In this document: positions 1 through 64,000 of the stretch, piece by piece | How the letters are laid out: the number at the start of each line of letters is the position of its first letter | Numbering within the stretch: position 1 is the first letter of the stretch | From: a phage | DNA: 64,000 bases | Direction: 5' to 3' (one strand) | Sequence record: NC_100372.1 | Position numbers and translations under genes: made by a program | The notes under the pieces: model-generated | What the model was told of the DNA's origin: nothing | Database searches by the model: none | What the model saw: the letters and a program-made list of their open reading frames with translations, nothing else

Positions 1-806
1 AGGTCTGCACCACAAGCTTTCAGCATCTCTGCCATAATGCTTGCTGGTGCTTCATCCATGTCGAACTCGCCATTAATGGTGTAACGGCGCTCACTGGTTC
101 CGTCCGCGTTTTTTACAGCCTCGTCGCATATGTTGGCAGCTTCCTTGAAGGACTCCCAGTTGATGGTTTCGTCAGGACATTTAAGGTACGTTCTTAGGTA
201 GTCCAGAATCACCAGGGCAGCGTTATTGGTATGCACCTCTTTACTGATACGAGGATCATAACATTTTTTACCAACCTTGACGAGTGTAACGTTTGGCAAC
301 CCAAAAGGAAACTTGTTAGGGTCAAACTTGAAGCTGGCACGTAGCCAACTGATCCCTCTACCTATCATGTCCGGTGTCCACGAAGGGCAGTGTGTGCCCA
401 TGAAAGGATCAGAGGTTTTTCTGTCGTTATGTAGCTCCCAAGATACCAAATCTCCATATGAGGAAATAGGATTACCGTCGATAAGTATATCTTCTATACC
501 TTCCAAGGGATGATTGGCAAGAACAATAGCACAATGAAGGGTTCTGTCCCTGTCCTGCTCCAAAAACGCAAGCAATCCAGATGTGCGTGTCTTCCCATAC
601 ACTACAGAGCAAGGTGCAGCAGAAGATCTGAGAAGCTTTTGTCTATCTTGCTGACTTCTGTAAGATTTGTTACCTTCGAAAATCTTATCCAAGGTTCTGG
701 TGGTAACAGTGTTCAGGCTGTCAGCCAGAGCTGCCTTGGATGCGTTCCAGTCATAGCTCGAAGATCTTGCAGAAGCAACGATGTTATCAATCATTGCAAT
801 TGGCAT
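1..806 (-). CDS. tail tip / host-specificity-like structural protein, partial (C-terminus lies beyond window start)
   Basis: Minus-strand frame open from ATG at 806-804 to position 1 with no stop (over 265 codons); start overlaps stop of upstream gene (ATTAATG); follows an NlpC/P60 K-like gene as in siphovirus tip modules. Not in the ORF track because no stop lies in the window. Confidence 0.35.
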   Translation of the reverse strand, partial: MPIAMIDNIVASARSSSYDWNASKAALADSLNTVTTRTLDKIFEGNKSYRSQQDRQKLLRSSAAPCSVVYGKTRTSGLLAFLEQDRDRTLHCAIVLANHPLEGIEDILIDGNPISSYGDLVSWELHNDRKTSDPFMGTHCPSWTPDMIGRGISWLRASFKFDPNKFPFGLPNVTLVKVGKKCYDPRISKEVHTNNAALVILDYLRTYLKCPDETINWESFKEAANICDEAVKNADGTSERRYTINGEFDMDEAPASIMAEMLKACGAD

Positions 807-1243
807 TAATACCTCCAGACATCAACAACGATAGAATCTTTCATGTCGAACATAAAGATCCCTTTATCACCTTTCGCCCAAATCTGATTGTTCCAGAACA
901 CACCAGCGGTGAGCCCGTTCAGACCTTCGAAAATAACAATATCGCCACGCTGAACCTGTTTAGGAGTATCCAGTCGAGTCAAAAAGAGATCAAAAATAGT
1001 AGGCAGATGTGTGGTTTTGAAACGAAGCATGCACCATCTCTTGCTTTCCAACTCTGTTTTATACGTTCCTTCAAAGTTAGAAAGAAAATCTGTTCCGTAT
1101 TGGGCATCAACACACTTAGCCGCAAAAGTGCAGCAATCGTGGAATCCCCATTCAAACGGGACGGTGGCTTCTTCGTCAAACACTTTCCACAATCTTTCTT
1201 GCCAGTCCACTAAACGAGGGTGTGTGCTCATTAAACCTCCCAA
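806..1243 (-). CDS. NlpC/P60-family tail protein (lambda gpK C-terminal-domain-like)
   Basis: 145 aa; motif FEWGFHDCCTF resembles the Cys-containing NlpC/P60 motif of lambda K (FEHGVTDCYTLF), with downstream QRGDIVIF / TAGVF similarity; position in tail module. Confidence 0.45.
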   Translation of the reverse strand: MGGLMSTHPRLVDWQERLWKVFDEEATVPFEWGFHDCCTFAAKCVDAQYGTDFLSNFEGTYKTELESKRWCMLRFKTTHLPTIFDLFLTRLDTPKQVQRGDIVIFEGLNGLTAGVFWNNQIWAKGDKGIFMFDMKDSIVVDVWRY

Positions 1244-1797
1244 ATGATCGGGCGGCTTGCCACCTGATCCACATATTTAAAAAATCTGTCATTATCGTTT
1301 CTTGAGCTATGGCTCTCCTCTGTGTATCGATAAGGAAAACCTCTTAACCAGCTGTTGAAGATGGAAGATATGGATATGGACAAAGCACTATTCTCCCCTG
1401 TCTGAATAGCCATGTCTGTTATAAGGCCGTCAAACAAGCCATTGGTTGTAACAGGTAAACCATTCTCCATGGCTGTGATATACAACGTGGCACGACAACC
1501 CGAATACTCTGTCTTCAGCAGATCACCTACATACTTGGGATCAAACCCGTTCAATGTTGCTACCACAGACCCAAAGTTGGTGGCATCTTTCTCAGATACA
1601 GCAGTCAATGTTGCTGATCCCCCTATCCCTATAAAATGTTGCCCCTCAATCACCACAACACCAGTTCCTGAGCACACCCTAACAGTCCCTGTTGGTAGCT
1701 CTAGCTTTGCAGCAATTAAGATCTCAACACTATCAAGCTCCAGCTTTTCAAGAAATAAATTATCTAATGGCGCTCTAATCATCTTAGAAATCCTCAA
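1231..1797 (-). CDS. hypothetical tail-associated protein
   Basis: 188-aa ORF, overlaps neighbours by a few codons within the minus-strand late operon. Confidence 0.3.
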   Translation of the reverse strand: MRISKMIRAPLDNLFLEKLELDSVEILIAAKLELPTGTVRVCSGTGVVVIEGQHFIGIGGSATLTAVSEKDATNFGSVVATLNGFDPKYVGDLLKTEYSGCRATLYITAMENGLPVTTNGLFDGLITDMAIQTGENSALSISISSIFNSWLRGFPYRYTEESHSSRNDNDRFFKYVDQVASRPIIWEV

Positions 1798-2374
1798 AGA
1801 AGTTGATAACTATATTATCACCTTTTTGCATAGCATCGACTTTTTGCTTAATTTTATAAATATCCCTGATATGAAACCTACCCTTTGGGGATTGAGTTAT
1901 TATCTTCATAGTGTCCCCTGCGGCAATAGGTTTTCTAAGTCTTGGAGATATGCTTATAACAGCAGACCCAACACCATCGCTGCGCACTGGAGCTGTTACC
2001 ACTTTCAATTCATCGTTAACAGATATTTTATCCCCAGCTCTAGCTATGTCTCTGTTTGGCTCCCATCCGACCGTCTTCAAAAAATCGTCGTTACCAGTAG
2101 GCCCAAGGGCGATTGGCTCATTAGCTGTTACTGAGTGACCGTACGTTTTAATAAGAAAAATGTTCCCATCTTTATACACCTGATCAACAAAGCTCTTAAG
2201 CTCTAGCAGCTGTGACTCGCTGATATTGGAAACCGTCAAAGTGCCTTTCCAGTTAGGTGTGGCATAGGTCACTTTTTGCGTTTTACCTGTAAACGGACTT
2301 TTAAACGTAACAATATCTGCCAGCAGCTCCAATCTGATGTCTGGAAGGTATCTAGGCCTTTCCCATAAAAACAT
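1784..2374 (-). CDS. hypothetical tail-associated protein
   Basis: 196-aa ORF directly downstream of the long fibre gene and its terminator. Confidence 0.3.
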   Translation of the reverse strand: MFLWERPRYLPDIRLELLADIVTFKSPFTGKTQKVTYATPNWKGTLTVSNISESQLLELKSFVDQVYKDGNIFLIKTYGHSVTANEPIALGPTGNDDFLKTVGWEPNRDIARAGDKISVNDELKVVTAPVRSDGVGSAVISISPRLRKPIAAGDTMKIITQSPKGRFHIRDIYKIKQKVDAMQKGDNIVINFFEDF

Positions 2375-2446
2375 TGTGCCTCCAGGTTAAACAATCATGA
2401 TAGTTATTTTACCAGATTTTGAGTTAATACGCAATACAAACAAAAA

Positions 2447-2466
2447 GCCCCCGCCGAAGCGAGGGC
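2447..2466 (-). terminator. rho-independent terminator after long tail fibre gene
   Basis: Minus strand reads GCCCTCGC-TTCG-GCGGGGGC followed by TTTTTGTTTG, immediately after the fibre stop at 2474. Confidence 0.5.
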
Positions 2467-2473
2467 AAAACAG

Positions 2474-5400
2474 TTACTTCAGTTTCTCTTGCAACCCAGT
2501 AACAACCTCTGTCAATTTTTTAACCTGCTCCTCAAGGGAGGTTATTTTATCATCCTGTTCCCTACAAACTTGGACAAGCAAGCCTGTCACAGCTGCGTAG
2601 TCAACATTATAGAATCTTTCCTCGGTCATCAGAGGAATACCATCTTGAGTAGAACCAGGAACCTCTTTCCTTTTCACGAAAGAACCAACCGCTTCAGGTA
2701 ATGCTTCCATAACCTCTTGAGCAATTACCCCCGCGTGAGGCATACCATTCTCTTTTAGAGTGTAGGTATAGCCCTTCATCTTACGGATAGCTTCCAGCGC
2801 GTTAGGAATAACCTCTATGTTATCCTTCAGGTCTCTATCAGAGCTCTGGCTCACAGTGGTGCACTCAACTACACCGTTGACAGCAAAATATCTTGACTTA
2901 GCCTCGTCTGCCCTAGCCCCGCAGTGGAATACCCAACTAGCAGAAGAAGAGTTGTCGTTTATCTGAAACTCAAGAACGTTCTTCCTGTCTGCGCCGTTAC
3001 CCCAATAGTACATTCTACCTGAATTGGCGGGTAAGTTATCGGCGTTACTAGAAAGACTGTTAGCACCGACATGAATTTCCAGTTGATTACTGGTTTCACC
3101 AAAAGTGTAATTAGGTCTTAACTGGATGCCCTTACCAGCATCGTGTCTCCATTCTTCCCAAGTAAAGACATCGCCAACGTAGTTACCAGCACGAGTATAT
3201 CTGTCACCAAAATAGGTGATATATTCCTGCACACAACCTTGAGGTCTGTTAGCTGTGTTTTTGTAAACAAGCAGTGTACCAGCGTACGGAGCAGGGTAGT
3301 GGCGATCTATTACAAGTGCGTCAGCGTTTGAACCTTGGTGATAGAAACCTTCACGGCTACCATCATAGGCATTAAGGTCTTCTGTCCCCAGACCTTGACC
3401 ACGGTGCTGAATAACTTTGTTCCACGCCCTGTGGTTACCACCCTCAATAGATCTGGTGTATAACTGATCAAGGCGACCAGCCATTTGGAAAGCATAGTTT
3501 CCAGAAAACGCCACAGACAGTCCACCAACAACCATCGAACCTTCTGGCCCGTTGACGTTGCCAGCCATTATTTTTGACGGGTTATTAGGCCCGAACTGGT
3601 TGTTCCAGTCTCCACCAGTATGACATACAAAACCACCAGGGGCTGAGAAAGTACCATCTTTGTTGAAGTTGTAGAATCTGTGAGCGGAACCTACAACATC
3701 ACGAACAATAACTTGACCAGCTTCTGGAGTAGACCTGAACTCTGCTTGGCCTTGAAGGCCAGCACCATTACCGCATTTAGAGGTAAACGTGCCGTTAGTT
3801 AGATCCTCTGTTCCGTCAGATGCACACTGGAACCCTGCATTAGAGAATAACGCCTTTCTAGGACTGCCGTAGCACAAATAGTCAAGACCGTCTGCCCACA
3901 GCTCGACTTTAGGCATGTTCGTTTTGCTCATCACTGCATAGCGTTCAGGAGTCCCCAGGTAGTGCCACATAGTTCCACCACCAGTGTAGAAACCTGATGT
4001 TCCTTTGAACTCAACCAGAGGTCTGGTGTTTGTTACATCATCACCTTTGATTGCAAGACTCAAATCTGCAGATTCCAGAGGAGCACAGAACTTGACACCA
4101 TCTTGGTTACCTGTCACGTTGCCTACTTGCCAATCAGCCTCCCTGGTTGACACTTCTATTACAGTAGCGCCAGCATATACTGTAACAGGGAATGCACGTG
4201 CCTCTACATAGAATGCAACATACTCCTGCTTACCTCTGGTTGGAGATACACATCCGAGGATTGCTCTCTCGTTTTGGTAGAAATTAATAACCCCTTGGAA
4301 AGAATCACCTCTGTCCGTCCAGCCACCAGTTCTGTAGTGACACTGTAGTGTAGCACAGTTCATTGGGTCGCCGCCAGAAGAAGATCTGGTGACAATGGTT
4401 AAATCTGTCCCGATAGTTGCTGCAAAGTTGGGGTCAGTTCTGACGATAATAGGATAATACTTACCGTCCTGCATAGCTGCAGTTCTGGGCAGGTTTACAT
4501 ATGGTCTAGCGCCTGCTGCCAGAGGGATTCTGAATTGTGCTTGAGCATCCCCTACAGTCCTGGCACTGGTACCACCACAAGCTATCGGTAGTGGTTCCCA
4601 TTTGGCTTTCCGGTTGTTATAAACACCCCACTCAAGCGTTCCTTCACCTTGCTCGTCCATACCGCCATCCCAGATGACCATCTTGGCGGCTTTCTTAGAT
4701 CCCCAGAAACCTCTTTCTGCCCTTGAACTGCGGATCCATTCTCCAAGTCCCCAGTTTGCCAGCTGACCGTTCAGATCACCAACCTGCATATATTTAGGAC
4801 AATCTAAGACCCCATCCTCGCGGAAGCCTAAATATCTATGAGTTTCAGATCCTTTTGCGCCTTTGTGCAGGTGGATTGTCAACCAAGCCTTATTGTCGTT
4901 TCTTACCTCAGAGTAGATCCTATACCCATGCTCAAGGACACCGTCAGCGCTGTATTTGTCCCCGTTAACAATACCTGATGCCGACTTAACATCAGCCGAG
5001 CTTTGAGACAGGTAAAGGTGCCCGAAGGTAGGAGAATTCCTAGACCCAAGACCGATGTGCGATCTAAAGGTCTCATCGTTACGAGGTCTGACCATCGGCT
5101 GCCATGCAGTCCACTGGTTTGTGTTGGCCTGATAGGTTCTCAAATACCAAACATCTACGTTAGAGAATGGGTAGTATTCCTGACGACAGCCTGTACCGCC
5201 GTTAGCATTGTTCTGCCAGACAATCAAGTGACCAGCACCAGAACCTGCAGGGTAACCATTTGCCTCAGTTGCATAAGCAGTCATCGGCTGGTAGTATATA
5301 CCATCCTGATTACCAGTCAAGTTATTGATATTAAAATTTGACTCAAGGGCTGCACGTTGCTTATAGAAAGCCCCTAAATTAATGCGTGCACCTGCGGCAT

Positions 5401-6283
5401 CTCTGGCCCCTGTACCGCCCTGCTCTATAGCAAGAGGTTGCCACGAGGCTGTTTGTTGGTTCCACATACCCCAACGGCCTGTTGCATCAAGCTGCAAGTA
5501 CCCTGCCGTGTTTAAATCATCTCCGGCACGGATAACTGTTCTTGTTGGGTTGTTTGCCTCCAGGCGTTTAAATTCGTCACGAAGTGCTATTCTTTTTGTT
5601 GTTGCTACACCGTTGGCTACTGCAATGGTATACATGGCTCCGGAGGTAGCGCCACGGAAAATGCCATCAACAGTTGTAGTATCACGACGAGATACCACAC
5701 CGTTCAGAAATTTTTCACCCGCCGCTTCAGAAGGGTAGTTAGTAGTTCTTCCCTCTTCAATAACTGCAGGACCAACAAAGTTGACAAGGTGAATAACATC
5801 GCCTACAGTATGCACTGTGCCAAAATCTACCCGCTGTGCAAGTGCTTTAGCATCGTTGGCTGTCTGAACAGTAACATCCATTACATCCTGGACAGACTGC
5901 CCTTCGGCTGTCATGATCATAGATGCGCCAATGGTAGACTCCAGCTCCTCCCTTAAGGACGGATCTGTATATACCATCCACGCAGCGTCAGTAATCCCAC
6001 CGTCAGAATATGGTGAAGACAGTGCAGGGACAGTGTGTGGAAATTCGCCTTTCCAACGCAGGTATAGATCTTCCTCTTCGAAGTAGGCAAAATCCATTGG
6101 GCCGTTTAACTTACCACCTTCCTTAAAGGAGATTACATGAGAAACAGTCCCATCCACATGGACAACATCGCCAATTTTCACACGACGGGTCAGGTCTGGT
6201 TGTTGAACAACCAGGTAATCATCCTCTGTCACTGCGGTAGTGGCAGGAAGAGATTCAATTCTGACAACTTTAATATCAGCCAT
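2474..6283 (-). CDS. long tail fibre protein with C-terminal intramolecular chaperone (peptidase S74-like) domain
   Basis: 1269 aa; C-terminus DRDLKDNIEVIPNALEAIRKMKGYTYTLKENGMPHAGVIAQEVMEALPEAVG matches the auto-cleaving chaperone domain of endosialidase and T5 L-shaped-fibre type proteins; Gly/Thr/Asn-rich repetitive body; N-terminus paralogous to ORF 8918..9586. Confidence 0.8.
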   Translation of the reverse strand: MADIKVVRIESLPATTAVTEDDYLVVQQPDLTRRVKIGDVVHVDGTVSHVISFKEGGKLNGPMDFAYFEEEDLYLRWKGEFPHTVPALSSPYSDGGITDAAWMVYTDPSLREELESTIGASMIMTAEGQSVQDVMDVTVQTANDAKALAQRVDFGTVHTVGDVIHLVNFVGPAVIEEGRTTNYPSEAAGEKFLNGVVSRRDTTTVDGIFRGATSGAMYTIAVANGVATTKRIALRDEFKRLEANNPTRTVIRAGDDLNTAGYLQLDATGRWGMWNQQTASWQPLAIEQGGTGARDAAGARINLGAFYKQRAALESNFNINNLTGNQDGIYYQPMTAYATEANGYPAGSGAGHLIVWQNNANGGTGCRQEYYPFSNVDVWYLRTYQANTNQWTAWQPMVRPRNDETFRSHIGLGSRNSPTFGHLYLSQSSADVKSASGIVNGDKYSADGVLEHGYRIYSEVRNDNKAWLTIHLHKGAKGSETHRYLGFREDGVLDCPKYMQVGDLNGQLANWGLGEWIRSSRAERGFWGSKKAAKMVIWDGGMDEQGEGTLEWGVYNNRKAKWEPLPIACGGTSARTVGDAQAQFRIPLAAGARPYVNLPRTAAMQDGKYYPIIVRTDPNFAATIGTDLTIVTRSSSGGDPMNCATLQCHYRTGGWTDRGDSFQGVINFYQNERAILGCVSPTRGKQEYVAFYVEARAFPVTVYAGATVIEVSTREADWQVGNVTGNQDGVKFCAPLESADLSLAIKGDDVTNTRPLVEFKGTSGFYTGGGTMWHYLGTPERYAVMSKTNMPKVELWADGLDYLCYGSPRKALFSNAGFQCASDGTEDLTNGTFTSKCGNGAGLQGQAEFRSTPEAGQVIVRDVVGSAHRFYNFNKDGTFSAPGGFVCHTGGDWNNQFGPNNPSKIMAGNVNGPEGSMVVGGLSVAFSGNYAFQMAGRLDQLYTRSIEGGNHRAWNKVIQHRGQGLGTEDLNAYDGSREGFYHQGSNADALVIDRHYPAPYAGTLLVYKNTANRPQGCVQEYITYFGDRYTRAGNYVGDVFTWEEWRHDAGKGIQLRPNYTFGETSNQLEIHVGANSLSSNADNLPANSGRMYYWGNGADRKNVLEFQINDNSSSASWVFHCGARADEAKSRYFAVNGVVECTTVSQSSDRDLKDNIEVIPNALEAIRKMKGYTYTLKENGMPHAGVIAQEVMEALPEAVGSFVKRKEVPGSTQDGIPLMTEERFYNVDYAAVTGLLVQVCREQDDKITSLEEQVKKLTEVVTGLQEKLK

Positions 6284-6318
6284 TCTTTCTCCTGAAAGGG
6301 GGCAAACAGCCCCCTATG

Positions 6319-8916
6319 TTAAAGGTACAATCCACGGTATTGAGCATAAAGGCCAAGACCGCGAAGGATTTCGCCAGAGTGATAGCCTACCGGATCAGAA
6401 ACTGCCCAGCAGCCATTTAAAACATTATCCCCATTAATAAAGTGGTGCTTTTGCAGTAGCTTCATACAGGCTTCTACAACAATATCTATTTGAGGTATTG
6501 TTTCTGAATACCCGCACAGACCTAGCCAGCAGCAACCTGCAAGCCATTCACCTACCACCCACATCCTATCTCCTCTATCTTGATAAGAGTATCCACCAGA
6601 GGTGTTAAAGTCTGTAGGCAAATTTCCTGAATGGGATGACTGGAATCTGTTGAGGAACCATGCCCATTTCTGGCAGAACAGGAACAGTCTTTCATCAACA
6701 GGCTCTTTATGTTTCTTGAGCTCATATATTGTGCGGCACGCAGCAACAAAAGATCTTGACTGGAGCTTAGAGTTATCTACCATCTCCCACCAACCAGTCA
6801 ACCCTTCATTACCTCTTTGCCATACATAACGTGAGGCAACTGGACCCTCTGTCTTAAATGTATTGTTATACCAGACTTGAGAGTCATACAGAAAGCCTAT
6901 TGTATTTGACAATCTATGGCGGTCTATGTTTTCTGCACCCATGCAGTAGACTGCTGGGTATTGCATACCAGGACAGGGCCAACTTGGCCTTTCCTCTAAG
7001 AGATAATTTTCCTTATCTATCACCTTTCCGGCAGGGAACACACCTGGGGTGTGCCTGTAGGCACCTTGCTTGTAGTTTCTGACATAGCAATCACCAACCT
7101 TGGCGGTTGATTCTGTCTTGCTTGCCATCCATACGCTAAACCAGATTAGATAAGCATCCCTATCTGCAACATAAAATTGCGGCAGTGTGTTGACGCAATA
7201 CAGATCGAACAAGCCATTACCTATCTGCCTGTCGCTCAGACTGAAATCTACAGAGGTAATTCCTTTAGGGTTAGCAAAGAAAGGTTTAATCTCATCTTCT
7301 GTGTGATGAGGTTGTGTTGGGTCTAGTTTAAAATCACCTAGGGTAAGAGTTTCTGTTACCCATTGCCCGTTAGTGGCATATAGATCAGCATACCATAACC
7401 AACGGTCTTTGTCAAGAAATTTGACCCTTACCATCTCATCATCTGATCGATAAGTCACTGAGTTTAAAGAAATCTCTCTTCCAAAATTGAAAGTTACTTT
7501 GCCTCTTACTATATTGCAACGGGTGAAGTTGTCGGAGTGGTTGTAAATGTCGGTACCATACTGCATACTGACACTCGCGCCACCGCTTACGGTAATGTTT
7601 TCCTCTTTTGGCAAGAGATACGGGTTACCGTCTTTACCAACCACCTCCACGAAATCGGTGACCTTGGCAACTGTCTCTGTTACCTCTGCCCCTCCAAAAG
7701 GGACCCCTATCCTATACTGTTTTTTGTTATTGTTGCCATCATTAAGGATGAAATGTGGCTGGAACAGGACCCCTTCTCCTCCAAAATTCATAACAATTTC
7801 GGCATCTCTGCCTATTTTGTATGTAGTCCCTTTTTGGATTATTTCGCAAGGCTGGCGTGCGTTCATTCTAAAATTGATATATCCGTCACTATCCCTACTC
7901 ATGACAGGTACTGTTCCTGCAACTAGACAAGCGCCATCTGTGAACGGGGCCTTAATCAACGTGGTCTTTCTGAACAGCTTGTCGTAGGCATTTATATCAC
8001 TAAAATTAAGCAACTTATTGTAAGACTGCTTAAACGCGGTGTAATACTTTTCCTCACCTGTCAGGGTGTAGAGTTGATAACAAGCGTCACACCACATCTC
8101 TTCCCCATCTAACTCTGGGGCTTGATTGTCTGCAACCACGTTTATAGGATTTACAATTACAGGGGATCCAGCAGGTATCACCGATCCGCCCTGCTCTTGA
8201 GGCAATCTCACACAATAGGTAACCTTGTGGTTGCCTGTAACACCCTTATCTTGCAGTTGGATTGTGCCGAACTCTGCAGACGTATGACCACTGTCGGCTA
8301 TGCTACCGTTGGCCCAATAGCGGTTACCATCCCATGCTATATACCACTCAACCCACCAACTTAATCCGGAAGTTGTCCAATTAGGATTAGCATCTGTGCC
8401 GCCGTAAACATCAGAGTCTACAGTGTTTCTTCCTAAAACACCGTTATACGCCTGAAAAGCCTTGTCCAAGTATTCTCCCCATGTCGGGGATCCTGCTGGG
8501 ATTTTTCCTCTACCTTTGTTAAAAGACACAACCACATCTTTAAACCCACCATGTGATGGAACTCCATCTGTGGATAACGGGTAGTGGGACAATCTTTGCA
8601 TTTTACTTTCTACTGCATATACTCCCAGAAGATGACTGTTGTAGGCTTCCCAAGCCTCTTTGGCCCTGTCCAGATAAAAATCGCTTTTTGATGCCCTGTA
8701 TGCCTCAATGTATCCCAGAATCAACACAGCTTGGGACTCATGCATTGCCCAATCATTATTTATCTTACTTCCTGACCAACCTGACGCTATAAGTCCATCC
8801 TGGTTTACCAGTTTGTTCTGTGTAGGGAGATTGGTAATACCTGTGTTGTTATCGAGGCACTTCCTGTGCCCCTCGATCATCTGAAATACGTTATCAATGT
8901 TGTGTTGAATACGCAT
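6319..8916 (-). CDS. putative tailspike / enzymatic receptor-binding protein (possible depolymerase)
   Basis: 865 aa, Trp/Tyr-rich, enzyme-like N-terminal region (GWSGSKINNDWAMHESQAVLILGYIEAYRASKSDFYLDRAKEAWEAY); sits between the short fibre/adaptor and the long fibre. Confidence 0.4.
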   Translation of the reverse strand: MRIQHNIDNVFQMIEGHRKCLDNNTGITNLPTQNKLVNQDGLIASGWSGSKINNDWAMHESQAVLILGYIEAYRASKSDFYLDRAKEAWEAYNSHLLGVYAVESKMQRLSHYPLSTDGVPSHGGFKDVVVSFNKGRGKIPAGSPTWGEYLDKAFQAYNGVLGRNTVDSDVYGGTDANPNWTTSGLSWWVEWYIAWDGNRYWANGSIADSGHTSAEFGTIQLQDKGVTGNHKVTYCVRLPQEQGGSVIPAGSPVIVNPINVVADNQAPELDGEEMWCDACYQLYTLTGEEKYYTAFKQSYNKLLNFSDINAYDKLFRKTTLIKAPFTDGACLVAGTVPVMSRDSDGYINFRMNARQPCEIIQKGTTYKIGRDAEIVMNFGGEGVLFQPHFILNDGNNNKKQYRIGVPFGGAEVTETVAKVTDFVEVVGKDGNPYLLPKEENITVSGGASVSMQYGTDIYNHSDNFTRCNIVRGKVTFNFGREISLNSVTYRSDDEMVRVKFLDKDRWLWYADLYATNGQWVTETLTLGDFKLDPTQPHHTEDEIKPFFANPKGITSVDFSLSDRQIGNGLFDLYCVNTLPQFYVADRDAYLIWFSVWMASKTESTAKVGDCYVRNYKQGAYRHTPGVFPAGKVIDKENYLLEERPSWPCPGMQYPAVYCMGAENIDRHRLSNTIGFLYDSQVWYNNTFKTEGPVASRYVWQRGNEGLTGWWEMVDNSKLQSRSFVAACRTIYELKKHKEPVDERLFLFCQKWAWFLNRFQSSHSGNLPTDFNTSGGYSYQDRGDRMWVVGEWLAGCCWLGLCGYSETIPQIDIVVEACMKLLQKHHFINGDNVLNGCWAVSDPVGYHSGEILRGLGLYAQYRGLYL

Positions 8917-8917
8917 C

Positions 8918-9586
8918 TTAGATAGCTCCTGCGATGATCAGTGCCCCGTACCAAGTTAGTCCATTATCATATGTTTCCAACTTGAAAATGTCTGTTGCAC
9001 CAGCTGTAAATGTTAGGATAGGATCTCTTCCGTAGGCCCATTTAACATTGTCAGGCCAATAAACTTTGTTACCACCAGAGGTCTGCGTTATGCATACAGT
9101 TATAGTTCTTGCCACTCCGTCGAGCCCTTCTGTTTGATTTTCAAAAGAGATTGTGGTGTTTGAAGTGAGCCGAACTTTAAACGTGTCTGCAACGTCAAGA
9201 TCCATGTCAAGTTGACCACCAATAGAGCCGTAATCAACTATCCTACCTGAAGAAGTTGCAGCAAGCTCTCCAAAAACAGACCATGCTTTTGCAGACACAC
9301 CTCCGGCACCCTCTACAGTGGAATCTGGGAGGATTATTTTAGGATAATCTCCATTCCATGTGTAGTAGCGCTTAGTTTCCGGATCATAAGCAAAATCCTT
9401 CTTGCTCTTAAGATAACCGCCCTCTGTGAAATAAACTATTTTAGTAATGCTAAGATCATTGACAACATCATCAATCTTAGCCTTTCTTGTCCCGTCAGTC
9501 TGGTTGACAACCAAGAAGTCATCACTCAAGACTGTTTCTGCATCTTCAAGATCTGGGATTGGTATTGTAGGATAAGCTACAGCCAT
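8918..9586 (-). CDS. short tail fibre / adaptor protein sharing the N-terminal anchor domain of the long fibre
   Basis: 222 aa; N-terminus (IPDLEDAETVLSDDFLVVNQTDGTRKAKIDDVVND...FTEGGYLKSKKDFAYDPE) aligns by eye with the long-fibre N-terminus (LPATTAVTEDDYLVVQQPDLTRRVKIGDVVHVD...FKEGGKLNGPMDFAYFEE). Confidence 0.5.
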   Translation of the reverse strand: MAVAYPTIPIPDLEDAETVLSDDFLVVNQTDGTRKAKIDDVVNDLSITKIVYFTEGGYLKSKKDFAYDPETKRYYTWNGDYPKIILPDSTVEGAGGVSAKAWSVFGELAATSSGRIVDYGSIGGQLDMDLDVADTFKVRLTSNTTISFENQTEGLDGVARTITVCITQTSGGNKVYWPDNVKWAYGRDPILTFTAGATDIFKLETYDNGLTWYGALIIAGAI

Positions 9587-9595
9587 GATTTCTCC

Positions 9596-10312
9596 TTAGT
9601 TAACATCAATAGCACGACCAGACTGGTTGGCAATAGCCTCATCATTAGAGGTAGCAATAACACCAGAATATTCGCGCTCATCTGGAGCAAGCGTCCAGGT
9701 ATTGCGGTTAATGGTTTGTTCTGCATCAGTCATCAGCAGATCTTTATCCTGAGTCAACAGAGAACCTACAGGGATCGGGTTTTCCATCTCAGGACCAGCA
9801 TACTGGTTCCACCACGTAGCATCTCCAGTTCTAGGCAATCTGAAGTTGATCAGGTAGTACAGTTTATTAGCCCACTTAATCCAACCTTCATCATCACAAA
9901 GAGAGGTTGCCCCGTCATCAGGCTGTGGGTAGGTAAACTGATCAAGACCTACGAAAGCCAGCCTTACAATCTCGTTCTCCTTGGTAACAACCTCAAAGAA
10001 CGCTTGGTATGTTCTAGATCTTCGATCCATAGTAGACTGGAAGTTTATGATGTTTAGCACATCTGGCTCTTGTCTTGCCACTTCCATAATCTTGTTATCA
10101 AGAACAGTCTTCATGACCTTCTTACTGAGAAAGTCCATATAAGGGAAGCCAAACAACTCATCAAAGTACCAGCTCCCCTTCCATGTATTAAACCTCATCC
10201 ACAGGCGCTGGCGCAGACTTACTTGGTTTGAATCTATCAACTCAAGACCTTTGTCTATCGCCAAATCACCTGTCTGTGGGTCCATCAATATATCACTATA
10301 AAGCGTAGCCAT
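9596..10312 (-). CDS. baseplate wedge protein with gp25/GpW-like N-terminal domain
   Basis: 238 aa; N-terminus LYSDILMDP...NTWKGSWYFDELFGFPY resembles the T4 gp25 LYSDI / GSRPFDPEFG motifs. Confidence 0.45.
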   Translation of the reverse strand: MATLYSDILMDPQTGDLAIDKGLELIDSNQVSLRQRLWMRFNTWKGSWYFDELFGFPYMDFLSKKVMKTVLDNKIMEVARQEPDVLNIINFQSTMDRRSRTYQAFFEVVTKENEIVRLAFVGLDQFTYPQPDDGATSLCDDEGWIKWANKLYYLINFRLPRTGDATWWNQYAGPEMENPIPVGSLLTQDKDLLMTDAEQTINRNTWTLAPDEREYSGVIATSNDEAIANQSGRAIDVN

Positions 10313-10324
10313 TCAAGCCCTCTA

Positions 10325-11002
10325 TTAGTGCGGTCCACTTGTCTCGCCATCAGGGCAAGAGTGGGTATGACCTTTATATTCTGCATAGAATGAGTCCAAA
10401 TCCACACCAGCAGCCGTTATAATTCTACCTGATGGATCTATTGTGGCACCATTCATTCTGATATTTCCATCCACAGCAGCTCGTAAATTGGCAGCCCCGT
10501 TGGTGAAAGAAAACTCCCCGCTACTGTCGCACCGTAATGTCCCACCAGGTGTTTGAAGCTCAAAATCACCAGAAGGTGTTAGCTTAAAATAAACCCTATC
10601 ATTCCATAACTCTACATTATCAGGATCGATCTGCAAAGCATTCGAATCTGAATGAACAGAGGTTATTGCCCACCCTGGAAATAGGCCGTGAGTTTGTTGA
10701 TCATCGTTATTGTTTTCATTTCTCTCTGAAAACTGCAACCCTACAACATCCCCAGCCTTAATTGGTAGTGTTAACCTTGCCTTCCCACTGTTTGCAGACA
10801 TCACCTGGATTGGAACATCATAGATAAGAGGGTATCTCTCAACATCTCCGTCATCAAACGTGGTTTCAGCTATCGGCTGCACGGCTGCAGAAGGGATACT
10901 GTAATCTACACTGACAACTCTGGCCCTGATACTGGTGTGGTAGTCCCTCATTATTTTTTCTATAAAGGATCTTACAGCAGCATCTTTCCTATTTATTGCC
11001 AT
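10325..11002 (-). CDS. putative baseplate spike (gpV/gp5-like)
   Basis: 225 aa; C-terminal GHTHSCPDG His/Cys tip-like motif; position in baseplate cluster. Confidence 0.35.
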   Translation of the reverse strand: MAINRKDAAVRSFIEKIMRDYHTSIRARVVSVDYSIPSAAVQPIAETTFDDGDVERYPLIYDVPIQVMSANSGKARLTLPIKAGDVVGLQFSERNENNNDDQQTHGLFPGWAITSVHSDSNALQIDPDNVELWNDRVYFKLTPSGDFELQTPGGTLRCDSSGEFSFTNGAANLRAAVDGNIRMNGATIDPSGRIITAAGVDLDSFYAEYKGHTHSCPDGETSGPH

Positions 11003-12000
11003 TATACCTCCTCAGTTTTGTCAACAACTCCACCTATTGTTTCCCCAAGGCCAAGCTCTGTAGTGTAATCACCGCCTTCTATGGTGCCCTTATGATGGAC
11101 TGTGATCACCTTATAGAAGCCTGTGTATTGCCTGCTTTTAAGATAAATGGTGGACTCTGGGAGGATAGCCCCATTAAGACATGTGGTTACAGTAAGACCA
11201 ACATCCTCTCTCGGGTTTTTCTTTTTCTTACTTGTGCCACCTTTCGCAGCAGCTTTAGCTTTTCGTTTTTTAGCAGGTTCTGGGTTTTTAGGTGTGGGTG
11301 ATCCGTGCATCCCAGACTCTGCACTTATTTCAAATACAGAGTCCTTGAACCTTTTTCCAACCTTGGTCCAATATAGAGCACCGTCCTGAACGCTGAATGT
11401 TGAGTTTGTCAGCCTTGCAAACCTGCGGAGGTTCTCTGCAGTGTTCCCAGAGAAAGCCATAGAGTATTGTAAAGTCTGGTTTCCAAAACCAACAACCCTA
11501 CCTTTTGGCAAGTTCATATCCTTCAGCAGGTCATTAAGCACAGAGTTCAGAGGTGTGCCCTTCTGATAAGATCTTGTGCTTTGGCACTTAATGATGTTCT
11601 CAGTGCCATCCCCAAAGATGAACTTAGTTTTTCTGGTCGGACCTTCCCATCTGTCCTCAACAAACTCTACAGTTCCGGAGAATATCAACTGGTTCTCATT
11701 ATCATAGCCAGCCTCAAACATAACTGCAAGAGCATCAGCTTGATGCATATCTAGATAGTTAACTGTATCGTCAGACAGGTTGTAAACTGTCACATAGCCT
11801 TTGTTTGGCTCTTTGGTATTGTCCTTTTGTATGTCAAACTCTATATTGGCAGCACCAGTGTCCGAGCTAATCTCATAAACTCCGGAATCACTCTCTCCTT
11901 TCTTTTCAACAGATTTTGGGATATTGGTTTTTGATTTACCGCCATGCTCTACAGGACGACCAAATAATAATCGCCATGTTCTACGTCTGTACTCTGCCAT
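11002..12000 (-). CDS. hypothetical baseplate/tail protein
   Basis: 332-aa ORF with Lys-rich tract (KKRKAKAAAKGGTSKKKK); start overlaps upstream stop. Confidence 0.3.
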   Translation of the reverse strand: MAEYRRRTWRLLFGRPVEHGGKSKTNIPKSVEKKGESDSGVYEISSDTGAANIEFDIQKDNTKEPNKGYVTVYNLSDDTVNYLDMHQADALAVMFEAGYDNENQLIFSGTVEFVEDRWEGPTRKTKFIFGDGTENIIKCQSTRSYQKGTPLNSVLNDLLKDMNLPKGRVVGFGNQTLQYSMAFSGNTAENLRRFARLTNSTFSVQDGALYWTKVGKRFKDSVFEISAESGMHGSPTPKNPEPAKKRKAKAAAKGGTSKKKKNPREDVGLTVTTCLNGAILPESTIYLKSRQYTGFYKVITVHHKGTIEGGDYTTELGLGETIGGVVDKTEEV

Positions 12001-12380
12001 TATTCTAACCCTTGCTGTTCCTTGTAAAGATCAACTGGGGTGCCGTATACAAGCTGTAACTCGGATCTTGCTCCAAGGTTGTATCTTCCAACCCTGCCCC
12101 AATATTGATCATCTTTAAACGACAGCGCCATCAATCTACCTTTCGGTAAATCGTCTCTGTAATGCAGTCCGTCTAAGATATCTTGACAAGCTGTTACTTT
12201 TCTGGTTACTAAAGGGCTGTCACCTACCGGACCAAGGGATAACCACCAAGACTCATCCCTCTCATTCCATTGCATACGCATTTCATACGTTTCATTGTCT
12301 AAAACAACACGCATGGTTTGATCAGGAAAGCCGTCAATGTCCCACACAAAGGTGATTATGCACCAATCTTTAAGCTCCAT
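12000..12380 (-). CDS. hypothetical tail protein
   Basis: 126-aa ORF within the tail operon, overlapping neighbours. Confidence 0.3.
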   Translation of the reverse strand: MELKDWCIITFVWDIDGFPDQTMRVVLDNETYEMRMQWNERDESWWLSLGPVGDSPLVTRKVTACQDILDGLHYRDDLPKGRLMALSFKDDQYWGRVGRYNLGARSELQLVYGTPVDLYKEQQGLE

Positions 12381-12391
12381 TGCACGCCCCC

Positions 12392-13303
12392 TTATTTTCC
12401 GTTCACTTTGTTGTAGTTTCCCTGCTCAGATGGGACTATGGTAGAAGGTCTTCCATATTCCTGATAATACCAATCCGCAGCAGATTGAGTAACACCGTTT
12501 TCATCCGTCCACATCATAGATTTGTATGGCTGCCACTCTTCTGCGGCATTTGTGGATGCAGTGTCTGCAAATGCCCCTGTATCCCTCTTGTTACCTACGT
12601 TACTGCCATTCTTACAGTCGTTGACAGCACCTTTTTGCTGGGTCTTGCCTACTTTCTTAGGGTTGCTGTACACAGTTGCATTAACAACCTTGTTCAAGTA
12701 GAATGTGCGGAACTCTGTAAGTTCTACATCAAACACCATCGCAGCACCTTCACCAACAGACTTGTTGGCAGAAAGGCTGGTTATGATGTAGTTCTCAAGG
12801 AGTCTTTCCTCGGTAACCAAAGAAACCAACTGGCGCTTATTAATGATCTCAGTCAAAGCCTCCAGTGCAGCGCCTGGTCGCATAGATGCTGCAGGATTTT
12901 TAGAGTCAGTATTCCTGTCAATGTAGTTTTGCTCATAGATTATATGTGGTGATGTATTTACCCTACCAGTAAAAGAAAATACACCATCTTTAATTACAGC
13001 GTGGTCTGACAGGGTAGATTTATCTTCCACCGCAAACCCAGTTTTATCAACAGAATGTTTGAAAGAGTAGTTCTCAACCTGATCGAAGATAATGGCAAGA
13101 TCGTTAGTAAAGTTTTTACCCTTCATCTCCGTATTGCGACCGCCATAGTTAAGACCGCTGACAAACATAGTGTACTTTACATCGCTTTCAGTTTGCTGCT
13201 CTGCCTTTTCAGCCTTTGGAGATTTAACCTCTTGAGGCTTGTACAGGTCTTTTTCATCAACTATATTGCTTGGCATAACCTCTCCAGGACACTCCGATAC
13301 CAT
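12392..13303 (-). CDS. hypothetical tail/baseplate protein
   Basis: 303-aa ORF immediately downstream of the tape measure gene and its terminator. Confidence 0.3.
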   Translation of the reverse strand: MVSECPGEVMPSNIVDEKDLYKPQEVKSPKAEKAEQQTESDVKYTMFVSGLNYGGRNTEMKGKNFTNDLAIIFDQVENYSFKHSVDKTGFAVEDKSTLSDHAVIKDGVFSFTGRVNTSPHIIYEQNYIDRNTDSKNPAASMRPGAALEALTEIINKRQLVSLVTEERLLENYIITSLSANKSVGEGAAMVFDVELTEFRTFYLNKVVNATVYSNPKKVGKTQQKGAVNDCKNGSNVGNKRDTGAFADTASTNAAEEWQPYKSMMWTDENGVTQSAADWYYQEYGRPSTIVPSEQGNYNKVNGK

Positions 13304-13353
13304 CTAGATATTGTATCATAAAATAGCCGTTTTTACAACACCGATAAAATAAA

Positions 13354-13369
13354 GGGGGCCGGAGCCCCC
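13354..13369 (-). terminator. rho-independent terminator after tape measure gene
   Basis: Minus strand reads GGGGGC-TCCG-GCCCCC followed by TTTATTTT, just after the stop at 13383. Confidence 0.5.
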
Positions 13370-13382
13370 TATGTGCCGTTTA

Positions 13383-15719
13383 TTACCAAAGATCTGTTGA
13401 CATAAAGTTAATATCTTTGTTGTTCTCCCACTCAAGTTTTGCATCAATTATTTTGTTAAACTCGCCCTCATTTATTGAAATAGTGATTTTCCCATCACTG
13501 ATCTCTAAAGGTAGCATTTCCATAGTTCTTAATTGAGAAGCAAAACCAGGGCCACCTGGCAACGGAAGAGTACCGCCAGGTAAGGTGTCCAAAGGATCAA
13601 CAAACCCGTTACCTCCGGATATAATATCTTTGCGAATCATATCGCTGATAGTATCCAGTTGCTGATTTCTTTCACTCAGCGGGTTGAAACGGTCATTAAA
13701 TAACTCTCCGGCACTTAATATTGTGCCGATAATGCCCAGCTTGCCAAGTATGCCAACTTTACCACCAGGTGTCTTGAGGCCACCTCCACCTTTTCCTGCT
13801 GCGCCTCCACCACCAGATCCTTCTGCAGTGGCTGCACCTGCTGCTCCAGCTGCACCTCTTAGAGAACTAAGGAATTTAAAGGTTTTTACAAGCATGGATG
13901 CCATGACAAAACCTTTTGTCAGGGCGTTGACGACCAGCATGATGGCAGCAGCAAACCCTGCCCATTTAGCATAGCTAAAGGTGTCATGAAGCTCTTCAGA
14001 ATATTCCTTCGTCTTAGCTGTTATGAATCCCCATTTAATCCCCCATTCAAGGAAAAACATGCGGATCTTGACTATAGTGTTGTTCAGTTCACCAACTACC
14101 CAGTTAAGACCTCTCACAAACCCGCTAACAAAATCACCAGAGGCATCCCACACAAATTGCAAAGTCTCACCAGTGCGGATCAGTGTATAATAGAACTCTG
14201 TTAGTTCGTCAGCCCAACGGGTGAACAGTTTCTGACGGGACAGTTCGATGAAGGTTTTCAGTCTGTTTTCTGCCAGCACGTTAGACTTCTGCATTCTCTC
14301 ATAACCAGCTGCAGATGCCTCGTTCATGTACTTAGCCACATACTTCATGATCTTGGCTGTTTTAACCTCACCTTTCTTCATCATGTCCATGAACTGATCC
14401 ATGGAGAGTTCAGAAAGACCAAAAGCCTCTTTGGTGGCCTTGATGAAAGGTTCATATGCCCCAGGTAACGCCTCAGCAAGCTGTTGCTTAAGTTCTTCTG
14501 ACATTACCTGTCCTTTACCAAGCATTTGCTGGATTGCCATAATACCGCGCTGGTATTTTACCTCATCAGCACCATAAGCAGCAGCATATTGAGAGTATGC
14601 AGAGAATAGCTCATGTACCTCTTGGTTTGTCATCTGATTTTTGGCGTTCACCGCCATCTGAGAATAACCCTGAAGACCAGATTTGAGATCAAAACCAAGA
14701 CGCATAGCCTCCTGCTGGACAAACGCAACTTCACTGTTGGCTTTGTTTGGATCTCCAGTAACAGCAGTAAGAGCAGCACTTGCCCCCTCCATCATGTGAC
14801 CGGATCTGTTCACCGCAGCAAATCCAGAAAAAGCTGTATACGCAGCTGTTGCATTAATAACAGATCTACGTAAGTCTCTCAAGGCATCGCCTAGTGTAAG
14901 CGTTTGGCTGGTGGCGCTTTTAAACCCAGACTGCAGAGCTGACAGGTGGGCGTTAAAGGTTGACTTTTTCATCTCTCCGCGAGCAAACCTGGACTCTAAC
15001 TCGGAGTATCCTGGCAAGCTTCCACGGAATCCGGCTCCATACTTGGCAGAAAGTCTTATCGCAGAGTTGTATAGGTGGGTTCTCCTTGCCTCACGATCCG
15101 ACATAAGCCTATTATCCATACCAGCTTTACTGTCCCTTCTTAGCTGCCTATGGTAACGGTTCATAGCCGCTGTCTGAGCTTTCACAAGATTAGGGTCGGA
15201 AGCCACACCACCCATGTTAGGGTTACCGGGGATATATTTGAAAGATTTGGCATTAGCCAAAACTCTTGCCTTAGGTGCCTTATACCCGCCGTAAGACACT
15301 GGTGCAGATTTGGCAGCCTTTTTGGCCTCTTTAGCTTGCTGCTGGTAGAACTTACGCATCCTTGCCATTTCTGGATTTTTAGCAGTAAGATTACCTACAG
15401 CTTGTTTACGTCTCGCGTTCTCCCTACGTTCTATTGCAGCCCTTACTGCAGCCTCTTTCTTGGCTTGTGCTACGCTCTCCCTGTGCAGTTTAGCATTTGC
15501 CTGAGATTGCTGCCTGGCAACCCGCTGCATTGTTTGCTGGGTTTTAACAGCCACTGCCTGCCATCTACTCATTGGGTTGGCTGAGTTAAAATCCTCGCCC
15601 AGTTTCCTGAACTCCCTCCCAATACTGCGAATTTTCTCTACAGCTTTTTTGTAGGAGGAGTTCTCTATCTCAAAGCCAATCTTGTTGACTGTTGTGGCAA
15701 CTATTTTGTTTGTAGCCAT
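13383..15719 (-). CDS. tail tape measure protein
   Basis: 778 aa, Ala/Gln/Lys-rich helical sequence with internal Gly-rich tract (AAGAAGAATAEGSGGGGAAGKGGGGLKTPGG); follows putative tail chaperone genes. Confidence 0.7.
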   Translation of the reverse strand: MATNKIVATTVNKIGFEIENSSYKKAVEKIRSIGREFRKLGEDFNSANPMSRWQAVAVKTQQTMQRVARQQSQANAKLHRESVAQAKKEAAVRAAIERRENARRKQAVGNLTAKNPEMARMRKFYQQQAKEAKKAAKSAPVSYGGYKAPKARVLANAKSFKYIPGNPNMGGVASDPNLVKAQTAAMNRYHRQLRRDSKAGMDNRLMSDREARRTHLYNSAIRLSAKYGAGFRGSLPGYSELESRFARGEMKKSTFNAHLSALQSGFKSATSQTLTLGDALRDLRRSVINATAAYTAFSGFAAVNRSGHMMEGASAALTAVTGDPNKANSEVAFVQQEAMRLGFDLKSGLQGYSQMAVNAKNQMTNQEVHELFSAYSQYAAAYGADEVKYQRGIMAIQQMLGKGQVMSEELKQQLAEALPGAYEPFIKATKEAFGLSELSMDQFMDMMKKGEVKTAKIMKYVAKYMNEASAAGYERMQKSNVLAENRLKTFIELSRQKLFTRWADELTEFYYTLIRTGETLQFVWDASGDFVSGFVRGLNWVVGELNNTIVKIRMFFLEWGIKWGFITAKTKEYSEELHDTFSYAKWAGFAAAIMLVVNALTKGFVMASMLVKTFKFLSSLRGAAGAAGAATAEGSGGGGAAGKGGGGLKTPGGKVGILGKLGIIGTILSAGELFNDRFNPLSERNQQLDTISDMIRKDIISGGNGFVDPLDTLPGGTLPLPGGPGFASQLRTMEMLPLEISDGKITISINEGEFNKIIDAKLEWENNKDINFMSTDLW

Positions 15720-15773
15720 GCTTTCCTCATAATAAAAAGGGCCAGATCCCAGAAAAGGAATCCGGCCCTTAGA

Positions 15774-16022
15774 TTATCCTCTCCTGCGCTTAGCTTTCGC
15801 AGCAGCTGCGGCAGCCTTCTGCTCCCGCTCCATTTCCCTGTTTTGGACGGTATCTAGGAATTCTTCGATATCAAGATACTCACAGAGTTTCAGGAAATAC
15901 GCCATATCTGCAAGATTTAGCGATTCAAAATTTTCCCCTTTGAAATTCTTGAGCACCCTGCACCAAAGAAAGTCGAACCAGTTAAGTGAACTGTTCTTGG
16001 CTGCCCACTCACTGGCCCTCAC
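15774..16022 (-). CDS. hypothetical small protein (possible tail assembly chaperone partner)
   Basis: 82-aa ORF between the chaperone candidate and the tape measure gene. Confidence 0.3.
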   Translation of the reverse strand: MRASEWAAKNSSLNWFDFLWCRVLKNFKGENFESLNLADMAYFLKLCEYLDIEEFLDTVQNREMEREQKAAAAAAKAKRRRG

Positions 16023-16033
16023 AACAACCTTGC

Positions 16034-16507
16034 TTATTCCTGCTCTTCCGGAGCCTGATCCAGATTGTTCACCTGCTGGATCATACCCATCTGCTGTAAC
16101 ATCTCCAGAAGGCTTCCTAAACCGTCTTGTGTGAAAAAACAGCCGTAGTTAACCTCCAGAACCTTACCTGCCAGCTTAATCATCTCCAGCAGATGCCCTG
16201 CAAACACAACATCAGGGTTAAGCTTATCCACACCATCCACGGTAATATCTTCGAACAAGATCTTAAATAACTCTTCAATAGAGTTATCATCAAGTTCTTG
16301 AAACAGGTAAGCCAGGGCTGTAGGAAGGACCTCTGCCATATTCTGACCACCTGAGAGAATAGATCCGCCGACAGCTCCTAGCGGGACAGCTACAATCTTA
16401 CCGATTTTAGGCATGTTTTTCATTGCTTTCATCGGTCCCCAGTGGGTGATCACAAAGTTGTGCCCTGCTAAATCAATCTCTGTTGTAGGTCTAAAGTTTA
16501 TAGCCAT
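16034..16507 (-). CDS. putative tail assembly chaperone
   Basis: 157-aa acidic protein located between tube-like and tape measure genes; RBS AAGGATG upstream of ATG at 16507. Confidence 0.35.
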   Translation of the reverse strand: MAINFRPTTEIDLAGHNFVITHWGPMKAMKNMPKIGKIVAVPLGAVGGSILSGGQNMAEVLPTALAYLFQELDDNSIEELFKILFEDITVDGVDKLNPDVVFAGHLLEMIKLAGKVLEVNYGCFFTQDGLGSLLEMLQQMGMIQQVNNLDQAPEEQE

Positions 16508-16550
16508 TTTATAGCATCCTTATTAGTCATGTTGTGCACCATATTTGTGT

Positions 16551-16579
16551 ATTTTACCATGATTATGGTGCATTGTCAA
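16551..16579 (-). promoter_or_regulatory. sigma70-like promoter (TTGACA-N17-TAAAAT) flanked by a 9-bp inverted repeat
   Basis: Minus strand TTGACA (16579-16574), 17-nt spacer, TAAAAT (16556-16551); inverted repeat TGCACCATA / TATGGTGCA at 16535-16543 and 16564-16572 brackets the -10. Confidence 0.45.
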
Positions 16580-16630
16580 TTTAACCTTTCAAGCAATCCA
16601 AAAGAGTTTGTCAAAACCATAAAAGCAAAA

Positions 16631-16653
16631 AGCCCCACCCGAAGGTGAGGCTT
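16631..16653 (-). terminator. rho-independent terminator after tube-like gene
   Basis: Minus strand AAGCCTCACC-TTCG-GGTGGGGCTT followed by TTTTGCTTTT, downstream of the stop at 16670. Confidence 0.5.
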
Positions 16654-16669
16654 ATACTAAAGTGTGCCC

Positions 16670-17143
16670 TTAGATAATACCTGCAAGACCTGCGAGGCCA
16701 GTGAGAGCACCAGTGATGTTGTCACGGTTGAGCCATGCATCCAGAATACCGATATCCCAGTCCAGCTGACCTACTTCGGTTCCGTAAGTGAGGTCAGGCT
16801 GTTTTTGGATCCAACCGATTGTAGCAATACCAGGACCCTGGCTACCTTCCAGTAGAACCGGGAAGAATACCAGACCAGTAATAGATGCCTGTTTCTGCCA
16901 GTCAGAAAGGTAAGCGTTCCATACAGAAGTGTTCTGCAAAGACACAGTCATAACACCAGATTGGTTACGAGACAGGGCTGCAGACATTTCGCCATCCACA
17001 CCAACATGAGGGTAGATGTTGTCTTCGTTTCTTGAAACAACAATCTTGGTGTCAGCAGCGAAGCCAGTGACACGCTGCTGCATCAGATACAGTTTGACCT
17101 TTTTAGGGTCATAAGCATAAGGAGTTAAAATTTGAGTTTCCAT
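16670..17143 (-). CDS. putative tail tube protein
   Basis: 157 aa; directly follows the sheath-like gene and is followed by terminator, chaperone candidates and tape measure. Confidence 0.4.
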   Translation of the reverse strand: METQILTPYAYDPKKVKLYLMQQRVTGFAADTKIVVSRNEDNIYPHVGVDGEMSAALSRNQSGVMTVSLQNTSVWNAYLSDWQKQASITGLVFFPVLLEGSQGPGIATIGWIQKQPDLTYGTEVGQLDWDIGILDAWLNRDNITGALTGLAGLAGII

Positions 17144-17153
17144 CTAGTCTTCC

Positions 17154-18530
17154 TTATTCAGTCATTGCAACAGCATTGGTGGATTTAGAACCAACCTTGT
17201 CCAGAAGGACGTTGATCCGGATACGAACGAAGTGCAGGGCGTTGTTATACACCAGTTCTACTTTCACACCTTCCAGAACACGAGCAGCCAACTGATTGGT
17301 TGGGATCTCTGCACGTTTAGGAACTGTGATGATCGGGTCGTAGAACACATTGTTGTCTTCGTCAAAACCTGTCAGGATCGCGCCATTCTTAATGCCAGTA
17401 TTGATCGGGTTGTTCATCAGAACAGACTTGATAACCGGAAGATCATCATCAGACATCTTCATGCTTAAACCCATATTGGAGCGACGATGCATGTACCCAA
17501 ACATGGATTCTTCAGATCTGAACTTGATCCAGTGTGCAAAACGAATAGCGTCTGCATACTGACCTGAAGCACACTTACCTTCCCAGAAAGCGCCAACACC
17601 GTTAATCATTCTGTAGAAGTTAACGTGGTTTTCCCAAATCGCCATACGTTGAGTTAAAGTCAGAGATGGTGCAATCACACCTGGCATCTGTTTTAAGTGC
17701 AAGCTGTCACCGTAGGACGGATCGTTGGATGCCATAGCACCTATGATACCACCCTCCGGGAAGTCCTTATCTGCACGAGGATCGTACATGCCAACACTGT
17801 CATATTGTGCAGCTTTCAGTTTGGTAGCGATGTTGCTATCTTTGCCAGTCACATCTTCTGCAGTAGAGTAGACGTGCAGCTTGTAGTTGGCCTGAGCCCA
17901 CTTAGCACATGCTTCAATGTCGGTGTGGTCTTCATGGCACAGGAAGTACCAATTGTCCCGCTCAGCATTGATCTTATCAACTACTGTAGAAGGTTTTTCA
18001 GAATTGGCGATATTCTTGATTGTATAGTTACCAGTATGATAACCAACAGTGCAGTCACCAGTGATGGTGATAACACCTTCAGAAGCCTCTACAGTGATAT
18101 CGTTCAAGTTATCATCTGCTTCGATTTTAGTCTTCATTGATTCTGCAATCTGAGTTGCAGCTGTCCCACCAGAGATAGGAACTATCAAAGAGGTATTGTA
18201 GCCACCTTTTGCAATAGTCATTACGACATCAGTATCAGCTGCGGCAGCAATACCTTTAAAATCTACAGTGGTTTTTTCTTTGGCCTGTCTGCCGATCATA
18301 ACATATTGTGGAGGGAATACACCACCAAAAGCTTTTGCTGCAAACTCATACGCTGCAGAGCCTTGTGCGAAACCATCTTCCACCATCTGATCCAGCTCCG
18401 CATATACGCGAGCTCGCTCAGTGAAGTTGTTGTGGATAGCGATGAACAGGGGAGTTTCGAAACCTACAGTGTCAATAGGTTGGGTTCCGAGGTTAACTGT
18501 AACATCTACCACTTTATCTAAATATGGCAT
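17154..18530 (-). CDS. major tail protein, sheath-like (tentative)
   Basis: 458 aa; N-terminal VDVTVNLGTQPIDTVGFETPLFIAI resembles the sheath N-terminal pattern as recalled; sheath-tube-chaperone-tape measure order. Confidence 0.4.
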   Translation of the reverse strand: MPYLDKVVDVTVNLGTQPIDTVGFETPLFIAIHNNFTERARVYAELDQMVEDGFAQGSAAYEFAAKAFGGVFPPQYVMIGRQAKEKTTVDFKGIAAAADTDVVMTIAKGGYNTSLIVPISGGTAATQIAESMKTKIEADDNLNDITVEASEGVITITGDCTVGYHTGNYTIKNIANSEKPSTVVDKINAERDNWYFLCHEDHTDIEACAKWAQANYKLHVYSTAEDVTGKDSNIATKLKAAQYDSVGMYDPRADKDFPEGGIIGAMASNDPSYGDSLHLKQMPGVIAPSLTLTQRMAIWENHVNFYRMINGVGAFWEGKCASGQYADAIRFAHWIKFRSEESMFGYMHRRSNMGLSMKMSDDDLPVIKSVLMNNPINTGIKNGAILTGFDEDNNVFYDPIITVPKRAEIPTNQLAARVLEGVKVELVYNNALHFVRIRINVLLDKVGSKSTNAVAMTE

Positions 18531-18602
18531 TTGTTTCCTCTTAATATCTGTGCACGGATATCAAACACGCAGTGTAATCATTACACTACACAATTATAAC
18601 GA

Positions 18603-19154
18603 TTACTGACCACTGTCTGTAACCGCTTTACCAGAATTGGGTGAAGGGAAGTGTGTGGTTATTTCAGCCTTAATTCCCTGAAGATCCTCAAAAGCCCCAA
18701 TGTCTGTCTCAACAAACCTTACGTTAAATGTCAGCATTACTGTGGCTCTATTTTCATACGTCTGCTTATTCAACGGCACCCTTTGAGGTGAAATTGTTGA
18801 ATTGTTAGAGTAGGCAAAGCACGATCCCAGAGGGAAATACTTGTCATAAAACATTGGAAGGTTTATTGCTTGCAATACTCTGCTAAGTGCAGCATATGCC
18901 CTGCCGCGATAAGCTGTTAACAGATAAGTAACAGTGTAGCTGTGGGTGACGTAAGCATTACCCTCCGCATCTTGAAACTCATTATCTTCCCAAGTGGTGG
19001 GATTGATCGCCAGGGTTTGCAAAAGTACAAACTCACCTTCCGGCTTCGGTATGGTAGAGCTTTCTGCCAGAACTACAGTTCTTCCTGTGGCAACCTTGAC
19101 AAGCTTAGCGATGGTTGTTTCAAGATCAGAAAAAACTTTTTCGAAAGCTTCCAT
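18603..19154 (-). CDS. hypothetical structural protein (head-tail joining region)
   Basis: 183-aa ORF between head genes and sheath-like gene. Confidence 0.3.
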   Translation of the reverse strand: MEAFEKVFSDLETTIAKLVKVATGRTVVLAESSTIPKPEGEFVLLQTLAINPTTWEDNEFQDAEGNAYVTHSYTVTYLLTAYRGRAYAALSRVLQAINLPMFYDKYFPLGSCFAYSNNSTISPQRVPLNKQTYENRATVMLTFNVRFVETDIGAFEDLQGIKAEITTHFPSPNSGKAVTDSGQ

Positions 19155-19579
19155 CAGTTTTCTCCTTCAGGCTCTTCTACCACAAAAAATCTATATCTTC
19201 CACCACCAGACGTGACATAAGAATCGCATTTTAAAACGGTAAACCACTTCAGGTCACCACGGATGTCAGGCAGTTGAATTTGATCAGCCATTGCATATGT
19301 TCCTTCGTCTGGACTATACAACTTGGTTGAGGAGTAAACTGTAAAAGCCTCGTACTGTCTGTCACCCTCAGGATTTATCTGGGAGGAGTAATCTTTAGCT
19401 GCTCTTCCTGTCAACGGCTGCACAACACACTCTAAGACATCAAACTCTTCATACTCAAGTTCTAACCCCTCGTTAGCAAAAGGACTGCCAACTGTTTTGT
19501 TATATACTCTGTGGCGACCTTTGAATGTTTTACGAGGTATTAGCCTGTTCTTTCCTATCAGCTTATAACCTGCTGCCAC
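19154..19579 (-). CDS. hypothetical structural protein
   Basis: 141-aa ORF; stop overlaps the downstream start. Confidence 0.3.
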   Translation of the reverse strand: MAAGYKLIGKNRLIPRKTFKGRHRVYNKTVGSPFANEGLELEYEEFDVLECVVQPLTGRAAKDYSSQINPEGDRQYEAFTVYSSTKLYSPDEGTYAMADQIQLPDIRGDLKWFTVLKCDSYVTSGGGRYRFFVVEEPEGEN

Positions 19580-19598
19580 TCAACCACCCCCTTATTTT

Positions 19599-20069
19599 TT
19601 ACTGTCCAATTTTAAAGGTTGCAGATTCAAGCAGCACATCGTAATGCCGCATAGCCTCGTTGAAGCCCTTCTCTTGTGCCCACTGCTCACTAACAGTAGG
19701 GTTACTAAACTGACCAGCCTCAATAACAAACTGGATAGCTTTGGCCCCTGTGTCCCCCATCTGTCTAAGAACAGCCTCTGCACTTGATCCTCTAGCCATA
19801 GCTCTCAACAATTTTTCTGTCAAGGTCTGTAGTTGCGTGCTGTGAAATGCAAAGGCCGTCTCCATGAAATTGCGAACAGGCAGCCCGTTCCAACCGAAGT
19901 TGTGAATAGCTGCCAATGTTGCCATATTTAAGCCTGACGGGTGAGGTTCATCATAAAAGCCGTAGGTTATTGTTTTGCTTTCAAGTTTCACAAGGTCTTT
20001 ATAAAAGCGATCTAAACGCTTTAGGTTGAACCTTGTTTGACATTTAACCTTTAGCATTATATTCCTCAC
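19599..20069 (-). CDS. hypothetical structural protein
   Basis: 156-aa ORF in the head-tail connector region. Confidence 0.3.
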   Translation of the reverse strand: MRNIMLKVKCQTRFNLKRLDRFYKDLVKLESKTITYGFYDEPHPSGLNMATLAAIHNFGWNGLPVRNFMETAFAFHSTQLQTLTEKLLRAMARGSSAEAVLRQMGDTGAKAIQFVIEAGQFSNPTVSEQWAQEKGFNEAMRHYDVLLESATFKIGQ

Positions 20070-20110
20070 TAATGTATTTTACCACAAAGATACATCAAAA
20101 GCAACAATTT

Positions 20111-20788
20111 TTAAAAACTGCGTTTGCGTCTTGGGTGGCGAGGAGGTTGATTATTTAGACCACTAATAGGTGTAATCCCCTGAACATCGAACGGGCCGTT
20201 ACTGTTTTCATTAAATTTAACCCGAATTCCTTCGTCTACACGAACACCACCAATGATAATCATTCTGCTATAAGCATCTAGCTCAGAGTCTACATAATCT
20301 GGGTGTGCCAGCAGCCAATCAAGAAAATCTTTCCACTGAGCGTAGGAAGATCCACCACGAATCTCTATGGTCTCATCACCTATTTTTTCCAGACGAGAAG
20401 TTATACTTGCATTACCGCTGGAAACTTCCTGCATCATCAGCCACCGCACAAGCTGCACAAGCACATTGTACTTAAGCAGGGGTAGCTTATCAGGGTCTGC
20501 CGGATAATTTAGTTTCAGCTTCTCCATGTCAAGGAATGTTTTAATTACCTCATCAGGGAGTGTTTCCTCGTCAACATTGCCAAGCAATAACCTCATAATA
20601 TCAATAAGAGGTTGGTCTGGATCAGGTTCCGGAGGCACAGGATCTTCTTTTGGTGGTTCTTCTGGGGTATCGACTACACCATCATGGTTAGGCGGTGACG
20701 GGATAATCTCTTCATCTTCATACCATGCCATTTGAAAATACCTCGTAAAAATAAAGCCCCATTCCTGATTTGGAAGGGGCCTTAACAA
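20111..20788 (-). CDS. hypothetical structural protein
   Basis: 225-aa ORF, acidic/Pro-rich N-terminal half. Confidence 0.3.
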   Translation of the reverse strand: MLRPLPNQEWGFIFTRYFQMAWYEDEEIIPSPPNHDGVVDTPEEPPKEDPVPPEPDPDQPLIDIMRLLLGNVDEETLPDEVIKTFLDMEKLKLNYPADPDKLPLLKYNVLVQLVRWLMMQEVSSGNASITSRLEKIGDETIEIRGGSSYAQWKDFLDWLLAHPDYVDSELDAYSRMIIIGGVRVDEGIRVKFNENSNGPFDVQGITPISGLNNQPPRHPRRKRSF

Positions 20789-20790
20789 AA

Positions 20791-21645
20791 TTATGCCAGT
20801 GCAGCCTCAAAATCTTTCATCATATTTTGGAAAGTTTTTGCCTTACTTAAGGTGACACCGTGCTCTTTAGCGAAGGTTTGGAGTGCATCTTTCGAACCAC
20901 TTTTGTCATCTTCGTTGTTAAGAGCTGAGGCTTGCTGTAGTATGGCATCAATATCATTACCGGAAGATCTTGATTCTTGTGCCTGTTCAGGATCCTGCTC
21001 AGTGCCTTCCGTACCATCCGGTGCGGTAGGGCCTGGTGATTCCTCACTGCCACCACCAGGCTCAGTAGGGCCTACAGGTGGCTCAGGCTCTGGTTCAGGT
21101 TCTGGGGCTACTGTAGAAGTCAGCCCAAGATTTACAACCTGAGAACGTTTCTTAGGCCACTCAATGGTGAAAGTCTGGGTATCTTCTGCATAAGCAACAT
21201 CGCATTGCTCATCGTTTATGGTCACTTTTTTGGGCATCCCTTCAGGGTCCCACAGATGACCTTCTGCTACGGAAACCTTGAAAGCAGCATCTACCTCTTT
21301 AAACACTGACGGGGTGAGTGTGATATTGACATCACCGCTTTGCAGTGTTAAAGTGCTTTCATCAAGGTTTTCTGTGAAGAACAGAAGAATAACACCCATA
21401 CGGATAGTTGAAATACCAGTATCAATTGGCAGACCTGTGTGTTTTGCAATCTTCTCGAAGAAGTCTACAATCGTTCTGCATGGATAGTGAACACTGCCAA
21501 TAACGAACTCTGTTGGTGGCAGCAGGGCTGATAAACCAACATTGATTTCTGGATTGTATTGTGCTAAAAATTGATAAAAACTTAACTGATTGTTGAAAAC
21601 TCTTAATAGAGGATCATACTCGACTGGATATACGGCTCTCTTCAC
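20791..21645 (-). CDS. hypothetical structural protein with PEPEPEP linker
   Basis: 284-aa ORF following the major-capsid terminator; contains PEPEPEPEPP Pro/Glu linker and Gly/Ser/Thr-rich tract. Confidence 0.3.
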   Translation of the reverse strand: MKRAVYPVEYDPLLRVFNNQLSFYQFLAQYNPEINVGLSALLPPTEFVIGSVHYPCRTIVDFFEKIAKHTGLPIDTGISTIRMGVILLFFTENLDESTLTLQSGDVNITLTPSVFKEVDAAFKVSVAEGHLWDPEGMPKKVTINDEQCDVAYAEDTQTFTIEWPKKRSQVVNLGLTSTVAPEPEPEPEPPVGPTEPGGGSEESPGPTAPDGTEGTEQDPEQAQESRSSGNDIDAILQQASALNNEDDKSGSKDALQTFAKEHGVTLSKAKTFQNMMKDFEAALA

Positions 21646-21678
21646 GGGACACTCCTGTTAAACCCTAATAAATAAAAA

Positions 21679-21702
21679 GGGGAGGGGGAGAACCCCCTCC
21701 CC
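21679..21702 (-). terminator. strong rho-independent terminator after major capsid gene
   Basis: Minus strand GGGGAGGGGG-TTCT-CCCCCTCCCC followed by TTTTATTTATT; perfect 10-bp GC stem. Confidence 0.6.
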
Positions 21703-21726
21703 ATATGGGATGAATCACCTTAGTGA

Positions 21727-22734
21727 TTAGTCACCTTTCAGAGTTGCTTTAACAACCAGCTCTGGGCGGGTGTTAACTGCCAGCATTGAAGTTTCAGATT
21801 CAATCTTCTCTTCACGCAGGTATGCAGAGTGTTTATACCACATGTACAGTTCCTGTGCAGGGGTGTTTGCTTCGTTAACATCATCTGCCGGAGCAAAGTG
21901 CAGCTGGAACATCTGATCAATACCCATCGGCAGGATGCGAGCCTCTTTCTTAGGAATATTGCCAGAGATATCTTCGATAAAGGTGATACCTTTATGTTCA
22001 AACACACGGTATACGCTGTCTTGACCGCCAGCACCCAGACGGCGACGCAGAGGTTCCTGAGCAGAGCCGTAATAGGTGTATGCCAGTTCTACCAGCGGGT
22101 GATGGGTAACAGCACTGAAGAACTCCGGTGAGCACAGAGCTACAATACGATAGCCAGCTGCGTTATCACCAGCTTGCAGTGCGATGTGCAGACGAGCTTC
22201 TTCCAGAACCTCCATAGGATCCTGATCTGCTTTTGCAGGGTCGATCTCAACAGACTTCTGAGACACACCCCACAGAGTGTAGTAATCATACTGGCAGGTA
22301 GCGTCACCAGGCGCATAGGATTTACCCAGAATAGCCTGGAACAGCGCTTTCTCACGCAGTGCTTCATGAGAAACACGGATACGGCGAACAACGCGGGTTA
22401 CTACATCCTGAACAGTTTTCGGAGCGTCAGGGGTGAAGTAACGACGGAAGTTCTGAACATCTGCAGCAGTGATGCCTTTGTCCAGAGGGAAGAACGGGAT
22501 GTTCAGGTTTTTAACCTGAGCACGTTCACTACCAACATAGTTACGCTCACCACCACGACGGCGTGCCGGAATGTCGGTTACAACTTCATCAACACGCTCG
22601 ATCTGAGCAATTGTTGAGGTGCCGAGACGGGTTTCGAACAGATCCATACCGGTAATCAGTCGGAATTGGCGCGGAACAAGGTCCAGAGTAGCACCTAAAT
22701 CGACAATGCCAAATTCATCTTTACGAGTAATCAT
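21727..22734 (-). CDS. putative major capsid protein
   Basis: 335 aa; follows scaffold-like and small decoration-like genes; strong RBS GGAGAAATAAATG; followed by the strongest terminator in the window. Confidence 0.5.
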   Translation of the reverse strand: MITRKDEFGIVDLGATLDLVPRQFRLITGMDLFETRLGTSTIAQIERVDEVVTDIPARRRGGERNYVGSERAQVKNLNIPFFPLDKGITAADVQNFRRYFTPDAPKTVQDVVTRVVRRIRVSHEALREKALFQAILGKSYAPGDATCQYDYYTLWGVSQKSVEIDPAKADQDPMEVLEEARLHIALQAGDNAAGYRIVALCSPEFFSAVTHHPLVELAYTYYGSAQEPLRRRLGAGGQDSVYRVFEHKGITFIEDISGNIPKKEARILPMGIDQMFQLHFAPADDVNEANTPAQELYMWYKHSAYLREEKIESETSMLAVNTRPELVVKATLKGD

Positions 22735-22784
22735 TTATTTCTCCAAAGTAAAACTTAAATATTTCCCGAACAATTTAGGGCTTA

Positions 22785-23171
22785 TTATTCACCAACAGTT
22801 TGGACGTGAACTTTGTTACCTAAAGCTTCCAACTTATCCAGAATTCTTTGGTCTGCTTTAGCTCCCTCTGCACCTAACAGCATGTCTTTTGCAAAGGTAA
22901 CACCGTGAACGGCAACAACCAGGTTATAGGATTGACCAACTTCTAACGGTTTTGCAAGATGAACCGTACCAGCATCTTTGACAAGAGCACGGTCAACAAG
23001 AACGCCGTACACATCAGAACCGTCTGCGTTAGCGATGGTCCCAGTTTTTGTTACAACAGTACCAGCGTGGTGATGCTCTGTCAGTGTTACCTTGATTTCT
23101 TTAAAATTGTAGCCAGCATCGCTAGAATCAACTTTGCCGAGCACGATATCAGAATATTGAGCGGTAATCAT
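22785..23171 (-). CDS. putative head decoration protein
   Basis: 128-aa ORF immediately upstream of the capsid candidate (lambda D/E-like arrangement); RBS GGGGGAAATAAATG. Confidence 0.3.
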   Translation of the reverse strand: MITAQYSDIVLGKVDSSDAGYNFKEIKVTLTEHHHAGTVVTKTGTIANADGSDVYGVLVDRALVKDAGTVHLAKPLEVGQSYNLVVAVHGVTFAKDMLLGAEGAKADQRILDKLEALGNKVHVQTVGE

Positions 23172-23191
23172 TTATTTCCCCCGTTAATGTC

Positions 23192-24169
23192 TTATTTGGT
23201 AGATTCTGCACGTGCACGAGCAAGTGCTTTTGCAACGTTTTCAGCAAGAATTTCTTCTGCGGATTTTGCAATATCATCCACAACAGGTTCGCCATCATTA
23301 CCATGTTCAGTGGTGGCAAACTCTTCTTTGGTTTTATGCACCTCTGCTTCCAGCTCTTTAATTTTGGCTTGAGCTTTCTCCAGCATAGCTACGATAGGTT
23401 CGTTAGCTTTTTCCAGCATGAAGTCAACCAGGGTTGCATGATCTTCTTCACCAACAAAGCTTAAAGCTTGAGCTTTAGCCAGCATTTTAGCTTTTTCAAC
23501 TTCAACCTGGGCCTTGATGATTTCTTCAGCTTTACTCTGGGTTGCTTTCAGCTCTTCTACTTGCTTCAGCAGATCCAGATACTCTTTAGTTTTGGTTACG
23601 TCCACCGGATTCTCCTCGGTATTTGCGGATTTTGCAACATCATCCACCTCGGTAGTTTTATCCACCTCAGTAGGTTCCTGTACCGCCTTGATCAGGTTCC
23701 CTTCTTTATCGAAGAGATCAGCGGTTACTTGTTCAAAAATCTGTTGTGTTTTTAACAGACTGTACTGATCTACCACACTAAGCTGCTTGCCTTCTTTTGC
23801 AGCTTTATGAATGGTCACGTTATCACAACGCTCTTCCAGCCATGCAATGCAAGACTCTGCGTCAGCTTGTGCCCATTCCCAATCAGGATGCTCTTTAGCC
23901 CAAGCTTCCTCTTCAATCTCAAAACCAAGCATGTGTGCGAGTGCTTTGGCATCGTCATACCACATATCGAAGAAACGACGCAGGTATTCTTCAAAACTCA
24001 GCTCCACAGTAACTTGGCGAAGTGCCTTAACAATATCGTCTGTTAACTGCTCAGGCTGAAGATCACTCTTCATCAAAAGAGATACAGGTCTGTTGTTAGC
24101 GCTATAGCCTTGCGCCTTATGGCACAGGGCAATCCCCTTCTCTTTAATAGTGATTGTTTTTTCAGACAT
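23192..24169 (-). CDS. putative scaffolding protein
   Basis: 325 aa, C-terminal half highly charged Ala/Glu/Lys-rich coiled-coil-like (AEEIIKAQVEVEKAKMLAKAQA...KIKELEAEVHKTKEE); between portal and capsid candidates. Confidence 0.4.
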   Translation of the reverse strand: MSEKTITIKEKGIALCHKAQGYSANNRPVSLLMKSDLQPEQLTDDIVKALRQVTVELSFEEYLRRFFDMWYDDAKALAHMLGFEIEEEAWAKEHPDWEWAQADAESCIAWLEERCDNVTIHKAAKEGKQLSVVDQYSLLKTQQIFEQVTADLFDKEGNLIKAVQEPTEVDKTTEVDDVAKSANTEENPVDVTKTKEYLDLLKQVEELKATQSKAEEIIKAQVEVEKAKMLAKAQALSFVGEEDHATLVDFMLEKANEPIVAMLEKAQAKIKELEAEVHKTKEEFATTEHGNDGEPVVDDIAKSAEEILAENVAKALARARAESTK

Positions 24170-24600
24170 TATTCATTGCCCTCTTCTACAACACTGATCC
24201 CGAAATTTACATTGGTAATTTCGCCCGTCTCTTCATCAACATTACCTGTTGCCTGAATGCTTAGGCCACCAACAATGCCAGCCTTCTTAGCTTCCCATAA
24301 TTCAGGATTATTGTATTTAACTTTAGCAACCCAAGAGCCAGCCTTGATGACCTGCTCAGTACCAATTACTACAACATCAAACTCTTCTTGAATCCACGTC
24401 TTTTCAATAGTGAAAGCATCTGTAGAGGTCAAGTGGAAAAGGTTTTCAGAAACCAGGCCTGCGGCGTATGCTGCGTCCCAATTATCTTTAGCCTTTTTGA
24501 TGGTGTCTTTACTCATCCACTCACCGTGAGCGTCTTTAGTGTCCGGTTCGTAGATGATTTCGTAGGAAATCATTTCTTCCTGTGGCATCTTATTCCCCAT
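24169..24600 (-). CDS. hypothetical head morphogenesis protein (start uncertain)
   Basis: ORF track start 24744 overlaps the portal gene by 88 nt; internal ATGs at 24600 or 24588 are more plausible starts. Confidence 0.3.
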   Translation of the reverse strand: MGNKMPQEEMISYEIIYEPDTKDAHGEWMSKDTIKKAKDNWDAAYAAGLVSENLFHLTSTDAFTIEKTWIQEEFDVVVIGTEQVIKAGSWVAKVKYNNPELWEAKKAGIVGGLSIQATGNVDEETGEITNVNFGISVVEEGNE

Positions 24601-24655
24601 GTGGATTATTTTATCACGCCAAAGGAGGTTTTGCAACCCCCTGTGTTGATAATTT

Positions 24656-26212
24656 TTAATTTTCCATGTTGGATATGGAATTATCTCTGGTTGATGACAT
24701 CTTAGAAGTGCCGTTGCCAGTGGATCCTGCAGCCATTCCATCACCAGCCCTACTGATATCCTGGCCCAAGAGCTTCATTAGCTCTTCCTGATCCATGTCC
24801 TCGTCAAATCTTTCATCAAACCCACCTACTTCAAGAATCTTATTAATTACTGCAGGAGTTTTTGGCAAGTAACCTACAGCACCGATCCTCTGGACAAACT
24901 TGGAGAAGCTCTCCATGTCCACCTCTTCAATCAGACCAGGTTTCAGTTTAGGCATATCATCATCTTCAAGGATGATACCATTCAATGCCAGAAGCTGTGG
25001 AATAAGATCTTTATTGAAGGCCTCAGTGATAATATCTATATCACGCTGAACAAAATGACCATGGATAGACTGTTTTGACTCAGACAGAGAGAAGGATCCG
25101 ACGTTATCGTTACCGAGGTTAATAAAGCCAGCACCGAAACGGTCAAGAATCGCCTTCTTACGGGCATCAATCAAATCTTTAGTGGAATACTGCTTGCCCA
25201 TACCGTCAACCCCCTTCAGGGTCATGGAGTAAAGCTCTTTACCAGACTTATCTCTATCAGACGGAAGTATAAAGAAACTTTGCTCCCCACTATGGGCGTT
25301 TGCTGCGTCAAGCATAAGATCTGCAACCATTCTCCCTTCCATTGAATTCGGGTCAATACTGGCCTTGTTCAAAATATTGGAAGGAATTTTCAGCTCAAGC
25401 ACACCACCAAGGTCTTTGGAACAGCCAACAACCTCAAGGTTTTCAATCAAAACTTTCTCACGGAAAGATCTGTAGCAACCTATCATCGGTGACACACCTG
25501 CAGGGTTAGATTCTGTTCCTGACAGAGTCATGAGCATAAGCTTTTTAGCAGGGATGAAAATTTCAGGCTCATTAAAGCCTTTTGAAGGCATTGCAGCGAG
25601 AGGACCAGCCCAGCGTGCATTCTGCGTGTTTAGAAATGCATTAGGTGATTGATAAATACCTGTCAGTGTTCTACTATTCTTGTCAAAGACAAACGGCTCT
25701 GATCTGGACAAACTGGCCTGTGGTCGGAACGCAATCTTATCAATGAGAAGCATCCCGGCGTATTTGCCTTCTTTCTCTCTGCGGTATACTTTCTCAAACA
25801 GTGAAAAACCATACTCGTTAAAGGTAGCTGCGCTTCTTGCAATATCTCGAAGAGTTTGTTGGTTTGCCAAATTACGCAAAGAATACTCTATAAGCTCGGC
25901 GGCTTTCTTAGAGTCTTCACTTTTAACATTATAAAGGATCTTAAAATCATTGAATGCTTTCGTGATGAAAACATATTTTGTATCTAAGGCAGTAGCAACT
26001 GTGGAATCACATTTCATAGTCTCCACTGTGGCAATCAGCTGAGGCCAACGCAATTCCTCAACCATCATAGATTGTGATTCTGCCATAATTTGGGAAAGTG
26101 CGCCAGAACCGATCTCACTCATACGAACATTATGAGTTGGTGCGCCTGCGTTCCCAGATTTATTCACAGTTTTGGCTGTGGCGTTGTGTTTCCTGCGGTT
26201 CTTTTTGGACAC
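24656..26212 (-). CDS. putative portal protein
   Basis: 518-aa ORF immediately downstream of large terminase; size and position typical of portal. Confidence 0.55.
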   Translation of the reverse strand: MSKKNRRKHNATAKTVNKSGNAGAPTHNVRMSEIGSGALSQIMAESQSMMVEELRWPQLIATVETMKCDSTVATALDTKYVFITKAFNDFKILYNVKSEDSKKAAELIEYSLRNLANQQTLRDIARSAATFNEYGFSLFEKVYRREKEGKYAGMLLIDKIAFRPQASLSRSEPFVFDKNSRTLTGIYQSPNAFLNTQNARWAGPLAAMPSKGFNEPEIFIPAKKLMLMTLSGTESNPAGVSPMIGCYRSFREKVLIENLEVVGCSKDLGGVLELKIPSNILNKASIDPNSMEGRMVADLMLDAANAHSGEQSFFILPSDRDKSGKELYSMTLKGVDGMGKQYSTKDLIDARKKAILDRFGAGFINLGNDNVGSFSLSESKQSIHGHFVQRDIDIITEAFNKDLIPQLLALNGIILEDDDMPKLKPGLIEEVDMESFSKFVQRIGAVGYLPKTPAVINKILEVGGFDERFDEDMDQEELMKLLGQDISRAGDGMAAGSTGNGTSKMSSTRDNSISNMEN

Positions 26213-26242
26213 AAGCTTTACCCCTCAAAACAGTATAACAAA

Positions 26243-26264
26243 ATAGCCCTCGTGTCAGAGGGCT
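26243..26264 (-). terminator. hairpin (terminator-like) between terminase and portal genes
   Basis: Minus strand AGCCCTC-TGACAC-GAGGGCT followed by ATTTTGTT. Confidence 0.3.
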
Positions 26265-26314
26265 AGTATCTCCGATTACTCTATTCTACCACATCTAATT
26301 AAGATTGGCAACAC

Positions 26315-27862
26315 TTAGATAAAACGCTTGAACATAGAAGGTGATGAGATTGATGGAATCACACAAGGCAGCGCTACCTCCTCTTTCTCCAGGAAATTAA
26401 TCGCAGAAGCTACACAGTCGGCCCAGTCGTCTTTTCTGTTAAATGTTGATCTTTCCCCGTTGAACTTTTCAAGTTCAGTCAGAAATGCTTCCAGAGTGTC
26501 AGGATGGAAACTGGATTTTACAATCCTCACCATTCCTTGTTGGGCAAGATTGGCAAAAGGTGAGAACCTTGTCAGTTTAGATTTGTTGGAAGGCATTGGA
26601 TCTTCTTCAACCCTGAACCCTTCGGCGAGCAAAGATCTGGACGAGGTTAAGAACTCACTCTTACCTGCCTGACCGGGGTCTACAGAAAATACGATTATGC
26701 AATCATCTCCATCAAACTGCGCCTGTTTCCTGATGATCACATCTCGTTCCCCAGCCTTTTTACAGAACTTTCCTTCCAGACCTGTGGAATACCTACCGTC
26801 ATCCACGTTCTCAGGACAATAATCCCCGGACAGGTAATAAAAGCCGTCGCTATCTTTACTTACCTTAACACTGGCAGTAAAGTCAGGAAATTTATTACCG
26901 GAAGTTCTCTCGGTTCCTGCCTTATCCCATGCCCTGCAAGATACTGATCCAAGAGGTACTCTATCGGCATCCCGAAGGAAAGATCTTTGGAAATAGTTTG
27001 CACCCTCAGGTTTGGCAAACCAGTTGCCATGAAGAAGCTGGGCTTTTTCAAGCTCGGGTAGACCTTCAAGGAAAGCAAGGTATTCCGGGTTGTCTCTCAA
27101 ACAGACAGGATTATCGAAAATTGTTGCGCCTATAAACGAGAATGACAACGGTCTTGGCTTGATCTCCACACCCAGTCCGTTAACCGTGGTGTATTTCTCT
27201 ATTAACTCTTCTTTAGAGTCTCCCCAAATAAATTCACCGTCGCGTCGGATAAAATATCTTTTCTTACCACATTTCTCCGGATCTGGATACCCTTCATCGT
27301 CCAACCACCACCTAACCAGTTTGGCAAGCATGTGTTCTGAGTCGGGGTTACAGCTGATAACCATTCTTGATGGATACTTTGACTGAGATCGCAGACGAGA
27401 CATCAAATAGTCTATCTGCTCCCATTCGAATTGCGTGCCTTCATCGAAGCAAACCATGGTGTACTCAAGGCCTTGATGGTTAAGCTTATCTTGGACATAC
27501 TCCATGTGGCAGTATTTTACAACGGCCCCTTTTTTGCTCCTGTCCCACTTGCCAGTGCTCGGATCAAACCGTGGAAAAATAAACTTATGATCCTTCTCTC
27601 TGAACTTTGGTTTAATGTTTTCAGGCAGATCACTGTAGATAGCTACTGCTTTAGGCCATAGCCCACCCTCACCTTCCAACTGGGGAGTTGTTCTTCGGAA
27701 CATAACCACAGAGCTGTGCGGGTCATCAATAATTTTAAGCGGCATTAGCTGCAAGAGGAACGACTTGCCAGACCCAGCTGCACCTCCGATCACCAAAATA
27801 TCTGCATCGTTCTCTAGGATCATCTTCTGCTTTTCAGAACACGGTCCGTAAATCTTAGACAT
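26315..27862 (-). CDS. terL: terminase large subunit
   Basis: 515 aa; Walker A VIGGAAGSGKSFLL near N-terminus; C-terminal nuclease-like region; precedes portal. Confidence 0.85.
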   Translation of the reverse strand: MSKIYGPCSEKQKMILENDADILVIGGAAGSGKSFLLQLMPLKIIDDPHSSVVMFRRTTPQLEGEGGLWPKAVAIYSDLPENIKPKFREKDHKFIFPRFDPSTGKWDRSKKGAVVKYCHMEYVQDKLNHQGLEYTMVCFDEGTQFEWEQIDYLMSRLRSQSKYPSRMVISCNPDSEHMLAKLVRWWLDDEGYPDPEKCGKKRYFIRRDGEFIWGDSKEELIEKYTTVNGLGVEIKPRPLSFSFIGATIFDNPVCLRDNPEYLAFLEGLPELEKAQLLHGNWFAKPEGANYFQRSFLRDADRVPLGSVSCRAWDKAGTERTSGNKFPDFTASVKVSKDSDGFYYLSGDYCPENVDDGRYSTGLEGKFCKKAGERDVIIRKQAQFDGDDCIIVFSVDPGQAGKSEFLTSSRSLLAEGFRVEEDPMPSNKSKLTRFSPFANLAQQGMVRIVKSSFHPDTLEAFLTELEKFNGERSTFNRKDDWADCVASAINFLEKEEVALPCVIPSISSPSMFKRFI

Positions 27863-28149
27863 TAACCTCTCTCCTTTGGAAACAGTGTTCTTATATAGTC
27901 TTGCAAAATGATCAATTTAGCTCTATCATTACTACAAGACAGGTTATTATCCCTCATAATGCCAGAATTCACCGCATCTGGCGCACCTTTCTTCAAAGGG
28001 ATAGCTTTAGCAGGTGGTTTCATAGCACCCTCGGGAGGTTTAACAATCAACCTTCCTACATCCGGAGGGTCAATCTTGTATTCTCTCTCAACACTGGTTG
28101 CACACCCACACAATAACAAGCACAAAACAACCAGTGCAGTAACTCTCAT
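27862..28149 (-). CDS. outer-membrane spanin (Rz1-like lipoprotein)
   Basis: 95 aa; signal peptide with lipobox LLLCGC, Pro-rich mature region; overlaps the i-spanin gene end. Confidence 0.55.
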   Translation of the reverse strand: MRVTALVVLCLLLCGCATSVEREYKIDPPDVGRLIVKPPEGAMKPPAKAIPLKKGAPDAVNSGIMRDNNLSCSNDRAKLIILQDYIRTLFPKERG

Positions 28150-28544
28150 CGAACCTCCTGATTGATACTCTCATTATAAATATCTATTAGCTGATCAGGA
28201 AGTGTTGACTTCTTACCTTCAGGAGATTGGAGGTAGATAATCTGCTTTTCTTTACCTGCCTTCTCAGCCATATTTAATTTATCCTGTAGATCAGAAAGAG
28301 ATTTTTCAAGGTTTTTAACCTCCTCTGCGTGGCCCATTTTAATTTTGTCGGCTTGCTTTTGTTGTTGGTCAAGGATCCGTTCCCACTTCAACTCTGTTGC
28401 TGACACACCTTCCTGATAAGCATCATTGAGCTTAGAGTTAAACCAATACACGGCCCCAAGATAAGCCATGCCTATAGCCGCTGCAAAAACTAAACCTTTT
28501 ATGATCCCTCTGTATTTACTCATCAATGTTAAGACTGAAATCAT
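28146..28544 (-). CDS. inner-membrane spanin (Rz-like)
   Basis: 132 aa; N-terminal transmembrane segment (GLVFAAAIGMAYLGAVYWF) followed by charged coiled-coil periplasmic domain. Confidence 0.55.
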   Translation of the reverse strand: MISVLTLMSKYRGIIKGLVFAAAIGMAYLGAVYWFNSKLNDAYQEGVSATELKWERILDQQQKQADKIKMGHAEEVKNLEKSLSDLQDKLNMAEKAGKEKQIIYLQSPEGKKSTLPDQLIDIYNESINQEVR

Positions 28545-28568
28545 TTTAAGGCTCCAGAAACGAAAAAA

Positions 28569-28593
28569 CCCCGCAGCTATACAGCTAACGGGG
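28569..28593 (-). terminator. terminator-like hairpin closing the tRNA operon
   Basis: Minus strand CCCCG...CGGGG hairpin followed by TTTTTTCG, between the 89-aa ORF and the spanin gene. Confidence 0.4.
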
Positions 28594-28649
28594 CGGGTTA
28601 AAATTGAGTAACCTAAATAGATCGAAACTAACTAAAAGGAGACTAATAC

Positions 28650-28919
28650 TTATCGAGGCACTCGGTGGATGATTCTGACAGTAACCGCATTCTCATTCAT
28701 CAAGTAAGCATCCACATCTCTGTAAATATAAAACTTCTGCTCGCTATCAACAACACAAGCTACTGCCCCTTCAGAGTTGTCTTCAAAGAAGACCACAACT
28801 GCATCGCAGCTTAGTTCATGATACGACTCTCGAAGATTTACAGCAAGAGGGTTGAAATCTTCACGAAAATCTACAGTATGGGTTGGATTTACACGTTCTA
28901 CAATTTTAAGTGTATACAT
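28650..28919 (-). CDS. hypothetical protein co-transcribed with tRNA cluster
   Basis: 89-aa ORF, RBS AAGGAACC upstream of ATG at 28919, located 46 nt downstream of tRNA-Pro. Confidence 0.4.
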   Translation of the reverse strand: MYTLKIVERVNPTHTVDFREDFNPLAVNLRESYHELSCDAVVVFFEDNSEGAVACVVDSEQKFYIYRDVDAYLMNENAVTVRIIHRVPR

Positions 28920-28965
28920 TTTAAAGGTTCCTTTTGTGTGTATATATTTAAAGTATAACTAAAGG

Positions 28966-29042
28966 TGGTCTCCACGGAGTGATTCGAACACTCGACCTCC
29001 TGATCCCAAATCAGGCGCTCTACCAAGCTGAGCTACGCGGAG
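28966..29042 (-). tRNA. tRNA-Pro (anticodon TGG), CCA encoded
   Basis: Manual fold: acceptor CTCCGCG/CGTGGAG (one G-T), D arm GCTC/GAGC, anticodon stem CCTGA/TCAGG with loop TTTGGGA, T arm GAGTG-TTCGAAT-CACTC, 3' ACCA. Confidence 0.75.
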
Positions 29043-29053
29043 TATTTATTATT

Positions 29054-29128
29054 TGGTGGCCCTGGGTGGAATTGAACCACCGTCTGGCGATTATGAGTCG
29101 CTTGCTTGAACCTTCCAGCTACAGGGCC
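29054..29128 (-). tRNA. tRNA-Met (anticodon CAT; initiator, elongator or Ile2-type undetermined), CCA encoded
   Basis: Manual fold: acceptor GGCCCTG/CAGGGCC, anticodon loop CTCATAA, T loop TTCAATT, 3' ACCA. Confidence 0.7.
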
Positions 29129-29129
29129 A

Positions 29130-29205
29130 TGGTGCTGATGGCAGGACTTGAACCTGCAACCTATTGATTACAAATCAATTGCACTGCCAATTGTGCTACA
29201 TCAGC
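29130..29205 (-). tRNA. tRNA-Thr (anticodon TGT), CCA encoded
   Basis: Manual fold: acceptor GCTGATG/CATCAGC, anticodon stem ATTGA/TCAAT with loop TTTGTAA, T arm GCAGG-TTCAAGT-CCTGC; 1 nt after tRNA-Met. Confidence 0.75.
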
Positions 29206-29211
29206 AAAAGG

Positions 29212-29308
29212 TGCTAGGTGATGGAATCGAACCACCTATGTATTCAACGACTACCTCGTCTATTTTCAGGATTAAAAATCCTCGCCCTTGCCAAAGGGCT
29301 TACCTAGC
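29212..29308 (-). ncRNA. atypical 97-nt tRNA-like element (possible Lys-UUU-type anticodon loop; not a canonical fold)
   Basis: Perfect 7-bp acceptor GCTAGGT/ACCTAGC, D arm GCCC-TTTGGCAA-GGGC, T arm GGTGG-TTCGATT-CCATC, but the central region is two short hairpins (AGGATTTTTAATCCT and GACGAGGTAGTCGTT), about 31 nt between anticodon-like hairpin and T stem; A at position 8; 3' end ACCT not CCA. Confidence 0.4.
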
Positions 29309-29406
29309 GCAATATGTTGACCATGTGGCTAGTCGGCGATGACGACTGTAACATTTGATAATCCGGTTCTGCTTCCGGCTTTCGCTTAATTACAAGGTCA
29401 ACAATG

Positions 29407-29497
29407 TGGCGGAGAGTAATGGAATCGAACCATCATCGAGTCATCCTCAACGGGACGGTTTTCAAGACCGCTTGAGCACCATTGCTCCCTACCCTCC
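29407..29497 (-). tRNA. tRNA-Ser (anticodon TGA), type II with long variable arm, CCA encoded
   Basis: Manual fold: acceptor GGAGGGT/ACTCTCC (one G-T), anticodon stem GCGGT/ACCGT with loop CTTGAAA, variable arm about 17 nt, T arm GATGG-TTCGATT-CCATT, 3' GCCA. Confidence 0.7.
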
Positions 29498-29611
29498 TTT
29501 ATAAATTACACTGATAATGACACTGATTTTCGAGCAGTTAGTGACTAGTATAAACGACGATAAATATCAATGTCATTATCTGTATGATTTATGCATTTAA
29601 AAATATAAATT

Positions 29612-29698
29612 TGGTGGGGAGTGGTGGAGTCGAACCACCCGAGTCGCAATGACAATAGATTTACAGTCTACACCGCTACCTCTACGGGATAACTCCCC
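29612..29698 (-). tRNA. tRNA-Tyr (anticodon GTA), long variable arm, CCA encoded
   Basis: Manual fold: acceptor GGGGAGT/ACTCCCC, anticodon stem GTAGA/TCTAT with loop CTGTAAA, T arm GGTGG-TTCGACT-CCACC, 3' ACCA. Confidence 0.7.
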
Positions 29699-29702
29699 AA
29701 TT

Positions 29703-29777
29703 TGGCACCCCGTACTGGACTCGAACCAGTGTCAACGGCTTAGAAGGCCGCTGCTTTATCCACTAAGCTAACAGGGC
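29703..29777 (-). tRNA. tRNA-Arg (anticodon TCT), CCA encoded
   Basis: Manual fold: acceptor GCCCTGT/ACGGGGT (two G-T), D arm GCTT/AAGC, anticodon stem GCGGC/GCCGT with loop CTTCTAA, T arm ACTGG-TTCGAGT-CCAGT, 3' GCCA. Confidence 0.7.
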
Positions 29778-29835
29778 ACTGGGTGGCTTTCTTTTACACC
29801 TGAGCCGCCAGAAAAGGTGGGAGACCATGTTTATA

Positions 29836-29864
29836 ATATTACACTGTTAGGCAAAGTTTGTCAA
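29836..29864 (-). promoter_or_regulatory. consensus sigma70-type promoter for the tRNA operon
   Basis: Minus strand TTGACA (29864-29859), 17-nt spacer, TAATAT (29841-29836); about 60 nt upstream of tRNA-Arg 5' end. Confidence 0.6.
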
Positions 29865-29873
29865 GAAAATATT

Positions 29874-30212
29874 TTAACTATTGCCAACAGGCTGTATTTC
29901 TGTGGTAAATGGCATAAAAGGTGCTGGTTTTTCAGCCTCTTCTACTACCACCTCTTCCTCTTCACCAAACATCTCATCATATTCTTCCTGCATTCGGTCT
30001 GCCTTATCAAGAACATACTCTGCAATGCTTTGACGAATATTTTGTTTGGTTTTCGGGTCCAACATCAGCTCTCTTAAAACTTTGTGAGCTTCTGGAACCA
30101 TCGCTATAAAAGATTCCTTCATATCAAGAATGTTCTTCTCTAGCTGAATGGCGTTGGACTCCTCTTTCAGAGGTCTGCCTCTACGGCGACGCTTTTTAGT
30201 TGTATCCGCCAT
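29874..30212 (-). CDS. small basic protein with AT-hook-like motif
   Basis: Start set at internal ATG 30212 with RBS GGAGGA (ORF track start at 30332 lacks RBS); N-terminus MADTTKKRRRRGRPLKEE has GRP AT-hook core; acidic C-terminus. Confidence 0.4.
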   Translation of the reverse strand: MADTTKKRRRRGRPLKEESNAIQLEKNILDMKESFIAMVPEAHKVLRELMLDPKTKQNIRQSIAEYVLDKADRMQEEYDEMFGEEEEVVVEEAEKPAPFMPFTTEIQPVGNS

Positions 30213-30557
30213 GTTTCCTCCATTATCACGTGATAGGTGGATTTTATCACGGCAAATACTGATTGTCAAGTTCGCCGCAGGGTGGTATTCCCTGCGACTT
30301 GCCCAGCGTCCTGGACCAGCAAGACCCAACAAGTGGGTTACCAGATACCCATTACCGCGCTCTGGCTCGACCTTATTACAGGTTGGCTGGGGTCACATCG
30401 TCATGTGCTGGCTGCCCCTACCATTTTAAGTGTGGTGCACTATCAAGCCCTCTAAGGGGAACTCAGCCTTCTCCGAACCCTGTTTCAAAGCATCCGGAGA
30501 TAAAGCCATCAAACTCATCTTTAAATTGGATATTCATCATGATACACGAAAACAACC

Positions 30558-30800
30558 TCATTGTAAAGCACAAATAAATAAAACATACTTAATTTGTTTG
30601 TTATCGGGCTCAGGGTAGAAGTAGAAGATCTTGCTATCACCAATCTGAACACCACCATCCCAACAACATAAACCATAACCAGTATTCATACAAGCTAAGT
30701 CGTTGGCAAAATCTATTGCATCATCTAGTGCACGAAATTCACCTTCATCTTCTAAATAATCCTCATTCATGGAACGGAAAACGAGCTTAACCTTAAACAT
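30558..30800 (-). CDS. hypothetical protein
   Basis: 80-aa ORF on the minus strand. Confidence 0.3.
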   Translation of the reverse strand: MFKVKLVFRSMNEDYLEDEGEFRALDDAIDFANDLACMNTGYGLCCWDGGVQIGDSKIFYFYPEPDNKQIKYVLFICALQ

Positions 30801-30876
30801 AGCATTACCTGTAGACCTCGTAAGTTAAAATTGTATCACATCATATTGCAGATCTTATCAGGTAACATTATTTTTG

Positions 30877-31086
30877 TCAACAGATTCCGGCCTTATCCTT
30901 CCTGTCTGCGTATTCTTTAATCGCAACCTCACCTGCATTGGTGACTAGATCTTCAAAGTAATTCTCAAGCTCCTCGTCAATGTCCGGTGACCAGCTCTTT
31001 TTCCTGTCGGTGTGAATTGCAGACTTGTTGAACTTATTACAGTTCTTTGCTACCGGATTGTTCATTAAGCTCTCCTCAACGTTCAT
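30877..31086 (-). CDS. hypothetical protein
   Basis: 69-aa ORF; stop overlaps the start region of the upstream 192-aa gene. Confidence 0.25.
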   Translation of the reverse strand: MNVEESLMNNPVAKNCNKFNKSAIHTDRKKSWSPDIDEELENYFEDLVTNAGEVAIKEYADRKDKAGIC

Positions 31087-31654
31087 AGTAAATCTTATTC
31101 AACATTACCTCATCGTTTGCAGAAAGGATATCAAGATATGCATCACCAAATCTGCCTGCAACAACCTCTGCATGATACATCACTTCGTTAACATCGTCAA
31201 GAGTGATAACCGGATGACCATATCTTTCTGAATATTGTCTCAGGGTGCGATGTAACGAGTCGTCATCATATGCAGACTTTTTAATATCACAAACACGACG
31301 AATAGCCTTGATGTCGAAAAAACCTGTGCGATACCACCCAAGAAAAAAGTTCCGTGTAGTGTCAACATCTACATCAATACCATTAAGAACCTTATCTACA
31401 AGATAGCTGTCATCCTTTGGACTAGTGTCCTTAGTGCGAATGTAGTTGCCATCTTTTCCAGGTGATAGCTCCTTCTCATCACCAACCTGCATGCCATCAT
31501 TTGGCGGTGTTAGCCACTTATCAGGATGCTTACGATCACGAGCGTTAGAATGATTACGCTGGAAACCTGGCTTCCACTTGAAAGTTTTCTCCATCTGTTC
31601 TTCATTCTGATAACGTTTTGCAATCTTTTCACTGGCATCTTTGCGTGAACTCAT
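31076..31654 (-). CDS. hypothetical protein
   Basis: 192-aa ORF with RBS-like GAGGAG upstream of ATG at 31654; preceded on the minus strand by about 660 bp of ORF-free sequence. Confidence 0.4.
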   Translation of the reverse strand: MSSRKDASEKIAKRYQNEEQMEKTFKWKPGFQRNHSNARDRKHPDKWLTPPNDGMQVGDEKELSPGKDGNYIRTKDTSPKDDSYLVDKVLNGIDVDVDTTRNFFLGWYRTGFFDIKAIRRVCDIKKSAYDDDSLHRTLRQYSERYGHPVITLDDVNEVMYHAEVVAGRFGDAYLDILSANDEVMLNKIYYER

Positions 31655-32160
31655 AGCAGACTCCTCTTCAAGTTATAGAAAAAACTCACTGTATCGCTTT
31701 GTAACGAGCTTTTCTATCAAACTGGTGCGATTGCCTTACTTGGTATAGTTTATATAGCTGTGGAGCGATTTAGGGGCCTTCTTGTCAGTTTCCACACATA
31801 AACTTTATCCGAACTCGCGCGGGAGGCTCTCAACCGACTCCTTCCGGCGCTGGCAAGCTTTCGTCGGTGGTCCACATTAGTGCTCGGCCTTTGGCCTGTG
31901 CTATCGCTTCGCTCCCACACATGTTAACAGTCCTGCATGTATGCACTTCTGTTATTGTGTGCACTATGGAGGCCCGGCATCTCGCCCCTCGTAGGCGAGT
32001 GCCAATGAAGGGCCGACACTACCCATAATAAGTAATAAATTTAAAACATGGTACTTAGGATCTAGTATATTCTACATAAGTTAAGTATATGTACTTTAGT
32101 ACCATAAGTACTAGATCTTTTATTTTTTATTATTTAGTTATTTTAGTTATATTCTTTATG

Positions 32161-32243
32161 TGTCCGTATCACGGACAGTTAGTGTCCGTATTACGGGCAA
32201 ATGTGTCCGCGTGACGGACAGTAGTGTCCGTATCACGGACAGT
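32161..32243. repeat. array of four phased palindromic sites (consensus GTGTCCGTATCACGGACAG)
   Basis: Copies start at 32161, 32183, 32204, 32225 (21-22 bp phasing); copies 1 and 4 identical, 2 and 3 degenerate; each has 7-bp inverted arms TGTCCGT / ACGGACA. Confidence 0.65.
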
Positions 32244-32316
32244 TACTAACCTCTGTTCCATAGTGAACATAAAACATACAAATCCTTATAGTACAGATGT
32301 TTAAGTTTTTACTGGT

Positions 32317-32667
32317 CTAACCAGTTGTTGACATTCGAATAACTTCTTCTGGTGGCAAAACTTTGGAAAATGTGCATCTTTTACCTCTCCCTTGTGTGGA
32401 TATTTCAACCACTCCTGCACATTCTAAAGTTTTAACGCACGCTGCTGCTTTTGTTTTCTTTATCCCAACATCTGCTGCAATTTTCCTTGTGCTGGGTGTG
32501 AAGCGTAAATTTTCTCCAAGCTTATACCAGTTGTGCAGGTAGCAGTATACGATCTTGTCATATAAGTCAAGAACAACAACCTCCCCAGTTGTGTCATTCA
32601 AAACTTTTGACATAGACAGTATTTCAAGGGGGACTTTAAGATATAGCAGCTTATCCCCATCTTTCAT
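32317..32667 (-). CDS. putative DNA-binding protein (helix-turn-helix / winged-helix-like)
   Basis: 116 aa; segment STRKIAADVGIKKTKAAACVKTLECAGVVEISTQGRGKRCTF resembles an HTH recognition helix plus wing; the palindromic array lies just 3' of this gene. Confidence 0.35.
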   Translation of the reverse strand: MKDGDKLLYLKVPLEILSMSKVLNDTTGEVVVLDLYDKIVYCYLHNWYKLGENLRFTPSTRKIAADVGIKKTKAAACVKTLECAGVVEISTQGRGKRCTFSKVLPPEEVIRMSTTG

Positions 32668-32714
32668 ATCTCCTGATTCTCCTTGTGTGGCAATTTTCTT
32701 TAAAATAGCAGGGA

Positions 32715-33269
32715 TTACTCCCCGCTGTCAATAGCAAGACTCATTGCAATACGGTATGCCTCTTCTAATGGTAAGAGTCTCCCCCACACATCCCAACCGA
32801 CATCAAACTGCCTGCCAAACAACTGCTGTGTGGTTCCGTGAGCATGACCGAACAGTTGGACTGATCCGTGAGGCTTTCTGTTCCACTTTGCAAACTGGTA
32901 ATGGCTCATACAGATCAAATTCTTGTTGTGGCGAAGCTCGTAATAATCTACAACCTCATGACCGAACTCTTTCATAATTCTGACAGTCGTCCTTGTGTCA
33001 TGGTTACCACGAACAAGAATAATATGTCCGTTCAACATATTTAGAACATCTGGAAGCAATTTGTTGATATTCTTATCATTAGTGCACGCAATATCCCCCA
33101 AGTGAAACACAGTGTCTGCAGGTGACACAACAGAGTTCCACTTGGTGATGATTCCCGCATTCATACTGTCAAGATTGTGATCATACTGAGATCTGTGTTT
33201 TTGACATGAGTCGAACTCCATTACCCGCTGGTGGAGAAAGTGTGTGTCGCTTGTTACAAAGTATTTCAT
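32715..33269 (-). CDS. calcineurin-like metallophosphoesterase (candidate RNA 3'-phosphatase)
   Basis: Start set at ATG 33269 with RBS GAGGAA; motifs SDTHF (DxH), GDIA (GDxx), VRGNHD (GNHD), GHAHG (GHxH). Confidence 0.7.
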   Translation of the reverse strand: MKYFVTSDTHFLHQRVMEFDSCQKHRSQYDHNLDSMNAGIITKWNSVVSPADTVFHLGDIACTNDKNINKLLPDVLNMLNGHIILVRGNHDTRTTVRIMKEFGHEVVDYYELRHNKNLICMSHYQFAKWNRKPHGSVQLFGHAHGTTQQLFGRQFDVGWDVWGRLLPLEEAYRIAMSLAIDSGE

Positions 33270-33276
33270 ACATTCC

Positions 33277-33687
33277 TCATTTAAGTTTAATGCAGTTTTT
33301 AAGCTGGCGTTCCATACGATCCACAACCCTGTCTGGAACATCATGAATGCTTTTATTACCATGGCGGTTTTCAACCACGATCACGGTATAACTATATCCA
33401 TGACTGATCGCCATGTCAATATATTCTTGCACATATTTTTCTTTTGTAAACGTATTACTTACCACGATACGGTCGTAGCCCATACGCATCATATCTTCTA
33501 CGTTATCTTTGCACCATTTTGCTGCAAGTGTTACTTTACTTGCATCCCAATTGTAATTGCCGTCATCGTCGTACCAGAACATATCGTTCTCAAAATGTGG
33601 ATACAGACCTTCTAAAGATAGCGCATTTGCCAGTGTTGATTTGCCAGACCCTGGTAGACCACGCACGATATATAGCATTTTAGACAT
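33277..33687 (-). CDS. P-loop kinase, polynucleotide 5'-kinase-like
   Basis: Start set at ATG 33687 with RBS GGAGAG; Walker A GLPGSGKST at N-terminus; 136 aa; 7 nt upstream of the phosphoesterase gene. Confidence 0.55.
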   Translation of the reverse strand: MSKMLYIVRGLPGSGKSTLANALSLEGLYPHFENDMFWYDDDGNYNWDASKVTLAAKWCKDNVEDMMRMGYDRIVVSNTFTKEKYVQEYIDMAISHGYSYTVIVVENRHGNKSIHDVPDRVVDRMERQLKNCIKLK

Positions 33688-33715
33688 AGTAACTCTCCGT
33701 TTTAATTTTAATGAT

Positions 33716-33744
33716 AGTATACCTAACTGTTTTGTTAATTTCAA
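33716..33744 (-). promoter_or_regulatory. sigma70-like promoter for kinase/phosphoesterase operon
   Basis: Minus strand TTGAAA (33744-33739), 17-nt spacer, TATACT (33721-33716); a plus-strand TTGACA at 33748-33753 suggests a divergent promoter for the ligase operon, but its -10 is weak. Confidence 0.45.
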
Positions 33745-33787
33745 GTGTTGACACCAAGTTATTTGTGTGGCAGGATAAAGGGACAAA

Positions 33788-34723
33788 ATGACAAATGAGG
33801 AATGTATAATGAAGTATTTTAATGCAGACAACCTAGTTGACAAAGGTCTTGTAACCAGCAGATATTACCCGGATCTTGGGTTAAAGATCTATAAATATGC
33901 CAGAAAAGTATTCTACAACAATTTATGGCATTTGTCTCCTCGTTTGCTGGAGTGCCGAGGCATTGTTGTCGGTAATGAAGGAAATGTTGTGGCATGGCCC
34001 TTCACAAAAGTGTTTAACTTGGGAGAAAATTCCACCAACCTGCCTGACAATAAACTTGTGACGGCGGTAGAGAAAAAGAACGGATTCCTTGGTGTGGTAT
34101 CATCTCATAAAGGTGAACTATTGTTCTCAACAACCGGGTCTCTTGATTCTCCATATTGTAACCTCGCAAAGGAAACAATCCAGGAGCAATGTGGTAATTT
34201 AGATCTTATCAAGAGGGTTATGGGCCATGAAAACATGACATTCATGTTTGAAATTTGTCACCCTTCAGATCCGCATATTGTTCAGGAAGATCATGGCGCA
34301 TATTTGATAGGTTGCAGATATAATGATTCTGGAATAATGCTACCAGAAGCAGCTTTAGATGGGATTGCCAAATACCTTGGTGCAAAACGTCCTCACACTG
34401 TGCGTGAAATTCCGTTCAGCTATGCAAAAGAATTAGCTGCAGAAACAAGAGGTGAAGGGTATATGATTCGTAAGCCTTACTACCCTTATGATCTGCAGCT
34501 GAAGATCAAGTCTCCATACTATTTGGCACGGAAGGCCGTAATGAGGGGTAAAGCTTGGAAGATTTGGGATGATGATATCTTTAAACGTGTTGACGAAGAG
34601 TTTTACGGCATGGTAAACTTCATTCGTAGAAACTACACAGAAGATGTGTGGAATTGCCTCCTGGAGCAGGAACGACGTGAGATACTTGACTGCTATTTCC
34701 ACAACGAGGACTATATGCAATGA
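33788..34723 (+). CDS. RNA ligase, Rnl2-like nucleotidyltransferase
   Basis: 311 aa; motif I EKKNGF (KxNG, cf. T4 Rnl2 KxHG), motif IV EGYMIRKP (cf. EGYVLKP), motif V LKIKS; alternative start at ATG 33809 with RBS GAGGAA. Confidence 0.6.
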   Translation: MTNEECIMKYFNADNLVDKGLVTSRYYPDLGLKIYKYARKVFYNNLWHLSPRLLECRGIVVGNEGNVVAWPFTKVFNLGENSTNLPDNKLVTAVEKKNGFLGVVSSHKGELLFSTTGSLDSPYCNLAKETIQEQCGNLDLIKRVMGHENMTFMFEICHPSDPHIVQEDHGAYLIGCRYNDSGIMLPEAALDGIAKYLGAKRPHTVREIPFSYAKELAAETRGEGYMIRKPYYPYDLQLKIKSPYYLARKAVMRGKAWKIWDDDIFKRVDEEFYGMVNFIRRNYTEDVWNCLLEQERREILDCYFHNEDYMQ

Positions 34724-35070
34724 AGAAGTTGATTGTGTGGCTGGATGACTTGAGAGATCCGTCAAATTATGGGCTCCCAGATGCTCTTTGGCTAAAGAAT
34801 TCCTCTGAGTTTATGGATTTTATTAACGATAAGGGAAAGCTCTACAGGCGCGTTTCTGAGTGGCACATGGACAACGACCTTGGAGAGGTATTTGAAGGGT
34901 ACGATTGCCTATCTATGCTGGAGGAAAAATTTGTATTTGGTAAGCCTCCTGTAGTTGACAACGTGAAGATTTTCGTGCATACTTCTAACCCATCAGCTGC
35001 TCGTAAATTCATGCTTGCTGCTGACTCGTTTAAAAAGTTTGGAATAGAGATTAAACAAAACATCTACTGA
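34720..35070 (+). CDS. hypothetical protein translationally coupled between RNA ligase and sirtuin
   Basis: 116 aa; start overlaps ligase stop (ATGA); no motif recognised. Confidence 0.4.
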   Translation: MKKLIVWLDDLRDPSNYGLPDALWLKNSSEFMDFINDKGKLYRRVSEWHMDNDLGEVFEGYDCLSMLEEKFVFGKPPVVDNVKIFVHTSNPSAARKFMLAADSFKKFGIEIKQNIY

Positions 35071-35078
35071 GGACACTT

Positions 35079-35840
35079 ATGCGACGACTGATCATTATCT
35101 CCGGTGCTGGTTTGAGCGCTGAATCTGGTATCCCAACTTTCCGATCTGGTGGCACTGCAATGTGGGAGAATTTCAGCATCGATGAGGTGTGTAACATCCA
35201 CACCTTTGCCAAGAACTATTATAAGGTTCATGACTTTTACAATGCACGGCGTGTAGCTCTGGGCAGTGTTGATCCTAACCTTGCACATCTCCGGATCGCT
35301 GAATGGTATTCCCGCTGGTCTGGTCGCGTGATCAACCTGACAACCAATGTAGATGATTTGCTGGAGCGTGCTGGTGTAAAACATGAAGATATTTTACATG
35401 TCCACGGATATTTGCCAGAAATAGTCTACGAGGATGATGAAGGGAGTAACGTCATTAAAGACATTGGATACTCTGAGGTAGATGCAAGCAAGTATACTTG
35501 GGTTAAGCCTAATGTCGTGTTCTTCGGAGAAGTAGCTCCAAAGTATACAGACATGTATGACCTGTTGACTTCTCTGACGAGCAATGATATGGTTATCCTT
35601 GTAGGGTGCTCCAACACAGTTATCAATTTTAACTGGGAGCTATTCCCTGCCTGTAATAAGGGGACCAAACTGCTGATCGTTAACAAATACGACTCACAGC
35701 ATTTAGGGGAGAATGGCATTTCACGTAGTGACATTTACCAGTATGAGGATCGCGGCATCCCAGTTTGGTTTAACGGGGCTGTTGACGCTTTCTCTGATAA
35801 AACATTCATTGACATCGTAGAAAACTTTATGGAACTGTAA
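35079..35840 (+). CDS. Sir2-family NAD-dependent deacylase / ADP-ribosyltransferase homologue lacking the zinc-binding cysteines
   Basis: 253 aa; GAGLSAESGIPTFRSGG NAD-binding motif, FYNARR, PNLAHL, TTNVDDLLERAG, catalytic HG (HVHGYL), VVFFGE, all paralleling E. coli CobB; no CxxC pairs in the expected zinc-ribbon region. Confidence 0.8.
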   Translation: MRRLIIISGAGLSAESGIPTFRSGGTAMWENFSIDEVCNIHTFAKNYYKVHDFYNARRVALGSVDPNLAHLRIAEWYSRWSGRVINLTTNVDDLLERAGVKHEDILHVHGYLPEIVYEDDEGSNVIKDIGYSEVDASKYTWVKPNVVFFGEVAPKYTDMYDLLTSLTSNDMVILVGCSNTVINFNWELFPACNKGTKLLIVNKYDSQHLGENGISRSDIYQYEDRGIPVWFNGAVDAFSDKTFIDIVENFMEL

Positions 35841-35854
35841 GCGGAGGCCTTTTA

Positions 35855-36568
35855 ATGCTGAATACTAAACTGATTGACAACTTGGAAAAACTGTCTCAGC
35901 CTGAAAACTACCTTTGGTCTGCCAACTGGGTGGAAAATTGGAACCGTGTAGCAGCTAAAGTGAAAAAATCATACACACCATTCGAACTTCAGCTGAGTTT
36001 CATTGAGGAAGAGTTCAATGAAGTTTTGGAAGAGTTGGAGAAAGGTGATGGTGGGGATCATCTCCTAAAAGAGGCCTGCGATCTTCACGTTGTCACAAGT
36101 TATGCCGCTTATCTTGTTAACGATAACCATGAAAAGTGGTCAAACCTGTTTGATAATCCGCGAGGTCTTAAGTTTAAGATCGGTGAATTTTATGATACAC
36201 TGATCGCTGCGAAAAATACCTCTAAGCAAAGAGCGTCTGCTTACCGCTTAGCAGAGTTGTCGACAGCTTTGCTGTTCCAGCTTCGCGGTGATGTGTGCGG
36301 GATGATGCGGAAGGTTCTAAAATCTAATGACAGCAAGTTTGCACGCGTCAACCATCTGCGGTATTCACACGGTGCCAGTGCAGATATGCCTGCTGAACAA
36401 CTTATCGAGTTGGAGATTAAAGATCTTGAGCGACGCTTTGATGGTCGCTATGAAGGTTTTGTTGCTAAAGAAGAATTCTACAACGGAAATAAAGTTATCA
36501 TATTCCTCGACAGTAAAGGTAAGATTATGAAGCCTTCAAGCTTCAAGGATGTAACAGAATATATTTAA
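35855..36568 (+). CDS. putative MazG-like nucleotide pyrophosphohydrolase
   Basis: 237 aa; acidic helix motif EEEFNEVLEELEKGD...LLKEACDLHVV resembles the EExxE/D metal-binding motif of MazG/HisE proteins. Confidence 0.35.
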   Translation: MLNTKLIDNLEKLSQPENYLWSANWVENWNRVAAKVKKSYTPFELQLSFIEEEFNEVLEELEKGDGGDHLLKEACDLHVVTSYAAYLVNDNHEKWSNLFDNPRGLKFKIGEFYDTLIAAKNTSKQRASAYRLAELSTALLFQLRGDVCGMMRKVLKSNDSKFARVNHLRYSHGASADMPAEQLIELEIKDLERRFDGRYEGFVAKEEFYNGNKVIIFLDSKGKIMKPSSFKDVTEYI

Positions 36569-36574
36569 TAACAT

Positions 36575-36603
36575 AGCCGGGGCGATCCCGGCTTTACTTG
36601 TTT
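36575..36603 (+). terminator. rho-independent terminator
   Basis: AGCCGGG-GCGA-TCCCGGCT hairpin followed by TTACTTGTTT. Confidence 0.45.
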
Positions 36604-36632
36604 AGGAAAGTATGCAAGTGAGGTAGAAAGTT

Positions 36633-36941
36633 ATGTACAAGCACTCCAGAGATCTTGAAAACGATGCTGTGTTTGGGGATCAGATGAAAGAATTGGTTAA
36701 ACTTATAGGTAGGATAGAGGATAAGTTTGACACTAAGATCTACATCGACAGCAAAGTATTCAACCACAAAATATGGACAAATCTGTGTGTTGGACTGCAT
36801 GGAGATAAAGATGTGGTAAATTTAGTTGTAATTAAGTTCATAGTGTGGCAGAATAAAACTATAAATTATTACGATCCGCACCTGCTTGTTTACCCGATAA
36901 AAGACCTATTAGAGAAGGAGGACTGCAATGCTGTTATTTAA
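36633..36941 (+). CDS. hypothetical protein
   Basis: 102-aa ORF. Confidence 0.35.
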   Translation: MYKHSRDLENDAVFGDQMKELVKLIGRIEDKFDTKIYIDSKVFNHKIWTNLCVGLHGDKDVVNLVVIKFIVWQNKTINYYDPHLLVYPIKDLLEKEDCNAVI

Positions 36942-37197
36942 TCTTGCTAAACCTGTAGAAGCACACCAGTTTGACGGAAGCTCTTCATCAGTATCTGATC
37001 TGCAACGGTGGATTGATACAGGTGTGTTTACACCGTCACCTGTTCGGACCAGAGATATTCTTCGCATGTGTGAGCTTGTCGAGCCGTTTGGTAACCTGGT
37101 CTTGTACCAAGGGGATTGGTTAGTTGACTTTATGGGAGACTGGTTGGTAATGAGCAAAGAAGAGATGTTTAAAATTTTTAAGGAAGAGGCTGAGTAA
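36928..37197 (+). CDS. hypothetical protein
   Basis: 89-aa ORF; stop overlaps DNA ligase start. Confidence 0.35.
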   Translation: MLLFNLAKPVEAHQFDGSSSSVSDLQRWIDTGVFTPSPVRTRDILRMCELVEPFGNLVLYQGDWLVDFMGDWLVMSKEEMFKIFKEEAE

Positions 37198-38480
37198 TGC
37201 ATCAGATCAAAACAACACTGTACGCACTGAACAAAGATGGCAGCTACCAACAGTGGAAAGTATTCACGGATGGTGATAAGGTTATTGTAGAGTTTGGCAA
37301 GCTTGATGGTAAACTGCAATACAAAGAGACGATCTGCACACCTAAGAACGTGGGTCGTGCCAATGAAACTACAGCTGAGCAACAGGCTGAGCTGGAAGCG
37401 ATCAGTAAGTGGGAAAAACAAGTCCGTCTGGGGTATGTTGAAAATATGGAAGATTGCGAGCAGGGTGTTGACCTTTTACCCATGCTGGTGCATGACTACC
37501 TGAAGCGTGGAAAGGCACTTAAATTACCTTGCTGGATCTTGCGTAAGTTAGATGGCCTTCGTCTACTGGTTGTTTTCCAAAACGGTGAGCCTAAATTTAT
37601 TTCCCGTGGTAATAAGTCCTACCCTATTCAAGGAAAGCTTCTGGAGCAACTTCGTTCTTTCCACTTCACCACCGGGATTAAACAGCTCGACGGAGAGATC
37701 TATATTCATGGTCTGCCTCTGCAGAAAATAGTGTCTCTTGCTAAACGTTGGCGCACACAGGAAGAGATTCAGGCCGAGATCGATAAAGACTACGAGGCAG
37801 ATAAAAAACGCCGTCATGCCGCAATTAAGGCAGGCTTATCAACATACAAAAACTTCAATAAGGTAGATATTCCTGTTGATGTTGAGCCTGTTCGTGATGA
37901 TTTGCGTTACGGAGGGTACTGTAGCTATGACTTAGAGTATCATATTTTCGACATCCCTAGTGACAAGGTATGGTGGGATCCGGAAACAGAATCTGGACGA
38001 TGCAAGGATCTTATGGATGCAGAAGATACCATTACCACTCTGATGCTTGACCATATCAAGGTTGTTGACGCAGAGCTTGCGTACACAGTTGATCATTGCG
38101 AAGAATCTGTTGGTGTATTCATGTCCGAAGGATATGAAGGTACTATCATGCGTAACTTCTGTGGTAAATACGAATACGGTCAGCGAACATCTGAAGCATT
38201 GAAATGGAAAAAGTTCAACGATGCTGAGGTGAAAGTTATTGACGTTGAGAAAGATAAGAATGATGAAGGTGTTCTTATCTGTGTTGACAAGGAAGGTATC
38301 GTTGTTAAAATGAAGATGAAAGGTACGCACGAGGAGCGTAGCTATGACAGGATGCAGGAAATGATCGGCAAGTTTGTCACCTTCAAATATCAAGCAAGGA
38401 CAGAAGACAACAACTACCAATTCCCTGTCGGCATCTGCGTCCGAAATGTTAACCCAGACACTTGGGAGGTTCTGGAATGA
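37197..38480 (+). CDS. ATP-dependent DNA ligase
   Basis: 427 aa; adenylation motif I KLDGLR (KxDG), motif IV-like EGYEGTIMR, motif V-like LKWKK. Confidence 0.8.
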   Translation: MHQIKTTLYALNKDGSYQQWKVFTDGDKVIVEFGKLDGKLQYKETICTPKNVGRANETTAEQQAELEAISKWEKQVRLGYVENMEDCEQGVDLLPMLVHDYLKRGKALKLPCWILRKLDGLRLLVVFQNGEPKFISRGNKSYPIQGKLLEQLRSFHFTTGIKQLDGEIYIHGLPLQKIVSLAKRWRTQEEIQAEIDKDYEADKKRRHAAIKAGLSTYKNFNKVDIPVDVEPVRDDLRYGGYCSYDLEYHIFDIPSDKVWWDPETESGRCKDLMDAEDTITTLMLDHIKVVDAELAYTVDHCEESVGVFMSEGYEGTIMRNFCGKYEYGQRTSEALKWKKFNDAEVKVIDVEKDKNDEGVLICVDKEGIVVKMKMKGTHEERSYDRMQEMIGKFVTFKYQARTEDNNYQFPVGICVRNVNPDTWEVLE

Positions 38481-38604
38481 TGTAGGAAGGTTTAGTAGGT
38501 AACGGTAGCCAATTGAATGATGGTTTTTCAATTGGCACCTGCATAACCACATTATGCAGTGTTGTTGATCGGGTTAGTTATGAGTAAATTGGAGAGTATG
38601 AAAA

Positions 38605-39075
38605 ATGAAACTTGATAAAAATGTTCAACGAAAAGCTTTCTTGGATATGATCGCATATTCAGAAGGTACAGATAACGGTAGACAACCTACCAAGGATCGG
38701 GGCTATGATGTCATAGTCGGTGGCAAGCTGTTTAGCGATTACAGCAAGCATCCGGGTGTGTACGTTAAGCTAAATGCTAAACTTACCTCCTCTGCTGCGG
38801 GGCGCTACCAAGTTTTGGAGAAGTTTGCTAAACACTATATGAAACAGTTAGGATTACCAGATTTTGGCCCTGCCAGTCAGGATAAGATCGCACTACAATT
38901 GATCCGTGAGTGCAAGGCGCTCGATGATATTGATGAAGGTCGTATTCATCAGGCCATCCATCTTTGCAGATCCCGATGGGCAAGCCTTCCTGGTGCAGGG
39001 TACGGTCAGCATGAACAGAAGATTGAGAAGTTGATCGAGGTGTTTAAAAAGGCAGGCGGCATTGTCCTAGATTAA
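38605..39075 (+). CDS. endolysin, lambda R-like lytic transglycosylase
   Basis: 156 aa; near-colinear similarity to lambda R: QRKAFLDMIAYSEGTDNGRQPTKDRGYDVIVGG..., GAGRYQ, WASLPGAGYGQHEQK. Confidence 0.85.
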   Translation: MKLDKNVQRKAFLDMIAYSEGTDNGRQPTKDRGYDVIVGGKLFSDYSKHPGVYVKLNAKLTSSAAGRYQVLEKFAKHYMKQLGLPDFGPASQDKIALQLIRECKALDDIDEGRIHQAIHLCRSRWASLPGAGYGQHEQKIEKLIEVFKKAGGIVLD

Positions 39076-39078
39076 TCA

Positions 39079-39107
39079 TTGACATGACCACATGGACGTG
39101 GTATTGT
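39079..39107 (+). promoter_or_regulatory. sigma70-like promoter (TTGACA-N17-TATTGT)
   Basis: TTGACA 39079-39084, 17-nt spacer, TATTGT 39102-39107; upstream of ORF 39139. Confidence 0.45.
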
Positions 39108-39138
39108 TACCTAGTAAAATGTTAAGAAGGGTTTAACC

Positions 39139-39345
39139 ATGAAAGATTTTCTGTTGGCAATTTTGTTCATGGCAGCATGTCTGGCCTGTGGTGTCGTGTT
39201 TGCAGGTGAAACAGCGTATCTTGTCGATGTATATCGGGACAATGGTAAACGTATTTGCCTTTATGAAACAAGCCAAGGTGAGCTCTACGAGCTTGTTAAA
39301 CAAGGCGAGGCTGGATCTTGTCCTCGGACTCACTTCTTCGAATAA
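39139..39345 (+). CDS. small secreted/lipoprotein-like protein (possible lysis accessory)
   Basis: 68 aa; N-terminal hydrophobic segment LLAILFMAACLACG with possible lipobox Cys; immediately after endolysin. Confidence 0.35.
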   Translation: MKDFLLAILFMAACLACGVVFAGETAYLVDVYRDNGKRICLYETSQGELYELVKQGEAGSCPRTHFFE

Positions 39346-39362
39346 GGTTGGTAGTATGGCTT

Positions 39363-39574
39363 TAGAAGGCACTGATTATATTCACGATTACCGTGGGAGT
39401 GCAGTGTATGTGGGCGATACTGTTGCAGTATACTACGGTTATGGTTCCCTAGAAACAGCGAAGGTCATACAGATCAAGAATGACCGTGCTAAGCTTGAAG
39501 TTTATTACTCTAATGGTGAAAGATCGATTTCTAAGTGGAAAGATGGTCATTGTATGGTCAAATTGGAGGGCTGA
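39363..39574 (+). CDS. hypothetical protein
   Basis: Start set at ATG 39363 with RBS AAGGTTGG (ORF track start 39188 overlaps previous gene); 70 aa. Confidence 0.3.
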
Positions 39575-40038
39575 TGGAAGACGGACGTTTAATGAAGTCT
39601 GAACGCAGGCTTATTGTGCAGCTGATCCCAGAAACAGCTTGGTATAATAATCTCCGAAACGCTGTGAAGAAGAGTGAGTGGGATAAGATCCGTAAGAAGT
39701 GCTACAGAGAAGCCAACTATACTTGTGAGGTGTGCGGCGGTAAAGGCAGCAAACATCCGGTGGAGTGTCATGAACTTTACACTTTCGAAGAGGGAGTGAT
39801 CCGGCTTGTCGGACTGATAGCGTTGTGCCCAGATTGTCACACATCGGTGCATCCTGGGTTAGCAAATATCCGTGGAAAGTATGCTCAGGCAGTTAATCAG
39901 TTGGCTAAGGTGAATAAGATCACCAAGGGTATGGCAGAGGCCTATTACCGAGACTGCTTTGCAGAATGGCGGGAGCTTAGCAAAGTTCCTGAATGGAGAA
40001 CTGACTTTTCGTGGATAGAGGGTTACCTTGATGGCTAA
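39574..40038 (+). CDS. zinc-finger protein, possible HNH-type nuclease
   Basis: Start set at ATG 39574 overlapping upstream stop (TGATG), RBS GGAGGG; Cys/His clusters CEVCGG...HPVECHELY...CPDCHTSVH. Confidence 0.35.
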   Translation: MEDGRLMKSERRLIVQLIPETAWYNNLRNAVKKSEWDKIRKKCYREANYTCEVCGGKGSKHPVECHELYTFEEGVIRLVGLIALCPDCHTSVHPGLANIRGKYAQAVNQLAKVNKITKGMAEAYYRDCFAEWRELSKVPEWRTDFSWIEGYLDG

Positions 40039-40321
40039 GAAACCTGTAAAAGAGAAATTTGATAAGACAGCTTTTGTATTCGATACACCTCTGGACGACA
40101 TTATTAGAGGTATGCAAGCACTGTATCGAAAGGCTGAATCTGAGCAGTTGTCTGAATCAGAACTTTACTGGCTTGGTTGGTGGGAGTTAAACCTGCCTAA
40201 AGCTGAAAGTTCTTGTCTGAGAACTGTTAAAACGTGCGCCCAAGAAAACGCCGCACTTGGAATCTACCACAAAAGGAAAAGATCAACAAAAAGCTCTCCA
40301 AGAAAGACTAAAAAGTCTTGA
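40028..40321 (+). CDS. hypothetical protein
   Basis: 97-aa ORF with Lys-rich C-terminus. Confidence 0.3.
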   Translation: MMAKKPVKEKFDKTAFVFDTPLDDIIRGMQALYRKAESEQLSESELYWLGWWELNLPKAESSCLRTVKTCAQENAALGIYHKRKRSTKSSPRKTKKS

Positions 40322-40347
40322 CAAAAGTGCTATTAATCTGATATTAT
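40318..40347 (+). promoter_or_regulatory. sigma70-like promoter (TTGACA-N17/18-TATTAT)
   Basis: TTGACA 40318-40323, TATTAT 40342-40347; followed by RBS AGGAGAA and ATG 40381. Confidence 0.6.
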
Positions 40348-40380
40348 CAGTCAGATATTTATAAACTAGGAGAACTAGAC

Positions 40381-40689
40381 ATGCTTAAAATTTTTATTGT
40401 TGAAGATAAAGATATTGTCCAGTTGTATGCAAACGAGAATCATAAAGGTATGATCCTGAAGAAGGCAAGCAACCTTCATGAAAACACCATTCAACCTGGC
40501 GATGTAATTAAGATCTGTGGCTATCTGATACCAGACTCCTTGATGAAAATAACCCACCACTGGGGGTCTAATCCGTTCCTTTTTGAAAAATATTGGGATG
40601 TTGAGTCGCTTATTGCAGAGAGTGATGATGCATTCCATTACAGCATCCAACCATCTTGCAGAGTAACTAACAGGAGGGTCTTTGAGTAG
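40381..40689 (+). CDS. hypothetical protein
   Basis: 102-aa ORF with strong promoter and RBS. Confidence 0.4.
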   Translation: MLKIFIVEDKDIVQLYANENHKGMILKKASNLHENTIQPGDVIKICGYLIPDSLMKITHHWGSNPFLFEKYWDVESLIAESDDAFHYSIQPSCRVTNRRVFE

Positions 40690-41821
40690 AGAATATCCGC
40701 TTATTGAGTCCATAGATTGTCTAGCTGATCTTCTTGAACCTGACGCTATAGTTTATTATGACTTCGATCAGGTTGCATACCAAGCTGCAGCAAGCTGTGA
40801 AAAAAGGACAATTGAGGTAACACATAAAGCCTCCGGACGTAAGAAGGTGTTTAAAACACGAACAGAGTTTTGGGGGAGGCAGAAGAACGCAGTTGGCGGC
40901 TGGTTAAAGGCTGAGAACACCAACCGTGAAGCTGCATGTAAAAAAGCTGGCAAGGAGTTTATTCCGTGGACACGAGAAGATTTCGATGTCTTGGATATCC
41001 AAACCCCTGATCCTGTAGAGAACTGCTTGCACACAATTAAGTGTAAAGCTAATGCAGTCCTTAACTATCTCGGTATTCCTGAAGATCGGTGCGTAGGGGT
41101 GCTTGGAGGAACAGGCAATTTCAGACTAGATCTTCCCATGCCGGAACGATATAAAGCCAACCGTAACAATACTCTTCGACCACTGTTGCTTGAAGATGCA
41201 AGACAGTATCTACAAAAGCAATATAACGCTCAAGTGATCAACGGTATTGAAGCTGACGACTGGTTAGCTATCCAGCAATTTGAAGGTTGGAACCACTACC
41301 AGAAAACAGGAAAGTTCAACAAGTTTATTATCTCTATAGATAAGGACCAGCGAACACTTCCTGGGCTTGTATTCGATCCGATGAGGAACGATAAAGGTGA
41401 TTTTGTAAGAGAGACACCTATGCTCATTGATAACGGTATGGGTAACATATTCATGAAACCAAACGGCGATGTTGGTGGGTATGGAATGTTGTTCTTCGGT
41501 TATCAAATGCTGTGTGGTGACTCGGCTGACAATATTAAGCCTTACCAAGGGCTTATTGGTAAAGGAAAGTTTGGAGATGCATCTGCATTCTCCTTACTGT
41601 CTCAGTGCAGCACACCGAAAGAGATGTGGTTAGCAATTATTGATCAGTATAAAAAATGGTTTCCGAAAGGTGCCGTTAAGTATACTGATTTCAATGGTAT
41701 CGACCGTAGGATTTCCGTAGGCCAGTGGATGAGTATAATTTTTGACTGTTTGTATATGAAGCGAACATTCAATGATCAAACAAAACTTGTTAACGTTCTT
41801 AGAAATGTTGGAGCAATTTGA
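40682..41821 (+). CDS. 5'-3' exonuclease / flap endonuclease (T4 RNase H, T5 D15 family-like)
   Basis: 379 aa; motifs GIEADDW, ISIDKDQRTL, CGDSADNIKPYQGLIG (helix-3-turn-helix); TTG start preceded by AGGAGGG. Confidence 0.6.
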   Translation: MSREYPLIESIDCLADLLEPDAIVYYDFDQVAYQAAASCEKRTIEVTHKASGRKKVFKTRTEFWGRQKNAVGGWLKAENTNREAACKKAGKEFIPWTREDFDVLDIQTPDPVENCLHTIKCKANAVLNYLGIPEDRCVGVLGGTGNFRLDLPMPERYKANRNNTLRPLLLEDARQYLQKQYNAQVINGIEADDWLAIQQFEGWNHYQKTGKFNKFIISIDKDQRTLPGLVFDPMRNDKGDFVRETPMLIDNGMGNIFMKPNGDVGGYGMLFFGYQMLCGDSADNIKPYQGLIGKGKFGDASAFSLLSQCSTPKEMWLAIIDQYKKWFPKGAVKYTDFNGIDRRISVGQWMSIIFDCLYMKRTFNDQTKLVNVLRNVGAI

Positions 41822-42144
41822 TGACTAAAAATTCTGTAGATAATGCAATTATGGAAGCTGTTTTTGAGGATGATCATACAACAGGGACCCTTAAAACAAA
41901 AAATACATTTATTGTTGCTACAGGTATGTGGCGGTTGTATGAAGATGACACTATTGCATACATCCTGTATACTGATGATTACGCAGATGATCGTGTATGG
42001 TCTGCTGTTTTAAAAGAAGATTGCGAGCTGATTGAGGGCGAGCGGTTATGCATGTTTACCAGCGTGGAAACAGACGTTAAGCTTTGCTCTCTTGTGCTAT
42101 TCAAAGACAAAGCTTATTCTCCAGATGAAGAGGAAACAGCATGA
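41818..42144 (+). CDS. hypothetical protein
   Basis: 108-aa ORF, overlapping starts/stops with neighbours. Confidence 0.35.
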   Translation: MMTKNSVDNAIMEAVFEDDHTTGTLKTKNTFIVATGMWRLYEDDTIAYILYTDDYADDRVWSAVLKEDCELIEGERLCMFTSVETDVKLCSLVLFKDKAYSPDEEETA

Positions 42145-42770
42145 GAGAAAGACTGCTGTCTATAGACCAGTCTCTTACCCACACAGCCTGTGTTGTATGG
42201 GACGATGGTAAGCCTGTTCATAAGATTGTGTTACGCACACAAAGCTCATCTGCAAAAGAGAAGAAACCAGGGACGGTTTCTTTTGCAACAGCTGCTGAGC
42301 GTATTGACTGGATCTGCAAACAGGTTAGATATTATATCCACACGCACGGAGTCGATACTGTGGTTATGGAAGGGCTTTCCTTTGGATCGCGAGGTGATGC
42401 CACACGTGAGCTGGCTGGGTTGTTTTACGGTCTTGAAGTTATGCTTTGGGATGCTTTAGCAGATTGTGAAAATGACGGCCTGTTTAAGGTTCACACAGTG
42501 ACACCAACAACTGCCAAAAAGTTTGCTCGTAGTCATCTTCCTGAAGAACTTGCTTTTGAGGAGAAGAAAAAGCTTGACAAAAGGACAGGTAAAGAGCATA
42601 CTGTGAAGAAACCTGTTACGATGGATAAAAAGTTGATGGTTAAGGCCTGCGAAGTATCTGAACCCGGGTTCCTGGATGGGATCAACTTGGTACAAGGTAA
42701 GGCCGATCTCGCAGATGCTTATTGGATAGGCAGGGCGCATCTGGAGGGATTATCGCAAAGCGTAAAATAA
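42141..42770 (+). CDS. putative RuvC-like Holliday junction resolvase
   Basis: 209 aa; N-terminal LSIDQSLTHTACVVWD (catalytic Asp context), VVMEGLSFGSRG (Glu), C-terminal ADLADAYWIG. Confidence 0.45.
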   Translation: MRERLLSIDQSLTHTACVVWDDGKPVHKIVLRTQSSSAKEKKPGTVSFATAAERIDWICKQVRYYIHTHGVDTVVMEGLSFGSRGDATRELAGLFYGLEVMLWDALADCENDGLFKVHTVTPTTAKKFARSHLPEELAFEEKKKLDKRTGKEHTVKKPVTMDKKLMVKACEVSEPGFLDGINLVQGKADLADAYWIGRAHLEGLSQSVK

Positions 42771-43327
42771 GAAAGAAAGCTGTCAAAGCCCCCGTTCATA
42801 GCGGGTGGCTAAAAGATTCTAAGGACATAGCTAACTTTCGGAAAGAATTGTCAGAAGAGCAGGATGGTCTTGATCCGATCTTGTGCGAACCACTTCGTAA
42901 GCCTTGTTTAGATCATGATCATCTGACTGGTCGTTGCAGGGGTGTTTTGTCCCAATGCACTAATACCTTTGAGGGGTATGTGCTTAAATACTGGATGAAA
43001 TACTGTAACGAGTATACAGATTGCAGTTTATCAGAGGCGTTACGCCGGATGGCTGACTATCTGGAGAAAGACTACAGCGACTTCCCGCTCCACAAAAACT
43101 ACAGAGATGATATGACAAAGTTCTTGAGGAGATGCTCTAAAGCTACGATTATTGCACGTGCAGAATCAGATCTCGGTCTTGTCATTAATTCAGAGTATAC
43201 CAAGCATGAGGCTATTGAGGCCTACATGCAGGAGTTTATAAAGAAAACTGAGGAGAGAGATTTCTATGGGGACGAAAAAGGTATTCAATCCTTGCGATTC
43301 AGTTCTGATCAGGATGAAATACCGTAA
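42722..43327 (+). CDS. putative endonuclease VII-like protein (start uncertain)
   Basis: Motif CLDHDHLTGRCRGVLSQCTNTFEG resembles T4 endonuclease VII zinc/HDH core; ORF begins with TTG and overlaps upstream gene by 49 nt. Confidence 0.5.
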   Translation: MDRQGASGGIIAKRKIRKKAVKAPVHSGWLKDSKDIANFRKELSEEQDGLDPILCEPLRKPCLDHDHLTGRCRGVLSQCTNTFEGYVLKYWMKYCNEYTDCSLSEALRRMADYLEKDYSDFPLHKNYRDDMTKFLRRCSKATIIARAESDLGLVINSEYTKHEAIEAYMQEFIKKTEERDFYGDEKGIQSLRFSSDQDEIP

Positions 43328-43499
43328 CTGGAAAGGTGTTGTTGCAGATCGCTGCGTTACTGAGCCTAATTTATGGTTTGGCTCTACAGAGTATCATAAA
43401 GAAGAGCAGTGGTTGATGCATGCATTTGACGTAGATAAGGGCGAATACCGTGACTTCGCTTTAAAAGACATTCTTCAGTTTTACTAAGGAATCTTAACG

Positions 43500-44483
43500 A
43501 TGATGACAAAGTTAACTCTTGAGCAAATTTTAACACTAAAGCAACAGGGATACACTAATAGACAAATTGCTCGTGAATTTTTAGGGCGTGAGTCGCGTGA
43601 GAGCTGGATCCGACTACAGCTTAAACGTGCACAAGAGAATATGTCAGAGATTGTAGGAGAGGCAACGGAGCGCTTCCTTGAAGAACACAAAGGCGCTAAA
43701 GTTTGGGTGTATGATACAGAGACATCCCCAACAAACGGCTGGTTCTTTGGGCACTATAAGACCAACATTCAAACCTGCGGTATTGAAATTATGCCTTATA
43801 TGCTAACTTTCGCAGGTAAATGGTTAGACAGCCCTAGTGTGGTCGACTGTGCTCTTCCTGATTACAAAATGTGGGGCGAGGATATCCACAACGATCTTGA
43901 ACTGATTCAAGATTTGTGGTATTATCTGGATAAATGTGATGTTGCAGTAGCGCACAACTCTGGTTTTGACTGTGGATGGGCCAACCAACGATTTGCATTT
44001 CACGGTTTACCACCAACAAGTCCATACAAAGAGGTTGACACCCTCAAGATGATTAAAAAGGCATTCCGTTTGAATGCAAACACGTTAGAGTATGCATGTA
44101 AATACTTCCAACTGGCCCGACAGAAGCTGATTGACCACACATTTGAAATGTGGATCAAGTGTGTTCATGGTGATCTTGAGGCGTTTAAACAGATGCGGGA
44201 GTATAATGTTGGGGACATCTTGTCTCTTGAAGGCCTGTATTTGCTGGCGCGTCCGTTTGCTAAGCAGCACCCTAACATGTCGTTGTACTACCAAGATGAG
44301 GAGTCAAAAGTTCGTTGCCCACGTTGTGGTGGAGAACACCTTCACGAGGAAGAAGCTTTGGCGTATACTCAGCTGAGTGCATTTAAAACATACCGCTGCG
44401 AAGGTTGTGGATCTGTTGTTCGTGATCGTAACAACATCCGTACTAGGGAAGAGATGAAAAACACCCTTATTCAGATAATCTAA
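43500..44483 (+). CDS. DEDDy-type 3'-5' exonuclease-like protein with N-terminal HTH and C-terminal zinc ribbon
   Basis: 327 aa; HTH-like LTLKQQGYTNRQIAREF; exo motifs VYDTETS (Exo I), AHNSGFD (Exo II), YNVGDILSLEGLY (Exo III YxxxD); C-terminal CPRCGG...CEGCGS. Confidence 0.5.
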   Translation: MMTKLTLEQILTLKQQGYTNRQIAREFLGRESRESWIRLQLKRAQENMSEIVGEATERFLEEHKGAKVWVYDTETSPTNGWFFGHYKTNIQTCGIEIMPYMLTFAGKWLDSPSVVDCALPDYKMWGEDIHNDLELIQDLWYYLDKCDVAVAHNSGFDCGWANQRFAFHGLPPTSPYKEVDTLKMIKKAFRLNANTLEYACKYFQLARQKLIDHTFEMWIKCVHGDLEAFKQMREYNVGDILSLEGLYLLARPFAKQHPNMSLYYQDEESKVRCPRCGGEHLHEEEALAYTQLSAFKTYRCEGCGSVVRDRNNIRTREEMKNTLIQII

Positions 44484-44490
44484 CAAATAG

Positions 44491-44519
44491 AGGGAGGCTT
44501 GCGCCTCCCTTTTCCTTTT
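44491..44519 (+). terminator. rho-independent terminator
   Basis: AGGGAGGC-TTGC-GCCTCCCT hairpin followed by TTTCCTTTT, directly after the stop at 44483. Confidence 0.6.
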
Positions 44520-44528
44520 GGAGGCACT

Positions 44529-45335
44529 TTGAGCAAGAAAGAGTCCAACGACAAATATTACACAGACCCCGAGTATGCAGAATATCTTGTTGGTAAAGTA
44601 AAAGGTAAGTATGGGAATTGTGCATACGTTGAGCCTTCTGCTGGAAAGGGTTCTTTTTCAAAACTATTTTCAGAGATACTGTCGTATGATTTGGTACCAG
44701 ATCCTGAATTTGAAGGCCCAACCCCGTGTATTAAGGCAAACTTCTTAGAGGTGTACCCCAAGGCCGATGTATTCATAGGTAATCCTCCATTCGGCAAAAA
44801 TTCGTCTTTAGCTTGCAAGTTCTTTAACCACTGTGCATCATTGCTAGAGCCTGGTGGAGCTATAGCCTTCATCTTGCCACGGACTTTTGAAAAAATATTT
44901 TTTGCAAACAAACTGGACATGTCGATGCACCTTATTTACAGCGAAAGGTGCCCCAAGAACTCGTTTTTACTTAACGGCAAACCTTATGACGTGCCATGTG
45001 TTTTCCAAATTTGGGAGAAAAAGGTGTGCAATAGGGACCCTGTAGAGATCGGGGAGAATAAGTTATTTTCTTTTAGCACACCGGACGATTACGACTTCTG
45101 TATAAGACGTGTTGGGTATAATGCTGGGAAAGTATTGGGAGAGGATGACCCAAAATCTGAAGAATCAACATATTTCATAAAATCTTTAGTTGATGGTGTT
45201 GACAGAGTGTTTGCTGAGTGCTATTCTTCTTTTCAAGAAGAAGCAGGTAAGACTGCTGGAATGAAGAGTATAGGCAAGAAAGAACTACAATACATTTTGG
45301 AGACCAGGTATGATCAAAAGTATAGACTTGACTAA
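44529..45335 (+). CDS. DNA N6-adenine (amino) methyltransferase
   Basis: Start set at TTG 44529 after RBS GGAGG (ORF track start 44499 would read through the terminator hairpin); motif I EPSAGKGSF, motif IV GNPPFG, N-terminal YYTDPEYAEYL. Confidence 0.65.
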   Translation: MSKKESNDKYYTDPEYAEYLVGKVKGKYGNCAYVEPSAGKGSFSKLFSEILSYDLVPDPEFEGPTPCIKANFLEVYPKADVFIGNPPFGKNSSLACKFFNHCASLLEPGGAIAFILPRTFEKIFFANKLDMSMHLIYSERCPKNSFLLNGKPYDVPCVFQIWEKKVCNRDPVEIGENKLFSFSTPDDYDFCIRRVGYNAGKVLGEDDPKSEESTYFIKSLVDGVDRVFAECYSSFQEEAGKTAGMKSIGKKELQYILETRYDQKYRLD

Positions 45336-45768
45336 AGAGCTTACTGATGCAAAAGCTTTTGGTGAGACAGCTGTGCAAAGGGGGCAGGCTATGGGGCTGG
45401 CACTACCTTTTGTCTTAAAAGAGCATTTTACAGATTTTCAGCTTATCCGTGGTGAAAAGGGGATGCTTATTCTGGAGCATAAGCTGAGTAAGAAACGTTA
45501 TAAAGTTGTTTTTAATTCTAAAGCTCCAACAAAACTTGGATTCAGAACTTACAATCTCAACCCTTCTTATACTAAGGGTGTTGGAAGAGTGGAACAGCAA
45601 CATCTCAGTGCTAGAGCTTCTTTAGCCCCTTTGATGCTAAATTTCTCAGGTGTTGCTTTGGGATACCTGGATAAGAAAAGAGTTCTTCATGTTCGTTTTA
45701 CAGACTTCGTAACGCTTTTAGCTAACAACGAAGTAGATGAAAAGGGACGTGTAAAAACAAACTTCTAA
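45310..45768 (+). CDS. hypothetical protein
   Basis: 152-aa ORF. Confidence 0.35.
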   Translation: MIKSIDLTKELTDAKAFGETAVQRGQAMGLALPFVLKEHFTDFQLIRGEKGMLILEHKLSKKRYKVVFNSKAPTKLGFRTYNLNPSYTKGVGRVEQQHLSARASLAPLMLNFSGVALGYLDKKRVLHVRFTDFVTLLANNEVDEKGRVKTNF

Positions 45769-45783
45769 TAACGTGCAGTATGA

Positions 45784-45987
45784 TTGGAGACCGCAATGAC
45801 ACCAGAGTTAACAATTCCAGACAGCTTTTCAGAAAGCTTTATCCCAGAAATGATGAAGAAGATGCAATCACTGCTTGATCAGATTGAGGAGGCTGTTTGG
45901 GAAGACGATGCTGTAGTAGCTAACGAGCTGGTAGATAAGTGTAAAAGTATTATTGATGCAATTGAAGAATACCACGGAGGTTTTTAA
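45784..45987 (+). CDS. hypothetical acidic protein
   Basis: 67-aa ORF; stop overlaps next start. Confidence 0.3.
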   Translation: METAMTPELTIPDSFSESFIPEMMKKMQSLLDQIEEAVWEDDAVVANELVDKCKSIIDAIEEYHGGF

Positions 45988-46589
45988 TGGATATTATTGT
46001 TCTTAATGCTCCACCAAGTTCTGGAAAAGACCATATCGCAGATCTTTTGTTGGAAGCCATTCCAAACTCGCATCACCGCGAGGTAAAGGAAATGCTATTC
46101 AGTGTGGCAATTAAGGCAGCGGGTATTTCACCACAGTTGTGGAATGCACTCTATGATCGCCGCTACAAAGAAGAACCGTGCCCGTTCTTAATGATAGACG
46201 GCAAGCATGTTTCTCCGCGAGAATGGATGATCCATTGTAGTGAAAATCTGATTAAACCTATCTTTGGTGAAGACGCTTTCGGTAAGGCCGCAGTCGCATC
46301 CTTGAAGAAAGATTTCCCTGAAGGTAAAGGGGTTGTTGTTTACTCCGATGGTGGCTTCAAAGAGGAGCTGGCATGCCTTGGCGAGTACGCATACAGCACA
46401 GGTGGCGATCTTCTACTGTTCCGTATCCACCGTGCAGGATATGATTGGGGAAATGATTCCAGAACTTACCTTAGCCTAGAGAAGAACGGGATAAAAGGTA
46501 TCGAGTTTGATGTTGTTAACCCTGAGGGGTCTCCTTGGGAGTGCGCATCTGAGATTGTGTGCAAGTATATTGATGCTAAAGAGGTCTGA
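45987..46589 (+). CDS. deoxynucleoside monophosphate kinase (T4 gp1-like)
   Basis: 200 aa; N-terminal LNAPPSSGKDHIADLLL parallels the T4 dNMP kinase LSGVKRSGKDTTADFIM P-loop. Confidence 0.55.
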   Translation: MDIIVLNAPPSSGKDHIADLLLEAIPNSHHREVKEMLFSVAIKAAGISPQLWNALYDRRYKEEPCPFLMIDGKHVSPREWMIHCSENLIKPIFGEDAFGKAAVASLKKDFPEGKGVVVYSDGGFKEELACLGEYAYSTGGDLLLFRIHRAGYDWGNDSRTYLSLEKNGIKGIEFDVVNPEGSPWECASEIVCKYIDAKEV

Positions 46590-46594
46590 GAACA

Positions 46595-47188
46595 ATGCTG
46601 ATCGGAATTGATGTAGATTTAACACTGGTAGACTCAGGAACAGCATGGTGGGAGTGGCTAGAGCGTTTATATGGTCCAGCCAGCAAGACAGTCGCTAAAC
46701 CTTCTAACGGACTGATGTATTACGATCTGTCAAAGTATTGGCCTGATCGCCCCAAAGAAAACATCATAGGGCCTTTTGATTTCTGGAGTGACCCGTTCCT
46801 CTACGACTTTCTTAAGCCTGAAGAGGGGGCTATTGAGGTTATGAAAGATTTGGTGGCTCGTGGTCACAAGCTTGCATTTATCTCTGTATGCAAGAAAGGT
46901 CACCTTGCATCTAAATCAAGGTTCTTAAAGCGTTGGACCAGCGATTTTATGGATCTGGACGATCACACCCAGGGTCACGGCTTCTACGCCACACATTTCA
47001 AAGGTAATGTGGCTGTAGATGTTATAATTGACGACAGACATGAATACCTGAACCAATTCGCTTCACGCCCTGAAGTTATTAAAATCTTAAAAGACACTCC
47101 TTATGAGCAATTCGAGGAGTTGAAGGTCAGTGTTGACTATACCACCAATAGTTGGTATAAAATAGGAAAGTTTTTAGAAGGTATTTGA
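46595..47188 (+). CDS. putative HAD-family nucleotidase/phosphatase
   Basis: 197 aa; N-terminal IGIDVDLTLVDS (HAD motif I-like), VIIDDRHE (motif III-like). Confidence 0.35.
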   Translation: MLIGIDVDLTLVDSGTAWWEWLERLYGPASKTVAKPSNGLMYYDLSKYWPDRPKENIIGPFDFWSDPFLYDFLKPEEGAIEVMKDLVARGHKLAFISVCKKGHLASKSRFLKRWTSDFMDLDDHTQGHGFYATHFKGNVAVDVIIDDRHEYLNQFASRPEVIKILKDTPYEQFEELKVSVDYTTNSWYKIGKFLEGI

Positions 47189-47189
47189 A

Positions 47190-47390
47190 ATGGGCAGATG
47201 TTCTAAAGGTGGCGATCCTGTAGTCAGATACGGTGACTGGCTAGAGGTATATGATCTTGGAGGTAAGCTAGTGTATGCCTCCAGGATCACCCAAGACATG
47301 TGCTCTGATATGTTTAACAGATACCTTGCATTTAAGGCCAACATAAACCCAGACGAAATTTCCAAAATTAAAACAAGGAGAGCTAAATAA
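47190..47390 (+). CDS. hypothetical protein
   Basis: 66-aa ORF between nucleotidase-like gene and thyX. Confidence 0.3.
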   Translation: MGRCSKGGDPVVRYGDWLEVYDLGGKLVYASRITQDMCSDMFNRYLAFKANINPDEISKIKTRRAK

Positions 47391-48373
47391 TGCTAAAACT
47401 GTGCACTGCAAAGATTATTGCCGACAGCATTTCCGAGAAAGGTAAGCGTATCACCACTTTTGAGCTAGAGTATCCTCGAATTATTCACTCAGAGCTTATG
47501 ACACATCGAGTGTTCAGCCGAAACGCCATGTCTTCTCGTGCAGTTCCTGTCGGTAAGATGCTACAGCAGATCGTGGAGAATCCGGCAATGCCAGTTCGCT
47601 TCGGTGTAAATAAGCGAGGGATGGAAGATGGTGGGGAACACGATCAAAAGATCCGTGTAGAGTATACCGACATGGAGTTAACTCCTGAAGAGTTTTGGAA
47701 AGAAGCTGCAAAAAACGCCGCGTGGCATGCAGAGAAGTTCGCCCTTGCTGGTTACCATAAGCAAGTATGTAATCGCTTAGTGGAGCCGTTTCAGCGCATG
47801 AAAACAGTTGTAACAAGCACCGAGTGGAATAATTTTTTCCATCTGCGTTGCTGGCACGATGCTGATCCTACGATTCAGATGCTGGCTAATTGTATGTGGG
47901 ATGCTCTTATGAATAGCACTCCTGAAACCCTTAAACCAGGCCAATGGCACACCCCATATGTAGAGCACGTTTATTTGGACGGTGAGTTTAACTATGCCGT
48001 GCGTGACACAGAAGGGAAGCTATGCATTCTCGATACTGGAGAAGCTCTATCTATTAGTGCGAGCTGCTGTGCACAAGTATCTTATCGCAATATTGACAGC
48101 ACGTTTGAAAAAGCAGATAGTGTGGCTAAAAAATTGATTGGTGGGGATCGTATTCATGCAAGCCCTTACGAGCACCAGGCGACACCTATGGATCACGATA
48201 ATGCAATGGAACGTTTAAACTACTACCTGTCTTCATGTGAAATCACACAAGATAGTTGTGTTTGGCAGGAAGGTGTAACCCATCAAGACCGTGATGGTAA
48301 ATTCTGGTCTGCCAACTTTTGTGGGTGGGTTCAGCACAGACAGTTGCTTAATAACCACTTCATGAAAGGGTAA
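47390..48373 (+). CDS. thyX: flavin-dependent thymidylate synthase ThyX
   Basis: 327 aa; ThyX signature HRVFSRNAMSSRAV (RHRxxSxxxxSxR); longer than typical ThyX. Confidence 0.8.
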   Translation: MLKLCTAKIIADSISEKGKRITTFELEYPRIIHSELMTHRVFSRNAMSSRAVPVGKMLQQIVENPAMPVRFGVNKRGMEDGGEHDQKIRVEYTDMELTPEEFWKEAAKNAAWHAEKFALAGYHKQVCNRLVEPFQRMKTVVTSTEWNNFFHLRCWHDADPTIQMLANCMWDALMNSTPETLKPGQWHTPYVEHVYLDGEFNYAVRDTEGKLCILDTGEALSISASCCAQVSYRNIDSTFEKADSVAKKLIGGDRIHASPYEHQATPMDHDNAMERLNYYLSSCEITQDSCVWQEGVTHQDRDGKFWSANFCGWVQHRQLLNNHFMKG

Positions 48374-48402
48374 GCCTATCACAGCGATAGGTAACTTTTG
48401 TG

Positions 48403-48431
48403 TTGACTAATAGCATTAGATAATCTATAAT
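48403..48431 (+). promoter_or_regulatory. consensus sigma70 promoter (TTGACT-N17-TATAAT) with hairpin at +1 region
   Basis: TTGACT 48403-48408, 17-nt spacer, TATAAT 48426-48431; 8-bp inverted repeat TGGCTCAC / GTGAGCCA at 48434-48455; RBS GGGAGA and ATG 48472. Confidence 0.65.
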
Positions 48432-48471
48432 AGTGGCTCACTTTGTTGGTGAGCCAGAAAGGGAGACAGAT

Positions 48472-48933
48472 ATGAGTGATGTTATGATTCCTAAAAAGAC
48501 ATTTATTTCAGTTACTTTAGATTTCCTATCTACCGTTCCTGGGTTTAACGTTCGCACACGAAACGGTCTTCGAGCTGCACTCTTTGCCGTAGGGTTTGAT
48601 TTAAAAAATATTGATGTTCTTCGTGGAAAAAACGTTAGATGCAAAAATAAACCAACTCATTATCGAAAGGCCGATGTATTTGCTGGTGTCATGCGTGCAG
48701 ACTTTAGATACCCACAAATGTATAATGGTGTAGATATTCTAGATGTAGATAAAGCACCCGGTGAGACAATGCTTGTTCAAGATCTTCCGTATGATATCCC
48801 CGTAGAGGATCGTGTCAATGTAAGAAAGTATACAAAACAATCTGAAAAGGCTGAAGATATTCATATTGTTGATGAACCTTTCAATTTTGAAGATCTGCAT
48901 CGCCTGGAAAAATTATTCGGTATTGAAAGCTAA
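48472..48933 (+). CDS. hypothetical protein
   Basis: Start set at ATG 48472 (ORF track start 48433 lies within the promoter -10 / leader hairpin); 153 aa. Confidence 0.4.
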   Translation: MSDVMIPKKTFISVTLDFLSTVPGFNVRTRNGLRAALFAVGFDLKNIDVLRGKNVRCKNKPTHYRKADVFAGVMRADFRYPQMYNGVDILDVDKAPGETMLVQDLPYDIPVEDRVNVRKYTKQSEKAEDIHIVDEPFNFEDLHRLEKLFGIES

Positions 48934-48943
48934 GGTGGTGAAG

Positions 48944-49174
48944 ATGAGTCATAACTCCAAGTGGAAGGATCTTGGTTTTGCAAGTCGGGCAGAATATGTT
49001 GGTTGGCTTTGGTTCAATGGCCTGACAAACGATATTAAAATGTATGATGATGTTTATTATGACGAGTATACAGGTAAAATTATAAATATCTCTGTAGAAG
49101 AGGATACCTTTACCCAACAAGATACTGATACCTGCCTTGATAAATACGTTGATGAAGTGGAGGAAGCAAATTGA
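48944..49174 (+). CDS. hypothetical protein
   Basis: Start set at ATG 48944 with RBS AAGGTGG; 76 aa; stop overlaps nrdA start. Confidence 0.3.
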   Translation: MSHNSKWKDLGFASRAEYVGWLWFNGLTNDIKMYDDVYYDEYTGKIINISVEEDTFTQQDTDTCLDKYVDEVEEAN

Positions 49175-51486
49175 TCACCAAGGTAATTAAAAGCAACGGA
49201 TGTGAAGTAGCATTCGATCCGGAACGTTTAAATAAGGCAGCTATTTTCGGTGACGACGGTAACGGCAATTGGTCACATATTGCACTTGATGCATACAAAC
49301 GGCTGTATGATGGATGCACAACCAAAGAAGTTAACCAAGCTATTATAGACTCCTGTGTTAGCCGTAAGGACGAAGCACATTCTCGTATGGCTGGTCGTGT
49401 TCTTATCGGTCAGATTTATAAAGAGGCTTTTGGAGGATTCACAAAGATCCCTTCCTTACCATCATTTTACAATACCATGGTTGATAAAGGGTATTGGGAG
49501 GATATGGGCTATAGCTTTACCGAGTTAAACACTTTAGACACTGTTATTGATCACAGTAAAGACCTTGGTTATGGCTATGCAGTCCTTAAACAGTTTCGAG
49601 ACAAATACGGGATCAAGGATACTCTTAAAGACACCCTGTTCGAATCTCCACAGATGATGTTTATGGGGATAGCGATGGCTGTCATGAAAAATATGCCGAA
49701 AGAACGCCGTATTGACGATGTTGTAAAATTATACACTTATCTGTCAGACTTAAAGATCAATGCCCCGACACCGTACTTAAACGGTCTACGCACAGGCAAG
49801 ACAGGGTATGCATCTTGTTGTGTAATAAAAGCTGACGATACAGCAAAATCTATTGGTGTGGCACGTGAAGTTGCATACACAATGACGGTTAACCAAGCAG
49901 GTATTGGCTACTATTTATCATCAAGATCTGCAGGTGATGGTGTTCGTGGTAACACTATTAAACATATGGGCAAGATTCCATATTATCGAGGTATTGATGC
50001 TGGAGTTAAGGAGAACAGACAACAATCACGTGGCGGTTCTGCAACAGTATCATTCCTTGCACTGGACCCGCAGATTGATGAGCTAATCCGTTTGAGAAAC
50101 CCTATGACTGTTGCTTCAAAAAGAATCAACACCATGGACTACTCTATAGGTATTAATAGGTCGTTTATCAACCGTGTGGCTAAGAATTTAGATTGGATGC
50201 TTGTTTCTTATAAGCACGCTCCTCAACTGCATGAGGGTATCTTCACCATGTCTATGGAGGAGTTTGATGCAGAGGTTGATCGTATCGCTAAAGATGACAG
50301 TATTCCTAAAACATGGATCCGAGCTAGAGATCTTGCTGTTGAGCTGATCACTCAGCGTACCGAGGTTGGAAGGCTGTACGTATACTGGACAGATGAGATG
50401 AATAGACATACACCTTTTAAAGATGTAATCTATTCAAGTAACCTGTGTGCAGAAATAGCCCTCCCGACAAAAGGCTATTCAGATATGCGTAATATCTTCA
50501 AGTACGATGTTGATGATGGCGAAGTTGCATTGTGCTTCCTGTCATCTCTTGTAGCCGGAAGGGTTACCCCAGAGGAGTATGAGGATGTTGCATACTACAC
50601 GGTGCTTATGATTGACAATGTTATGGAAATCATGACATATCCGTATGAAAATATGGAGAGCACTGTTAAAAAACGCAGATCCATTGGGGTTGGCCTTACT
50701 AATGTTGCACATTTTATTGCCAGCCACAAGGTTACTTACGGATCTCCTGAAAGTAAACAGCTTGTTCACGATCTTGCAGAACTTCACAGCTACAGCTTGC
50801 ATAAGGCAAGTTTACGATTGGCAAAAGAGCGTGGTGTCTGTGAGTGGATGCATAAAACAAAATACCCGGAGGGTTGGTTACCAATCGACACCTATAACAA
50901 AGAGGTCGATAGTGTGGTGAAAGATCCTTCTCTTAAGCAGGATTGGGAAGGGTTACGTAAAGAAATCATTGAAAATGGTGGGCTACGTAATAGCGTTCTT
51001 GAAGCATATATGCCTAATGAAAGCTCTTCGCTGGCAACAAACACCACTAACGGGGTTTATCCTGTCCGTGAACACATTATCTTTAAAAAGTCACCACAAG
51101 GGCAGGTGCTGTTTATCGTTCCTGAATATGATGAACTGAAAGAGTATTATACCTCGGCTTGGGACGTTGATACTAGCGACATGATTGATATGTATGCTGT
51201 GATTCAAAAATTCACAGGACAGGCAATCAGTGCTGACCTATATATTGATTACACCAAGTTGAAAGATGGTAAAATTTCAATGAAAGAGCAGCTGGGGTAT
51301 CTTATCCGTGCTACTAAATTCGGGATGAAGACATGGTATTACTTAAACTCTCGGGTTGGTGCTGGTGACTCTTTGACAGAGGAGCTTCACGCGAAGAAAC
51401 AGGCTGAAGATGAAACCAGAAAGAACTATCCTTTGATTGCAGATAGTTCAGTTGAAGATCCGTATTGCGAAAGTTGTGCACTGTAA
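49171..51486 (+). CDS. nrdA: ribonucleoside-diphosphate reductase alpha subunit (class I)
   Basis: 771 aa; N-terminal ATP-cone-like region, active-site NLCAEIALP, C-terminal CESCAL tail; TTG start after GGAGGAAG. Confidence 0.9.
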   Translation: MITKVIKSNGCEVAFDPERLNKAAIFGDDGNGNWSHIALDAYKRLYDGCTTKEVNQAIIDSCVSRKDEAHSRMAGRVLIGQIYKEAFGGFTKIPSLPSFYNTMVDKGYWEDMGYSFTELNTLDTVIDHSKDLGYGYAVLKQFRDKYGIKDTLKDTLFESPQMMFMGIAMAVMKNMPKERRIDDVVKLYTYLSDLKINAPTPYLNGLRTGKTGYASCCVIKADDTAKSIGVAREVAYTMTVNQAGIGYYLSSRSAGDGVRGNTIKHMGKIPYYRGIDAGVKENRQQSRGGSATVSFLALDPQIDELIRLRNPMTVASKRINTMDYSIGINRSFINRVAKNLDWMLVSYKHAPQLHEGIFTMSMEEFDAEVDRIAKDDSIPKTWIRARDLAVELITQRTEVGRLYVYWTDEMNRHTPFKDVIYSSNLCAEIALPTKGYSDMRNIFKYDVDDGEVALCFLSSLVAGRVTPEEYEDVAYYTVLMIDNVMEIMTYPYENMESTVKKRRSIGVGLTNVAHFIASHKVTYGSPESKQLVHDLAELHSYSLHKASLRLAKERGVCEWMHKTKYPEGWLPIDTYNKEVDSVVKDPSLKQDWEGLRKEIIENGGLRNSVLEAYMPNESSSLATNTTNGVYPVREHIIFKKSPQGQVLFIVPEYDELKEYYTSAWDVDTSDMIDMYAVIQKFTGQAISADLYIDYTKLKDGKISMKEQLGYLIRATKFGMKTWYYLNSRVGAGDSLTEELHAKKQAEDETRKNYPLIADSSVEDPYCESCAL

Positions 51487-51494
51487 TTTAAAAA

Positions 51495-51513
51495 GGGGCT
51501 TCGGCCCCATTTT
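51495..51513 (+). terminator. hairpin terminator/attenuator between nrdA and nrdB
   Basis: GGGGC-TTCG-GCCCC followed by ATTTT. Confidence 0.45.
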
Positions 51514-51525
51514 AGAGGTAGAATA

Positions 51526-52614
51526 ATGGCTGTATTTAATACTGAGAACACTGCTCATAAAACTGGTGATTATCCGCTGTTTTTAGGACAGCAGATGGGG
51601 ATGTACGACTCTATTAACAAAAAGTACCCACAGCTGTTTGAACTATACAAAAAACAAAAAGAACAAGATTGGGCAGAGGACGAAGTAGATTTGTCACAGT
51701 CTATTTCGGATTTCGTAACATGCTCAAAGTCAACTTACGATGTAATGGTGCAGACACTGATGTGGCAATGGGAGGCAGACAGTGTTGCAGCAAGATCTAT
51801 CATTTGTCTGTTTTCACCATTTATCACTAATAGTGAACTTTTCACCTTGTTGATGAAGCAGTCTGAGATCGAGGTTCTTCATGCACTAACTTACTCAGAG
51901 ATTGTTAGACAATGCCTTCCTAATGCTCGTGAGATTATAGAAGAGATTCAGGAAAACCAGAACGTGCTAAGCAGGTCTGGAGTTATTGTCAAATATATGC
52001 AAGAGCTTGAGGTTATTGGTGCAAAATACCGACTGGATCCTTCCAGTGTTGAAGAAGATGTTGTACGGAAATGTATCCTTAGAGCACTTTTTGCACTTTT
52101 AGCTCTAGAGAGTATTGAGTTTATTGCAAGTTTTGCATGTACGTTCGCAGTAGCTGAGCAAGGTATTTTTGTTCAAGTTGCACAACTCGTTCAAAAAATT
52201 ATGCTTGATGAGATGCTGCATTCGAAAGGTGATTTTGCTATCATCGATATCCTGCTTGATGATCCTACATGGGAGCAAAGCTTTCTTGAGATTAAGGGAG
52301 AGTTAAAAGAGATTCTTGACGAAGTACGGATCAAGGAGTACGGTTGGAGTGACTATATTTTCAGCGAAGGAAGGGCGATTATAGGGCTTAACTCACCATT
52401 ACTTAAAGAATGGGTTGACTATAACTGTTCACCGATTTATGATTACTATAACATCGACAAAGACTTTGTGCCGCCAACAAAAGACCCGTTACCGTTTATG
52501 CAGGTGTGGATGAAACCTTCACTGCAACAGACGGCTAACCAGGAAATGTCTAACACCGACTATCGCGTCAACACAACTGTTAATGACGCTGAAGAAGAAA
52601 TTTGGGAGTTTTAA
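51526..52614 (+). CDS. nrdB: ribonucleoside-diphosphate reductase beta subunit (class I)
   Basis: 362 aa; follows nrdA; helical ferritin-like sequence with conserved Glu/His ligand contexts (EIEVLHALTYSEIV, LDEMLHSKG). Confidence 0.8.
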   Translation: MAVFNTENTAHKTGDYPLFLGQQMGMYDSINKKYPQLFELYKKQKEQDWAEDEVDLSQSISDFVTCSKSTYDVMVQTLMWQWEADSVAARSIICLFSPFITNSELFTLLMKQSEIEVLHALTYSEIVRQCLPNAREIIEEIQENQNVLSRSGVIVKYMQELEVIGAKYRLDPSSVEEDVVRKCILRALFALLALESIEFIASFACTFAVAEQGIFVQVAQLVQKIMLDEMLHSKGDFAIIDILLDDPTWEQSFLEIKGELKEILDEVRIKEYGWSDYIFSEGRAIIGLNSPLLKEWVDYNCSPIYDYYNIDKDFVPPTKDPLPFMQVWMKPSLQQTANQEMSNTDYRVNTTVNDAEEEIWEF

Positions 52615-52617
52615 TAT

Positions 52618-52896
52618 ATGAGCTGTGAAAAATCTTTTTTCATTATCATCTACGGTAAGGATAACTGCCCACATTGTGTAAGAGCAAAAGAATTTGCAGC
52701 AAGCAAAGGTATACCTTTCGTATACAAGACGCTCGGTGAAGGATACACAAAAGAAGAGCTTATTGAGAAGTGTAGTCCATTTGTTCCCAGAACGTTGCCT
52801 CAGATCTTCTTGGAAAGCAACCTTGATAGTGTCCACATAGGTGGTGCTGACGATTTCATCTCTTTTGTTAAGAATGGTTTTGGAGAGAAAAAGTGA
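52618..52896 (+). CDS. glutaredoxin / NrdH-like redoxin
   Basis: 92 aa; CPHC active site (GKDNCPHCVRAKEF); between nrdB and nrdD. Confidence 0.7.
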   Translation: MSCEKSFFIIIYGKDNCPHCVRAKEFAASKGIPFVYKTLGEGYTKEELIEKCSPFVPRTLPQIFLESNLDSVHIGGADDFISFVKNGFGEKK

Positions 52897-55016
52897 AAGT
52901 TGTAAAACGGGACGGTAGAGAAGAGGTCTATAACGGAGTTAAGGTAATCAAGGCGGCAGAGTCCGCCTTACTTGAGTCTGGGCATACTGAAGAAGAAGCT
53001 TACCGGATCGCTTGTGCGATTAATGAAGTTGTTGCCAACAATCTACCAACCGACCAGTGCACGATCTCTGTAAAAAATATCCATATCCTTGTTGAAGATG
53101 CTCTTATGGATATGGGTTTAAAATGTGCAGCCAGAGAATATATCCAGTATAGACAGACAAGAGATAATAACAGAGAGGCAGGTGGAAAACTGCTTGCAGA
53201 TATTAGTGGCTTCTTGGATCGAACTTGTGATGAATTTACAAAAGAAAACGCAAATAAGCCCACTAATCATGTACATACTCATCGTGACCTGCTTGCAGGT
53301 ATCCTTAGCAAACACCTTGCATCAACACAGATACTGCCAGATCGTGTCTCCGAAGAGCACAACAAGGGATTCATCCATGTGCATGATCTTGACTATCTGA
53401 TCAGTCCGTTAACAAACTGCTGTTTGGTGAATTATCCGGATATGCTGGAAAACGGATTCAACATTGGCAACGCCCATGTCAGTAAGCCGAAGTCAATAGG
53501 GGTTGCAACAACAATCCTCAGCCAAATCTCTAGTGCAGTAGCTAGTGCTCAATATGGTGGTCAGACCATGAGCCATATTGATCATTATCTGGCGCAGTAT
53601 GCTGAAGCAACCTATGAGAAGAATCTTAAATTTTGTCAGGAACATTGGTTGCCGGATGCTGAGACTGTTGCAATGCAAATGACGGATAAAGACGTGTTTG
53701 ATAGTATGCAAACTTTGCTATACCAAATCAATACGTTAACTTCTGTCAACGGGCAAACCCCATTCATCACATTAAGTTTAGGACTGGATACCTCAATCTT
53801 TGGTAGAATGATTACCAAAAACTACCTGAAAGTCCACAAAATGGGTCTTGGTGAAGAACGTATCACACCTGTGTTCCCTAAGGTGCTGTTCTTCCTGGAG
53901 GAGGGTATCAACATGAACCCCGGGGATCCTAACTATGATTTGAAACGATTAGCTCTGGAATGCTCTGCAGAGCGGATTTATCCTGACTTCGTATCTGTAC
54001 CACTAAATAGAAAAGTGACAGGTTCAACAGAAGGTAATGTCACAAGCATGGGTTGCCGGAGTTTTCTTAGCAAATACAATGACTTGGAAACAGGAGAGGA
54101 GAAATACCTTGGCAGATTTAACTTAGGTGTTGTTAGCCTTAACCTACCAATGATTGCGGCAAAAGCTAAAACGGAAGGTGTTGATTTCTTTGCAGTTCTT
54201 GACGAGTACTTGGATCTGGCATACGAGGCTCATCTTGTAAGGGTTAACCGTCTAAAAGGAACAAAGGCAGGGCAGAACCCCATCATGTGGTGTGAAGGAG
54301 CTCTTGCTCGCCTGGATCCTGAAGAGAGTATTGATAAACTCTTCTATGACGGGTATGCTTCCATAAGTATTGGATATATTGGTGTGTATGAAACCTGCCA
54401 GATTTTAGGCAGAGAGGGAGACAAGTCCTTAGCTCTTGGGATCCTTCAGCACATGAAAGACGCTTGTGATCGGTACAAAAAAGAAAGTGGTCTGGCATTC
54501 AGCTTGTACGGCACTCCTTCAGAGAGCTTGTGCTATAAGGCTGCAACATGTCTAGATCGTGAATATCCTGAAGTGTTGAAGCACGAGCACGAATACCTTA
54601 CCAACAGTTTCCACCAGCCCGTGTGGATCAATAGCTCACCTTTTGACAAGTGGAAGTATGAGGAAGGTTTTGCTATGATCTCTTCTGGCGGTAACATTGG
54701 ATACATAGAAACACCTAACCTGAAAAACAACCTGGATGCTTTGGAATCCCTTGTCGATTTCGGGTATAAACACATTATGTATTTTGGTATTAACCAACCT
54801 GTGGATAAATGTCTTAAGTGCGGATTCTCTGGTGAGTTCAGTGCAACAGCTAAAGGCTTTGTATGCCCAGAGTGCGGAAACCATGAAGAGGGAACGATCA
54901 GTGTGATTAGACGTGTATCTGGGTATCTGTCCAGTCCAAACTCCCGACCTTACAACAAAGGTAAGCAAGCGGAAGTTATAGAACGGGTTAAGCACTACGG
55001 CAGCTGTGGTTGCTGA
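52893..55016 (+). CDS. nrdD: anaerobic ribonucleoside-triphosphate reductase (class III)
   Basis: 707 aa; N-terminal ATP-cone, C-terminal zinc site CLKCGF...CPECG and glycyl-radical motif RRVSGYLSS; GTG start. Confidence 0.9.
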   Translation: MKVVKRDGREEVYNGVKVIKAAESALLESGHTEEEAYRIACAINEVVANNLPTDQCTISVKNIHILVEDALMDMGLKCAAREYIQYRQTRDNNREAGGKLLADISGFLDRTCDEFTKENANKPTNHVHTHRDLLAGILSKHLASTQILPDRVSEEHNKGFIHVHDLDYLISPLTNCCLVNYPDMLENGFNIGNAHVSKPKSIGVATTILSQISSAVASAQYGGQTMSHIDHYLAQYAEATYEKNLKFCQEHWLPDAETVAMQMTDKDVFDSMQTLLYQINTLTSVNGQTPFITLSLGLDTSIFGRMITKNYLKVHKMGLGEERITPVFPKVLFFLEEGINMNPGDPNYDLKRLALECSAERIYPDFVSVPLNRKVTGSTEGNVTSMGCRSFLSKYNDLETGEEKYLGRFNLGVVSLNLPMIAAKAKTEGVDFFAVLDEYLDLAYEAHLVRVNRLKGTKAGQNPIMWCEGALARLDPEESIDKLFYDGYASISIGYIGVYETCQILGREGDKSLALGILQHMKDACDRYKKESGLAFSLYGTPSESLCYKAATCLDREYPEVLKHEHEYLTNSFHQPVWINSSPFDKWKYEEGFAMISSGGNIGYIETPNLKNNLDALESLVDFGYKHIMYFGINQPVDKCLKCGFSGEFSATAKGFVCPECGNHEEGTISVIRRVSGYLSSPNSRPYNKGKQAEVIERVKHYGSCGC

Positions 55017-55019
55017 TAC

Positions 55020-55049
55020 TTGACAAAAGCCACAAGGATGTGGCATATT
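55020..55049 (+). promoter_or_regulatory. sigma70-like promoter (TTGACA-N18-CATATT)
   Basis: TTGACA 55020-55025; -10 CATATT 55044-55049; upstream of small Cys-rich ORF and nrdG. Confidence 0.4.
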
Positions 55050-55079
55050 GTTGTTACACAGTAAACTAGGAGGTGCAGT

Positions 55080-55196
55080 ATGTCGTCAGGTATTTATAAA
55101 ATTTGCAAGTGTGGTTGTCATTGCAATCTTCGTTGGTGCAAGGCACTGGATGATTTTATTTGGCATTGTCCTAAATGTGATGCGGAGTACTTATGA
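55080..55196 (+). CDS. small Cys-rich zinc-ribbon-like protein (38 aa) coupled to nrdG
   Basis: RBS AGGAGG then ATG 55080; MSSGIYKICKCGCHCNLRWCKALDDFIWHCPKCDAEYL; stop TGA overlaps nrdG ATG (ATGA). Below the ORF-track size cutoff. Confidence 0.4.
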   Translation: MSSGIYKICKCGCHCNLRWCKALDDFIWHCPKCDAEYL

Positions 55197-55666
55197 ATAT
55201 TGTCGGATACACAGAAATATCCTACACCGAAGGGCCAGGTCTCAGGACGGCCTTGTGGGTATCTGGGTGCCCACACGCTTGTCCTGGTTGCTTTAATCAA
55301 GCATTTTGGTCCAAAGATAAGGGAAGAGAATTCACCGAAGAAGATTTGCAGAGAATTTTGTCAGATTTGGACAATGAATCTATATGCGGTATTTCTTTGC
55401 TTGGTGGAGAGCCTTTGGCTACGTATAATGAGCCCGGTATTATTAAACTTATGAGGAGAATTAAGGAAAAGTTTGGTGACAAGAAAACTATTCTTGTGTA
55501 TACTGGGTTCACATTTGAGCATATCTCTAGTGATGTTCTTGAGCTGGCTGATATCATCATTGATGGCAAGTATGTAAAAGATTTACCAACAAAGAAACCA
55601 TTCCGAGGCAGCGATAACCAAAGAATGTTTAAAAAGGTAGCAGGCGGTTGGGTTCAGGTTGACTAA
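55193..55666 (+). CDS. nrdG: anaerobic ribonucleotide reductase activating protein (radical SAM)
   Basis: 157 aa; CxxxCxxC radical-SAM cluster motif CPHACPGC; follows nrdD. Confidence 0.85.
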   Translation: MNIVGYTEISYTEGPGLRTALWVSGCPHACPGCFNQAFWSKDKGREFTEEDLQRILSDLDNESICGISLLGGEPLATYNEPGIIKLMRRIKEKFGDKKTILVYTGFTFEHISSDVLELADIIIDGKYVKDLPTKKPFRGSDNQRMFKKVAGGWVQVD

Positions 55667-55669
55667 TCG

Positions 55670-55699
55670 TTGACAAAGCTTTGGTAAGTTGGTTATAAT
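55670..55699 (+). promoter_or_regulatory. consensus sigma70 promoter (TTGACA-N17/18-TATAAT)
   Basis: TTGACA 55670-55675, TATAAT 55694-55699; followed by RBS GAGGAGG and ATG 55729. Confidence 0.6.
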
Positions 55700-55728
55700 T
55701 ATCGTAATGAAAGCAGAGGAGGTGCCAA

Positions 55729-55842
55729 ATGGCTAAAAAAGCCTTGAAGAAGGCGTACAAGAAAGAGATTGCGCTTGAGCTTAAGAAAAAACACAAGCGT
55801 GAAAAGAAATATCATGAAGATGAAGAGGGGGTGCAGCAGTGA
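55729..55842 (+). CDS. small Lys-rich basic protein (37 aa)
   Basis: MAKKALKKAYKKEIALELKKKHKREKKYHEDEEGVQQ; strong promoter and RBS; stop overlaps GTG start of next gene. Below ORF-track cutoff. Confidence 0.35.
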   Translation: MAKKALKKAYKKEIALELKKKHKREKKYHEDEEGVQQ

Positions 55843-56189
55843 CACAAGAGCGTATTGATTTAGCCAGTAAGTTTGTAGATCTCATTTTGCCACGGTTGGT
55901 TACTCAACATGCAGACGCTATTTCTACCAATCTTGATGGCTTACGCCTAATGCTGAACCGAACAGATGACCCACGTATTCGGGCCGATTTAGAGGCCTCT
56001 GCCAACAAACTGGAAAAGTTCTTGCAAGTAGACACGCAAGAAGCCTTGCACAAGATTATGGTGGAAGGTTTCTCTAAAGAATTCACCGTTAAAGAGCTTA
56101 AGGAGCTGATCCGCCAAGAAGAGATGAATATCCGAGTTCAGGCTGTTGCAAGCAGCATGGAAGCGGCTATTGAAAAACTGTTGCAGTAA
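55839..56189 (+). CDS. hypothetical protein
   Basis: 116-aa helical ORF. Confidence 0.4.
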   Translation: MTQERIDLASKFVDLILPRLVTQHADAISTNLDGLRLMLNRTDDPRIRADLEASANKLEKFLQVDTQEALHKIMVEGFSKEFTVKELKELIRQEEMNIRVQAVASSMEAAIEKLLQ

Positions 56190-56227
56190 AAGTCCTTGAC
56201 ACATCTCAATCTGAAAGGAGTCCCAAC

Positions 56228-57016
56228 ATGGGTCGAGCTAAAGAAACAAAACGCATGCGTGATGAAGCCAGAGAGGCTCGCAAATCTGATCGCCTGCGTA
56301 AGGCTGCTGAGAAATTTGCTGACGAACGAGAGCACACAGCTCCAGCTCTCCGACCAATGAACAAAAAGCAGCAAAAGTATCTTGATTATCTAGGATCGCG
56401 TAAGATTATTATTGTAAACGGTGTGTTTGGATCCGGTAAGACATTCATGGCATCCGCATATGCAGGTGATCTTTTGCGTAAGAACGAGATTGATAAGATC
56501 ATTGTTGCACGCCCTTACGTTCAGACAGGAAAGACTTCAGGGTTTAAACCTGGAAACGCAATGCAGAAACTGTGGCCCTATCTCCGAAGCATGATGGACA
56601 CGATTTGTCGTCGTGTTGGCAAAGGTGCTTTTGCCGCAATGCTGGGAGATGGTCAGAACAGTCGTATCGAGATCTGTGAAGTTGAAAGCATTCGTGGTCG
56701 TAGTTTCGATGAGCGATGCTTTGTCCTAATTGACGAGGCACAGCAAACTAACCCTGAAGAGATGTTGTCAATTATCACAAGGATCTCTGATCAGGCCACA
56801 CTTGTAATCATGGGTGATAATAGCCAACGTGACATCCCTGGTAAGTCTGGGCTTGCATGGGTAACGGATTTCTTTACTCGTCATCCAGATCCTGAGGTTG
56901 GGATGATTAGCTTTGATAGCCCAGATGATGTTGTTCGTTCTGGATTGGGCCGTCAGATTGCACTCAATCTTATTAAGGATCGTGCAAATCATATTTGGAC
57001 ACCTGTTTCCGAGTAA
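56228..57016 (+). CDS. phoH: PhoH-like ATPase
   Basis: 262 aa; Walker A GVFGSGKTF, Walker B-like VLIDEAQ, typical PhoH length. Confidence 0.85.
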   Translation: MGRAKETKRMRDEAREARKSDRLRKAAEKFADEREHTAPALRPMNKKQQKYLDYLGSRKIIIVNGVFGSGKTFMASAYAGDLLRKNEIDKIIVARPYVQTGKTSGFKPGNAMQKLWPYLRSMMDTICRRVGKGAFAAMLGDGQNSRIEICEVESIRGRSFDERCFVLIDEAQQTNPEEMLSIITRISDQATLVIMGDNSQRDIPGKSGLAWVTDFFTRHPDPEVGMISFDSPDDVVRSGLGRQIALNLIKDRANHIWTPVSE

Positions 57017-57023
57017 TACAAAA

Positions 57024-57040
57024 GGGTGGTTATTCCACCC
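57024..57040 (+). terminator. hairpin (weak terminator) after phoH
   Basis: GGGTGG-TTATT-CCACCC followed by TTAAATATCT. Confidence 0.35.
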
Positions 57041-57059
57041 TTAAATATCTAAAACAATT

Positions 57060-57088
57060 ATTGACAAACAGATAAGTTTTAGGTATTA
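57060..57088 (+). promoter_or_regulatory. sigma70-like promoter (TTGACA-N17-TATTAT)
   Basis: TTGACA 57060-57065, 17-nt spacer, TATTAT 57083-57088; RBS AAGGAGAA, ATG 57115. Confidence 0.6.
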
Positions 57089-57114
57089 TCGAACAAAACA
57101 AGGAGAATGACAGT

Positions 57115-57426
57115 ATGGCTACAATACAAGAGAGACTGAATAAGATATACTGCCTATTTGTCTATAACGGTGAGACAATTTTGGCAAACAAAGGATACAA
57201 GAATGTGTGGATTAAGGACAGCGGTGGTAACATAATCAACTTGGCGCTACTACGTGAGCGAAGACACCGATTCTTCACTGAGTCCCGTGTTATTGAAAGC
57301 AACACATTTTACAGAACAGGGGATAAAGTAATTGTTGACAATGACACGTGGTATGTGGTAGACTGGCAATCGTTGACCTGTGATGCTTCTGACAATTGTA
57401 AGTATTCCATGGTAATTGCTAAATAA
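57115..57426 (+). CDS. hypothetical protein
   Basis: 103-aa ORF with own promoter. Confidence 0.4.
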   Translation: MATIQERLNKIYCLFVYNGETILANKGYKNVWIKDSGGNIINLALLRERRHRFFTESRVIESNTFYRTGDKVIVDNDTWYVVDWQSLTCDASDNCKYSMVIAK

Positions 57427-57487
57427 AGGCAAATGAGAATCAGGTTTAAATAGATCGCTTTTAACTTTCCAACATTAAGGACCTCAC

Positions 57488-58537
57488 ATGAATTTAACAC
57501 CTCGCAGCACCATGGTACACGGCATGAAAGAAAAACAGAACGGCTTCGAACCGATGAGTAATAAAATGTTTGGTATGCCTGGTGGTATTATGGAAACATA
57601 CAGCTACCCAACGCCAGTTGTTGACCACGTGCTTTATATTGACGATCTTGATGATTTGCAGGATCATATGTCCCGTTTGCAAACAATTCGTATGGCACGG
57701 CCGGAAGAAAGTATCCGTGTAATTGTTAACAGCCCTGGTGGTTGCGTCCACATTGCTATGGCGTATTTGCAGGCATTCCGCGAGTCTCAGGCAAGCGTTG
57801 TTGTACACGCTGAAGGGATGTGCTGCTCAGCAGGAACAATCTTATGGCTGGGTTGCAAAGAACGAACTGTGGCTCCGGACACAGAGTTTATGTTCCACTA
57901 CTATCAAGGTGGCACCTATGGCAACGGTGTGAACATGAATACTCAGGTCAACTACTGGAAGAAACGTTTTGAACGCCTGATCGAAAAATACTACGGTGGG
58001 GTTCTGACAGAAGATGAGATCGCATCCATCACGGCTGGTGGAGAAGTGTGGTTGGATGGAGAAGAGCTGGCAGCTCGAACTGGTGCTATCATTCTGGACG
58101 ATGAAAACATTCAGCGCATTCAGAATGGGCAGAAACCGAAAAAGCTTTTGGCAAAAAGTGATGAAGAAGGTGTGCTAGGCGAAGCAGGCCTGCCAGAGAT
58201 TCACCAATGCACATCTCTGGACGAGCTGGTCCATGCTGTTGAGTCTGCAAAAGTAAATGGTATGAAAGGTGATGTTCACACTGTGTTCCTGAATCTGCAG
58301 ATGGAGAGTGGTGAGACCGTTAAGATTGCACTGGGTGAGATTACCTCGGAAGATCTGCAGCGATTCTCTGTGGTAGAGCTTCAGGACATTTTGTCCCAAT
58401 TGAAAACCACCCTGAACGGAGGTGAAGAAGTTCAGGTTAAAGATAAGACCCGCAAGCGTCTGGTGGACAATATTATTAAAACAGCAAAAGAGCTCAATGA
58501 AAAAATCCTGGGCGCAGGAATTGTCGAAGAAGCTTAA
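57488..58537 (+). CDS. ClpP-like serine protease (S14 family) with C-terminal extension
   Basis: 349 aa; ClpP-like catalytic contexts GMCCSAGT (Ser) and FMFHYYQGG (His); C-terminal about 150 aa acidic/helical. Confidence 0.55.
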   Translation: MNLTPRSTMVHGMKEKQNGFEPMSNKMFGMPGGIMETYSYPTPVVDHVLYIDDLDDLQDHMSRLQTIRMARPEESIRVIVNSPGGCVHIAMAYLQAFRESQASVVVHAEGMCCSAGTILWLGCKERTVAPDTEFMFHYYQGGTYGNGVNMNTQVNYWKKRFERLIEKYYGGVLTEDEIASITAGGEVWLDGEELAARTGAIILDDENIQRIQNGQKPKKLLAKSDEEGVLGEAGLPEIHQCTSLDELVHAVESAKVNGMKGDVHTVFLNLQMESGETVKIALGEITSEDLQRFSVVELQDILSQLKTTLNGGEEVQVKDKTRKRLVDNIIKTAKELNEKILGAGIVEEA

Positions 58538-58550
58538 ACATTAATCTTAA

Positions 58551-58573
58551 AGCCCTCTTCGGAGGGCTTTTAT
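58551..58573 (+). terminator. rho-independent terminator
   Basis: AGCCCTC-TTCG-GAGGGCT followed by TTTTAT. Confidence 0.55.
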
Positions 58574-58588
58574 GATCTGGAGATTTGC

Positions 58589-59122
58589 ATGACTTGTGCT
58601 AGAAAACCTGACGAACAACGTAACGCCTATGATGAATATGTGACACCAGAGTGGTGTGCAGAAGGGTTGTATGACCTCATTCCGTTCCCAGAAGATTGGA
58701 CCTATTTGGAGCCTTGCAGGAATAGCGCCTCAGGTGTGTTCTACTCCCGTATGCCGTTAGGATCTGCATGGGGAGAAATCCAAGAAGGTGTTGACTATCT
58801 GAATACGGAATACAACCATGTTGACTGTATTATCACCAACCCGCCGTACAGCCTGGCTCGTGAGTTTGTGGACAAGGCGTTGAAAGATGCCGACGTAGTT
58901 ATTATGCTTTTGCGTCTTAATTTTCTGGAAAGCAAGGCCAGATTTGAATGGTGGCTTGATAATGCCCCTACCACTGTGATCACAATATCTAAGCGTCCAT
59001 CATTCCAATCGAATGGCAGAACTGACGGGCAAGCATATGCATATTTTGTGTGGGACAAGAAGAACCGTTTAGACCTACCACCATTTATGTGGTTGGCACC
59101 TCCGGAGGCAGACTTGAAATGA
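58589..59122 (+). CDS. DNA amino-methyltransferase (N6-adenine or N4-cytosine), small Dam-like
   Basis: 177 aa; catalytic motif ITNPPYS (NPPY). Confidence 0.6.
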   Translation: MTCARKPDEQRNAYDEYVTPEWCAEGLYDLIPFPEDWTYLEPCRNSASGVFYSRMPLGSAWGEIQEGVDYLNTEYNHVDCIITNPPYSLAREFVDKALKDADVVIMLLRLNFLESKARFEWWLDNAPTTVITISKRPSFQSNGRTDGQAYAYFVWDKKNRLDLPPFMWLAPPEADLK

Positions 59123-59403
59123 AAATGAGTGCTAAGGACAAGTTGCACCAGTTAGCGCTAAAACGTCCTGTAACTCTCCCTGACGAGCTTAACTCCATTT
59201 ATGATGCGATTGTAGGGGAGATACAAAATAAGGCGTTAGCAGGCTTTCTGGGATGCGGATTTTCGATAAATCTTCCATCACACCTCTCAGACTACTTCCC
59301 ACACATCGTTGGGGATTTGAGGGCAGGAGGTCTGCAGGTGGATGTTGTTGGCATCTCCCCGGAGAAAAATAACACAGTTGCCTACTTGACAGTGACCTGG
59401 TAG
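59119..59403 (+). CDS. hypothetical protein
   Basis: Start set at ATG 59119 overlapping MTase stop (ATGA); 94 aa. Confidence 0.35.
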   Translation: MKMSAKDKLHQLALKRPVTLPDELNSIYDAIVGEIQNKALAGFLGCGFSINLPSHLSDYFPHIVGDLRAGGLQVDVVGISPEKNNTVAYLTVTW

Positions 59404-59439
59404 TAGTGTATTTTGTTTTCAACAAGAGGGGGGTCATCT

Positions 59440-59679
59440 ATGTATAAGTCATTTTCAATTTACTCAAGACAGGCAAAACACTACACAGAGATTCTGATCA
59501 CTCAGAAAAAATCTGTGGAAGGTGAGTGGGAATATCATCATAAAATGTTGCGTCCAGACTGGGTTTTTGATAGGCTTATTGCTATGATCCCTCTTGGAGA
59601 AGTATACCCTCTGACAGGTCATAGGGATGCTTGGGATTTAATTGACTATATAGATTCATTTAAGGAGCCTAGATTATGA
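59440..59679 (+). CDS. hypothetical protein
   Basis: Start set at ATG 59440 after RBS AGAGGGGGG; 79 aa. Confidence 0.3.
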   Translation: MYKSFSIYSRQAKHYTEILITQKKSVEGEWEYHHKMLRPDWVFDRLIAMIPLGEVYPLTGHRDAWDLIDYIDSFKEPRL

Positions 59680-60074
59680 AGATTGAGATTACTGAAGAAG
59701 GTAAGAAAGTCTCTGGTAACTATGCAACAGTTATCCGTGATGTAATGTTCGAAGTCACTAAGATTGGCACATCCAAGGTTGGTCAAACGGTGAGTGTGCA
59801 AGGTAATATCACCGCAGGAGAGAAGATATTCATCGTGATAAAAGGCCAGGATCCTGTAGAAGGGACAGTTGGACGTGGTGGATACTTGTGTATCTCTGAA
59901 GAGCCTCGCATGCTAGTTGCTGATAACTCCACAGGTAAAAAGCGAGTATGTAACACGGACGAGGTGATGATTATCTATCCAGTCAACCCGGATGATCCGG
60001 CAACATGGATTGTGGGAAATGAAATCTTCTCTTTAGAAGAGCTATCCTTCCCAGCTCCGCGATCTGTTCAGTAA
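59676..60074 (+). CDS. hypothetical protein
   Basis: 132-aa ORF; start overlaps upstream stop. Confidence 0.35.
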   Translation: MKIEITEEGKKVSGNYATVIRDVMFEVTKIGTSKVGQTVSVQGNITAGEKIFIVIKGQDPVEGTVGRGGYLCISEEPRMLVADNSTGKKRVCNTDEVMIIYPVNPDDPATWIVGNEIFSLEELSFPAPRSVQ

Positions 60075-60113
60075 TAATTTATCTTGCCAGGGACGGCAAA
60101 AGCAGGAGGTAGC

Positions 60114-60347
60114 ATGAAAGTTAAATTTCTTACAGATTTAGGGTACCCTTCCTTGGTTGACTGCGTTGGTAAAATTGTGGAAGCAAAACGGCTATCTGCA
60201 AACGATAATGTTGTCATGGTTAAGGGAAAAGATTTACTAGCTGCAGGTGCAGAGTCTGGCAGGATCTCTCCTGACTATACGTATTACCTGTCTTTAAGTA
60301 ATCTACCAGAACGAGGCGGCAAAGGCCTTGAAGTTGTGGAGGAGTGA
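60114..60347 (+). CDS. hypothetical protein
   Basis: Start set at ATG 60114 after RBS GGAGG; 77 aa. Confidence 0.3.
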   Translation: MKVKFLTDLGYPSLVDCVGKIVEAKRLSANDNVVMVKGKDLLAAGAESGRISPDYTYYLSLSNLPERGGKGLEVVEE

Positions 60348-60889
60348 CAGGTATGCTTCTGATTAACTGGGAAGACCTCTATGGGGACAAAGACCCTGTT
60401 GCGTTTGTTGATCGTAGGTGGAGGTACACTGAAGAACAACTGGCTGCAAAAAATTTAACTGCAAAACGCAGAAAGATCATCCAGTGCAAGTACAAATACG
60501 CACAGTTTGCTGCAAAAGTGTCTCCACAAATCGAGAGTTTTGTACTTAAATTGTATGACGAGTACCTCAAATTCAAATTGGATTTTGTACAGGTATACCG
60601 TGCACAGGTACGTCCAGATACCAACATCTGTAGATGGAAGGTTGTTTGTGATGGTAAAGATTTGCCGCTCAGTTTGACAATTGAGTGGCGTTGGGGGTAT
60701 CATGAGTGCGGTTTGTATGATATTTGGGATGTCATTGTAGATCCTGCTAAGTACCTGAACACAGAGGAGCTGGAATATATCAATAAGGTTATTCTAGATA
60801 TGTTTTTCAGCTACACCCATGAAAACTCTGAGAAAGAACGGGATAATTTTCTTGACACCCTCGGCAACCACCTGCAGTGTACAATTTAA
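60344..60889 (+). CDS. hypothetical protein
   Basis: 181-aa ORF, Trp/Tyr-rich. Confidence 0.35.
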   Translation: MTGMLLINWEDLYGDKDPVAFVDRRWRYTEEQLAAKNLTAKRRKIIQCKYKYAQFAAKVSPQIESFVLKLYDEYLKFKLDFVQVYRAQVRPDTNICRWKVVCDGKDLPLSLTIEWRWGYHECGLYDIWDVIVDPAKYLNTEELEYINKVILDMFFSYTHENSEKERDNFLDTLGNHLQCTI

Positions 60890-60907
60890 CCTACAAAGGA
60901 GGAGCCA

Positions 60908-61144
60908 ATGAGTATAGATGCTGTGCTGATAGGTTACCTGGTAGTAGCTGTTATAACAGCAGTAATCTTGGCAGGTATATGCATCGTGTCTACACGAAGG
61001 GTGAAGTTTGATGATTTTATCACCATCATCACTGCTGCGCCCTTTTGGCCTGTTGTTATCTTCATCGTAATAATGTGCCTAGTTGATTACCACAAGAATA
61101 TCCGTAAGGAGAAAAAGGAGAGTAGGGATGGATACCGCACCTAA
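60908..61144 (+). CDS. small two-TMD membrane protein (holin-like topology)
   Basis: 78 aa; two hydrophobic helices (VLIGYLVVAVITAVILAGICIV; IITAAPFWPVVIFIVIMCLV) and charged C-terminus KNIRKEKKESRDGYRT. Confidence 0.35.
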   Translation: MSIDAVLIGYLVVAVITAVILAGICIVSTRRVKFDDFITIITAAPFWPVVIFIVIMCLVDYHKNIRKEKKESRDGYRT

Positions 61145-61257
61145 AACTGTTTATACTGTTCTTAAAGAGATTGCGTTCTACGCAGATCTTAGCCGGGCAC
61201 CTTTATGGGAAAAGAATATGTATTTAAAATGGTGCGTGAAATTAGGGGGGCCTTCTA

Positions 61258-61386
61258 ATGTTTCAAGCCATGTTTATTGAAATGCTCTCTGGGGTATTAC
61301 TGCTGGTAGCCATTTTGGGTGGCGCGGCACTGATGTATAATTATCTTGAAAAAGGGGACAGTAATGACAAAAAAATAAATCCTTAG
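61258..61386 (+). CDS. small single-TMD peptide (42 aa)
   Basis: MFQAMFIEMLSGVLLLVAILGGAALMYNYLEKGDSNDKKINP; ends in an A7 run followed in the -1 frame by a 60-codon start-less open frame. Confidence 0.3.
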   Translation: MFQAMFIEMLSGVLLLVAILGGAALMYNYLEKGDSNDKKINP

Positions 61387-61546
61387 AACAGGCTGAAAAC
61401 CTTCTCCACGAGCTGGTAAAGGAGTGGAAAGTTGAATACTCAGATTTTAATGCAAGAGAGGGGGAAGATTATTGGCCTACAGAGCGCTCAGAGGGAGAGT
61501 GGTATCAAGATTTCATAGAATGGCTATATCAGACGTGCGATGAGGG

Positions 61547-62008
61547 GTGACGATGTTTGTTAAATATGTAAAAACGTGCCTCAACAACCTTGGTAGAGAG
61601 CATTGGTACACACTGCTTGAAAAAGGAGAAATTTTAACAAAATCTGGAAAGATAACTTTGATACCTTTGGACGATAAAGACCCGTCACTACTTGTCATAG
61701 ATGATTACGTTACAGGTGTGTCGTACGAGGTATCTGTGGAGAGGTTAATACGCAGATCTGGAGGTCCTTATGACCGAAGAGAGTATGTTTTCGATTCCGT
61801 TACAGAGAAGGAAGATCCGTCCCTAATGTTTAGAATGGTAATCAGGGATATGAAATCATCTATAAATAGGATCGTAAAGGACATTAAGGAGCCTTTTAGG
61901 GTAAAAGTTAATAAGTTTTTTGATTCTAAGATCAACATACTCACCGTTGTGCTAGGCGTAATTCAACTTCTGTTAATTTTGCACTATTTTGAACTGTTGT
62001 TTAAGTAA
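61547..62008 (+). CDS. hypothetical protein with C-terminal transmembrane segment
   Basis: 153 aa; C-terminal ILTVVLGVIQLLLILHYF hydrophobic helix; GTG or ATG (61553) start. Confidence 0.35.
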   Translation: MTMFVKYVKTCLNNLGREHWYTLLEKGEILTKSGKITLIPLDDKDPSLLVIDDYVTGVSYEVSVERLIRRSGGPYDRREYVFDSVTEKEDPSLMFRMVIRDMKSSINRIVKDIKEPFRVKVNKFFDSKINILTVVLGVIQLLLILHYFELLFK

Positions 62009-62068
62009 TGTGCATTATGGCACAAAGGATGTGCCATAATTAAATAAACTAAGAAAGAGGTAGAGAGA

Positions 62069-62416
62069 ATGTCAAAGATTAAATCGATATTAATGTGGGT
62101 GGCTGTTGTAGCTTTTGTAGGATACTGGACTTGGGAAACTGAATTAAAAGATATTGGGTATACCAGCCTTGAGAGCAAGGCGTGCATTGGCATAACCGAT
62201 GCATTCAGGCAGAATGCTATGGATCACGAATGTGTCGATGCAGATATAGATGAGAAACTGTCTAAGGACAAAGATTTTTACCATGGTCATGCCTTGCTTG
62301 ATAGTGGTGACACTGTGGAATTCTGGTCGTGGTTCCGTGAAGATGGGACAATAAAGACAGCAGTAAAGATTTCCAACAAAGAGTTGATGCTGTTGCAGCA
62401 GAAGGAGGTGCAATGA
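62069..62416 (+). CDS. hypothetical secreted/membrane-anchored protein
   Basis: 115 aa; N-terminal signal/anchor ILMWVAVVAFVGYW. Confidence 0.35.
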   Translation: MSKIKSILMWVAVVAFVGYWTWETELKDIGYTSLESKACIGITDAFRQNAMDHECVDADIDEKLSKDKDFYHGHALLDSGDTVEFWSWFREDGTIKTAVKISNKELMLLQQKEVQ

Positions 62417-62700
62417 TCTGGATATCCTACGCTGATGGCACCATGCTGTATACTGCAGGTACTAGATATGAAGTTAAGGAGGACGATAAAAAATTTATCG
62501 TAAAAACATTTGACAAGGACGACAACCTTTTGCTAGAATTGACTTACAAGGTTGGGGATGTATCTAGCATCCAATTAGATTGCGGTCATAAAGATAACCC
62601 GCTCAAGAAACCTGGGGTAGGTAAAGCTTCAGAAGAACGCCTGTCTCGTATTGCAGAAAGCGTTTCTGCACAAAAATCTAAAAAGGGGACTAGAAAATGA
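62413..62700 (+). CDS. hypothetical protein
   Basis: 95-aa ORF; translationally coupled to neighbours. Confidence 0.3.
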   Translation: MIWISYADGTMLYTAGTRYEVKEDDKKFIVKTFDKDDNLLLELTYKVGDVSSIQLDCGHKDNPLKKPGVGKASEERLSRIAESVSAQKSKKGTRK

Positions 62701-62891
62701 AAAACTTACATTTTAACACTTATTACTACAACACTTTGAATGATTTGTATTATATTGTTCGAAGTAAAAATCCTGAAACAGTCCTATTCTGCCGCGAACC
62801 TTTCAAAGGAGAGGAAGTGGAGTCTGAGATGAATGTTAGCCAGATTACCTCTTTGTTGCTCTCAGGTGCAATGGAAGAAGCAATATTCTAA
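62697..62891 (+). CDS. hypothetical protein
   Basis: 64-aa ORF. Confidence 0.3.
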   Translation: MKNLHFNTYYYNTLNDLYYIVRSKNPETVLFCREPFKGEEVESEMNVSQITSLLLSGAMEEAIF

Positions 62892-62909
62892 ACCAGGCGG
62901 GAGGGTTTT

Positions 62910-63095
62910 ATGAAGCACTATTGTCTGTCTGGTAGGATGGGGGTGGATTGTGATTGGGTTTTCTTAAAACTTGTCAGCGTTCGAGAGTCCATCCCAGAGG
63001 AAGAGCAAGAAAGTGAGCTGATGTCATGGATCAACTATTACGGCAACACTTTCCGGCATGTCAAAATGGAAGAGCTGCCAAACGAGGCTGATTGA
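62910..63095 (+). CDS. hypothetical protein
   Basis: 61-aa ORF. Confidence 0.3.
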   Translation: MKHYCLSGRMGVDCDWVFLKLVSVRESIPEEEQESELMSWINYYGNTFRHVKMEELPNEAD

Positions 63096-63190
63096 TTATG
63101 GTCGCATCAATATTAACGTTTATGGGTGGCGTGGCATTCGGATTCATTCTTTGTCTGTTTATAGTTATCATGGCTATGCGAGGCTGAATT

Positions 63191-63475
63191 ATGAAACTGT
63201 TCGAGTGGTTTAAAAAGTTTAAATACCAGGCTGTTGCTGTATCGAAATGGACCGTCCGCTGGGTGGACGATGATGGAACACAAATTCCCGGTGATCAGGA
63301 TACCGGATACTGGGTTATGATGGAGAACGGATTTGGGAAAAGGAAGTTTAAATGTGTTGGTGCTCCTACTCTTTTAAATGTTAGAAGTGTGCCAGGGTAC
63401 AGCACTATGGTTGTTTGGGAGCTATCCGGTGTTCCTCCTGCTAATGTGCAATATCTGCCAAACCCAGAAAAATAA
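63191..63475 (+). CDS. hypothetical protein
   Basis: 94-aa ORF. Confidence 0.3.
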   Translation: MKLFEWFKKFKYQAVAVSKWTVRWVDDDGTQIPGDQDTGYWVMMENGFGKRKFKCVGAPTLLNVRSVPGYSTMVVWELSGVPPANVQYLPNPEK

Positions 63476-63487
63476 AAGGAGAAGATA

Positions 63488-63772
63488 ATGAGCAATGGTG
63501 TTAGCAATAGTGCTGCAGAGTTTAAAGTGATCTGTAAAGGAACTTATTGGATAGTGAAACAGAAAGTGTACCTATTCGGTTTCATACCGTTTTGGCAGAG
63601 ATTTTGCTGGGGAGCTAACGAGCTTAAGAGATACGCAACCAAGGCTATGGCACTTATTGGTATAGCTGAATACATTGCTGCCAGGGACAGAGAGGGTAAA
63701 ACTTGTTACTACACTGCTGACGAGATTCGTAACAGTGTTTACGTTCCACAACCGCCCGATGGAGACCGCTGA
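63488..63772 (+). CDS. hypothetical protein
   Basis: 94-aa ORF with RBS AAGGAGAAG. Confidence 0.3.
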   Translation: MSNGVSNSAAEFKVICKGTYWIVKQKVYLFGFIPFWQRFCWGANELKRYATKAMALIGIAEYIAARDREGKTCYYTADEIRNSVYVPQPPDGDR

Positions 63773-64000
63773 TGAAAGTTAAAGTTTTAGATTCAAGCTT
63801 CTATATTGGTCAGGAGCCCTTAGTGGGGAAAGTGTTTACCGCTATCCCTAACGAAGATTATCCTGACCTTCTAAAAATAAAAGGTGCAGATCTTATTGCC
63901 GCTGGTGCATCCCAGGAATGCTTTGACAGTCAGTGGACCTACAACTTTGCCCTAGGAGAGGATGTGGAGATAGTGGAGGACGATCATGAAGGTTAAAATT
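63772..64000 (+). CDS. hypothetical protein (ORF ends 63996; reported coordinates overrun the TAA stop by 4 nt, which ends 4 nt short of the window end)
   Basis: 74-aa ORF (63772..63996) with its stop inside the window; the feature end was set at the window boundary, but only 4 nt lie beyond the stop. Confidence 0.3.

Follow-up and report, generated by a model that had tools for sequence, protein, structure and literature searches.

How a gene is translated when its 5′ end lies inside its neighbour and no conventional start codon opens it is the question raised by a pair of nuclease genes in a coliphage genome, and with it comes the question of why the phage should carry two junction-resolvase-like products side by side. 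The DNA analysed here, the window, is a stretch of 64,000 nucleotides (record NC_100372.1) that is 100% identical to Escherichia phage vB_EcoM-ECP26, a Vequintavirus (i.e., an rV5-like E. coli phage). A sequence-only reading of this window had described an ORF with RuvC-like character at 42141-42770 and, overlapping it, an endonuclease VII-like ORF at 42722-43327, of 201 aa when counted from a TTG, and all of these elements were found in place. In the literature on the rV5/PVP-SE1 start codon, endonuclease VII and AUC starts, we found no discussion of either the start of the second ORF or the nuclease pair, nor did the searches bring up proteomic, N-terminal or ribosome-profiling results for any of these phages.

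The two genes belong to a run of DNA-processing genes, tightly spaced or overlapping, in the order FEN-like exonuclease, 108-aa protein, RuvC-like, endonuclease VII-like, 73-aa protein and DnaQ-like exonuclease, and the RuvC-like/endonuclease VII-like pair is syntenic across the Vequintavirinae. Overlap occurs at both ends of the pair: the ATG of the RuvC-like gene overlaps the stop of the gene upstream as ATGA, and the 73-aa gene (43266..43487, plus strand; phrog_3715, with weak WYL-like similarity) covers the final 62 nt of the endonuclease VII-like gene.

The RuvC-like and endonuclease VII-like genes

Profile searches had been set beforehand as the test in which either ORF could fail to match a resolvase family, and both matched, the first to phrog_159 and the second to PF02945 and phrog_423, so the identification of the pair withstands it. 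The RuvC-like character of the first ORF (hereafter ORF1; 42141..42770, plus strand, 209 aa from an ATG) is supported by its match to phrog_159, 'RuvC-like Holliday junction resolvase' (E=1e-38), by structural matches and by a conserved catalytic tetrad. ORF1 itself gives no Pfam hit at E<=1, and PF02075, the Pfam RuvC family, is matched by 4 of its 20 aligned homologues, with a best E of 1.8e-6. Its AlphaFold model (pLDDT 91.7) has an RNase H-like fold with RuvC topology, and the top 12 Foldseek matches in the PDB are all RuvC structures (E 9e-8 to 6e-5, TMt 0.67-0.77), the best of them, at TMt 0.69-0.77, being the RuvC proteins of T. thermophilus, D. radiodurans, P. aeruginosa, E. coli and Lactococcus phage bIL67. 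Four acidic residues are found as in RuvC, with the same DxxD spacing: Asp9 (42165..42167), the first of the predicted catalytic tetrad, is at least 90% conserved in an alignment of 20 sequences, whilst E77 (42369-42371), D189 (42705-42707) and D192 (42714-42716), all on the plus strand, are invariant in it. These would correspond to D7/E66/D138/D141 of E. coli RuvC. Compared with bacterial RuvC and the RuvC of phage bIL67 (1HJR, 4LD0, 4EP4, 7XHJ, 6LW3, 4KTW), ORF1 shares the fold and the D...E...DxxD tetrad, but its sequence identity to them is 13-18% and it is about 50 residues longer, the extra length coming from an inserted helix and beta-hairpin, at about residues 132-160, which are absent from the short RuvC-like homologues. 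Judged from sequence and model together, ORF1 is a RuvC-fold nuclease, and its cleavage of junctions, which in RuvC is symmetric and carried out by a homodimer, is a prediction.

The endonuclease VII-like character of the second ORF (ORF2) is borne out in a similar manner. As re-delimited here, the gene occupies 42752..43327 on the plus strand, encodes 191 aa and overlaps ORF1 by its first 19 nt. It scores 31.7 bits with Pfam Endonuclease_7 (PF02945), where the cut-off is 23.6, and matches phrog_423, 'endonuclease VII', with E=3.8e-37; in phmmer, residues 51-164 align with chain residues 37-154 of T4 endonuclease VII (1E7D/1EN7/2QNC; E=3.7e-5). The AlphaFold model (pLDDT 88) has the endonuclease VII fold over the whole protein, C-terminal helical domain included, and the only PDB entries that Foldseek returns at E<=0.001 are those of T4 endonuclease VII (1E7L, 1EN7 and 2QNF; TMt 0.67-0.74 over 152-157 columns). 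The model and the sequence together identify ORF2 as a full-length T4 endonuclease VII homologue, likewise predicted to cleave junctions; the T4 enzyme is a dimer that cuts Holliday junctions, branches and mismatches.

The catalytic core of ORF2, C52-L-D54-H55-D-H57...N71...E74 (42905..42973, plus strand; CLDHDH at 42905-42922), is a beta-beta-alpha-metal motif that aligns with HLDHDH...N...E of the T4 enzyme, whose catalytic residues are D40, H41, H43, N62 and E65. An alignment with its relatives shows no change at L53, D54, H55, H57, R63, G64, V65, N71 or G75, and conservation of at least 90% at E74. In spite of keeping the LDHDH...N...E motif and the C-terminal helical domain of T4 endonuclease VII (gp49; 1EN7, 1E7L, 2QNC, 2QNF), ORF2 differs from it in several respects. 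The zinc site of the T4 protein consists of four cysteines, C23, C26, C58 and C61; this site is not kept in ORF2, whose own cysteines (C45, C52, C62 and C69) are out of register with the T4 CxxC pairs, variably present among relatives and in no case invariant. The ORF2 family has a Lys/Arg-rich N-terminal tail of about 14-35 residues which T4 does not have and which is found in every Vequintavirinae homologue; in the window it reads AKRKIRKKAVKAP (42755..42793, plus strand; 7 of 13 residues basic), within residues 2-32, AKRKIRKKAVKAPVHSGWLK..., and it is modelled without secondary structure at pLDDT 68-84. Vequintavirus also adds a disordered C-terminal extension of 20 residues (172-191, pLDDT <50), specific to this genus and encoded in the overlap with the 73-aa gene. 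Finally, unlike that of T4 gene 49, the proposed start of ORF2 is a near-cognate codon within the preceding gene; the T4 gene, for its part, reportedly yields two nested proteins.

The start of the endonuclease VII-like gene

The ORF2 frame is -1 relative to ORF1 and is open from 42701, and the observation that the second gene has no conventional start holds, since its first in-frame ATG (42995) lies downstream of the CLDHDH core. Within the Glu-Gly codons of ORF1, however, there is a Shine-Dalgarno sequence, GGAGGG (42743..42748, plus strand), and 4 nt after GGAGG follows an AUC (42752..42754, plus strand), which is conserved; counted from the first base of this AUC, the TAA of ORF1 (42768..42770, plus strand) begins 16 nt downstream. 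We think it probable, from comparison of the sequences, that the gene initiates at this near-cognate AUC behind its strong GGAGG. Translation would thus begin before the RuvC-like gene has ended, within its final codons, and the product would be a 191-aa protein, fMet-AKRKIRKK..., in which a basic tail precedes the full T4-type endonuclease VII fold.

GGAGG-N4-ATH is not enriched in the window (4 copies, 5.1 expected), so its frequency alone is no evidence, and the argument is one of position and conservation. We compared 22 loci with a RuvC-like gene directly upstream, from Vequintavirus (10), Mydovirus, Seunavirus and six unclassified contigs. All 22 have GGAGG or GGGGG followed, after 4 nt (6 nt in locus L027), by AUH, which is ATC in 10/10 Vequintavirus loci and in 9 more distant ones, and ATA in the remaining L026, L034 and L035. 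The codon before it is variable in the same loci (ATT, GTT, TTT, TAT, GAT, AGT, GCT, CCT, TTC, ATA, GTA or AAA). Across relatives the distance between the AUH codon and the ORF1 stop is 0-16 nt, and in some the two are superimposed, as TAATC in L025 and L027, TAATA in L026 and ATAG in L034 and L035; in L027 the ATC is preceded, at a distance of two codons, by an in-frame TAA, which leaves an open overlap of 4 nt.

Relatives with a canonical start point to the same codon. In L097, where gene order and the -1 frame are as in the window and the overlap is 22 nt, the gene opens with ATG GCA AAA AGA instead of ATC GCA AAG CGT. In a sister clade, GGAGGG (GGAGA in some loci) is followed after 5-6 nt by GTG or ATG and then by the basic tail; and homologues with an ATG start begin with MAKRNK/MAKR, MARTSK/MART or MAKKP/MAKK, to be compared with I-A-K-R in the window. 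The protein records of PVP-SE1 and GAP31 already begin at the equivalent ATC. What would be expected of AUH initiation is therefore found at this locus, namely an ATG or GTG at the matching position in relatives, an appropriately spaced Shine-Dalgarno sequence and a coding sequence for which the frame offers no serviceable canonical codon. The window does have TTG 42722 in this frame, although relatives that are 99% identical carry a stop after it.

Some further observations concern the junction. Its spacing, at 4 nt, is close to the lower limit of what is functional. The conserved AUH always encodes Ile, a pattern to be expected as well if the residue lay in the interior of a longer product. 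One Seunavirus protein model starts five codons further on (MKSPASK), so start positions may differ between lineages. A scan of IMG/VR for more Vequintavirus junctions with an exact 30-mer found one contig only, and NCBIfam gave nothing useful.

The TTG at 42722..42724 (plus strand), which the sequence-only reading and the ECP26 and Murica records take as the start, would give 201 aa and a 49-nt overlap with ORF1. No canonical start precedes it in the open frame, the frame that it begins is uninterrupted in 7 of the 10 Vequintavirus loci examined, and most 201-aa database models begin there. Yet it has no Shine-Dalgarno sequence upstream, and in EduardKellenberger and NHEP1 (99.2-99.4% identical to the window), as well as in L011, it is followed by an in-frame TAG at the equivalent of 42731-42733, created by a GGC>GGT change that leaves the ORF1 protein unaltered. 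In these three loci the frame opens six codons before the ATC, and none of those codons is ATG, GTG or TTG. Outside Vequintavirus (in Mydovirus, Seunavirus and L024-L027) the TTG has no equivalent, and in Mydovirus, Seunavirus and other relatives the overlap is devoid of any ATG, GTG or TTG. The extra residues that it would add, DRQGASGGI, are merely an out-of-frame reading of the conserved C-terminus of ORF1. Given the TAG in phages 99% identical and the want of a canonical start in other genera, the TTG is not supported as the start and we reject it as a conserved one; initiation there is unlikely, even if some of it is possible in this particular phage, where the frame from the TTG is open.

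Initiation at the adjoining near-cognate AUU (42749), or at AUU and AUC both, has somewhat less still to recommend it. AUU is a known non-canonical start codon of E. coli (infC, pcnB), this one is a single codon upstream of the AUC, and a 192-aa NCBI model on E. coli assemblies begins with it (MIAKRK). However, it stands only 1 nt after GGAGG, and its equivalent is GTT in rV5_ev146, HeinrichReichert and bov10K2, TTT in L011 and variable elsewhere.

As for canonical codons further downstream, gene callers pick both TTG 42848 (42848..42850, plus strand; preceded by GGAAAG), which gives 159 aa in the EduardKellenberger, ECP2303 and SYGMH1 records, and ATG 42995 (42995..42997, plus strand), used for 92-110 aa models by NHEP1 and similar records. 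Had translation started at either of these, the DNA from the ORF1 stop to the next canonical start downstream would not be expected to show the constraint that it does. In that region, counted in the ORF2 frame, the window differs from L011 by 8 synonymous and 1 non-synonymous substitutions (codons 8-31), L025 from L026 by 7 and 1, and L016 from L021 by 8 and 1, whereas the other two frames of the same three pairs give 0-2 synonymous and 8-10 non-synonymous ones. By this comparison the DNA right after the AUH shows the substitution pattern of a coding sequence in the frame of ORF2, and 24-32 codons upstream of the downstream starts are under purifying selection, which excludes TTG 42848. Starting there would also drop the basic tail and cut a predicted helix (residues 23-36, pLDDT 94-97) at residue 33; ATG 42995, an artefact as a start, is downstream of the catalytic core and would remove D54, H55, H57 and N71. 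To a downstream start, whether it gave 159 or 110 aa, we attach the lowest credence of all the alternatives considered.

A frameshift or fusion product had also been suggested for the pair; by this reading, ribosomes would undergo a programmed -1 frameshift close to where ORF1 ends and make a RuvC-endonuclease VII fusion protein. The -1 frame of ORF2 agrees with this, as does the resemblance of the internal GGAGGG before the ORF1 stop to the dnaX stimulator, and the A AAA before the TAA in the window could permit a P-site slip. On the other hand, no X XXY YYZ heptamer is conserved over the 22 junctions, with BIS47, L025, L026 and L027 devoid of a slippery sequence; the open overlap of L027 is only 4 nt; and the 48 endonuclease VII homologues (129-201 aa) and 22 RuvC-like homologues (157-230 aa) include no fusion. 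In addition, the gene upstream is a different one in the sister clade, where the endonuclease VII gene lies in the +1 frame relative to it and has a GTG or ATG of its own; that of L097 has its own ATG; and the local RNA fold is at z=-1.3 with no Rfam hit. A fusion product is not supported by these data, and we hold it to be highly improbable.

Proposed low expression and coupling to the RuvC-like gene

In E. coli reporters, initiation from AUC, AUA and AUU reaches about 1-2% (range 0.02-3%) of that from AUG, with about 1-3% for AUC, and proteins begun in this way still have Met at their N-terminus (bioRxiv 10.1101/063800). Since AUC is weak in E. coli and the RuvC stop lies 16 nt downstream of it, initiation at the AUC would keep expression of the endonuclease VII-like gene low, and its translation would probably be coupled to ribosomes that finish the RuvC-like gene. 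In junctions of the ATGA/TAATG type, where coupling is known, stop and start are within a few nt of each other, and the TAATC, TAATA and ATAG of relatives are literal analogues of these, except that a near-cognate Ile codon would serve as the start. In the window the AUC is 16 nt upstream of the RuvC stop, so that a terminating ribosome would need to re-engage upstream.

[quoted passage not shown] It differs in that the codon is AUC (AUA in some lineages) and not AUU, that it is contained in the 3′ end of the gene before it, 0-16 nt ahead of the stop, and that it is conserved across several phage genera, with no IF3-linked autoregulatory logic evident.

Two other candidates were considered and rejected. 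The first was a phage initiator tRNA reading AUC: the sole tRNA with a CAU anticodon in the window (29054-29128, minus strand) has G1:C72 and no initiator features. The second was the ATA at 42767, placed on the stop as ATAA, as an alternative start codon; its equivalent is GTA in most lineages.

It is tempting to go further and to see in the Shine-Dalgarno-AUH start a selected device, by which a toxic branch-cutting endonuclease VII would be held at about 1% of normal translation and its synthesis tied to ribosomes ending the RuvC-like gene, and possibly to the availability of IF3 late in infection. This we put forward tentatively, as a possibility that is on the whole rather doubtful.

Annotation and the nuclease pair in the Vequintavirinae

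The databases disagree on where ORF2 begins, as would follow from a rare AUC start behind a strong ribosome-binding site. The gene is annotated in at least five incompatible lengths (201, 192, 159, 110 and 92 aa) and omitted altogether from some GenBank records, and the family phrog_29095 was seeded by the ATG 42995 truncation artefact, as it matches residues 110-201 only (in the 201-aa numbering). The gene affected is a core DNA-processing gene of a coliphage group widely used in therapy and biocontrol, and with the AUC recognised as its start it could be modelled in one and the same way in all the RuvC-adjacent Vequintavirinae lineages that we examined. Few naturally conserved AUC/AUA initiation codons occur in enterobacterial systems, and the presence of AUC, AUA, GTG and ATG at the same codon among lineages offers a natural comparison of start-codon and Shine-Dalgarno strength.

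As to the pair itself, both the RuvC-type and the endonuclease VII-type nuclease are kept throughout the subfamily, which argues against their being redundant and would be in line with a division of labour between them. If the start is indeed a selected device, the phage would make its two resolvases in a fixed and very unequal ratio, for different substrates: the RuvC-like enzyme would act on recombination junctions, whilst the endonuclease VII, with its basic tail, would serve for debranching of the DNA before packaging.

The tandem nuclease genes and their products

The region is 100% identical (window 41800-43500) to Escherichia phage vB_EcoM-ECP26 (MK883717; Vequintavirus, rV5-like), and is shared at 90-100% identity with about 120 phage records. 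Both reading frames are present as the sequence-only reading described them: ORF1 (42141-42770; ATG start, 209 aa) and, in the -1 frame relative to it, ORF2, which ends at 43327 and whose frame is open from 42701. The gene order (FEN-like exonuclease, ~108-aa protein, RuvC-like, EndoVII-like, ~73-aa protein, DnaQ-like exonuclease) is also found in Mydovirus, Seunavirus and several uncultured relatives, and one extra gene (phrog_12410) lies between the two nucleases in Certrevirus, Septuagintavirus-like and SSBI34-like phages (807-1460, 837-1475 and 924-1454 in the comparison loci L008, L009 and L010). Both nucleases are thus kept across the subfamily, which would argue against their simple redundancy. 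Twenty 'Campylobacter phage' records (MG065635-MG065690; hits H14, H15, H28-H30, H33, H39, H45 and H46), most of them without annotation and with Campylobacter jejuni as stated host, have 94-96% DNA identity to E. coli Vequintavirus in this region; their host labels look doubtful.

Profile searches gave ORF1 itself no Pfam match and a strong one to phrog_159, 'RuvC-like Holliday junction resolvase' (E=1e-38). Searching 5.8 billion proteins yielded 22 homologues, 157-230 aa long, and Pfam RuvC is present in the shortest of them. In a 20-sequence alignment, E77, D189 and D192 do not vary and D9 hardly does, and the DxxD spacing is RuvC-like. The 12 best PDB matches to the AlphaFold model (pLDDT 91.7) are all bacterial RuvC structures, and RuvC of Lactococcus phage 67 is also a significant match. 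Unlike these structures, ORF1 is predicted to carry an added helix and beta-hairpin (E139-145, E152-158) at about residues 132-160, a Lys/Glu-rich insertion of ~30 residues (window 42534-42620) missing from the short homologues with the Pfam RuvC domain. Sequence and model together identify ORF1 as a RuvC-type nuclease, in agreement with its first assignment.

The endonuclease VII-like assignment of ORF2 holds as well. It scores above the Pfam Endonuclease_7 threshold, its sequence match to T4 endonuclease VII covers almost the whole length of the T4 chains, and that enzyme is the only significant PDB match to its model (pLDDT 88). The catalytic residues D54, H55, H57, N71 and E74 are conserved, whereas the Cys4 zinc site of the T4 enzyme is not; on sequence and predicted structure, ORF2 is homologous to T4 endonuclease VII. 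Its last 20 residues (172-191), predicted to be disordered (pLDDT<50) and specific to Vequintavirus, are encoded wholly in the 62-nt overlap (43266-43327) with the next gene (43266-43487) and look like a read-on extension, not a functional domain. Earlier ends are seen in the FV3 gene model and in one E. coli-assembly protein model.

Canonical starts and the stretch upstream of them

Existing records disagree on where ORF2 begins. It is given 201 aa from TTG 42722 (ECP26, Murica, HeinrichReichert), 192 aa from ATT 42749 (in NCBI protein records from E. coli assemblies), 159 aa from TTG 42848 (EduardKellenberger, ECP2303), 110 or 92 aa from a downstream ATG (NHEP1, where this is 42995, and bov10K2), and no gene at all in rV5_ev146. 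In the latter (LR699804.1; L092 220-849), the RuvC-like gene is labelled 'EndoVII packaging and recombination endonuclease' and the true EndoVII gene is unannotated. The match to the 'endonuclease' family phrog_29095, which has 92 positions, is confined to residues 110-201 of the 201-aa model; this family appears to have been built from gene models cut at the downstream ATG, and therefore to be the C-terminal half of phrog_423 EndoVII, no separate family.

The canonical starts in the ORF2 frame are, in order, TTG 42722, TTG 42848, TTG 42881, TTG 42947, GTG 42980 and ATG 42995, the first ATG. The TTG at 42722, taken as the start in the sequence-only reading, is not conserved and finds no support as that start. 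EduardKellenberger and NHEP1 (99.2-99.4% identical to the window) and the IMG/VR contig L011 (93%, protein) have an in-frame TAG at the equivalent of 42731-42733, arising by GGC>GGT, silent in ORF1; their ORF2 frame opens just 6 codons before the conserved protein, with no ATG, GTG or TTG there. Nor does the overlap hold any canonical start in BIS47, PVP-SE1, Mydo and the related loci L017-L027. This TTG may be a minor start in the window's own genome, although no Shine-Dalgarno sequence precedes it and near-identical phages do without it.

The stretch from the ORF1 stop to the first downstream ATG, GTG or TTG was compared pairwise. In the ORF2 frame, synonymous and non-synonymous changes number 8 and 1 (window vs L011), 7 and 1 (L025 vs L026) and 8 and 1 (L016 vs L021), against 0-2 and 8-10 in the other two frames of the same three pairs; by this measure, the DNA ahead of the next canonical start codes for protein in the ORF2 frame. 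A start at TTG 42848 would leave out this coding DNA and interrupt a helix predicted with confidence at residues 23-36; with ATG 42995 the active site would be lost.

A conserved Shine-Dalgarno sequence followed by AUC or AUA

All 22 loci with a RuvC-like gene directly upstream, which are phylogenetically non-independent though well randomised at adjacent synonymous positions, have GGAGG or GGGGG, then 4 nt (6 nt in L027), then ATC (window 42752) or, in L026, L034 and L035, ATA; this short motif is by itself not statistically unusual, and a 4-nt spacing is short. The codon always encodes Ile, the one preceding it is freely variable, and it is followed by [A/R/V/T]-[K/R/G/F/V]-[K/R] and a Lys/Arg-rich tail; one Seunavirus protein model begins five codons later. 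The ORF1 stop lies 0-16 nt away. In L025, L026, L027, L034 and L035 the two overlap as TAATC, TAATA or ATAG, just as stop and start do in the classic coupling junctions TAATG and ATGA, and L027 has an in-frame TAA two codons upstream.

In the related locus L097, which matches the window's gene order and -1 frame and has a 22-nt overlap, ATG stands at exactly the position of the ATC (aaggtcttttt-ATG GCA AAA AGA AAC vs ggagggatt-ATC GCA AAG CGT AAA). The strongest start codon, the ATG of L097, goes with the weakest Shine-Dalgarno sequence, and AUC or AUA with GGAGG or GGGGG. In the clade carrying the insertion, a GTG or ATG lies 5-6 nt after GGAGGG, or after GGAGA in some loci, and leads into a basic tail; ATG-started homologues begin MAKRNK, MARTSK or MAKKP. 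An [L/M]-E-G motif in the C-terminal region of the phrog_12410 gene encodes this GGAGGG, the GTG or ATG then being in the +1 frame.

It is possible that AUU 42749 serves as the start in the window's phage, but this codon is not conserved, close relatives having GTT or TTT there, and it is just 1 nt from GGAGG. The suggested -1 frameshift, making a RuvC-EndoVII fusion, is unlikely: there is no conserved slippery heptamer, the local RNA is without significant structure, none of 70 homologues is a fused protein, and the open overlap is just 4 nt in L027. Moreover, the EndoVII-like gene of L097 has its own ATG, and in the sister clade EndoVII follows a different gene and lies in the +1 frame relative to it.

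Proposed initiation at AUC 42752

We propose that AUC 42752 initiates ORF2 with initiator tRNA, which would yield a 191-aa protein. Since this start falls within the final 19 nt of ORF1, translation of ORF2 would probably be coupled to that of the RuvC-like gene, through ribosomes that are translating it or terminating on it. In E. coli reporters, AUC, AUA and AUU initiate at ~1-2% of the AUG rate, with N-terminal Met on the products by mass spectrometry (bioRxiv 10.1101/063800).

The window also encodes a cluster of seven tRNA genes (28966-29777). That at 29054-29128 (- strand), called tRNA-Met(CAU) by ARAGORN, has a normal G1:C72 pair and an anticodon stem-loop, GCGACTCATAATCGC, resembling that of E. 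coli tRNA-Ile2 (ileX); it probably acts as a tRNA-Ile that reads AUA once modified with lysidine, not as an initiator or elongator Met. For a 99-nt tRNA-like gene in this cluster, at 29210-29308 (- strand), ARAGORN gives tRNA-??? and an anticodon of four bases (atcc).

The idea of an ATC start already exists in annotation, since the proteins recorded for PVP-SE1 (ADP02521) and GAP31 take the corresponding ATC as their first codon; no discussion of it was found in the searchable literature. The mechanism is of a known kind, of which the present case would be a well-conserved natural example, and what is newly proposed from these comparisons is that a near-cognate start codon, AUC or AUA, has been conserved in overlap with the end of the RuvC-like gene. 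Such a start matters for annotation, and its use may keep synthesis of a potentially toxic branch-cutting nuclease at a low level.

Follow-up and report, generated by a model that had tools for sequence, protein, structure and literature searches.

A stand-alone DEDDy exonuclease with a predicted zinc ribbon among the DNA-processing genes of an rV5-like coliphage

Related DEDD exonucleases

MrfB (YprB) of B. subtilis, an exonuclease of the DEDDh type, degrades DNA 3'-5' in a Mg-dependent manner and operates in DNA repair (PMC11194089). Among the biochemically characterised members of PF13482, it is the closest to the phage exonuclease considered here, with which it shares the organisation of a stand-alone 3'-5' exonuclease of the DnaQ superfamily (PDB 8UN9; family profile E of 5e-3). 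However, different from MrfB, the enzymes of the phage family are DEDDy, the fifth catalytic position being an invariant Tyr, and have a predicted zinc ribbon and a putative HTH that are specific to them; moreover, MrfB partners with the helicase MrfA, whereas no such partner gene is located next to the phage exonuclease.

The same DEDDy Exo I, Exo II, and Exo III motifs occur in PF10108 and in the proofreading domains of family B polymerases (Pol epsilon, archaeal PolB, and HSV pol), but the phage exonuclease is unfused, is devoid of palm, fingers, and thumb, and shares just 12 to 16% identity with these polymerases. A homologous DEDD fold is also present in the exonuclease domains of T7 gp5 and of the phage's own family A polymerase (PolA), and the profile of the phage family matches the exonuclease domains of T7-like PolAs with E values of 1e-4 to 1e-10. 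In particular, the Exo III motif EYNVGD of the phage exonuclease is close to DYNVQD in T7, and the catalytic Tyr of this motif is found in both T7 and the stand-alone enzyme, whereas the phage's own polymerase presents an Arg.

E. coli DnaQ (epsilon) belongs to the same superfamily, and its Exo II region aligns with that of the phage protein (E of 0.013 with the single sequence and 7e-6 with the profile). Epsilon is a DEDDh enzyme and carries a C-terminal alpha-binding tail; in contrast, the 327-amino-acid (aa) phage protein has a Tyr at the His position and ends with a zinc ribbon, and no counterpart of the tail was seen in it. An orthologous relationship with the Pol III epsilon subunit was rejected on the basis of this Tyr and of the NCBIfam equivalog models, whose scores are below the cut-off (26.7 bits against 196 for NF004316 and 23 against 222.7 for TIGR01406). 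GenBank labels such as "DNA polymerase III epsilon subunit" are over-annotations.

Among phage proteins, the exonuclease is a member of PHROG 403, "DNA polymerase exonuclease subunit," together with Bas59 bas59_0178 ("DnaQ-like 3'-5' exonuclease"), phikF77 ORF24, and LKA1 Q0E5Y0 ("YprB RNase H-like domain protein"). The core and zinc-ribbon architecture is the same, with no structural difference; the family name, however, implies a polymerase-subunit role that is unsupported in the source phage.

The exonuclease gene and its product

The DNA examined (the window, that is, the whole stretch of 64,000 nucleotides) derives from an rV5-like coliphage (Vequintavirus). The exonuclease gene shows 100% nucleotide identity to positions 92844 to 93827 of vB_EcoM-ECP26 (MK883717), and its product is identical to ECP26DNA_00123 (QDB73535.1, likewise in PHROG 403); it is an ordinary phage gene, already catalogued and annotated. 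Its features are as follows.

43486 to 43490, plus strand: Shine-Dalgarno-like AAGGA, 9 nt 5' of the exonuclease ATG, read directly in the sequence
43500 to 44483, plus strand: gene for the stand-alone DEDDy exonuclease, predicted to be 3'-5', with an ATG start and 327 aa
43500 to 43685, plus strand: N-terminal accessory region (residues 1 to 62), with an HTH-like helix pair (7 to 15 and 20 to 28) followed by a linker helix (31 to 62)
43695 to 44258, plus strand: RNase H-like DEDDy exonuclease core (residues about 66 to 253), from Foldseek, profile matches, and PF13482 in relatives
43710 to 43724, plus strand: Exo I, YDTET (Y71-D72-T73-E74-T75), with D72 and E74 invariant in 141 sequences
43953 to 43970, plus strand: Exo II, HNSGFD (H152-N153-S154-G155-F156-D157), with D157 invariant and H152, N153, and F156 at least 90% conserved
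44202 to 44216, plus strand: Exo III, YNVGD (Y235-N236-V237-G238-D239), with Y235 and D239 invariant; DEDDy-defining
44307 to 44435, plus strand: four-cysteine zinc ribbon (C273/C276/C300/C303), from conservation, predicted strands, and sub-threshold zinc-ribbon Pfam matches

Conservation was scored on an alignment of 141 relatives sharing 24 to 77% identity, where C273 and C300 are invariant like the catalytic residues listed above, with a conservation of 90% or more for C276 and C303. All the carboxylates of the DEDD superfamily (the Exo I D-x-E, the Exo II D, and the Exo III D) are present, and the Tyr placed four residues ahead of the last Asp (Y235...D239) assigns the protein to the DEDDy subgroup. 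The first-pass annotation of this DNA had read the motifs YDTET, HNSGFD, and YxxxD in a protein lacking a polymerase domain, and we confirmed both the motifs, by translation and by their conservation in the 141 relatives, and the stand-alone architecture, by domain searches. The exonuclease motifs and the CxxC pairs lie far beyond what is expected by chance.

An exonuclease fold, which the same annotation proposed to seek by profile search among DnaQ-like and PolB exonucleases, was indeed found. The PHROG 403 HMM matches the protein over its full length (E of 9.3e-111, residues 2 to 326 against profile positions 2 to 320 of 321), and the exonucleases of PolC and epsilon are matched by the family profile with E values of 2e-6 to 7e-6. 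The AlphaFold model, obtained with the 141-sequence alignment as input, has a pLDDT of 94.8; a run with 8 sequences gave 63, and the former was used. In Foldseek searches, its best PDB matches are PolB-family proofreading domains (E of 9e-7 to 1e-4, about 225 to 250 aligned columns), with a probability of 1.00 both to PolB exonuclease domains and to a Cas-associated DnaQ domain, and the viral structure closest to it belongs to the "YprB RNase H-like" protein of LKA1 (TM of 0.75). The predicted fold is closest to the exonuclease domains of family B rather than family A polymerases. Furthermore, PF13482 (RNase_H_2, YprB/MrfB) is matched by 129 of the 141 relatives (best E of 5.7e-17) and PF10108 ("PolB-exo-like predicted exonuclease") by 55 of them, and phikF77 ORF24 matches PF13482 with 39.6 bits, the cut-off being 22; in the Pfam scan of the 327-aa protein itself, no PF13482 match appeared at E values up to 1.

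The family comprises 4,722 representative clusters at 50% identity, nearly all of stand-alone proteins of 250 to 350 aa. Members are present in temperate cluster F mycobacteriophages without an annotated polymerase, and SiSi gp35, from a mycobacteriophage, was checked by sequence as belonging to the family. Literature searches retrieved no enzymology or genetics for any family member.

As for the accessory regions, the HTH-like segment suggested by the first-pass annotation is weakly supported: the AlphaFold model has N-terminal helices, and in Pfam, HTH_38, HTH_7, and DUF7626 gave sub-threshold matches to the 327-aa protein (E of 0.014 to 0.09). HTH_7, HTH_23, or HTH_SB are matched by some relatives with E values of 2.7e-9 to 7e-6, and the region is variable in the family, many relatives aligning to the profile only from about position 60. 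The CxxC...CxxC ribbon noticed at the C terminus, instead, was upheld by the conserved cysteines, arranged as C273-P-R-C276 ... C300-E-G-C303, and by three beta strands predicted by AlphaFold (281 to 289, 294 to 300, and 306 to 312). The combination of two CxxC pairs with a small beta sheet in the model corresponds to a zinc ribbon, with the metal being predicted.

The phage polymerase and the gene neighbourhood

No DNA polymerase was found in the window by tblastn with the phage's own polymerase and T7 gp5 as queries (best E of 0.07). The earlier statement to this effect holds for the window and fails for the genome, as the absence is due to the window boundary: the gene sits elsewhere in the same ECP26 genome, about 45 to 48 kb from the exonuclease and on the opposite strand, and encodes a T7-like family A polymerase of 925 aa. 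The suggestion to look for a polymerase-only gene in the rest of the genome led instead to a polymerase with its own exonuclease domain. At the N terminus of the ECP26 and Bas59 PolA, D7/E9, D101, and D205 correspond to D5/E7, D65, and D174 of T7; since the four catalytic carboxylates are retained, this PolA is not exonuclease-less. In each of the 11 further co-occurring PolAs examined, the D-x-E of Exo I and the last Asp of Exo III are preserved, as is an acidic residue in Exo II; the latter was recognised by eye in the phiKMV-like PolAs (NxKFD, HNAMFE), off the aligned T7 D65 column. No pairwise similarity between the exonuclease and the phage's own polymerase was detectable by BLASTP (E of 0.31 or worse).

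A split polymerase, with the exonuclease as its detached subunit, had been offered as one explanation of the gene. Such an arrangement would feature a polymerase without a 3'-5' exonuclease domain and two genes adjacent or co-transcribed; here, the PolA exonuclease domain is intact, and the genes are neither adjacent nor co-transcribed, lying far apart on different strands. Moreover, the exonuclease has a PolB-like fold, and its family occurs in phages without an annotated polymerase. The split-polymerase explanation was consequently rejected.

In the T7-like polymerases that co-occur with the exonuclease, the Exo III tyrosine (T7 Y170) is replaced by an Arg, which is Arg201 in the PolA of the source phage.

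The exonuclease gene lies in the order ligase ... FEN, 108-aa ORF, RuvC-like resolvase, endonuclease VII (EndoVII), 73-aa ORF, exonuclease, methyltransferase, and then ThyX, NrdAB, and NrdDG. The nearest neighbours are listed below.

40682 to 41821, plus strand: 5'-3' (FEN-type) exonuclease (PHROG 107, E of 1e-71), a recurrent syntenic partner
42141 to 42770, plus strand: RuvC-like Holliday junction resolvase (PHROG 159, E of 1e-38)
42722 to 43327, plus strand: EndoVII (Pfam Endonuclease_7, E of 1.4e-7), whose start codon varies between annotations
43266 to 43487, plus strand: conserved 73-aa ORF directly upstream of the exonuclease (PHROG 3715, E of 5e-26, a function-unknown family)
44499 to 45335, plus strand: putative N6-adenine DNA methyltransferase, downstream (PHROG 5172, PHROG 799, and GenBank annotations)

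The large ORFs of the window encode NrdA, NrdB, NrdD, ligase, ThyX, and a ClpP-like protein. In the phiKMV-like podovirus phikF77, the FEN, EndoVII, and exonuclease genes follow one another in the same order, with EndoVII adjoining the exonuclease.

Among 80 related loci from IMG/VR, found with a 16-sequence sub-alignment, a FEN homolog lies within 500 bp of the exonuclease in 20, and at a distance of up to 3 kb, on the same strand, the number rises to 35; with lineages delimited at 60% identity or more, the loci with a FEN nearby come from 9 of 30. Counting either FEN or EndoVII as a neighbour, the number of loci is again 35. Within 3 kb, EndoVII was found in 15 of the 80 loci and a RuvC-like resolvase in 9, and the PHROG 3715 ORF was seen in 10. 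The Pfam scan of large neighbours in the unclassified lineages was mostly blank, while PHROGs identified terminase or portal genes beside the exonuclease in a further 15 loci; neither a nuclease nor a terminase or portal context was present in 30 of the 80, for the seed set used. PolA within 500 bp was found in none of the 80. In podovirus-like contigs, the exonuclease is part of the replication module, 2 to 7 kb downstream of PolA and on the same strand. In the cluster F mycobacteriophages that carry the exonuclease, FEN and EndoVII are both absent from the annotation; it follows that the family may not share one role throughout.

Possible roles of the exonuclease

We tentatively favour the hypothesis that the protein acts as an accessory 3'-5' DNA exonuclease within the DNA-processing nuclease module of the phage, and not as part of the polymerase. 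The free-standing protein, whose RNase H fold resembles that of PolB exonucleases or of YprB, would work as a metal-dependent DEDDy enzyme, and the zinc ribbon, with the putative HTH in the source lineage, may anchor it to nucleic acid or to another protein. With the adjacent FEN-type exonuclease, RuvC-like resolvase, and EndoVII, it could trim 3' ends or flaps on intermediates of replication and recombination, ahead of ligation and packaging, and nicked host DNA may also be broken down for nucleotide salvage. The analysis shows the fold, a complete and well-conserved active site and ribbon, the free-standing organisation, the contexts of the gene, and the exonuclease domain of PolA; DNA as the substrate, the 3'-5' polarity, and the biological role are all inferred, and the gene neighbourhood is circumstantial evidence of the role; the position of the gene past PolA in podovirus-like contigs fits a replication role equally well.

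An alternative role is that of a trans-acting proofreading or editing partner of PolA, similar to epsilon for Pol III, removing the mismatched 3' termini that the non-canonical exonuclease domain of PolA would handle poorly. The proofreading-type fold, the PHROG and RefSeq name, the inteins present in some members, which are typical of replication proteins, the same-strand location downstream of PolA in podovirus-like contigs, and the Arg at the Exo III tyrosine of the co-occurring polymerases are all in line with this reading. PolA/exonuclease co-occurrence was sampled around 240 loci, with a flank of up to 10 kb. In an initial sample, the exonuclease was absent from 80 of 80 loci with a tyrosine (Y-type) PolA and present in 5 of 5 with an arginine (R-type) PolA; over the sampled loci, it is located beside an R-type PolA in 16, in addition to the vequintavirus, and beside a Y-type PolA in 0 of 101. 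However, among the 37 R-type loci of the wider sample whose downstream flank reaches at least 6 kb, 22 lack an exonuclease within 10 kb. Furthermore, in the polymerase tree, every exonuclease-positive tip falls in a single R-type clade, a second R-type group being without the exonuclease; thus, the association amounts to about one evolutionary event. A strict coupling between the Y-to-R change in the polymerase and the exonuclease was rejected on the basis of the wider sampling and the tree, and it is kept as a weak lead. The four carboxylates kept by PolA, the distance and orientation of the two genes in the source phage, the lack of PolA within 500 bp in the 80 loci, the members in phages without an annotated polymerase, and the low scores of the epsilon models also speak against a trans-proofreader, which we regard as unlikely though deserving consideration. 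In the Arg-for-Tyr PolA clade, the stand-alone zinc-ribbon enzyme might supply canonical DEDDy chemistry in trans, with a degenerate editing domain in cis combined with a mobile editing or 3'-end-trimming enzyme that elsewhere could be recruited to packaging or to host replisomes; we consider this scenario speculative and rather improbable.

It is even less probable that the protein is a host-directed nuclease, the other explanation offered in the first-pass annotation, or a counter-defence one, degrading the host chromosome or defence products such as reverse-transcriptase cDNA and free 3' ends. The sole experimental hint in this direction concerns Girr gp37 (273 aa, cluster F1), a probable ortholog, which is moderately toxic to M. 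smegmatis when overexpressed (PMC11075535), but overexpression toxicity is common to any nuclease. The presence of the gene in temperate phages that replicate without their own polymerase and, in the source phage, its position upstream of a nucleotide-salvage/synthesis block (ThyX, NrdAB, and NrdDG) would agree with such an activity; in contrast, literature searches found no report of defence escape or anti-defence, and the conservation and breadth of the family (the 4,722 clusters) resemble those of a core DNA-metabolism gene and not of a fast-evolving counter-defence one. A link with defence or anti-defence systems was rejected: the PADLOC matches are at superfamily level only and represent noise, and the DRT10 preprint that names Vequintavirinae deals with a different protein.

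An RNA-directed 3'-5' exoribonuclease, trimming primers, tRNA, or mRNA in place of DNA, is very improbable: even though many DEDD enzymes are RNases, Pfam RNase_T weakly matches the protein (E of 3e-4), and RNA-repair genes (RNA ligase and PNK, from the Bas59 annotation) are found in the window, the closest neighbours in structure and profile searches are without exception DNA-polymerase proofreading domains and DNA exonucleases, a DEDDy site with HNxxFD and YNxxD marks the polymerase-associated type, and the neighbouring genes are DNA nucleases.

The main value of the analysis is corrective: the widespread database names "DNA polymerase exonuclease subunit" and "Pol III epsilon subunit" are labels given by homology, and they find support neither in the genome organisation nor in the domains of the cognate polymerase. 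That an entire clade of T7-like polymerases has Arg in place of Tyr in its editing site poses a small question on phage replication fidelity. Assigning a function to the exonuclease would cover a very common phage gene, with thousands of clusters and a presence in 1,526 of 50,697 sequenced phage records.

The exonuclease gene and its family

The gene under study, which we call EXO, was read in translation as follows:

43500-44483, + strand, EXO ORF, 327 aa
AAGGA, 9 nt 5' of the EXO start, + strand, ribosome-binding site recognized in the sequence

Its catalytic motifs are YDTET (D72/E74), HNSGFD (H152/N153/D157) and YNVGD (Y235/D239), and its cysteine pairs are CPRC (273-276) and CEGC (300-303). 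Seven residues do not vary in the alignment of 141 EXO relatives (24-77% identity): D72, E74, D157, Y235, D239, C273 and C300. Conservation reaches at least 90% at H152, N153, C276 and C303. The ORF, the Exo I, II and III motifs and the CxxC...CxxC arrangement are present as the first-pass annotation described them, and the motifs are not due to chance. The N-terminal HTH-like segment that it also reported is weak in EXO itself (Pfam E 0.014-0.09; AlphaFold predicts helices at residues 7-15 and 20-28) but recognizable in some relatives, which match HTH_7, HTH_23 and HTH_SB with E values of 2.7e-9 to 7e-6. This region is variable in the family, and in many relatives the match to the profile does not begin until near residue 60.

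EXO is 100% identical to a gene of Escherichia phage vB_EcoM-ECP26 (MK883717; hereafter ECP26) and, among the matches listed of the 120 found, 94-99.7% identical to those of other rV5-like Vequintavirus records. Since it has been deposited in GenBank under several labels ('DNA polymerase/exonuclease', 'DnaQ-like 3'-5' exonuclease', 'DNA polymerase exonuclease subunit', 'DNA polymerase III epsilon subunit', 'DNA polymerase B' and 'hypothetical protein'), EXO is already known, with its family assigned. Twenty 'Campylobacter phage' records also match it, 18 of them with Campylobacter jejuni as host; the only such record among the matches listed, MG065652 ('Campylobacter phage C11', 58,772 bp), is unannotated and 94% identical to EXO. 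These records look like mislabelled or contaminating Vequintavirus sequence.

EXO matches PHROG 403 over its full length (E 9e-111), and Pfam searches with EXO itself returned RNase_T and zinc ribbons, all below threshold. Among the 141 relatives, 129 match PF13482 (RNase_H_2, the YprB/MrfB family), 56 RNase_T, 55 PF10108 (PolB-exo-like), 19 PolB exo1 and 14 PolA exo1. An exhaustive HMMER search yielded 4,722 representative clusters at E <=1e-3 (1,799 at <=1e-30), nearly all of them stand-alone proteins of 250-350 aa spanning the exonuclease core and the ribbon. The AlphaFold model used was built from 141 sequences (pLDDT 94.8, pTM 0.84), one from 8 sequences being poor (pLDDT 63). In the PDB, it is closest to proofreading domains from family B polymerases, among them Pol epsilon (9ne9, E 9e-7), archaeal 9N, KOD and Tgo, HSV pol and Pol alpha; among viral proteins, it is closest to one of LKA1 named 'YprB RNase H-like' (TM 0.75, rmsd 1.6, 267 columns). 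Furthermore, the EXO profile matched PDB sequences of PolC exonuclease (2e-6), epsilon (7e-6), archaeal PolB (3e-4) and MrfB (5e-3). The proposed exonuclease fold is therefore right. EXO scores about 25 bits with the NCBIfam epsilon models, whose cut-offs lie near 200, and orthology with epsilon was rejected. Taken together, these results identify EXO as a member of the DnaQ-like superfamily and a DEDDy exonuclease that stands alone; it is not orthologous to epsilon, nor is it a piece of a polymerase.

Four longer relatives (P0095, P0110, P0123 and P0136; 497-589 aa) match the profile in two stretches, and P0095 and P0123 match intein models (an intein N-terminal splicing region and an intein-containing radical SAM model), which indicates intein insertions in this gene in some phages.

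The phage polymerase

No DNA polymerase was found in the window by tblastn or by Pfam searches of its large ORFs. The corresponding remark in the first-pass annotation is true of the window but is an artefact of it, since the ECP26 polymerase lies about 48 kb from EXO, outside the window. In the relative Bas59 (EduardKellenberger), a 925-aa DNA polymerase is encoded about 45 kb from EXO, on the opposite strand and beside a primase-helicase:

MK883717 4096-6873 (locus L248), - strand, ECP26 925-aa polymerase ORF, 99% identical to that of Bas59
L003:22538-25315, Bas59 polymerase

The ECP26 ORF is mis-annotated as 'hypothetical protein'. The vequintavirus polymerase is a T7-like family A enzyme (PDB T7 gp5, E 7e-16), whose N terminus is collinear with the T7 exonuclease domain (E 4e-5) and keeps D7/E9, D101 (in HNCYSYD) and D205, equivalent to T7 D5/E7, D65 and D174. 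Because the polymerase retains the exonuclease carboxylates, and is not exonuclease-less, the suggestion that EXO is the exonuclease subunit of a split polymerase fails its defining test and was rejected.

The same elements recur in the polymerases checked near EXO relatives (loci L028, L030, L031 and L042; the phiKMV-like L047, L076, L078, L081 and L085; and phikF77), all with the Exo I D-x-E, the Asp that ends Exo III and an acidic residue in Exo II, the last being spotted by eye in the phiKMV-like enzymes (NxKFD, HNAMFE) and not in the column aligned with T7 D65. In SiSi, a temperate mycobacteriophage of cluster F, gp35 is a genuine family member (BLASTP E 1e-21; DxE, YxxxD and the two CxxC pairs are present), and no annotated DNA polymerase was found in the 50 kb examined; nor did we find mention of a Girr-encoded polymerase in the screen paper on the cluster F1 phage Girr (PMC11075535).

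The rV5 polymerase (gp228) was published as 775 aa (PMC3606486), compared with the 925-aa ORF seen here. If the shorter call reflects a late start, the beginning of the protein would be lost together with Exo I and Exo II, and the polymerase could then be taken for one that lacks an exonuclease.

Genomic contexts of the family

In the window, a ligase is followed at a distance by a 5'-3' (FEN-type) exonuclease, a 108-aa ORF, a RuvC-like resolvase, endonuclease VII, a 73-aa ORF and EXO; an N6-adenine methyltransferase and then ThyX, NrdAB and NrdDG lie 3' of it.

42722-43327, + strand, endonuclease VII
43266-43487, + strand, 73-aa ORF (PHROG 3715) between endonuclease VII and EXO
28966-29777, - strand, cluster of seven tRNA genes (Pro, Met/Ile-type CAT, Thr, Ser, Tyr, Arg)

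The 73-aa ORF overlaps the 3' end of the endonuclease VII ORF by about 60 nt and has homologs in 10 related loci. The endonuclease VII start varies by annotation (201 aa from a TTG, overlapping the RuvC-like gene, in ECP26; 160 aa in Bas59, bas59_0180). By the annotations of relatives, the plus-strand block also holds Sir2-like, RNA ligase/PNK-adjacent, ClpP-like and PhoH-like genes. At about 33.8-34 kb, GC skew changes sign (near 34 kb) and gene orientation switches: the side with structural and tRNA genes is on the minus strand, the side with DNA metabolism genes on the plus strand. This would mark a divergent transcription boundary. A 99-nt gene in the tRNA cluster (29210-29308), reported by ARAGORN as tRNA-??? 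with a four-base anticodon, could be an intron-bearing or unusual tRNA; its Bas59 counterpart (97 nt) is annotated as tRNA-Lys.

A similar order occurs in the phiKMV-like podovirus phikF77: PolA, ORF20, ORF21, 5'-3' exonuclease, EndoVII, EXO (ORF24) and, further on, RNAP. We sampled 80 IMG/VR loci with EXO relatives of 33-52% identity, using iterative HMM searches from a limited seed set of window neighbours, stop-to-stop ORFs and flanks of at most 10 kb.

Genes near the EXO relative in 80 loci (within 500 bp; 3 kb; 10 kb)
FEN, same strand: 20; 35; 35
EndoVII: 14; 15; 16
RuvC-like: 0; 9; 10
PolA: 0; 10; 19

The 35 loci with FEN within 3 kb span 9 of 30 lineages (>=60% identity). TerL or portal (PHROGs) lies within 3 kb in 15 other loci (e.g., L062, L064-L068 and L072; L065 is a crAss-like phage), with no overlap between the two sets, and 30 loci belong to neither. 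Packaging genes are thus a second, mutually exclusive context. These counts indicate that the recurrent partners of the family are DNA-processing nucleases and packaging machinery, not a polymerase.

Possible roles of EXO

In EXO, the DEDDy active site is intact and strongly conserved, the fold is PolB-exonuclease-like and the four-cysteine ribbon is conserved. The protein stands alone, its family has two recurrent genomic contexts, and its cognate polymerase has a DEDD domain of its own. No biochemical or genetic study of the family was found in the literature, and the rV5 genome paper, which lists a polymerase, a ligase and two helicases, does not mention the gene (PMC3606486). The characterized PF13482 member, MrfB/YprB, is a Mg-dependent 3'-5' DNA exonuclease (DEDDh) acting with the helicase MrfA in mitomycin C repair (PMC11194089).

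A role as trans-proofreader might be read from the polymerase's Exo III motif, which is DRVFED (R201) in the vequintavirus enzyme versus DYNVQD (with the catalytic Tyr170) in T7. T7-like polymerases found together with the stand-alone exonuclease carry this Arg, and the change affects a whole clade, 43 of 132 non-redundant T7-like polymerases sampled. In a T7-led sample all 80 polymerases had Tyr and none the exonuclease in its flanks.

Stand-alone exonuclease in polymerase flanks, R-type (Arg)-centred sample (present; absent, downstream flank of at least 6 kb; absent, shorter flank)
Arg: 16; 22; 17
Tyr: 0; 11; 10

Two more exonuclease-positive loci were unscored, their polymerase ORFs being N-terminally truncated. 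The exonucleases stand beside R-type polymerases only, yet not beside all of them, and the association is therefore one-sided. In the NJ tree, the exonuclease-positive tips all fall within one R-type clade, a second R-type group being devoid of it; under parsimony, the residue changed between Y and R 4 times and the exonuclease was gained or lost 7 times. Since shared ancestry can account for this pattern, its support for a functional link between polymerase and exonuclease is weak. Trans-proofreading for the R-type polymerase seems rather doubtful to us. The Arg-type editing site of a clade of T7-like polymerases raises a modest side question that can be tested.

A host-directed or counter-defence nuclease, an idea already raised in part by the first-pass annotation, is distinctly improbable. 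Overexpression of Girr gp37, a 273-aa 'DnaQ-like exonuclease', is moderately toxic to M. smegmatis (PMC11075535); we liken it by description to SiSi gp35, which shares its cluster, length and annotation. An RNase is highly improbable.

EXO had been deposited before and belongs to a phage family that is very common and annotated but uncharacterized. The reading we favour, tentatively and with slightly less than even confidence, is that of a 3'-5' DNA exonuclease that would trim 3' ends or flaps on intermediates of replication, recombination or packaging, and may do so on host DNA too. The FEN-type exonuclease, resolvases and ligase encoded nearby would be its working partners, and its zinc ribbon and HTH may supply nucleic-acid or partner binding.

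Follow-up and report, generated by a model that had tools for sequence, protein, structure and literature searches.

The locus lies in a 64,000-nt window (sequence record NC_100372.1), by which we mean the whole stretch of phage DNA that was analysed. A 1-kb stretch around the gene described here shares 99.8% identity with Escherichia phage vB_EcoM-ECP26, and the window belongs to a Vequintavirus, an rV5-like myovirus of E. coli. On its plus strand, the window carries the two genes of a class III ribonucleotide reductase (RNR). The first, nrdD (52893 to 55016), encodes the 707-aa catalytic subunit (Pfam NRDD, E = 2.7e-161, with Gly_radical and ATP-cone matches), which has a C-terminal C4 zinc ribbon of its own (CLKCG...CPECG); the second, nrdG (55193 to 55666), encodes the 157-aa radical-SAM activase (Pfam Fer4_12, E = 4.5e-43; Radical_SAM, E = 1.9e-8). 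Between them, on the same strand, is a mini-gene of 38 codons (55080 to 55196; ATG at 55080, TGA at 55194-55196), recognised by its ORF, a profile match, codon-position bias and pN/pS. Its product, MSSGIYKICKCGCHCNLRWCKALDDFIWHCPKCDAEYL, has seven cysteines (C9, C11, C13, C15, C20, C30 and C33), and both motifs that the preliminary description had given for it are present, C-K-C-G-C-H-C at residues 9-15 and H-C-P-K-C at residues 29-33. Because a TAA stands in frame at 55062-55064, upstream of the ATG, the protein has no longer N-terminus.

The translation signals are as they had been described. The Shine-Dalgarno sequence of the mini-gene, AGGAGG (55068 to 55073, plus strand), is separated from the ATG by 6 nt, and the sequence and the ORF list agree exactly with the reported ribosome-binding site (RBS), start codon and 38-codon frame. 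The reported overlap of the mini-gene stop with the nrdG start was likewise confirmed, as the nrdG ATG (55193-55195) shares bases with the TGA in an ATGA, and the Fer4_12 match (E = 4.5e-43) identifies the downstream product as NrdG. A GGAG in mini-gene codons A35-E36 (GCG GAG; 55184 to 55187, plus strand), 5 nt upstream of the nrdG ATG, is the Shine-Dalgarno sequence of nrdG, and the record of phage Murica annotates it as the nrdG ribosome-binding site. That record also places a 'terminator' inside the mini-gene, which we rejected as a weak stem with three G-C pairs. In the spacer between nrdD and the mini-gene, a sigma-70-like promoter match (TTGACA, 18 nt, CATATT, with a TG before the second hexamer; 55020 to 55049, plus strand) agrees with the consensus at 10 of 12 positions, and a transcript from this predicted promoter could cover the mini-gene and nrdG. 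A 6-bp hairpin (GCCACA-AGGA-TGTGGC; 55029 to 55044, plus strand), a weak terminator-like candidate, lies 3' of the nrdD stop and within the spacer of the promoter-like match. The identical bases of the promoter-like match and of the hairpin are also found in rV5.

The mini-gene had been reported as unannotated, which is incorrect. It is a CDS in ECP26 (QDB73550.1), with identical coordinates and the label 'hypothetical protein'; S127 BCL3 and many further records list it under the same label, and other GenBank CDSs of the family include bas50_0184 (DrSchubert) and naswa_203. It is omitted from the annotations of FV3, Murica and typing phage 4, and in the rV5 RefSeq record the annotated ORF is gp109, of 75 aa, which overlaps it in a different frame. 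The protein matches the PHROG family phrog_20137 (E = 4.6e-30), residues 1-38 aligning with profile positions 1-38 of 38. This family and several RefSeq records bear the label 'ribonucleotide reductase', and naswa_203 is named 'putative anaerobic ribonucleoside-triposphate reductase [phage APCEc02]', with a similar naming case in MiataMamis. With hhalign, the similarity to any RNR subunit does not go beyond a knuckle match of 1.8% probability, and the label looks like an unsupported, propagated name. In summary, the mini-gene is already catalogued, without known function, and in kind it is one of the small, Cys-rich, zinc-finger-like proteins of phages.

A frame of 38 codons could by itself have arisen by chance, since the surrounding 7 kb holds 99 ORFs of 25 aa or more, and it is the comparative evidence that is decisive. 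We read 23 loci out of about 120 records, which gave 17 distinct nucleotide versions of a 28-codon core. Among these versions, variable columns number 9, 3 and 18 at codon positions 1, 2 and 3, respectively (Fisher p = 2e-4), and the pooled pN/pS is 0.11 in the mini-gene frame, as against 1.14 for the +1 frame, in which stops led to the exclusion of many pairs; the +2 frame contains a stop in every sequence. In the comparison with L010, the clade that diverges most, 11 of about 14 synonymous sites are changed with only three non-synonymous changes, and the core is 87.5% identical, versus 57% for NrdG. The seven cysteines are invariant in every version examined. H14 is replaced by R, S, K or E and H29 by Y in relatives, so that neither histidine is a conserved ligand. 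Variants of 41 aa and of 53-54 aa carry C-K-(H/D)-C-G-C-x-C, with a standard C-x2-C-G first knuckle, and the long variants have an additional Lys/Glu-rich N-terminal tail. Conservation of the reading frame between nrdD and nrdG in related phages, which had been put forward as a check on the gene, is borne out in the Vequintavirus-type genomes examined, and about 120 phage records carry the mini-gene. Judged from these substitution patterns, the mini-gene is a true protein-coding gene of rV5-like (Vequintavirus) phages and is under strong purifying selection. It is disrupted in at least three lineages, by a stop at codon 9 (nimi), a deletion fusion (P0005) and a frameshift (Alma P0007), which implies that it is dispensable under some conditions.

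Other readings of the same bases were considered and rejected. An alternative frame, that of rV5 gp109, holds an 82-aa ORF in the window (55048-55296), and it was set aside on account of its pN/pS of 1.14 and its stops in relatives; this frame-by-frame comparison implies that the Cys frame is the gene and that gp109 was probably mis-called, apparently in the wrong frame. An RNA element, in place of the mini-gene or besides it, was also rejected. Rfam has no match in the mini-gene region, the predicted fold of which is weaker than that of shuffled sequence (z = +1.76), and hence no RNA element is indicated there.

At the DNA level, 119 phage records match the 1-kb region, and tblastn detects the mini-protein at a coverage of at least 80% in 120 phage records. 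Besides the podovirus ACG-C91, all the tblastn records are rV5-like genomes of about 130-143 kb, 18 of them deposited as 'Campylobacter phage'. Homologues were searched for with a 43-aa in-frame stretch and with DNA patterns as queries. Among 1.8 billion representative proteins, there were only three true relatives (P0002, P0003 and P0005), P0001 and P0004 being rejected as repeat-protein artefacts, and a word-indexed set of 5.8 billion proteins returned close variants only. Degenerate DNA patterns matched only Vequintavirus-type contigs and ACG-C91, once two off-frame chance matches (L008 and L009) had been discarded, and they found no copy in bacteria or archaea (one genome per species, 185,579 species). 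No copy was found by blastn in 5,426 complete E. coli genomes, and a single 'plasmid' match is in fact a 137.6-kb Vequintavirus genome. The mini-protein family is, then, narrow and confined to lytic phages.

Every Vequintavirus-type genome that was examined has the mini-gene between nrdD and nrdG, and all of these relatives keep AGGAGG or AAGGAG as its Shine-Dalgarno sequence, even where the sequence farther upstream is a different one. The nrdD stop codon overlaps the nrdG start codon directly in phiTE (Certrevirus), ZCKP1 (Phapecoctavirus) and TH18, which lack any intervening ORF, and this implies that the Vequintavirus spacer is an insertion into a formerly coupled nrdD-nrdG pair. In rV5-type genomes, the mini-gene ends in TAA and the divergence starts exactly at the stop codon (TTATAA vs TTATGA); gp110 and then gp111 (= phrog_3249) lie between it and an nrdG that is 55% identical to that of the window. 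The mini-gene is bracketed by recombination junctions, one at the RBS and the other at the stop codon. The proposed translational coupling to nrdG stands in part. The ATGA is found in most relatives examined, including the divergent L010 and L028, but the arrangement is not fixed, as rV5-type genomes have a TAA and two further ORFs and ACG-C91 has a ligase gene downstream. The gene nrdG itself is always overlapped by the preceding ORF, which is nrdD in other genera, the mini-gene here and gp111 in rV5. Directly 5' of the mini-gene RBS, homing-endonuclease-type ORFs are found in typing phage 14 and naswa (T5orf172/DUF723/treble-clef) and in L010 (HNH_3). JEP1 has an extra ORF at the same spot.

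The copy in vB_EcoP_ACG-C91 (Vectrevirus, an SP6-like podovirus) has 85% nucleotide and 77% amino-acid identity to the mini-gene of the window and is flanked by a gp1.7-like nucleotide kinase gene (DUF3310) and an ATP-dependent DNA ligase gene. It begins 1 nt past the kinase stop, with only GAGGA as a Shine-Dalgarno sequence 8 nt upstream, and it is ATGA-coupled to the ligase gene, which is preceded by the same GGAG-N5-ATGA as nrdG. The 6.1 kb examined around this copy contain no annotated nrd gene. In the same kinase/ligase slot, K1E encodes a canonical four-Cys zinc ribbon of 38 aa (AQY55013, MTCPNCGSEETEHVVMSDTYHFYFCHSCDTTIEEEEAV), also ATGA-coupled, which dozens of Pfam zinc-ribbon models match weakly and below threshold, and Mt1B1_P10 has a 57-aa ORF without Cys (phrog_15259). 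The homology of the flanks in the Vectrevirus slot extends to the ATG on one side and resumes at the TGA on the other. Since the mini-gene here replaces an unrelated zinc ribbon ORF for ORF, the family behaves as a portable cassette.

The preliminary description had likened the protein to a small zinc ribbon. Pfam has no family for the 38-aa form at E <= 1 and none for the 41-aa variant at E <= 10, and the 54-aa variant matched HVO_0758 only (E = 0.9) at E <= 10; in NCBIfam, at E <= 10, the only match was L37ae (E = 4.3), with none of the SCIFF type. Sequence searches of the PDB gave no significant match (E >= 0.2), the best being the PolD DP2 zinc ribbon (E = 0.2), a CDGSH protein (E = 0.33), a haloarchaeal CPxCG protein (E = 0.34) and eL43. 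AlphaFold2 predicts beta-hairpins, with a mean pLDDT of 66 from the single sequence and 65 from a 9-sequence alignment; the alignment-based model has strands at residues 16-20, 25-30 and 35-37, and the single-sequence model differs from it. Foldseek found no significant structural neighbour for these models, and the best Foldseek and HMM matches, all non-significant, are zinc fingers or zinc ribbons. As for the zinc-ribbon pattern, the second knuckle, C30-P-K-C33, is present, and the first is C-x-C here and C-x2-C-G in the 41- to 54-aa variants; the Pfam and PDB sequence searches returned no curated zinc-ribbon profile for the protein. When aligned by hhalign with the NrdD of the same phage, only residues 636-663 of the C-terminal zinc ribbon are paired (probability 1.8%), with the neighbouring endonucleases only the CPxC knuckle (0.3-1.9%), and with the K1E ribbon eight residues, again the CPxC knuckle only. 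Descent from the NrdD zinc ribbon, from the adjacent endonucleases or from the K1E ribbon was rejected on these knuckle-level matches. The likeness to a zinc ribbon can hence be kept for the Cys-knuckle motifs, which are compatible with it, but it does not extend to any Pfam zinc-ribbon or rubredoxin model, and both histidines of the motifs are variable. A zinc-ribbon-like description is therefore reasonable yet unproven. The seven cysteines exceed the needs of one Zn(Cys)4 site and may allow for another metal site, whether a second or a bridged one, or for an iron centre. In the literature, we found no experimental evidence for translation, metal binding or a partner of the mini-protein, and nothing relevant on Vequintavirus transcriptomes or on small proteins near anaerobic RNR.

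On balance, we lean towards a composite explanation, which we hold to be somewhat better than evenly probable: the mini-gene encodes a metal-stabilised, autonomous and portable binding module, and its 3' end supplies the RBS of nrdG. The seven invariant cysteines would hold one or two metal ions, probably zinc, in a fold modelled as a small, zinc-ribbon-like beta-hairpin. The C-terminal W-x-C-P-x-C would form a classic second knuckle, and the N-terminal C-x(1-2)-C-G-C-x-C cluster would provide the first knuckle together with spare thiolates. Together with nrdG, the mini-gene would form a two-gene unit in which it comes first and which may be transcribed from the sigma-70-like promoter in the nrdD-nrdG spacer. 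As the nrdG Shine-Dalgarno sequence lies in the last codons of the mini-gene and the stop and start codons overlap, translation of the mini-gene would deliver ribosomes to nrdG, a task that the end of nrdD probably performs in other Vequintavirinae. The partner of such an autonomous module may be a protein, from either host or phage, or else a nucleic acid, and the mini-protein would not be an obligatory RNR-specific cofactor. As a counterpoint to autonomy, two clades with NrdG proteins of only about 55-57% identity both retain the place 5' of nrdG, which could equally mean a functional tie to the reductase.

Such a tie would be explained if the mini-protein were an accessory of the RNR, acting as an Fe(Cys)4 or Fe-S electron donor, as a metal or assembly factor for NrdG, or as a modulator of NrdD-NrdG that, for example, mimics the NrdD zinc ribbon. 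We consider this unlikely. It is favoured by the location of the mini-gene between nrdD and nrdG in each Vequintavirus-type genome examined, mostly with ATGA coupling (L010 and L028 included), and by its retention next to nrdG in two clades despite a difference of more than 40% between their NrdG proteins, but other Vequintavirinae and the Stephanstirmvirinae have nrdD-nrdG without the mini-gene, two ORFs precede nrdG in rV5-type genomes, and the NrdG alleles paired with the mini-gene are only 55% identical. Strict co-occurrence with nrdD/nrdG was not found, the mini-gene being present in the ACG-C91 slot between kinase and ligase, with no nrd gene annotated in the 6.1 kb examined, and absent from the nrdD-nrdG operons of phiTE, ZCKP1 and TH18; in nimi, moreover, it has the codon-9 stop and nrdG is intact. 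At the protein level, hhalign aligns it with a single NrdD region, the C-terminal zinc ribbon (636-663), but at a probability of 1.8%. Rubredoxin knuckles are similar to the W-x-C-P-x-C motif and to the C-x2-C-G of the long variants, but no rubredoxin model in Pfam matches and the knuckles are 16-18 residues apart, compared with about 29. Similarly, the C9-x-C11-x8-C20 spacing equals that of CDGSH domains, but it is followed by K-A-L-D, the His ligand is absent and no CDGSH model matches (phmmer E = 0.33). The earlier suggestion of a redox or metal partner for the class III RNR activase is therefore a positional guess, in view of the absence of coupling in rV5-type genomes, the ligase context in ACG-C91 and the lack of a matching model, and nothing that was tested favours it. 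Quite improbable, in our estimation, is a mini-metalloprotein whose Fe(Cys)4 or small Fe-S centre serves to reduce or assemble the [4Fe-4S] cluster in an activase of the radical-SAM type, such as NrdG. If this were true, activation of the anaerobic reductase would not depend on host flavodoxin, class III RNRs would have their first known dedicated partner, and the protein, with its 38 residues, would be among the smallest redox proteins.

The mini-gene could also be a coupling leader only, that is, a translated spacer with a functionless peptide, which restores the delivery of ribosomes after a promoter/terminator region and mobile elements had split nrdG from nrdD; we give this little credence. 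A leader would fit with the overlapping ORF that always precedes nrdG (nrdD, the mini-gene or gp111), with the nrdG Shine-Dalgarno sequence within the last mini-gene codons and with the disruption of the mini-gene in a few genomes. However, it would not keep seven of seven cysteines and nearly every residue, at a pN/pS of 0.11, while synonymous sites saturate, it would not exceed NrdG in conservation, and it would not move intact into another phage family.

In T4, mobC sits in the nrdG/nrdD junction, and nrdD/nrdG are targets of seg and mob elements (PMC2988022). The endonuclease ORFs beside the mini-gene are consistent with such mob/seg targeting of the nrdD/nrdG junction in T4-like phages (PMC2988022). 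With these precedents and with T5orf172/DUF723/treble-clef (typing phage 14, naswa) and HNH_3 (L010) ORFs directly upstream, the mini-gene might itself be a remnant or accessory of a homing endonuclease, a zinc-finger DNA-binding piece left over from a junction element, but we see a very slight chance of this, as the hhalign matches are at the level of the knuckle only (probability 0.3-1.9%), the mini-gene is present with or without an adjacent endonuclease, and strong purifying selection argues against decay. Finally, a RiPP-type precursor, which the radical-SAM enzyme encoded next to it would modify as in SCIFF or ranthipeptide systems, would suit seven cysteines in 38 residues directly 5' of a radical-SAM gene but is next to negligible, since NrdG is a standard 157-aa activase, covered by Fer4_12 end to end, with no SPASM-type domain and with its normal substrate NrdD encoded next door, NCBIfam at E <= 10 contains no SCIFF-type match, and the ACG-C91 copy is flanked by kinase and ligase genes, with no radical-SAM gene.

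For the portable binding module that we prefer, the consequences are modest. If made and metal-binding, the protein would be a very small (38-aa) and atypical, seven-Cys addition to the poorly studied zinc-finger micro-proteins of phages. A single ORF occurs in two settings, a myovirus nrd operon and a podovirus ligase operon, where it replaces a canonical zinc ribbon, and this cassette behaviour offers a tractable test case for the shuffling of phage micro-genes while the downstream genes stay translated. The seven-Cys pattern and the cassette behaviour are mildly interesting. In annotation, the 'ribonucleotide reductase' label in PHROGs and RefSeq and the frame of rV5 gp109 are affected. Knowledge of class III RNR is unchanged on the present evidence, which contains no pointer to new RNR biology.

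Small RNR partners are known from other classes, namely the YfaE ferredoxin with nrdAB (class Ia) and NrdI and NrdH with nrdEF (class Ib); class III RNR is not known to have such a small redox or metal partner. The mini-gene is like these in being a small, Cys-rich ORF inside an nrd cluster, but it has no sequence or model similarity to YfaE, NrdI or NrdH, and its family also occurs outside nrd clusters. Com of phage Mu is a small zinc-finger protein whose gene overlaps mom. It provides a parallel for a small zinc-finger ORF that overlaps the start of a downstream gene, but there is no sequence similarity and, at the mini-gene, no RNA structure to open (z = +1.76). The C-terminal Zn(Cys)4 ribbon of NrdD (636-663), encoded about 100 nt away, is alike in its C-x-K-C-G first knuckle, which is that of the long mini-protein variants, and in its C-P-E-C second knuckle. 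However, it has 14 residues between the knuckles, compared with 18 in the long variants, and the mini-protein has three extra cysteines; homology between the two is not demonstrable from their sequences. Canonical C4 zinc-ribbon mini-proteins, such as K1E AQY55013, the haloarchaeal CPxCG protein and PolD DP2, differ in having four cysteines instead of seven, and the mini-protein has C-x-C as first knuckle in the 38-aa form and no Pfam zinc-ribbon match. In their size, in the aromatic residue that precedes the CPxC second knuckle and in the predicted beta-hairpins, they are nevertheless like the mini-protein, and the K1E ribbon further shares with it the ATGA coupling to the next gene and the same Vectrevirus slot.

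In the RefSeq annotation of rV5, the coding sequence gp109 (YP_002003611.1, L005 1114-1341) overlaps the mini-gene and is read in a different frame; its counterpart in the window is an ORF at 55048-55296. Since the gp109 frame has a pN/pS of about 1.1 and contains stop codons among relatives, rV5 gp109 is probably a mis-annotation. The mini-gene is itself interrupted in phage nimi (MN850626, L022 401-517), where codon 9 is changed from TGC to TGA, creating a premature stop, and the nrdG gene 3′ of it is intact. Either the gene is naturally knocked out in this phage or the stop reflects a sequencing error.

Upstream of the mini-gene in the window, a nrdC-like glutaredoxin ORF with a CPHC motif (52618-52896) begins 3 nt after the end of nrdB and overlaps the GTG start of nrdD (52893) by 4 nt, and the whole nrdA-nrdB-nrdC-nrdD block is closely packed, and its genes may be coupled in translation. 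The window nrdD is a single intact ORF of 707 aa. Among relatives, nrdD is split or invaded: it lies in three NRDD pieces in TH18 (L018), in two pieces followed by an HNH_3 ORF in one member of the divergent Vequintavirus-type clade (L010 18-1867) and in two pieces with an HNH_3 and NUMOD1 ORF between them in another (L028 687-3936), while in FV3 (L003) only a 1284-nt piece is annotated by RefSeq.

Downstream, the NrdG proteins of the window (55193-55666) and of rV5 (L005 1680-2153) are only 55% identical, even within a shared genus. In rV5-type genomes, a replacement block consists of gp110, gp111 (phrog_3249) and the divergent nrdG, and it begins exactly at the stop codon of the mini-gene. 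Just 3′ of nrdG in the window lies a perfect (12/12) match to the sigma-70 promoter consensus (55670-55699), followed by two ORFs of unknown function, a Lys-rich one of 37 aa (55729-55842, phrog_7670, E 5e-20) and one of 116 aa (55839-56189, phrog_7650), whose GTG start is overlapped by the 3′ end of the first.

Eighteen 'Campylobacter phage' records (MG0656xx, including H16, H17 and H36-H38), with C. jejuni as the host, match E. coli rV5-like phages across the mini-gene locus, with an identity of about 90% where the full 1-kb query aligns, and their host labels look doubtful. CP057073.1 (137.6 kb), which PLSDB lists as a 'plasmid' from an E. coli strain isolated from cattle faeces, matches at 126292-126405 and is evidently a Vequintavirus genome.

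In Vectrevirus podoviruses, mini-ORFs are interchangeable in a slot between a nucleotide kinase and DNA ligase. This slot holds a canonical C4 zinc ribbon in K1E (L029 499-615), a 57-aa protein (phrog_15259) in Mt1B1_P10 (L030, approximately 499-672) and a member of the seven-Cys family in ACG-C91 (L004 2998-3108), each of which abuts or overlaps the ligase start.
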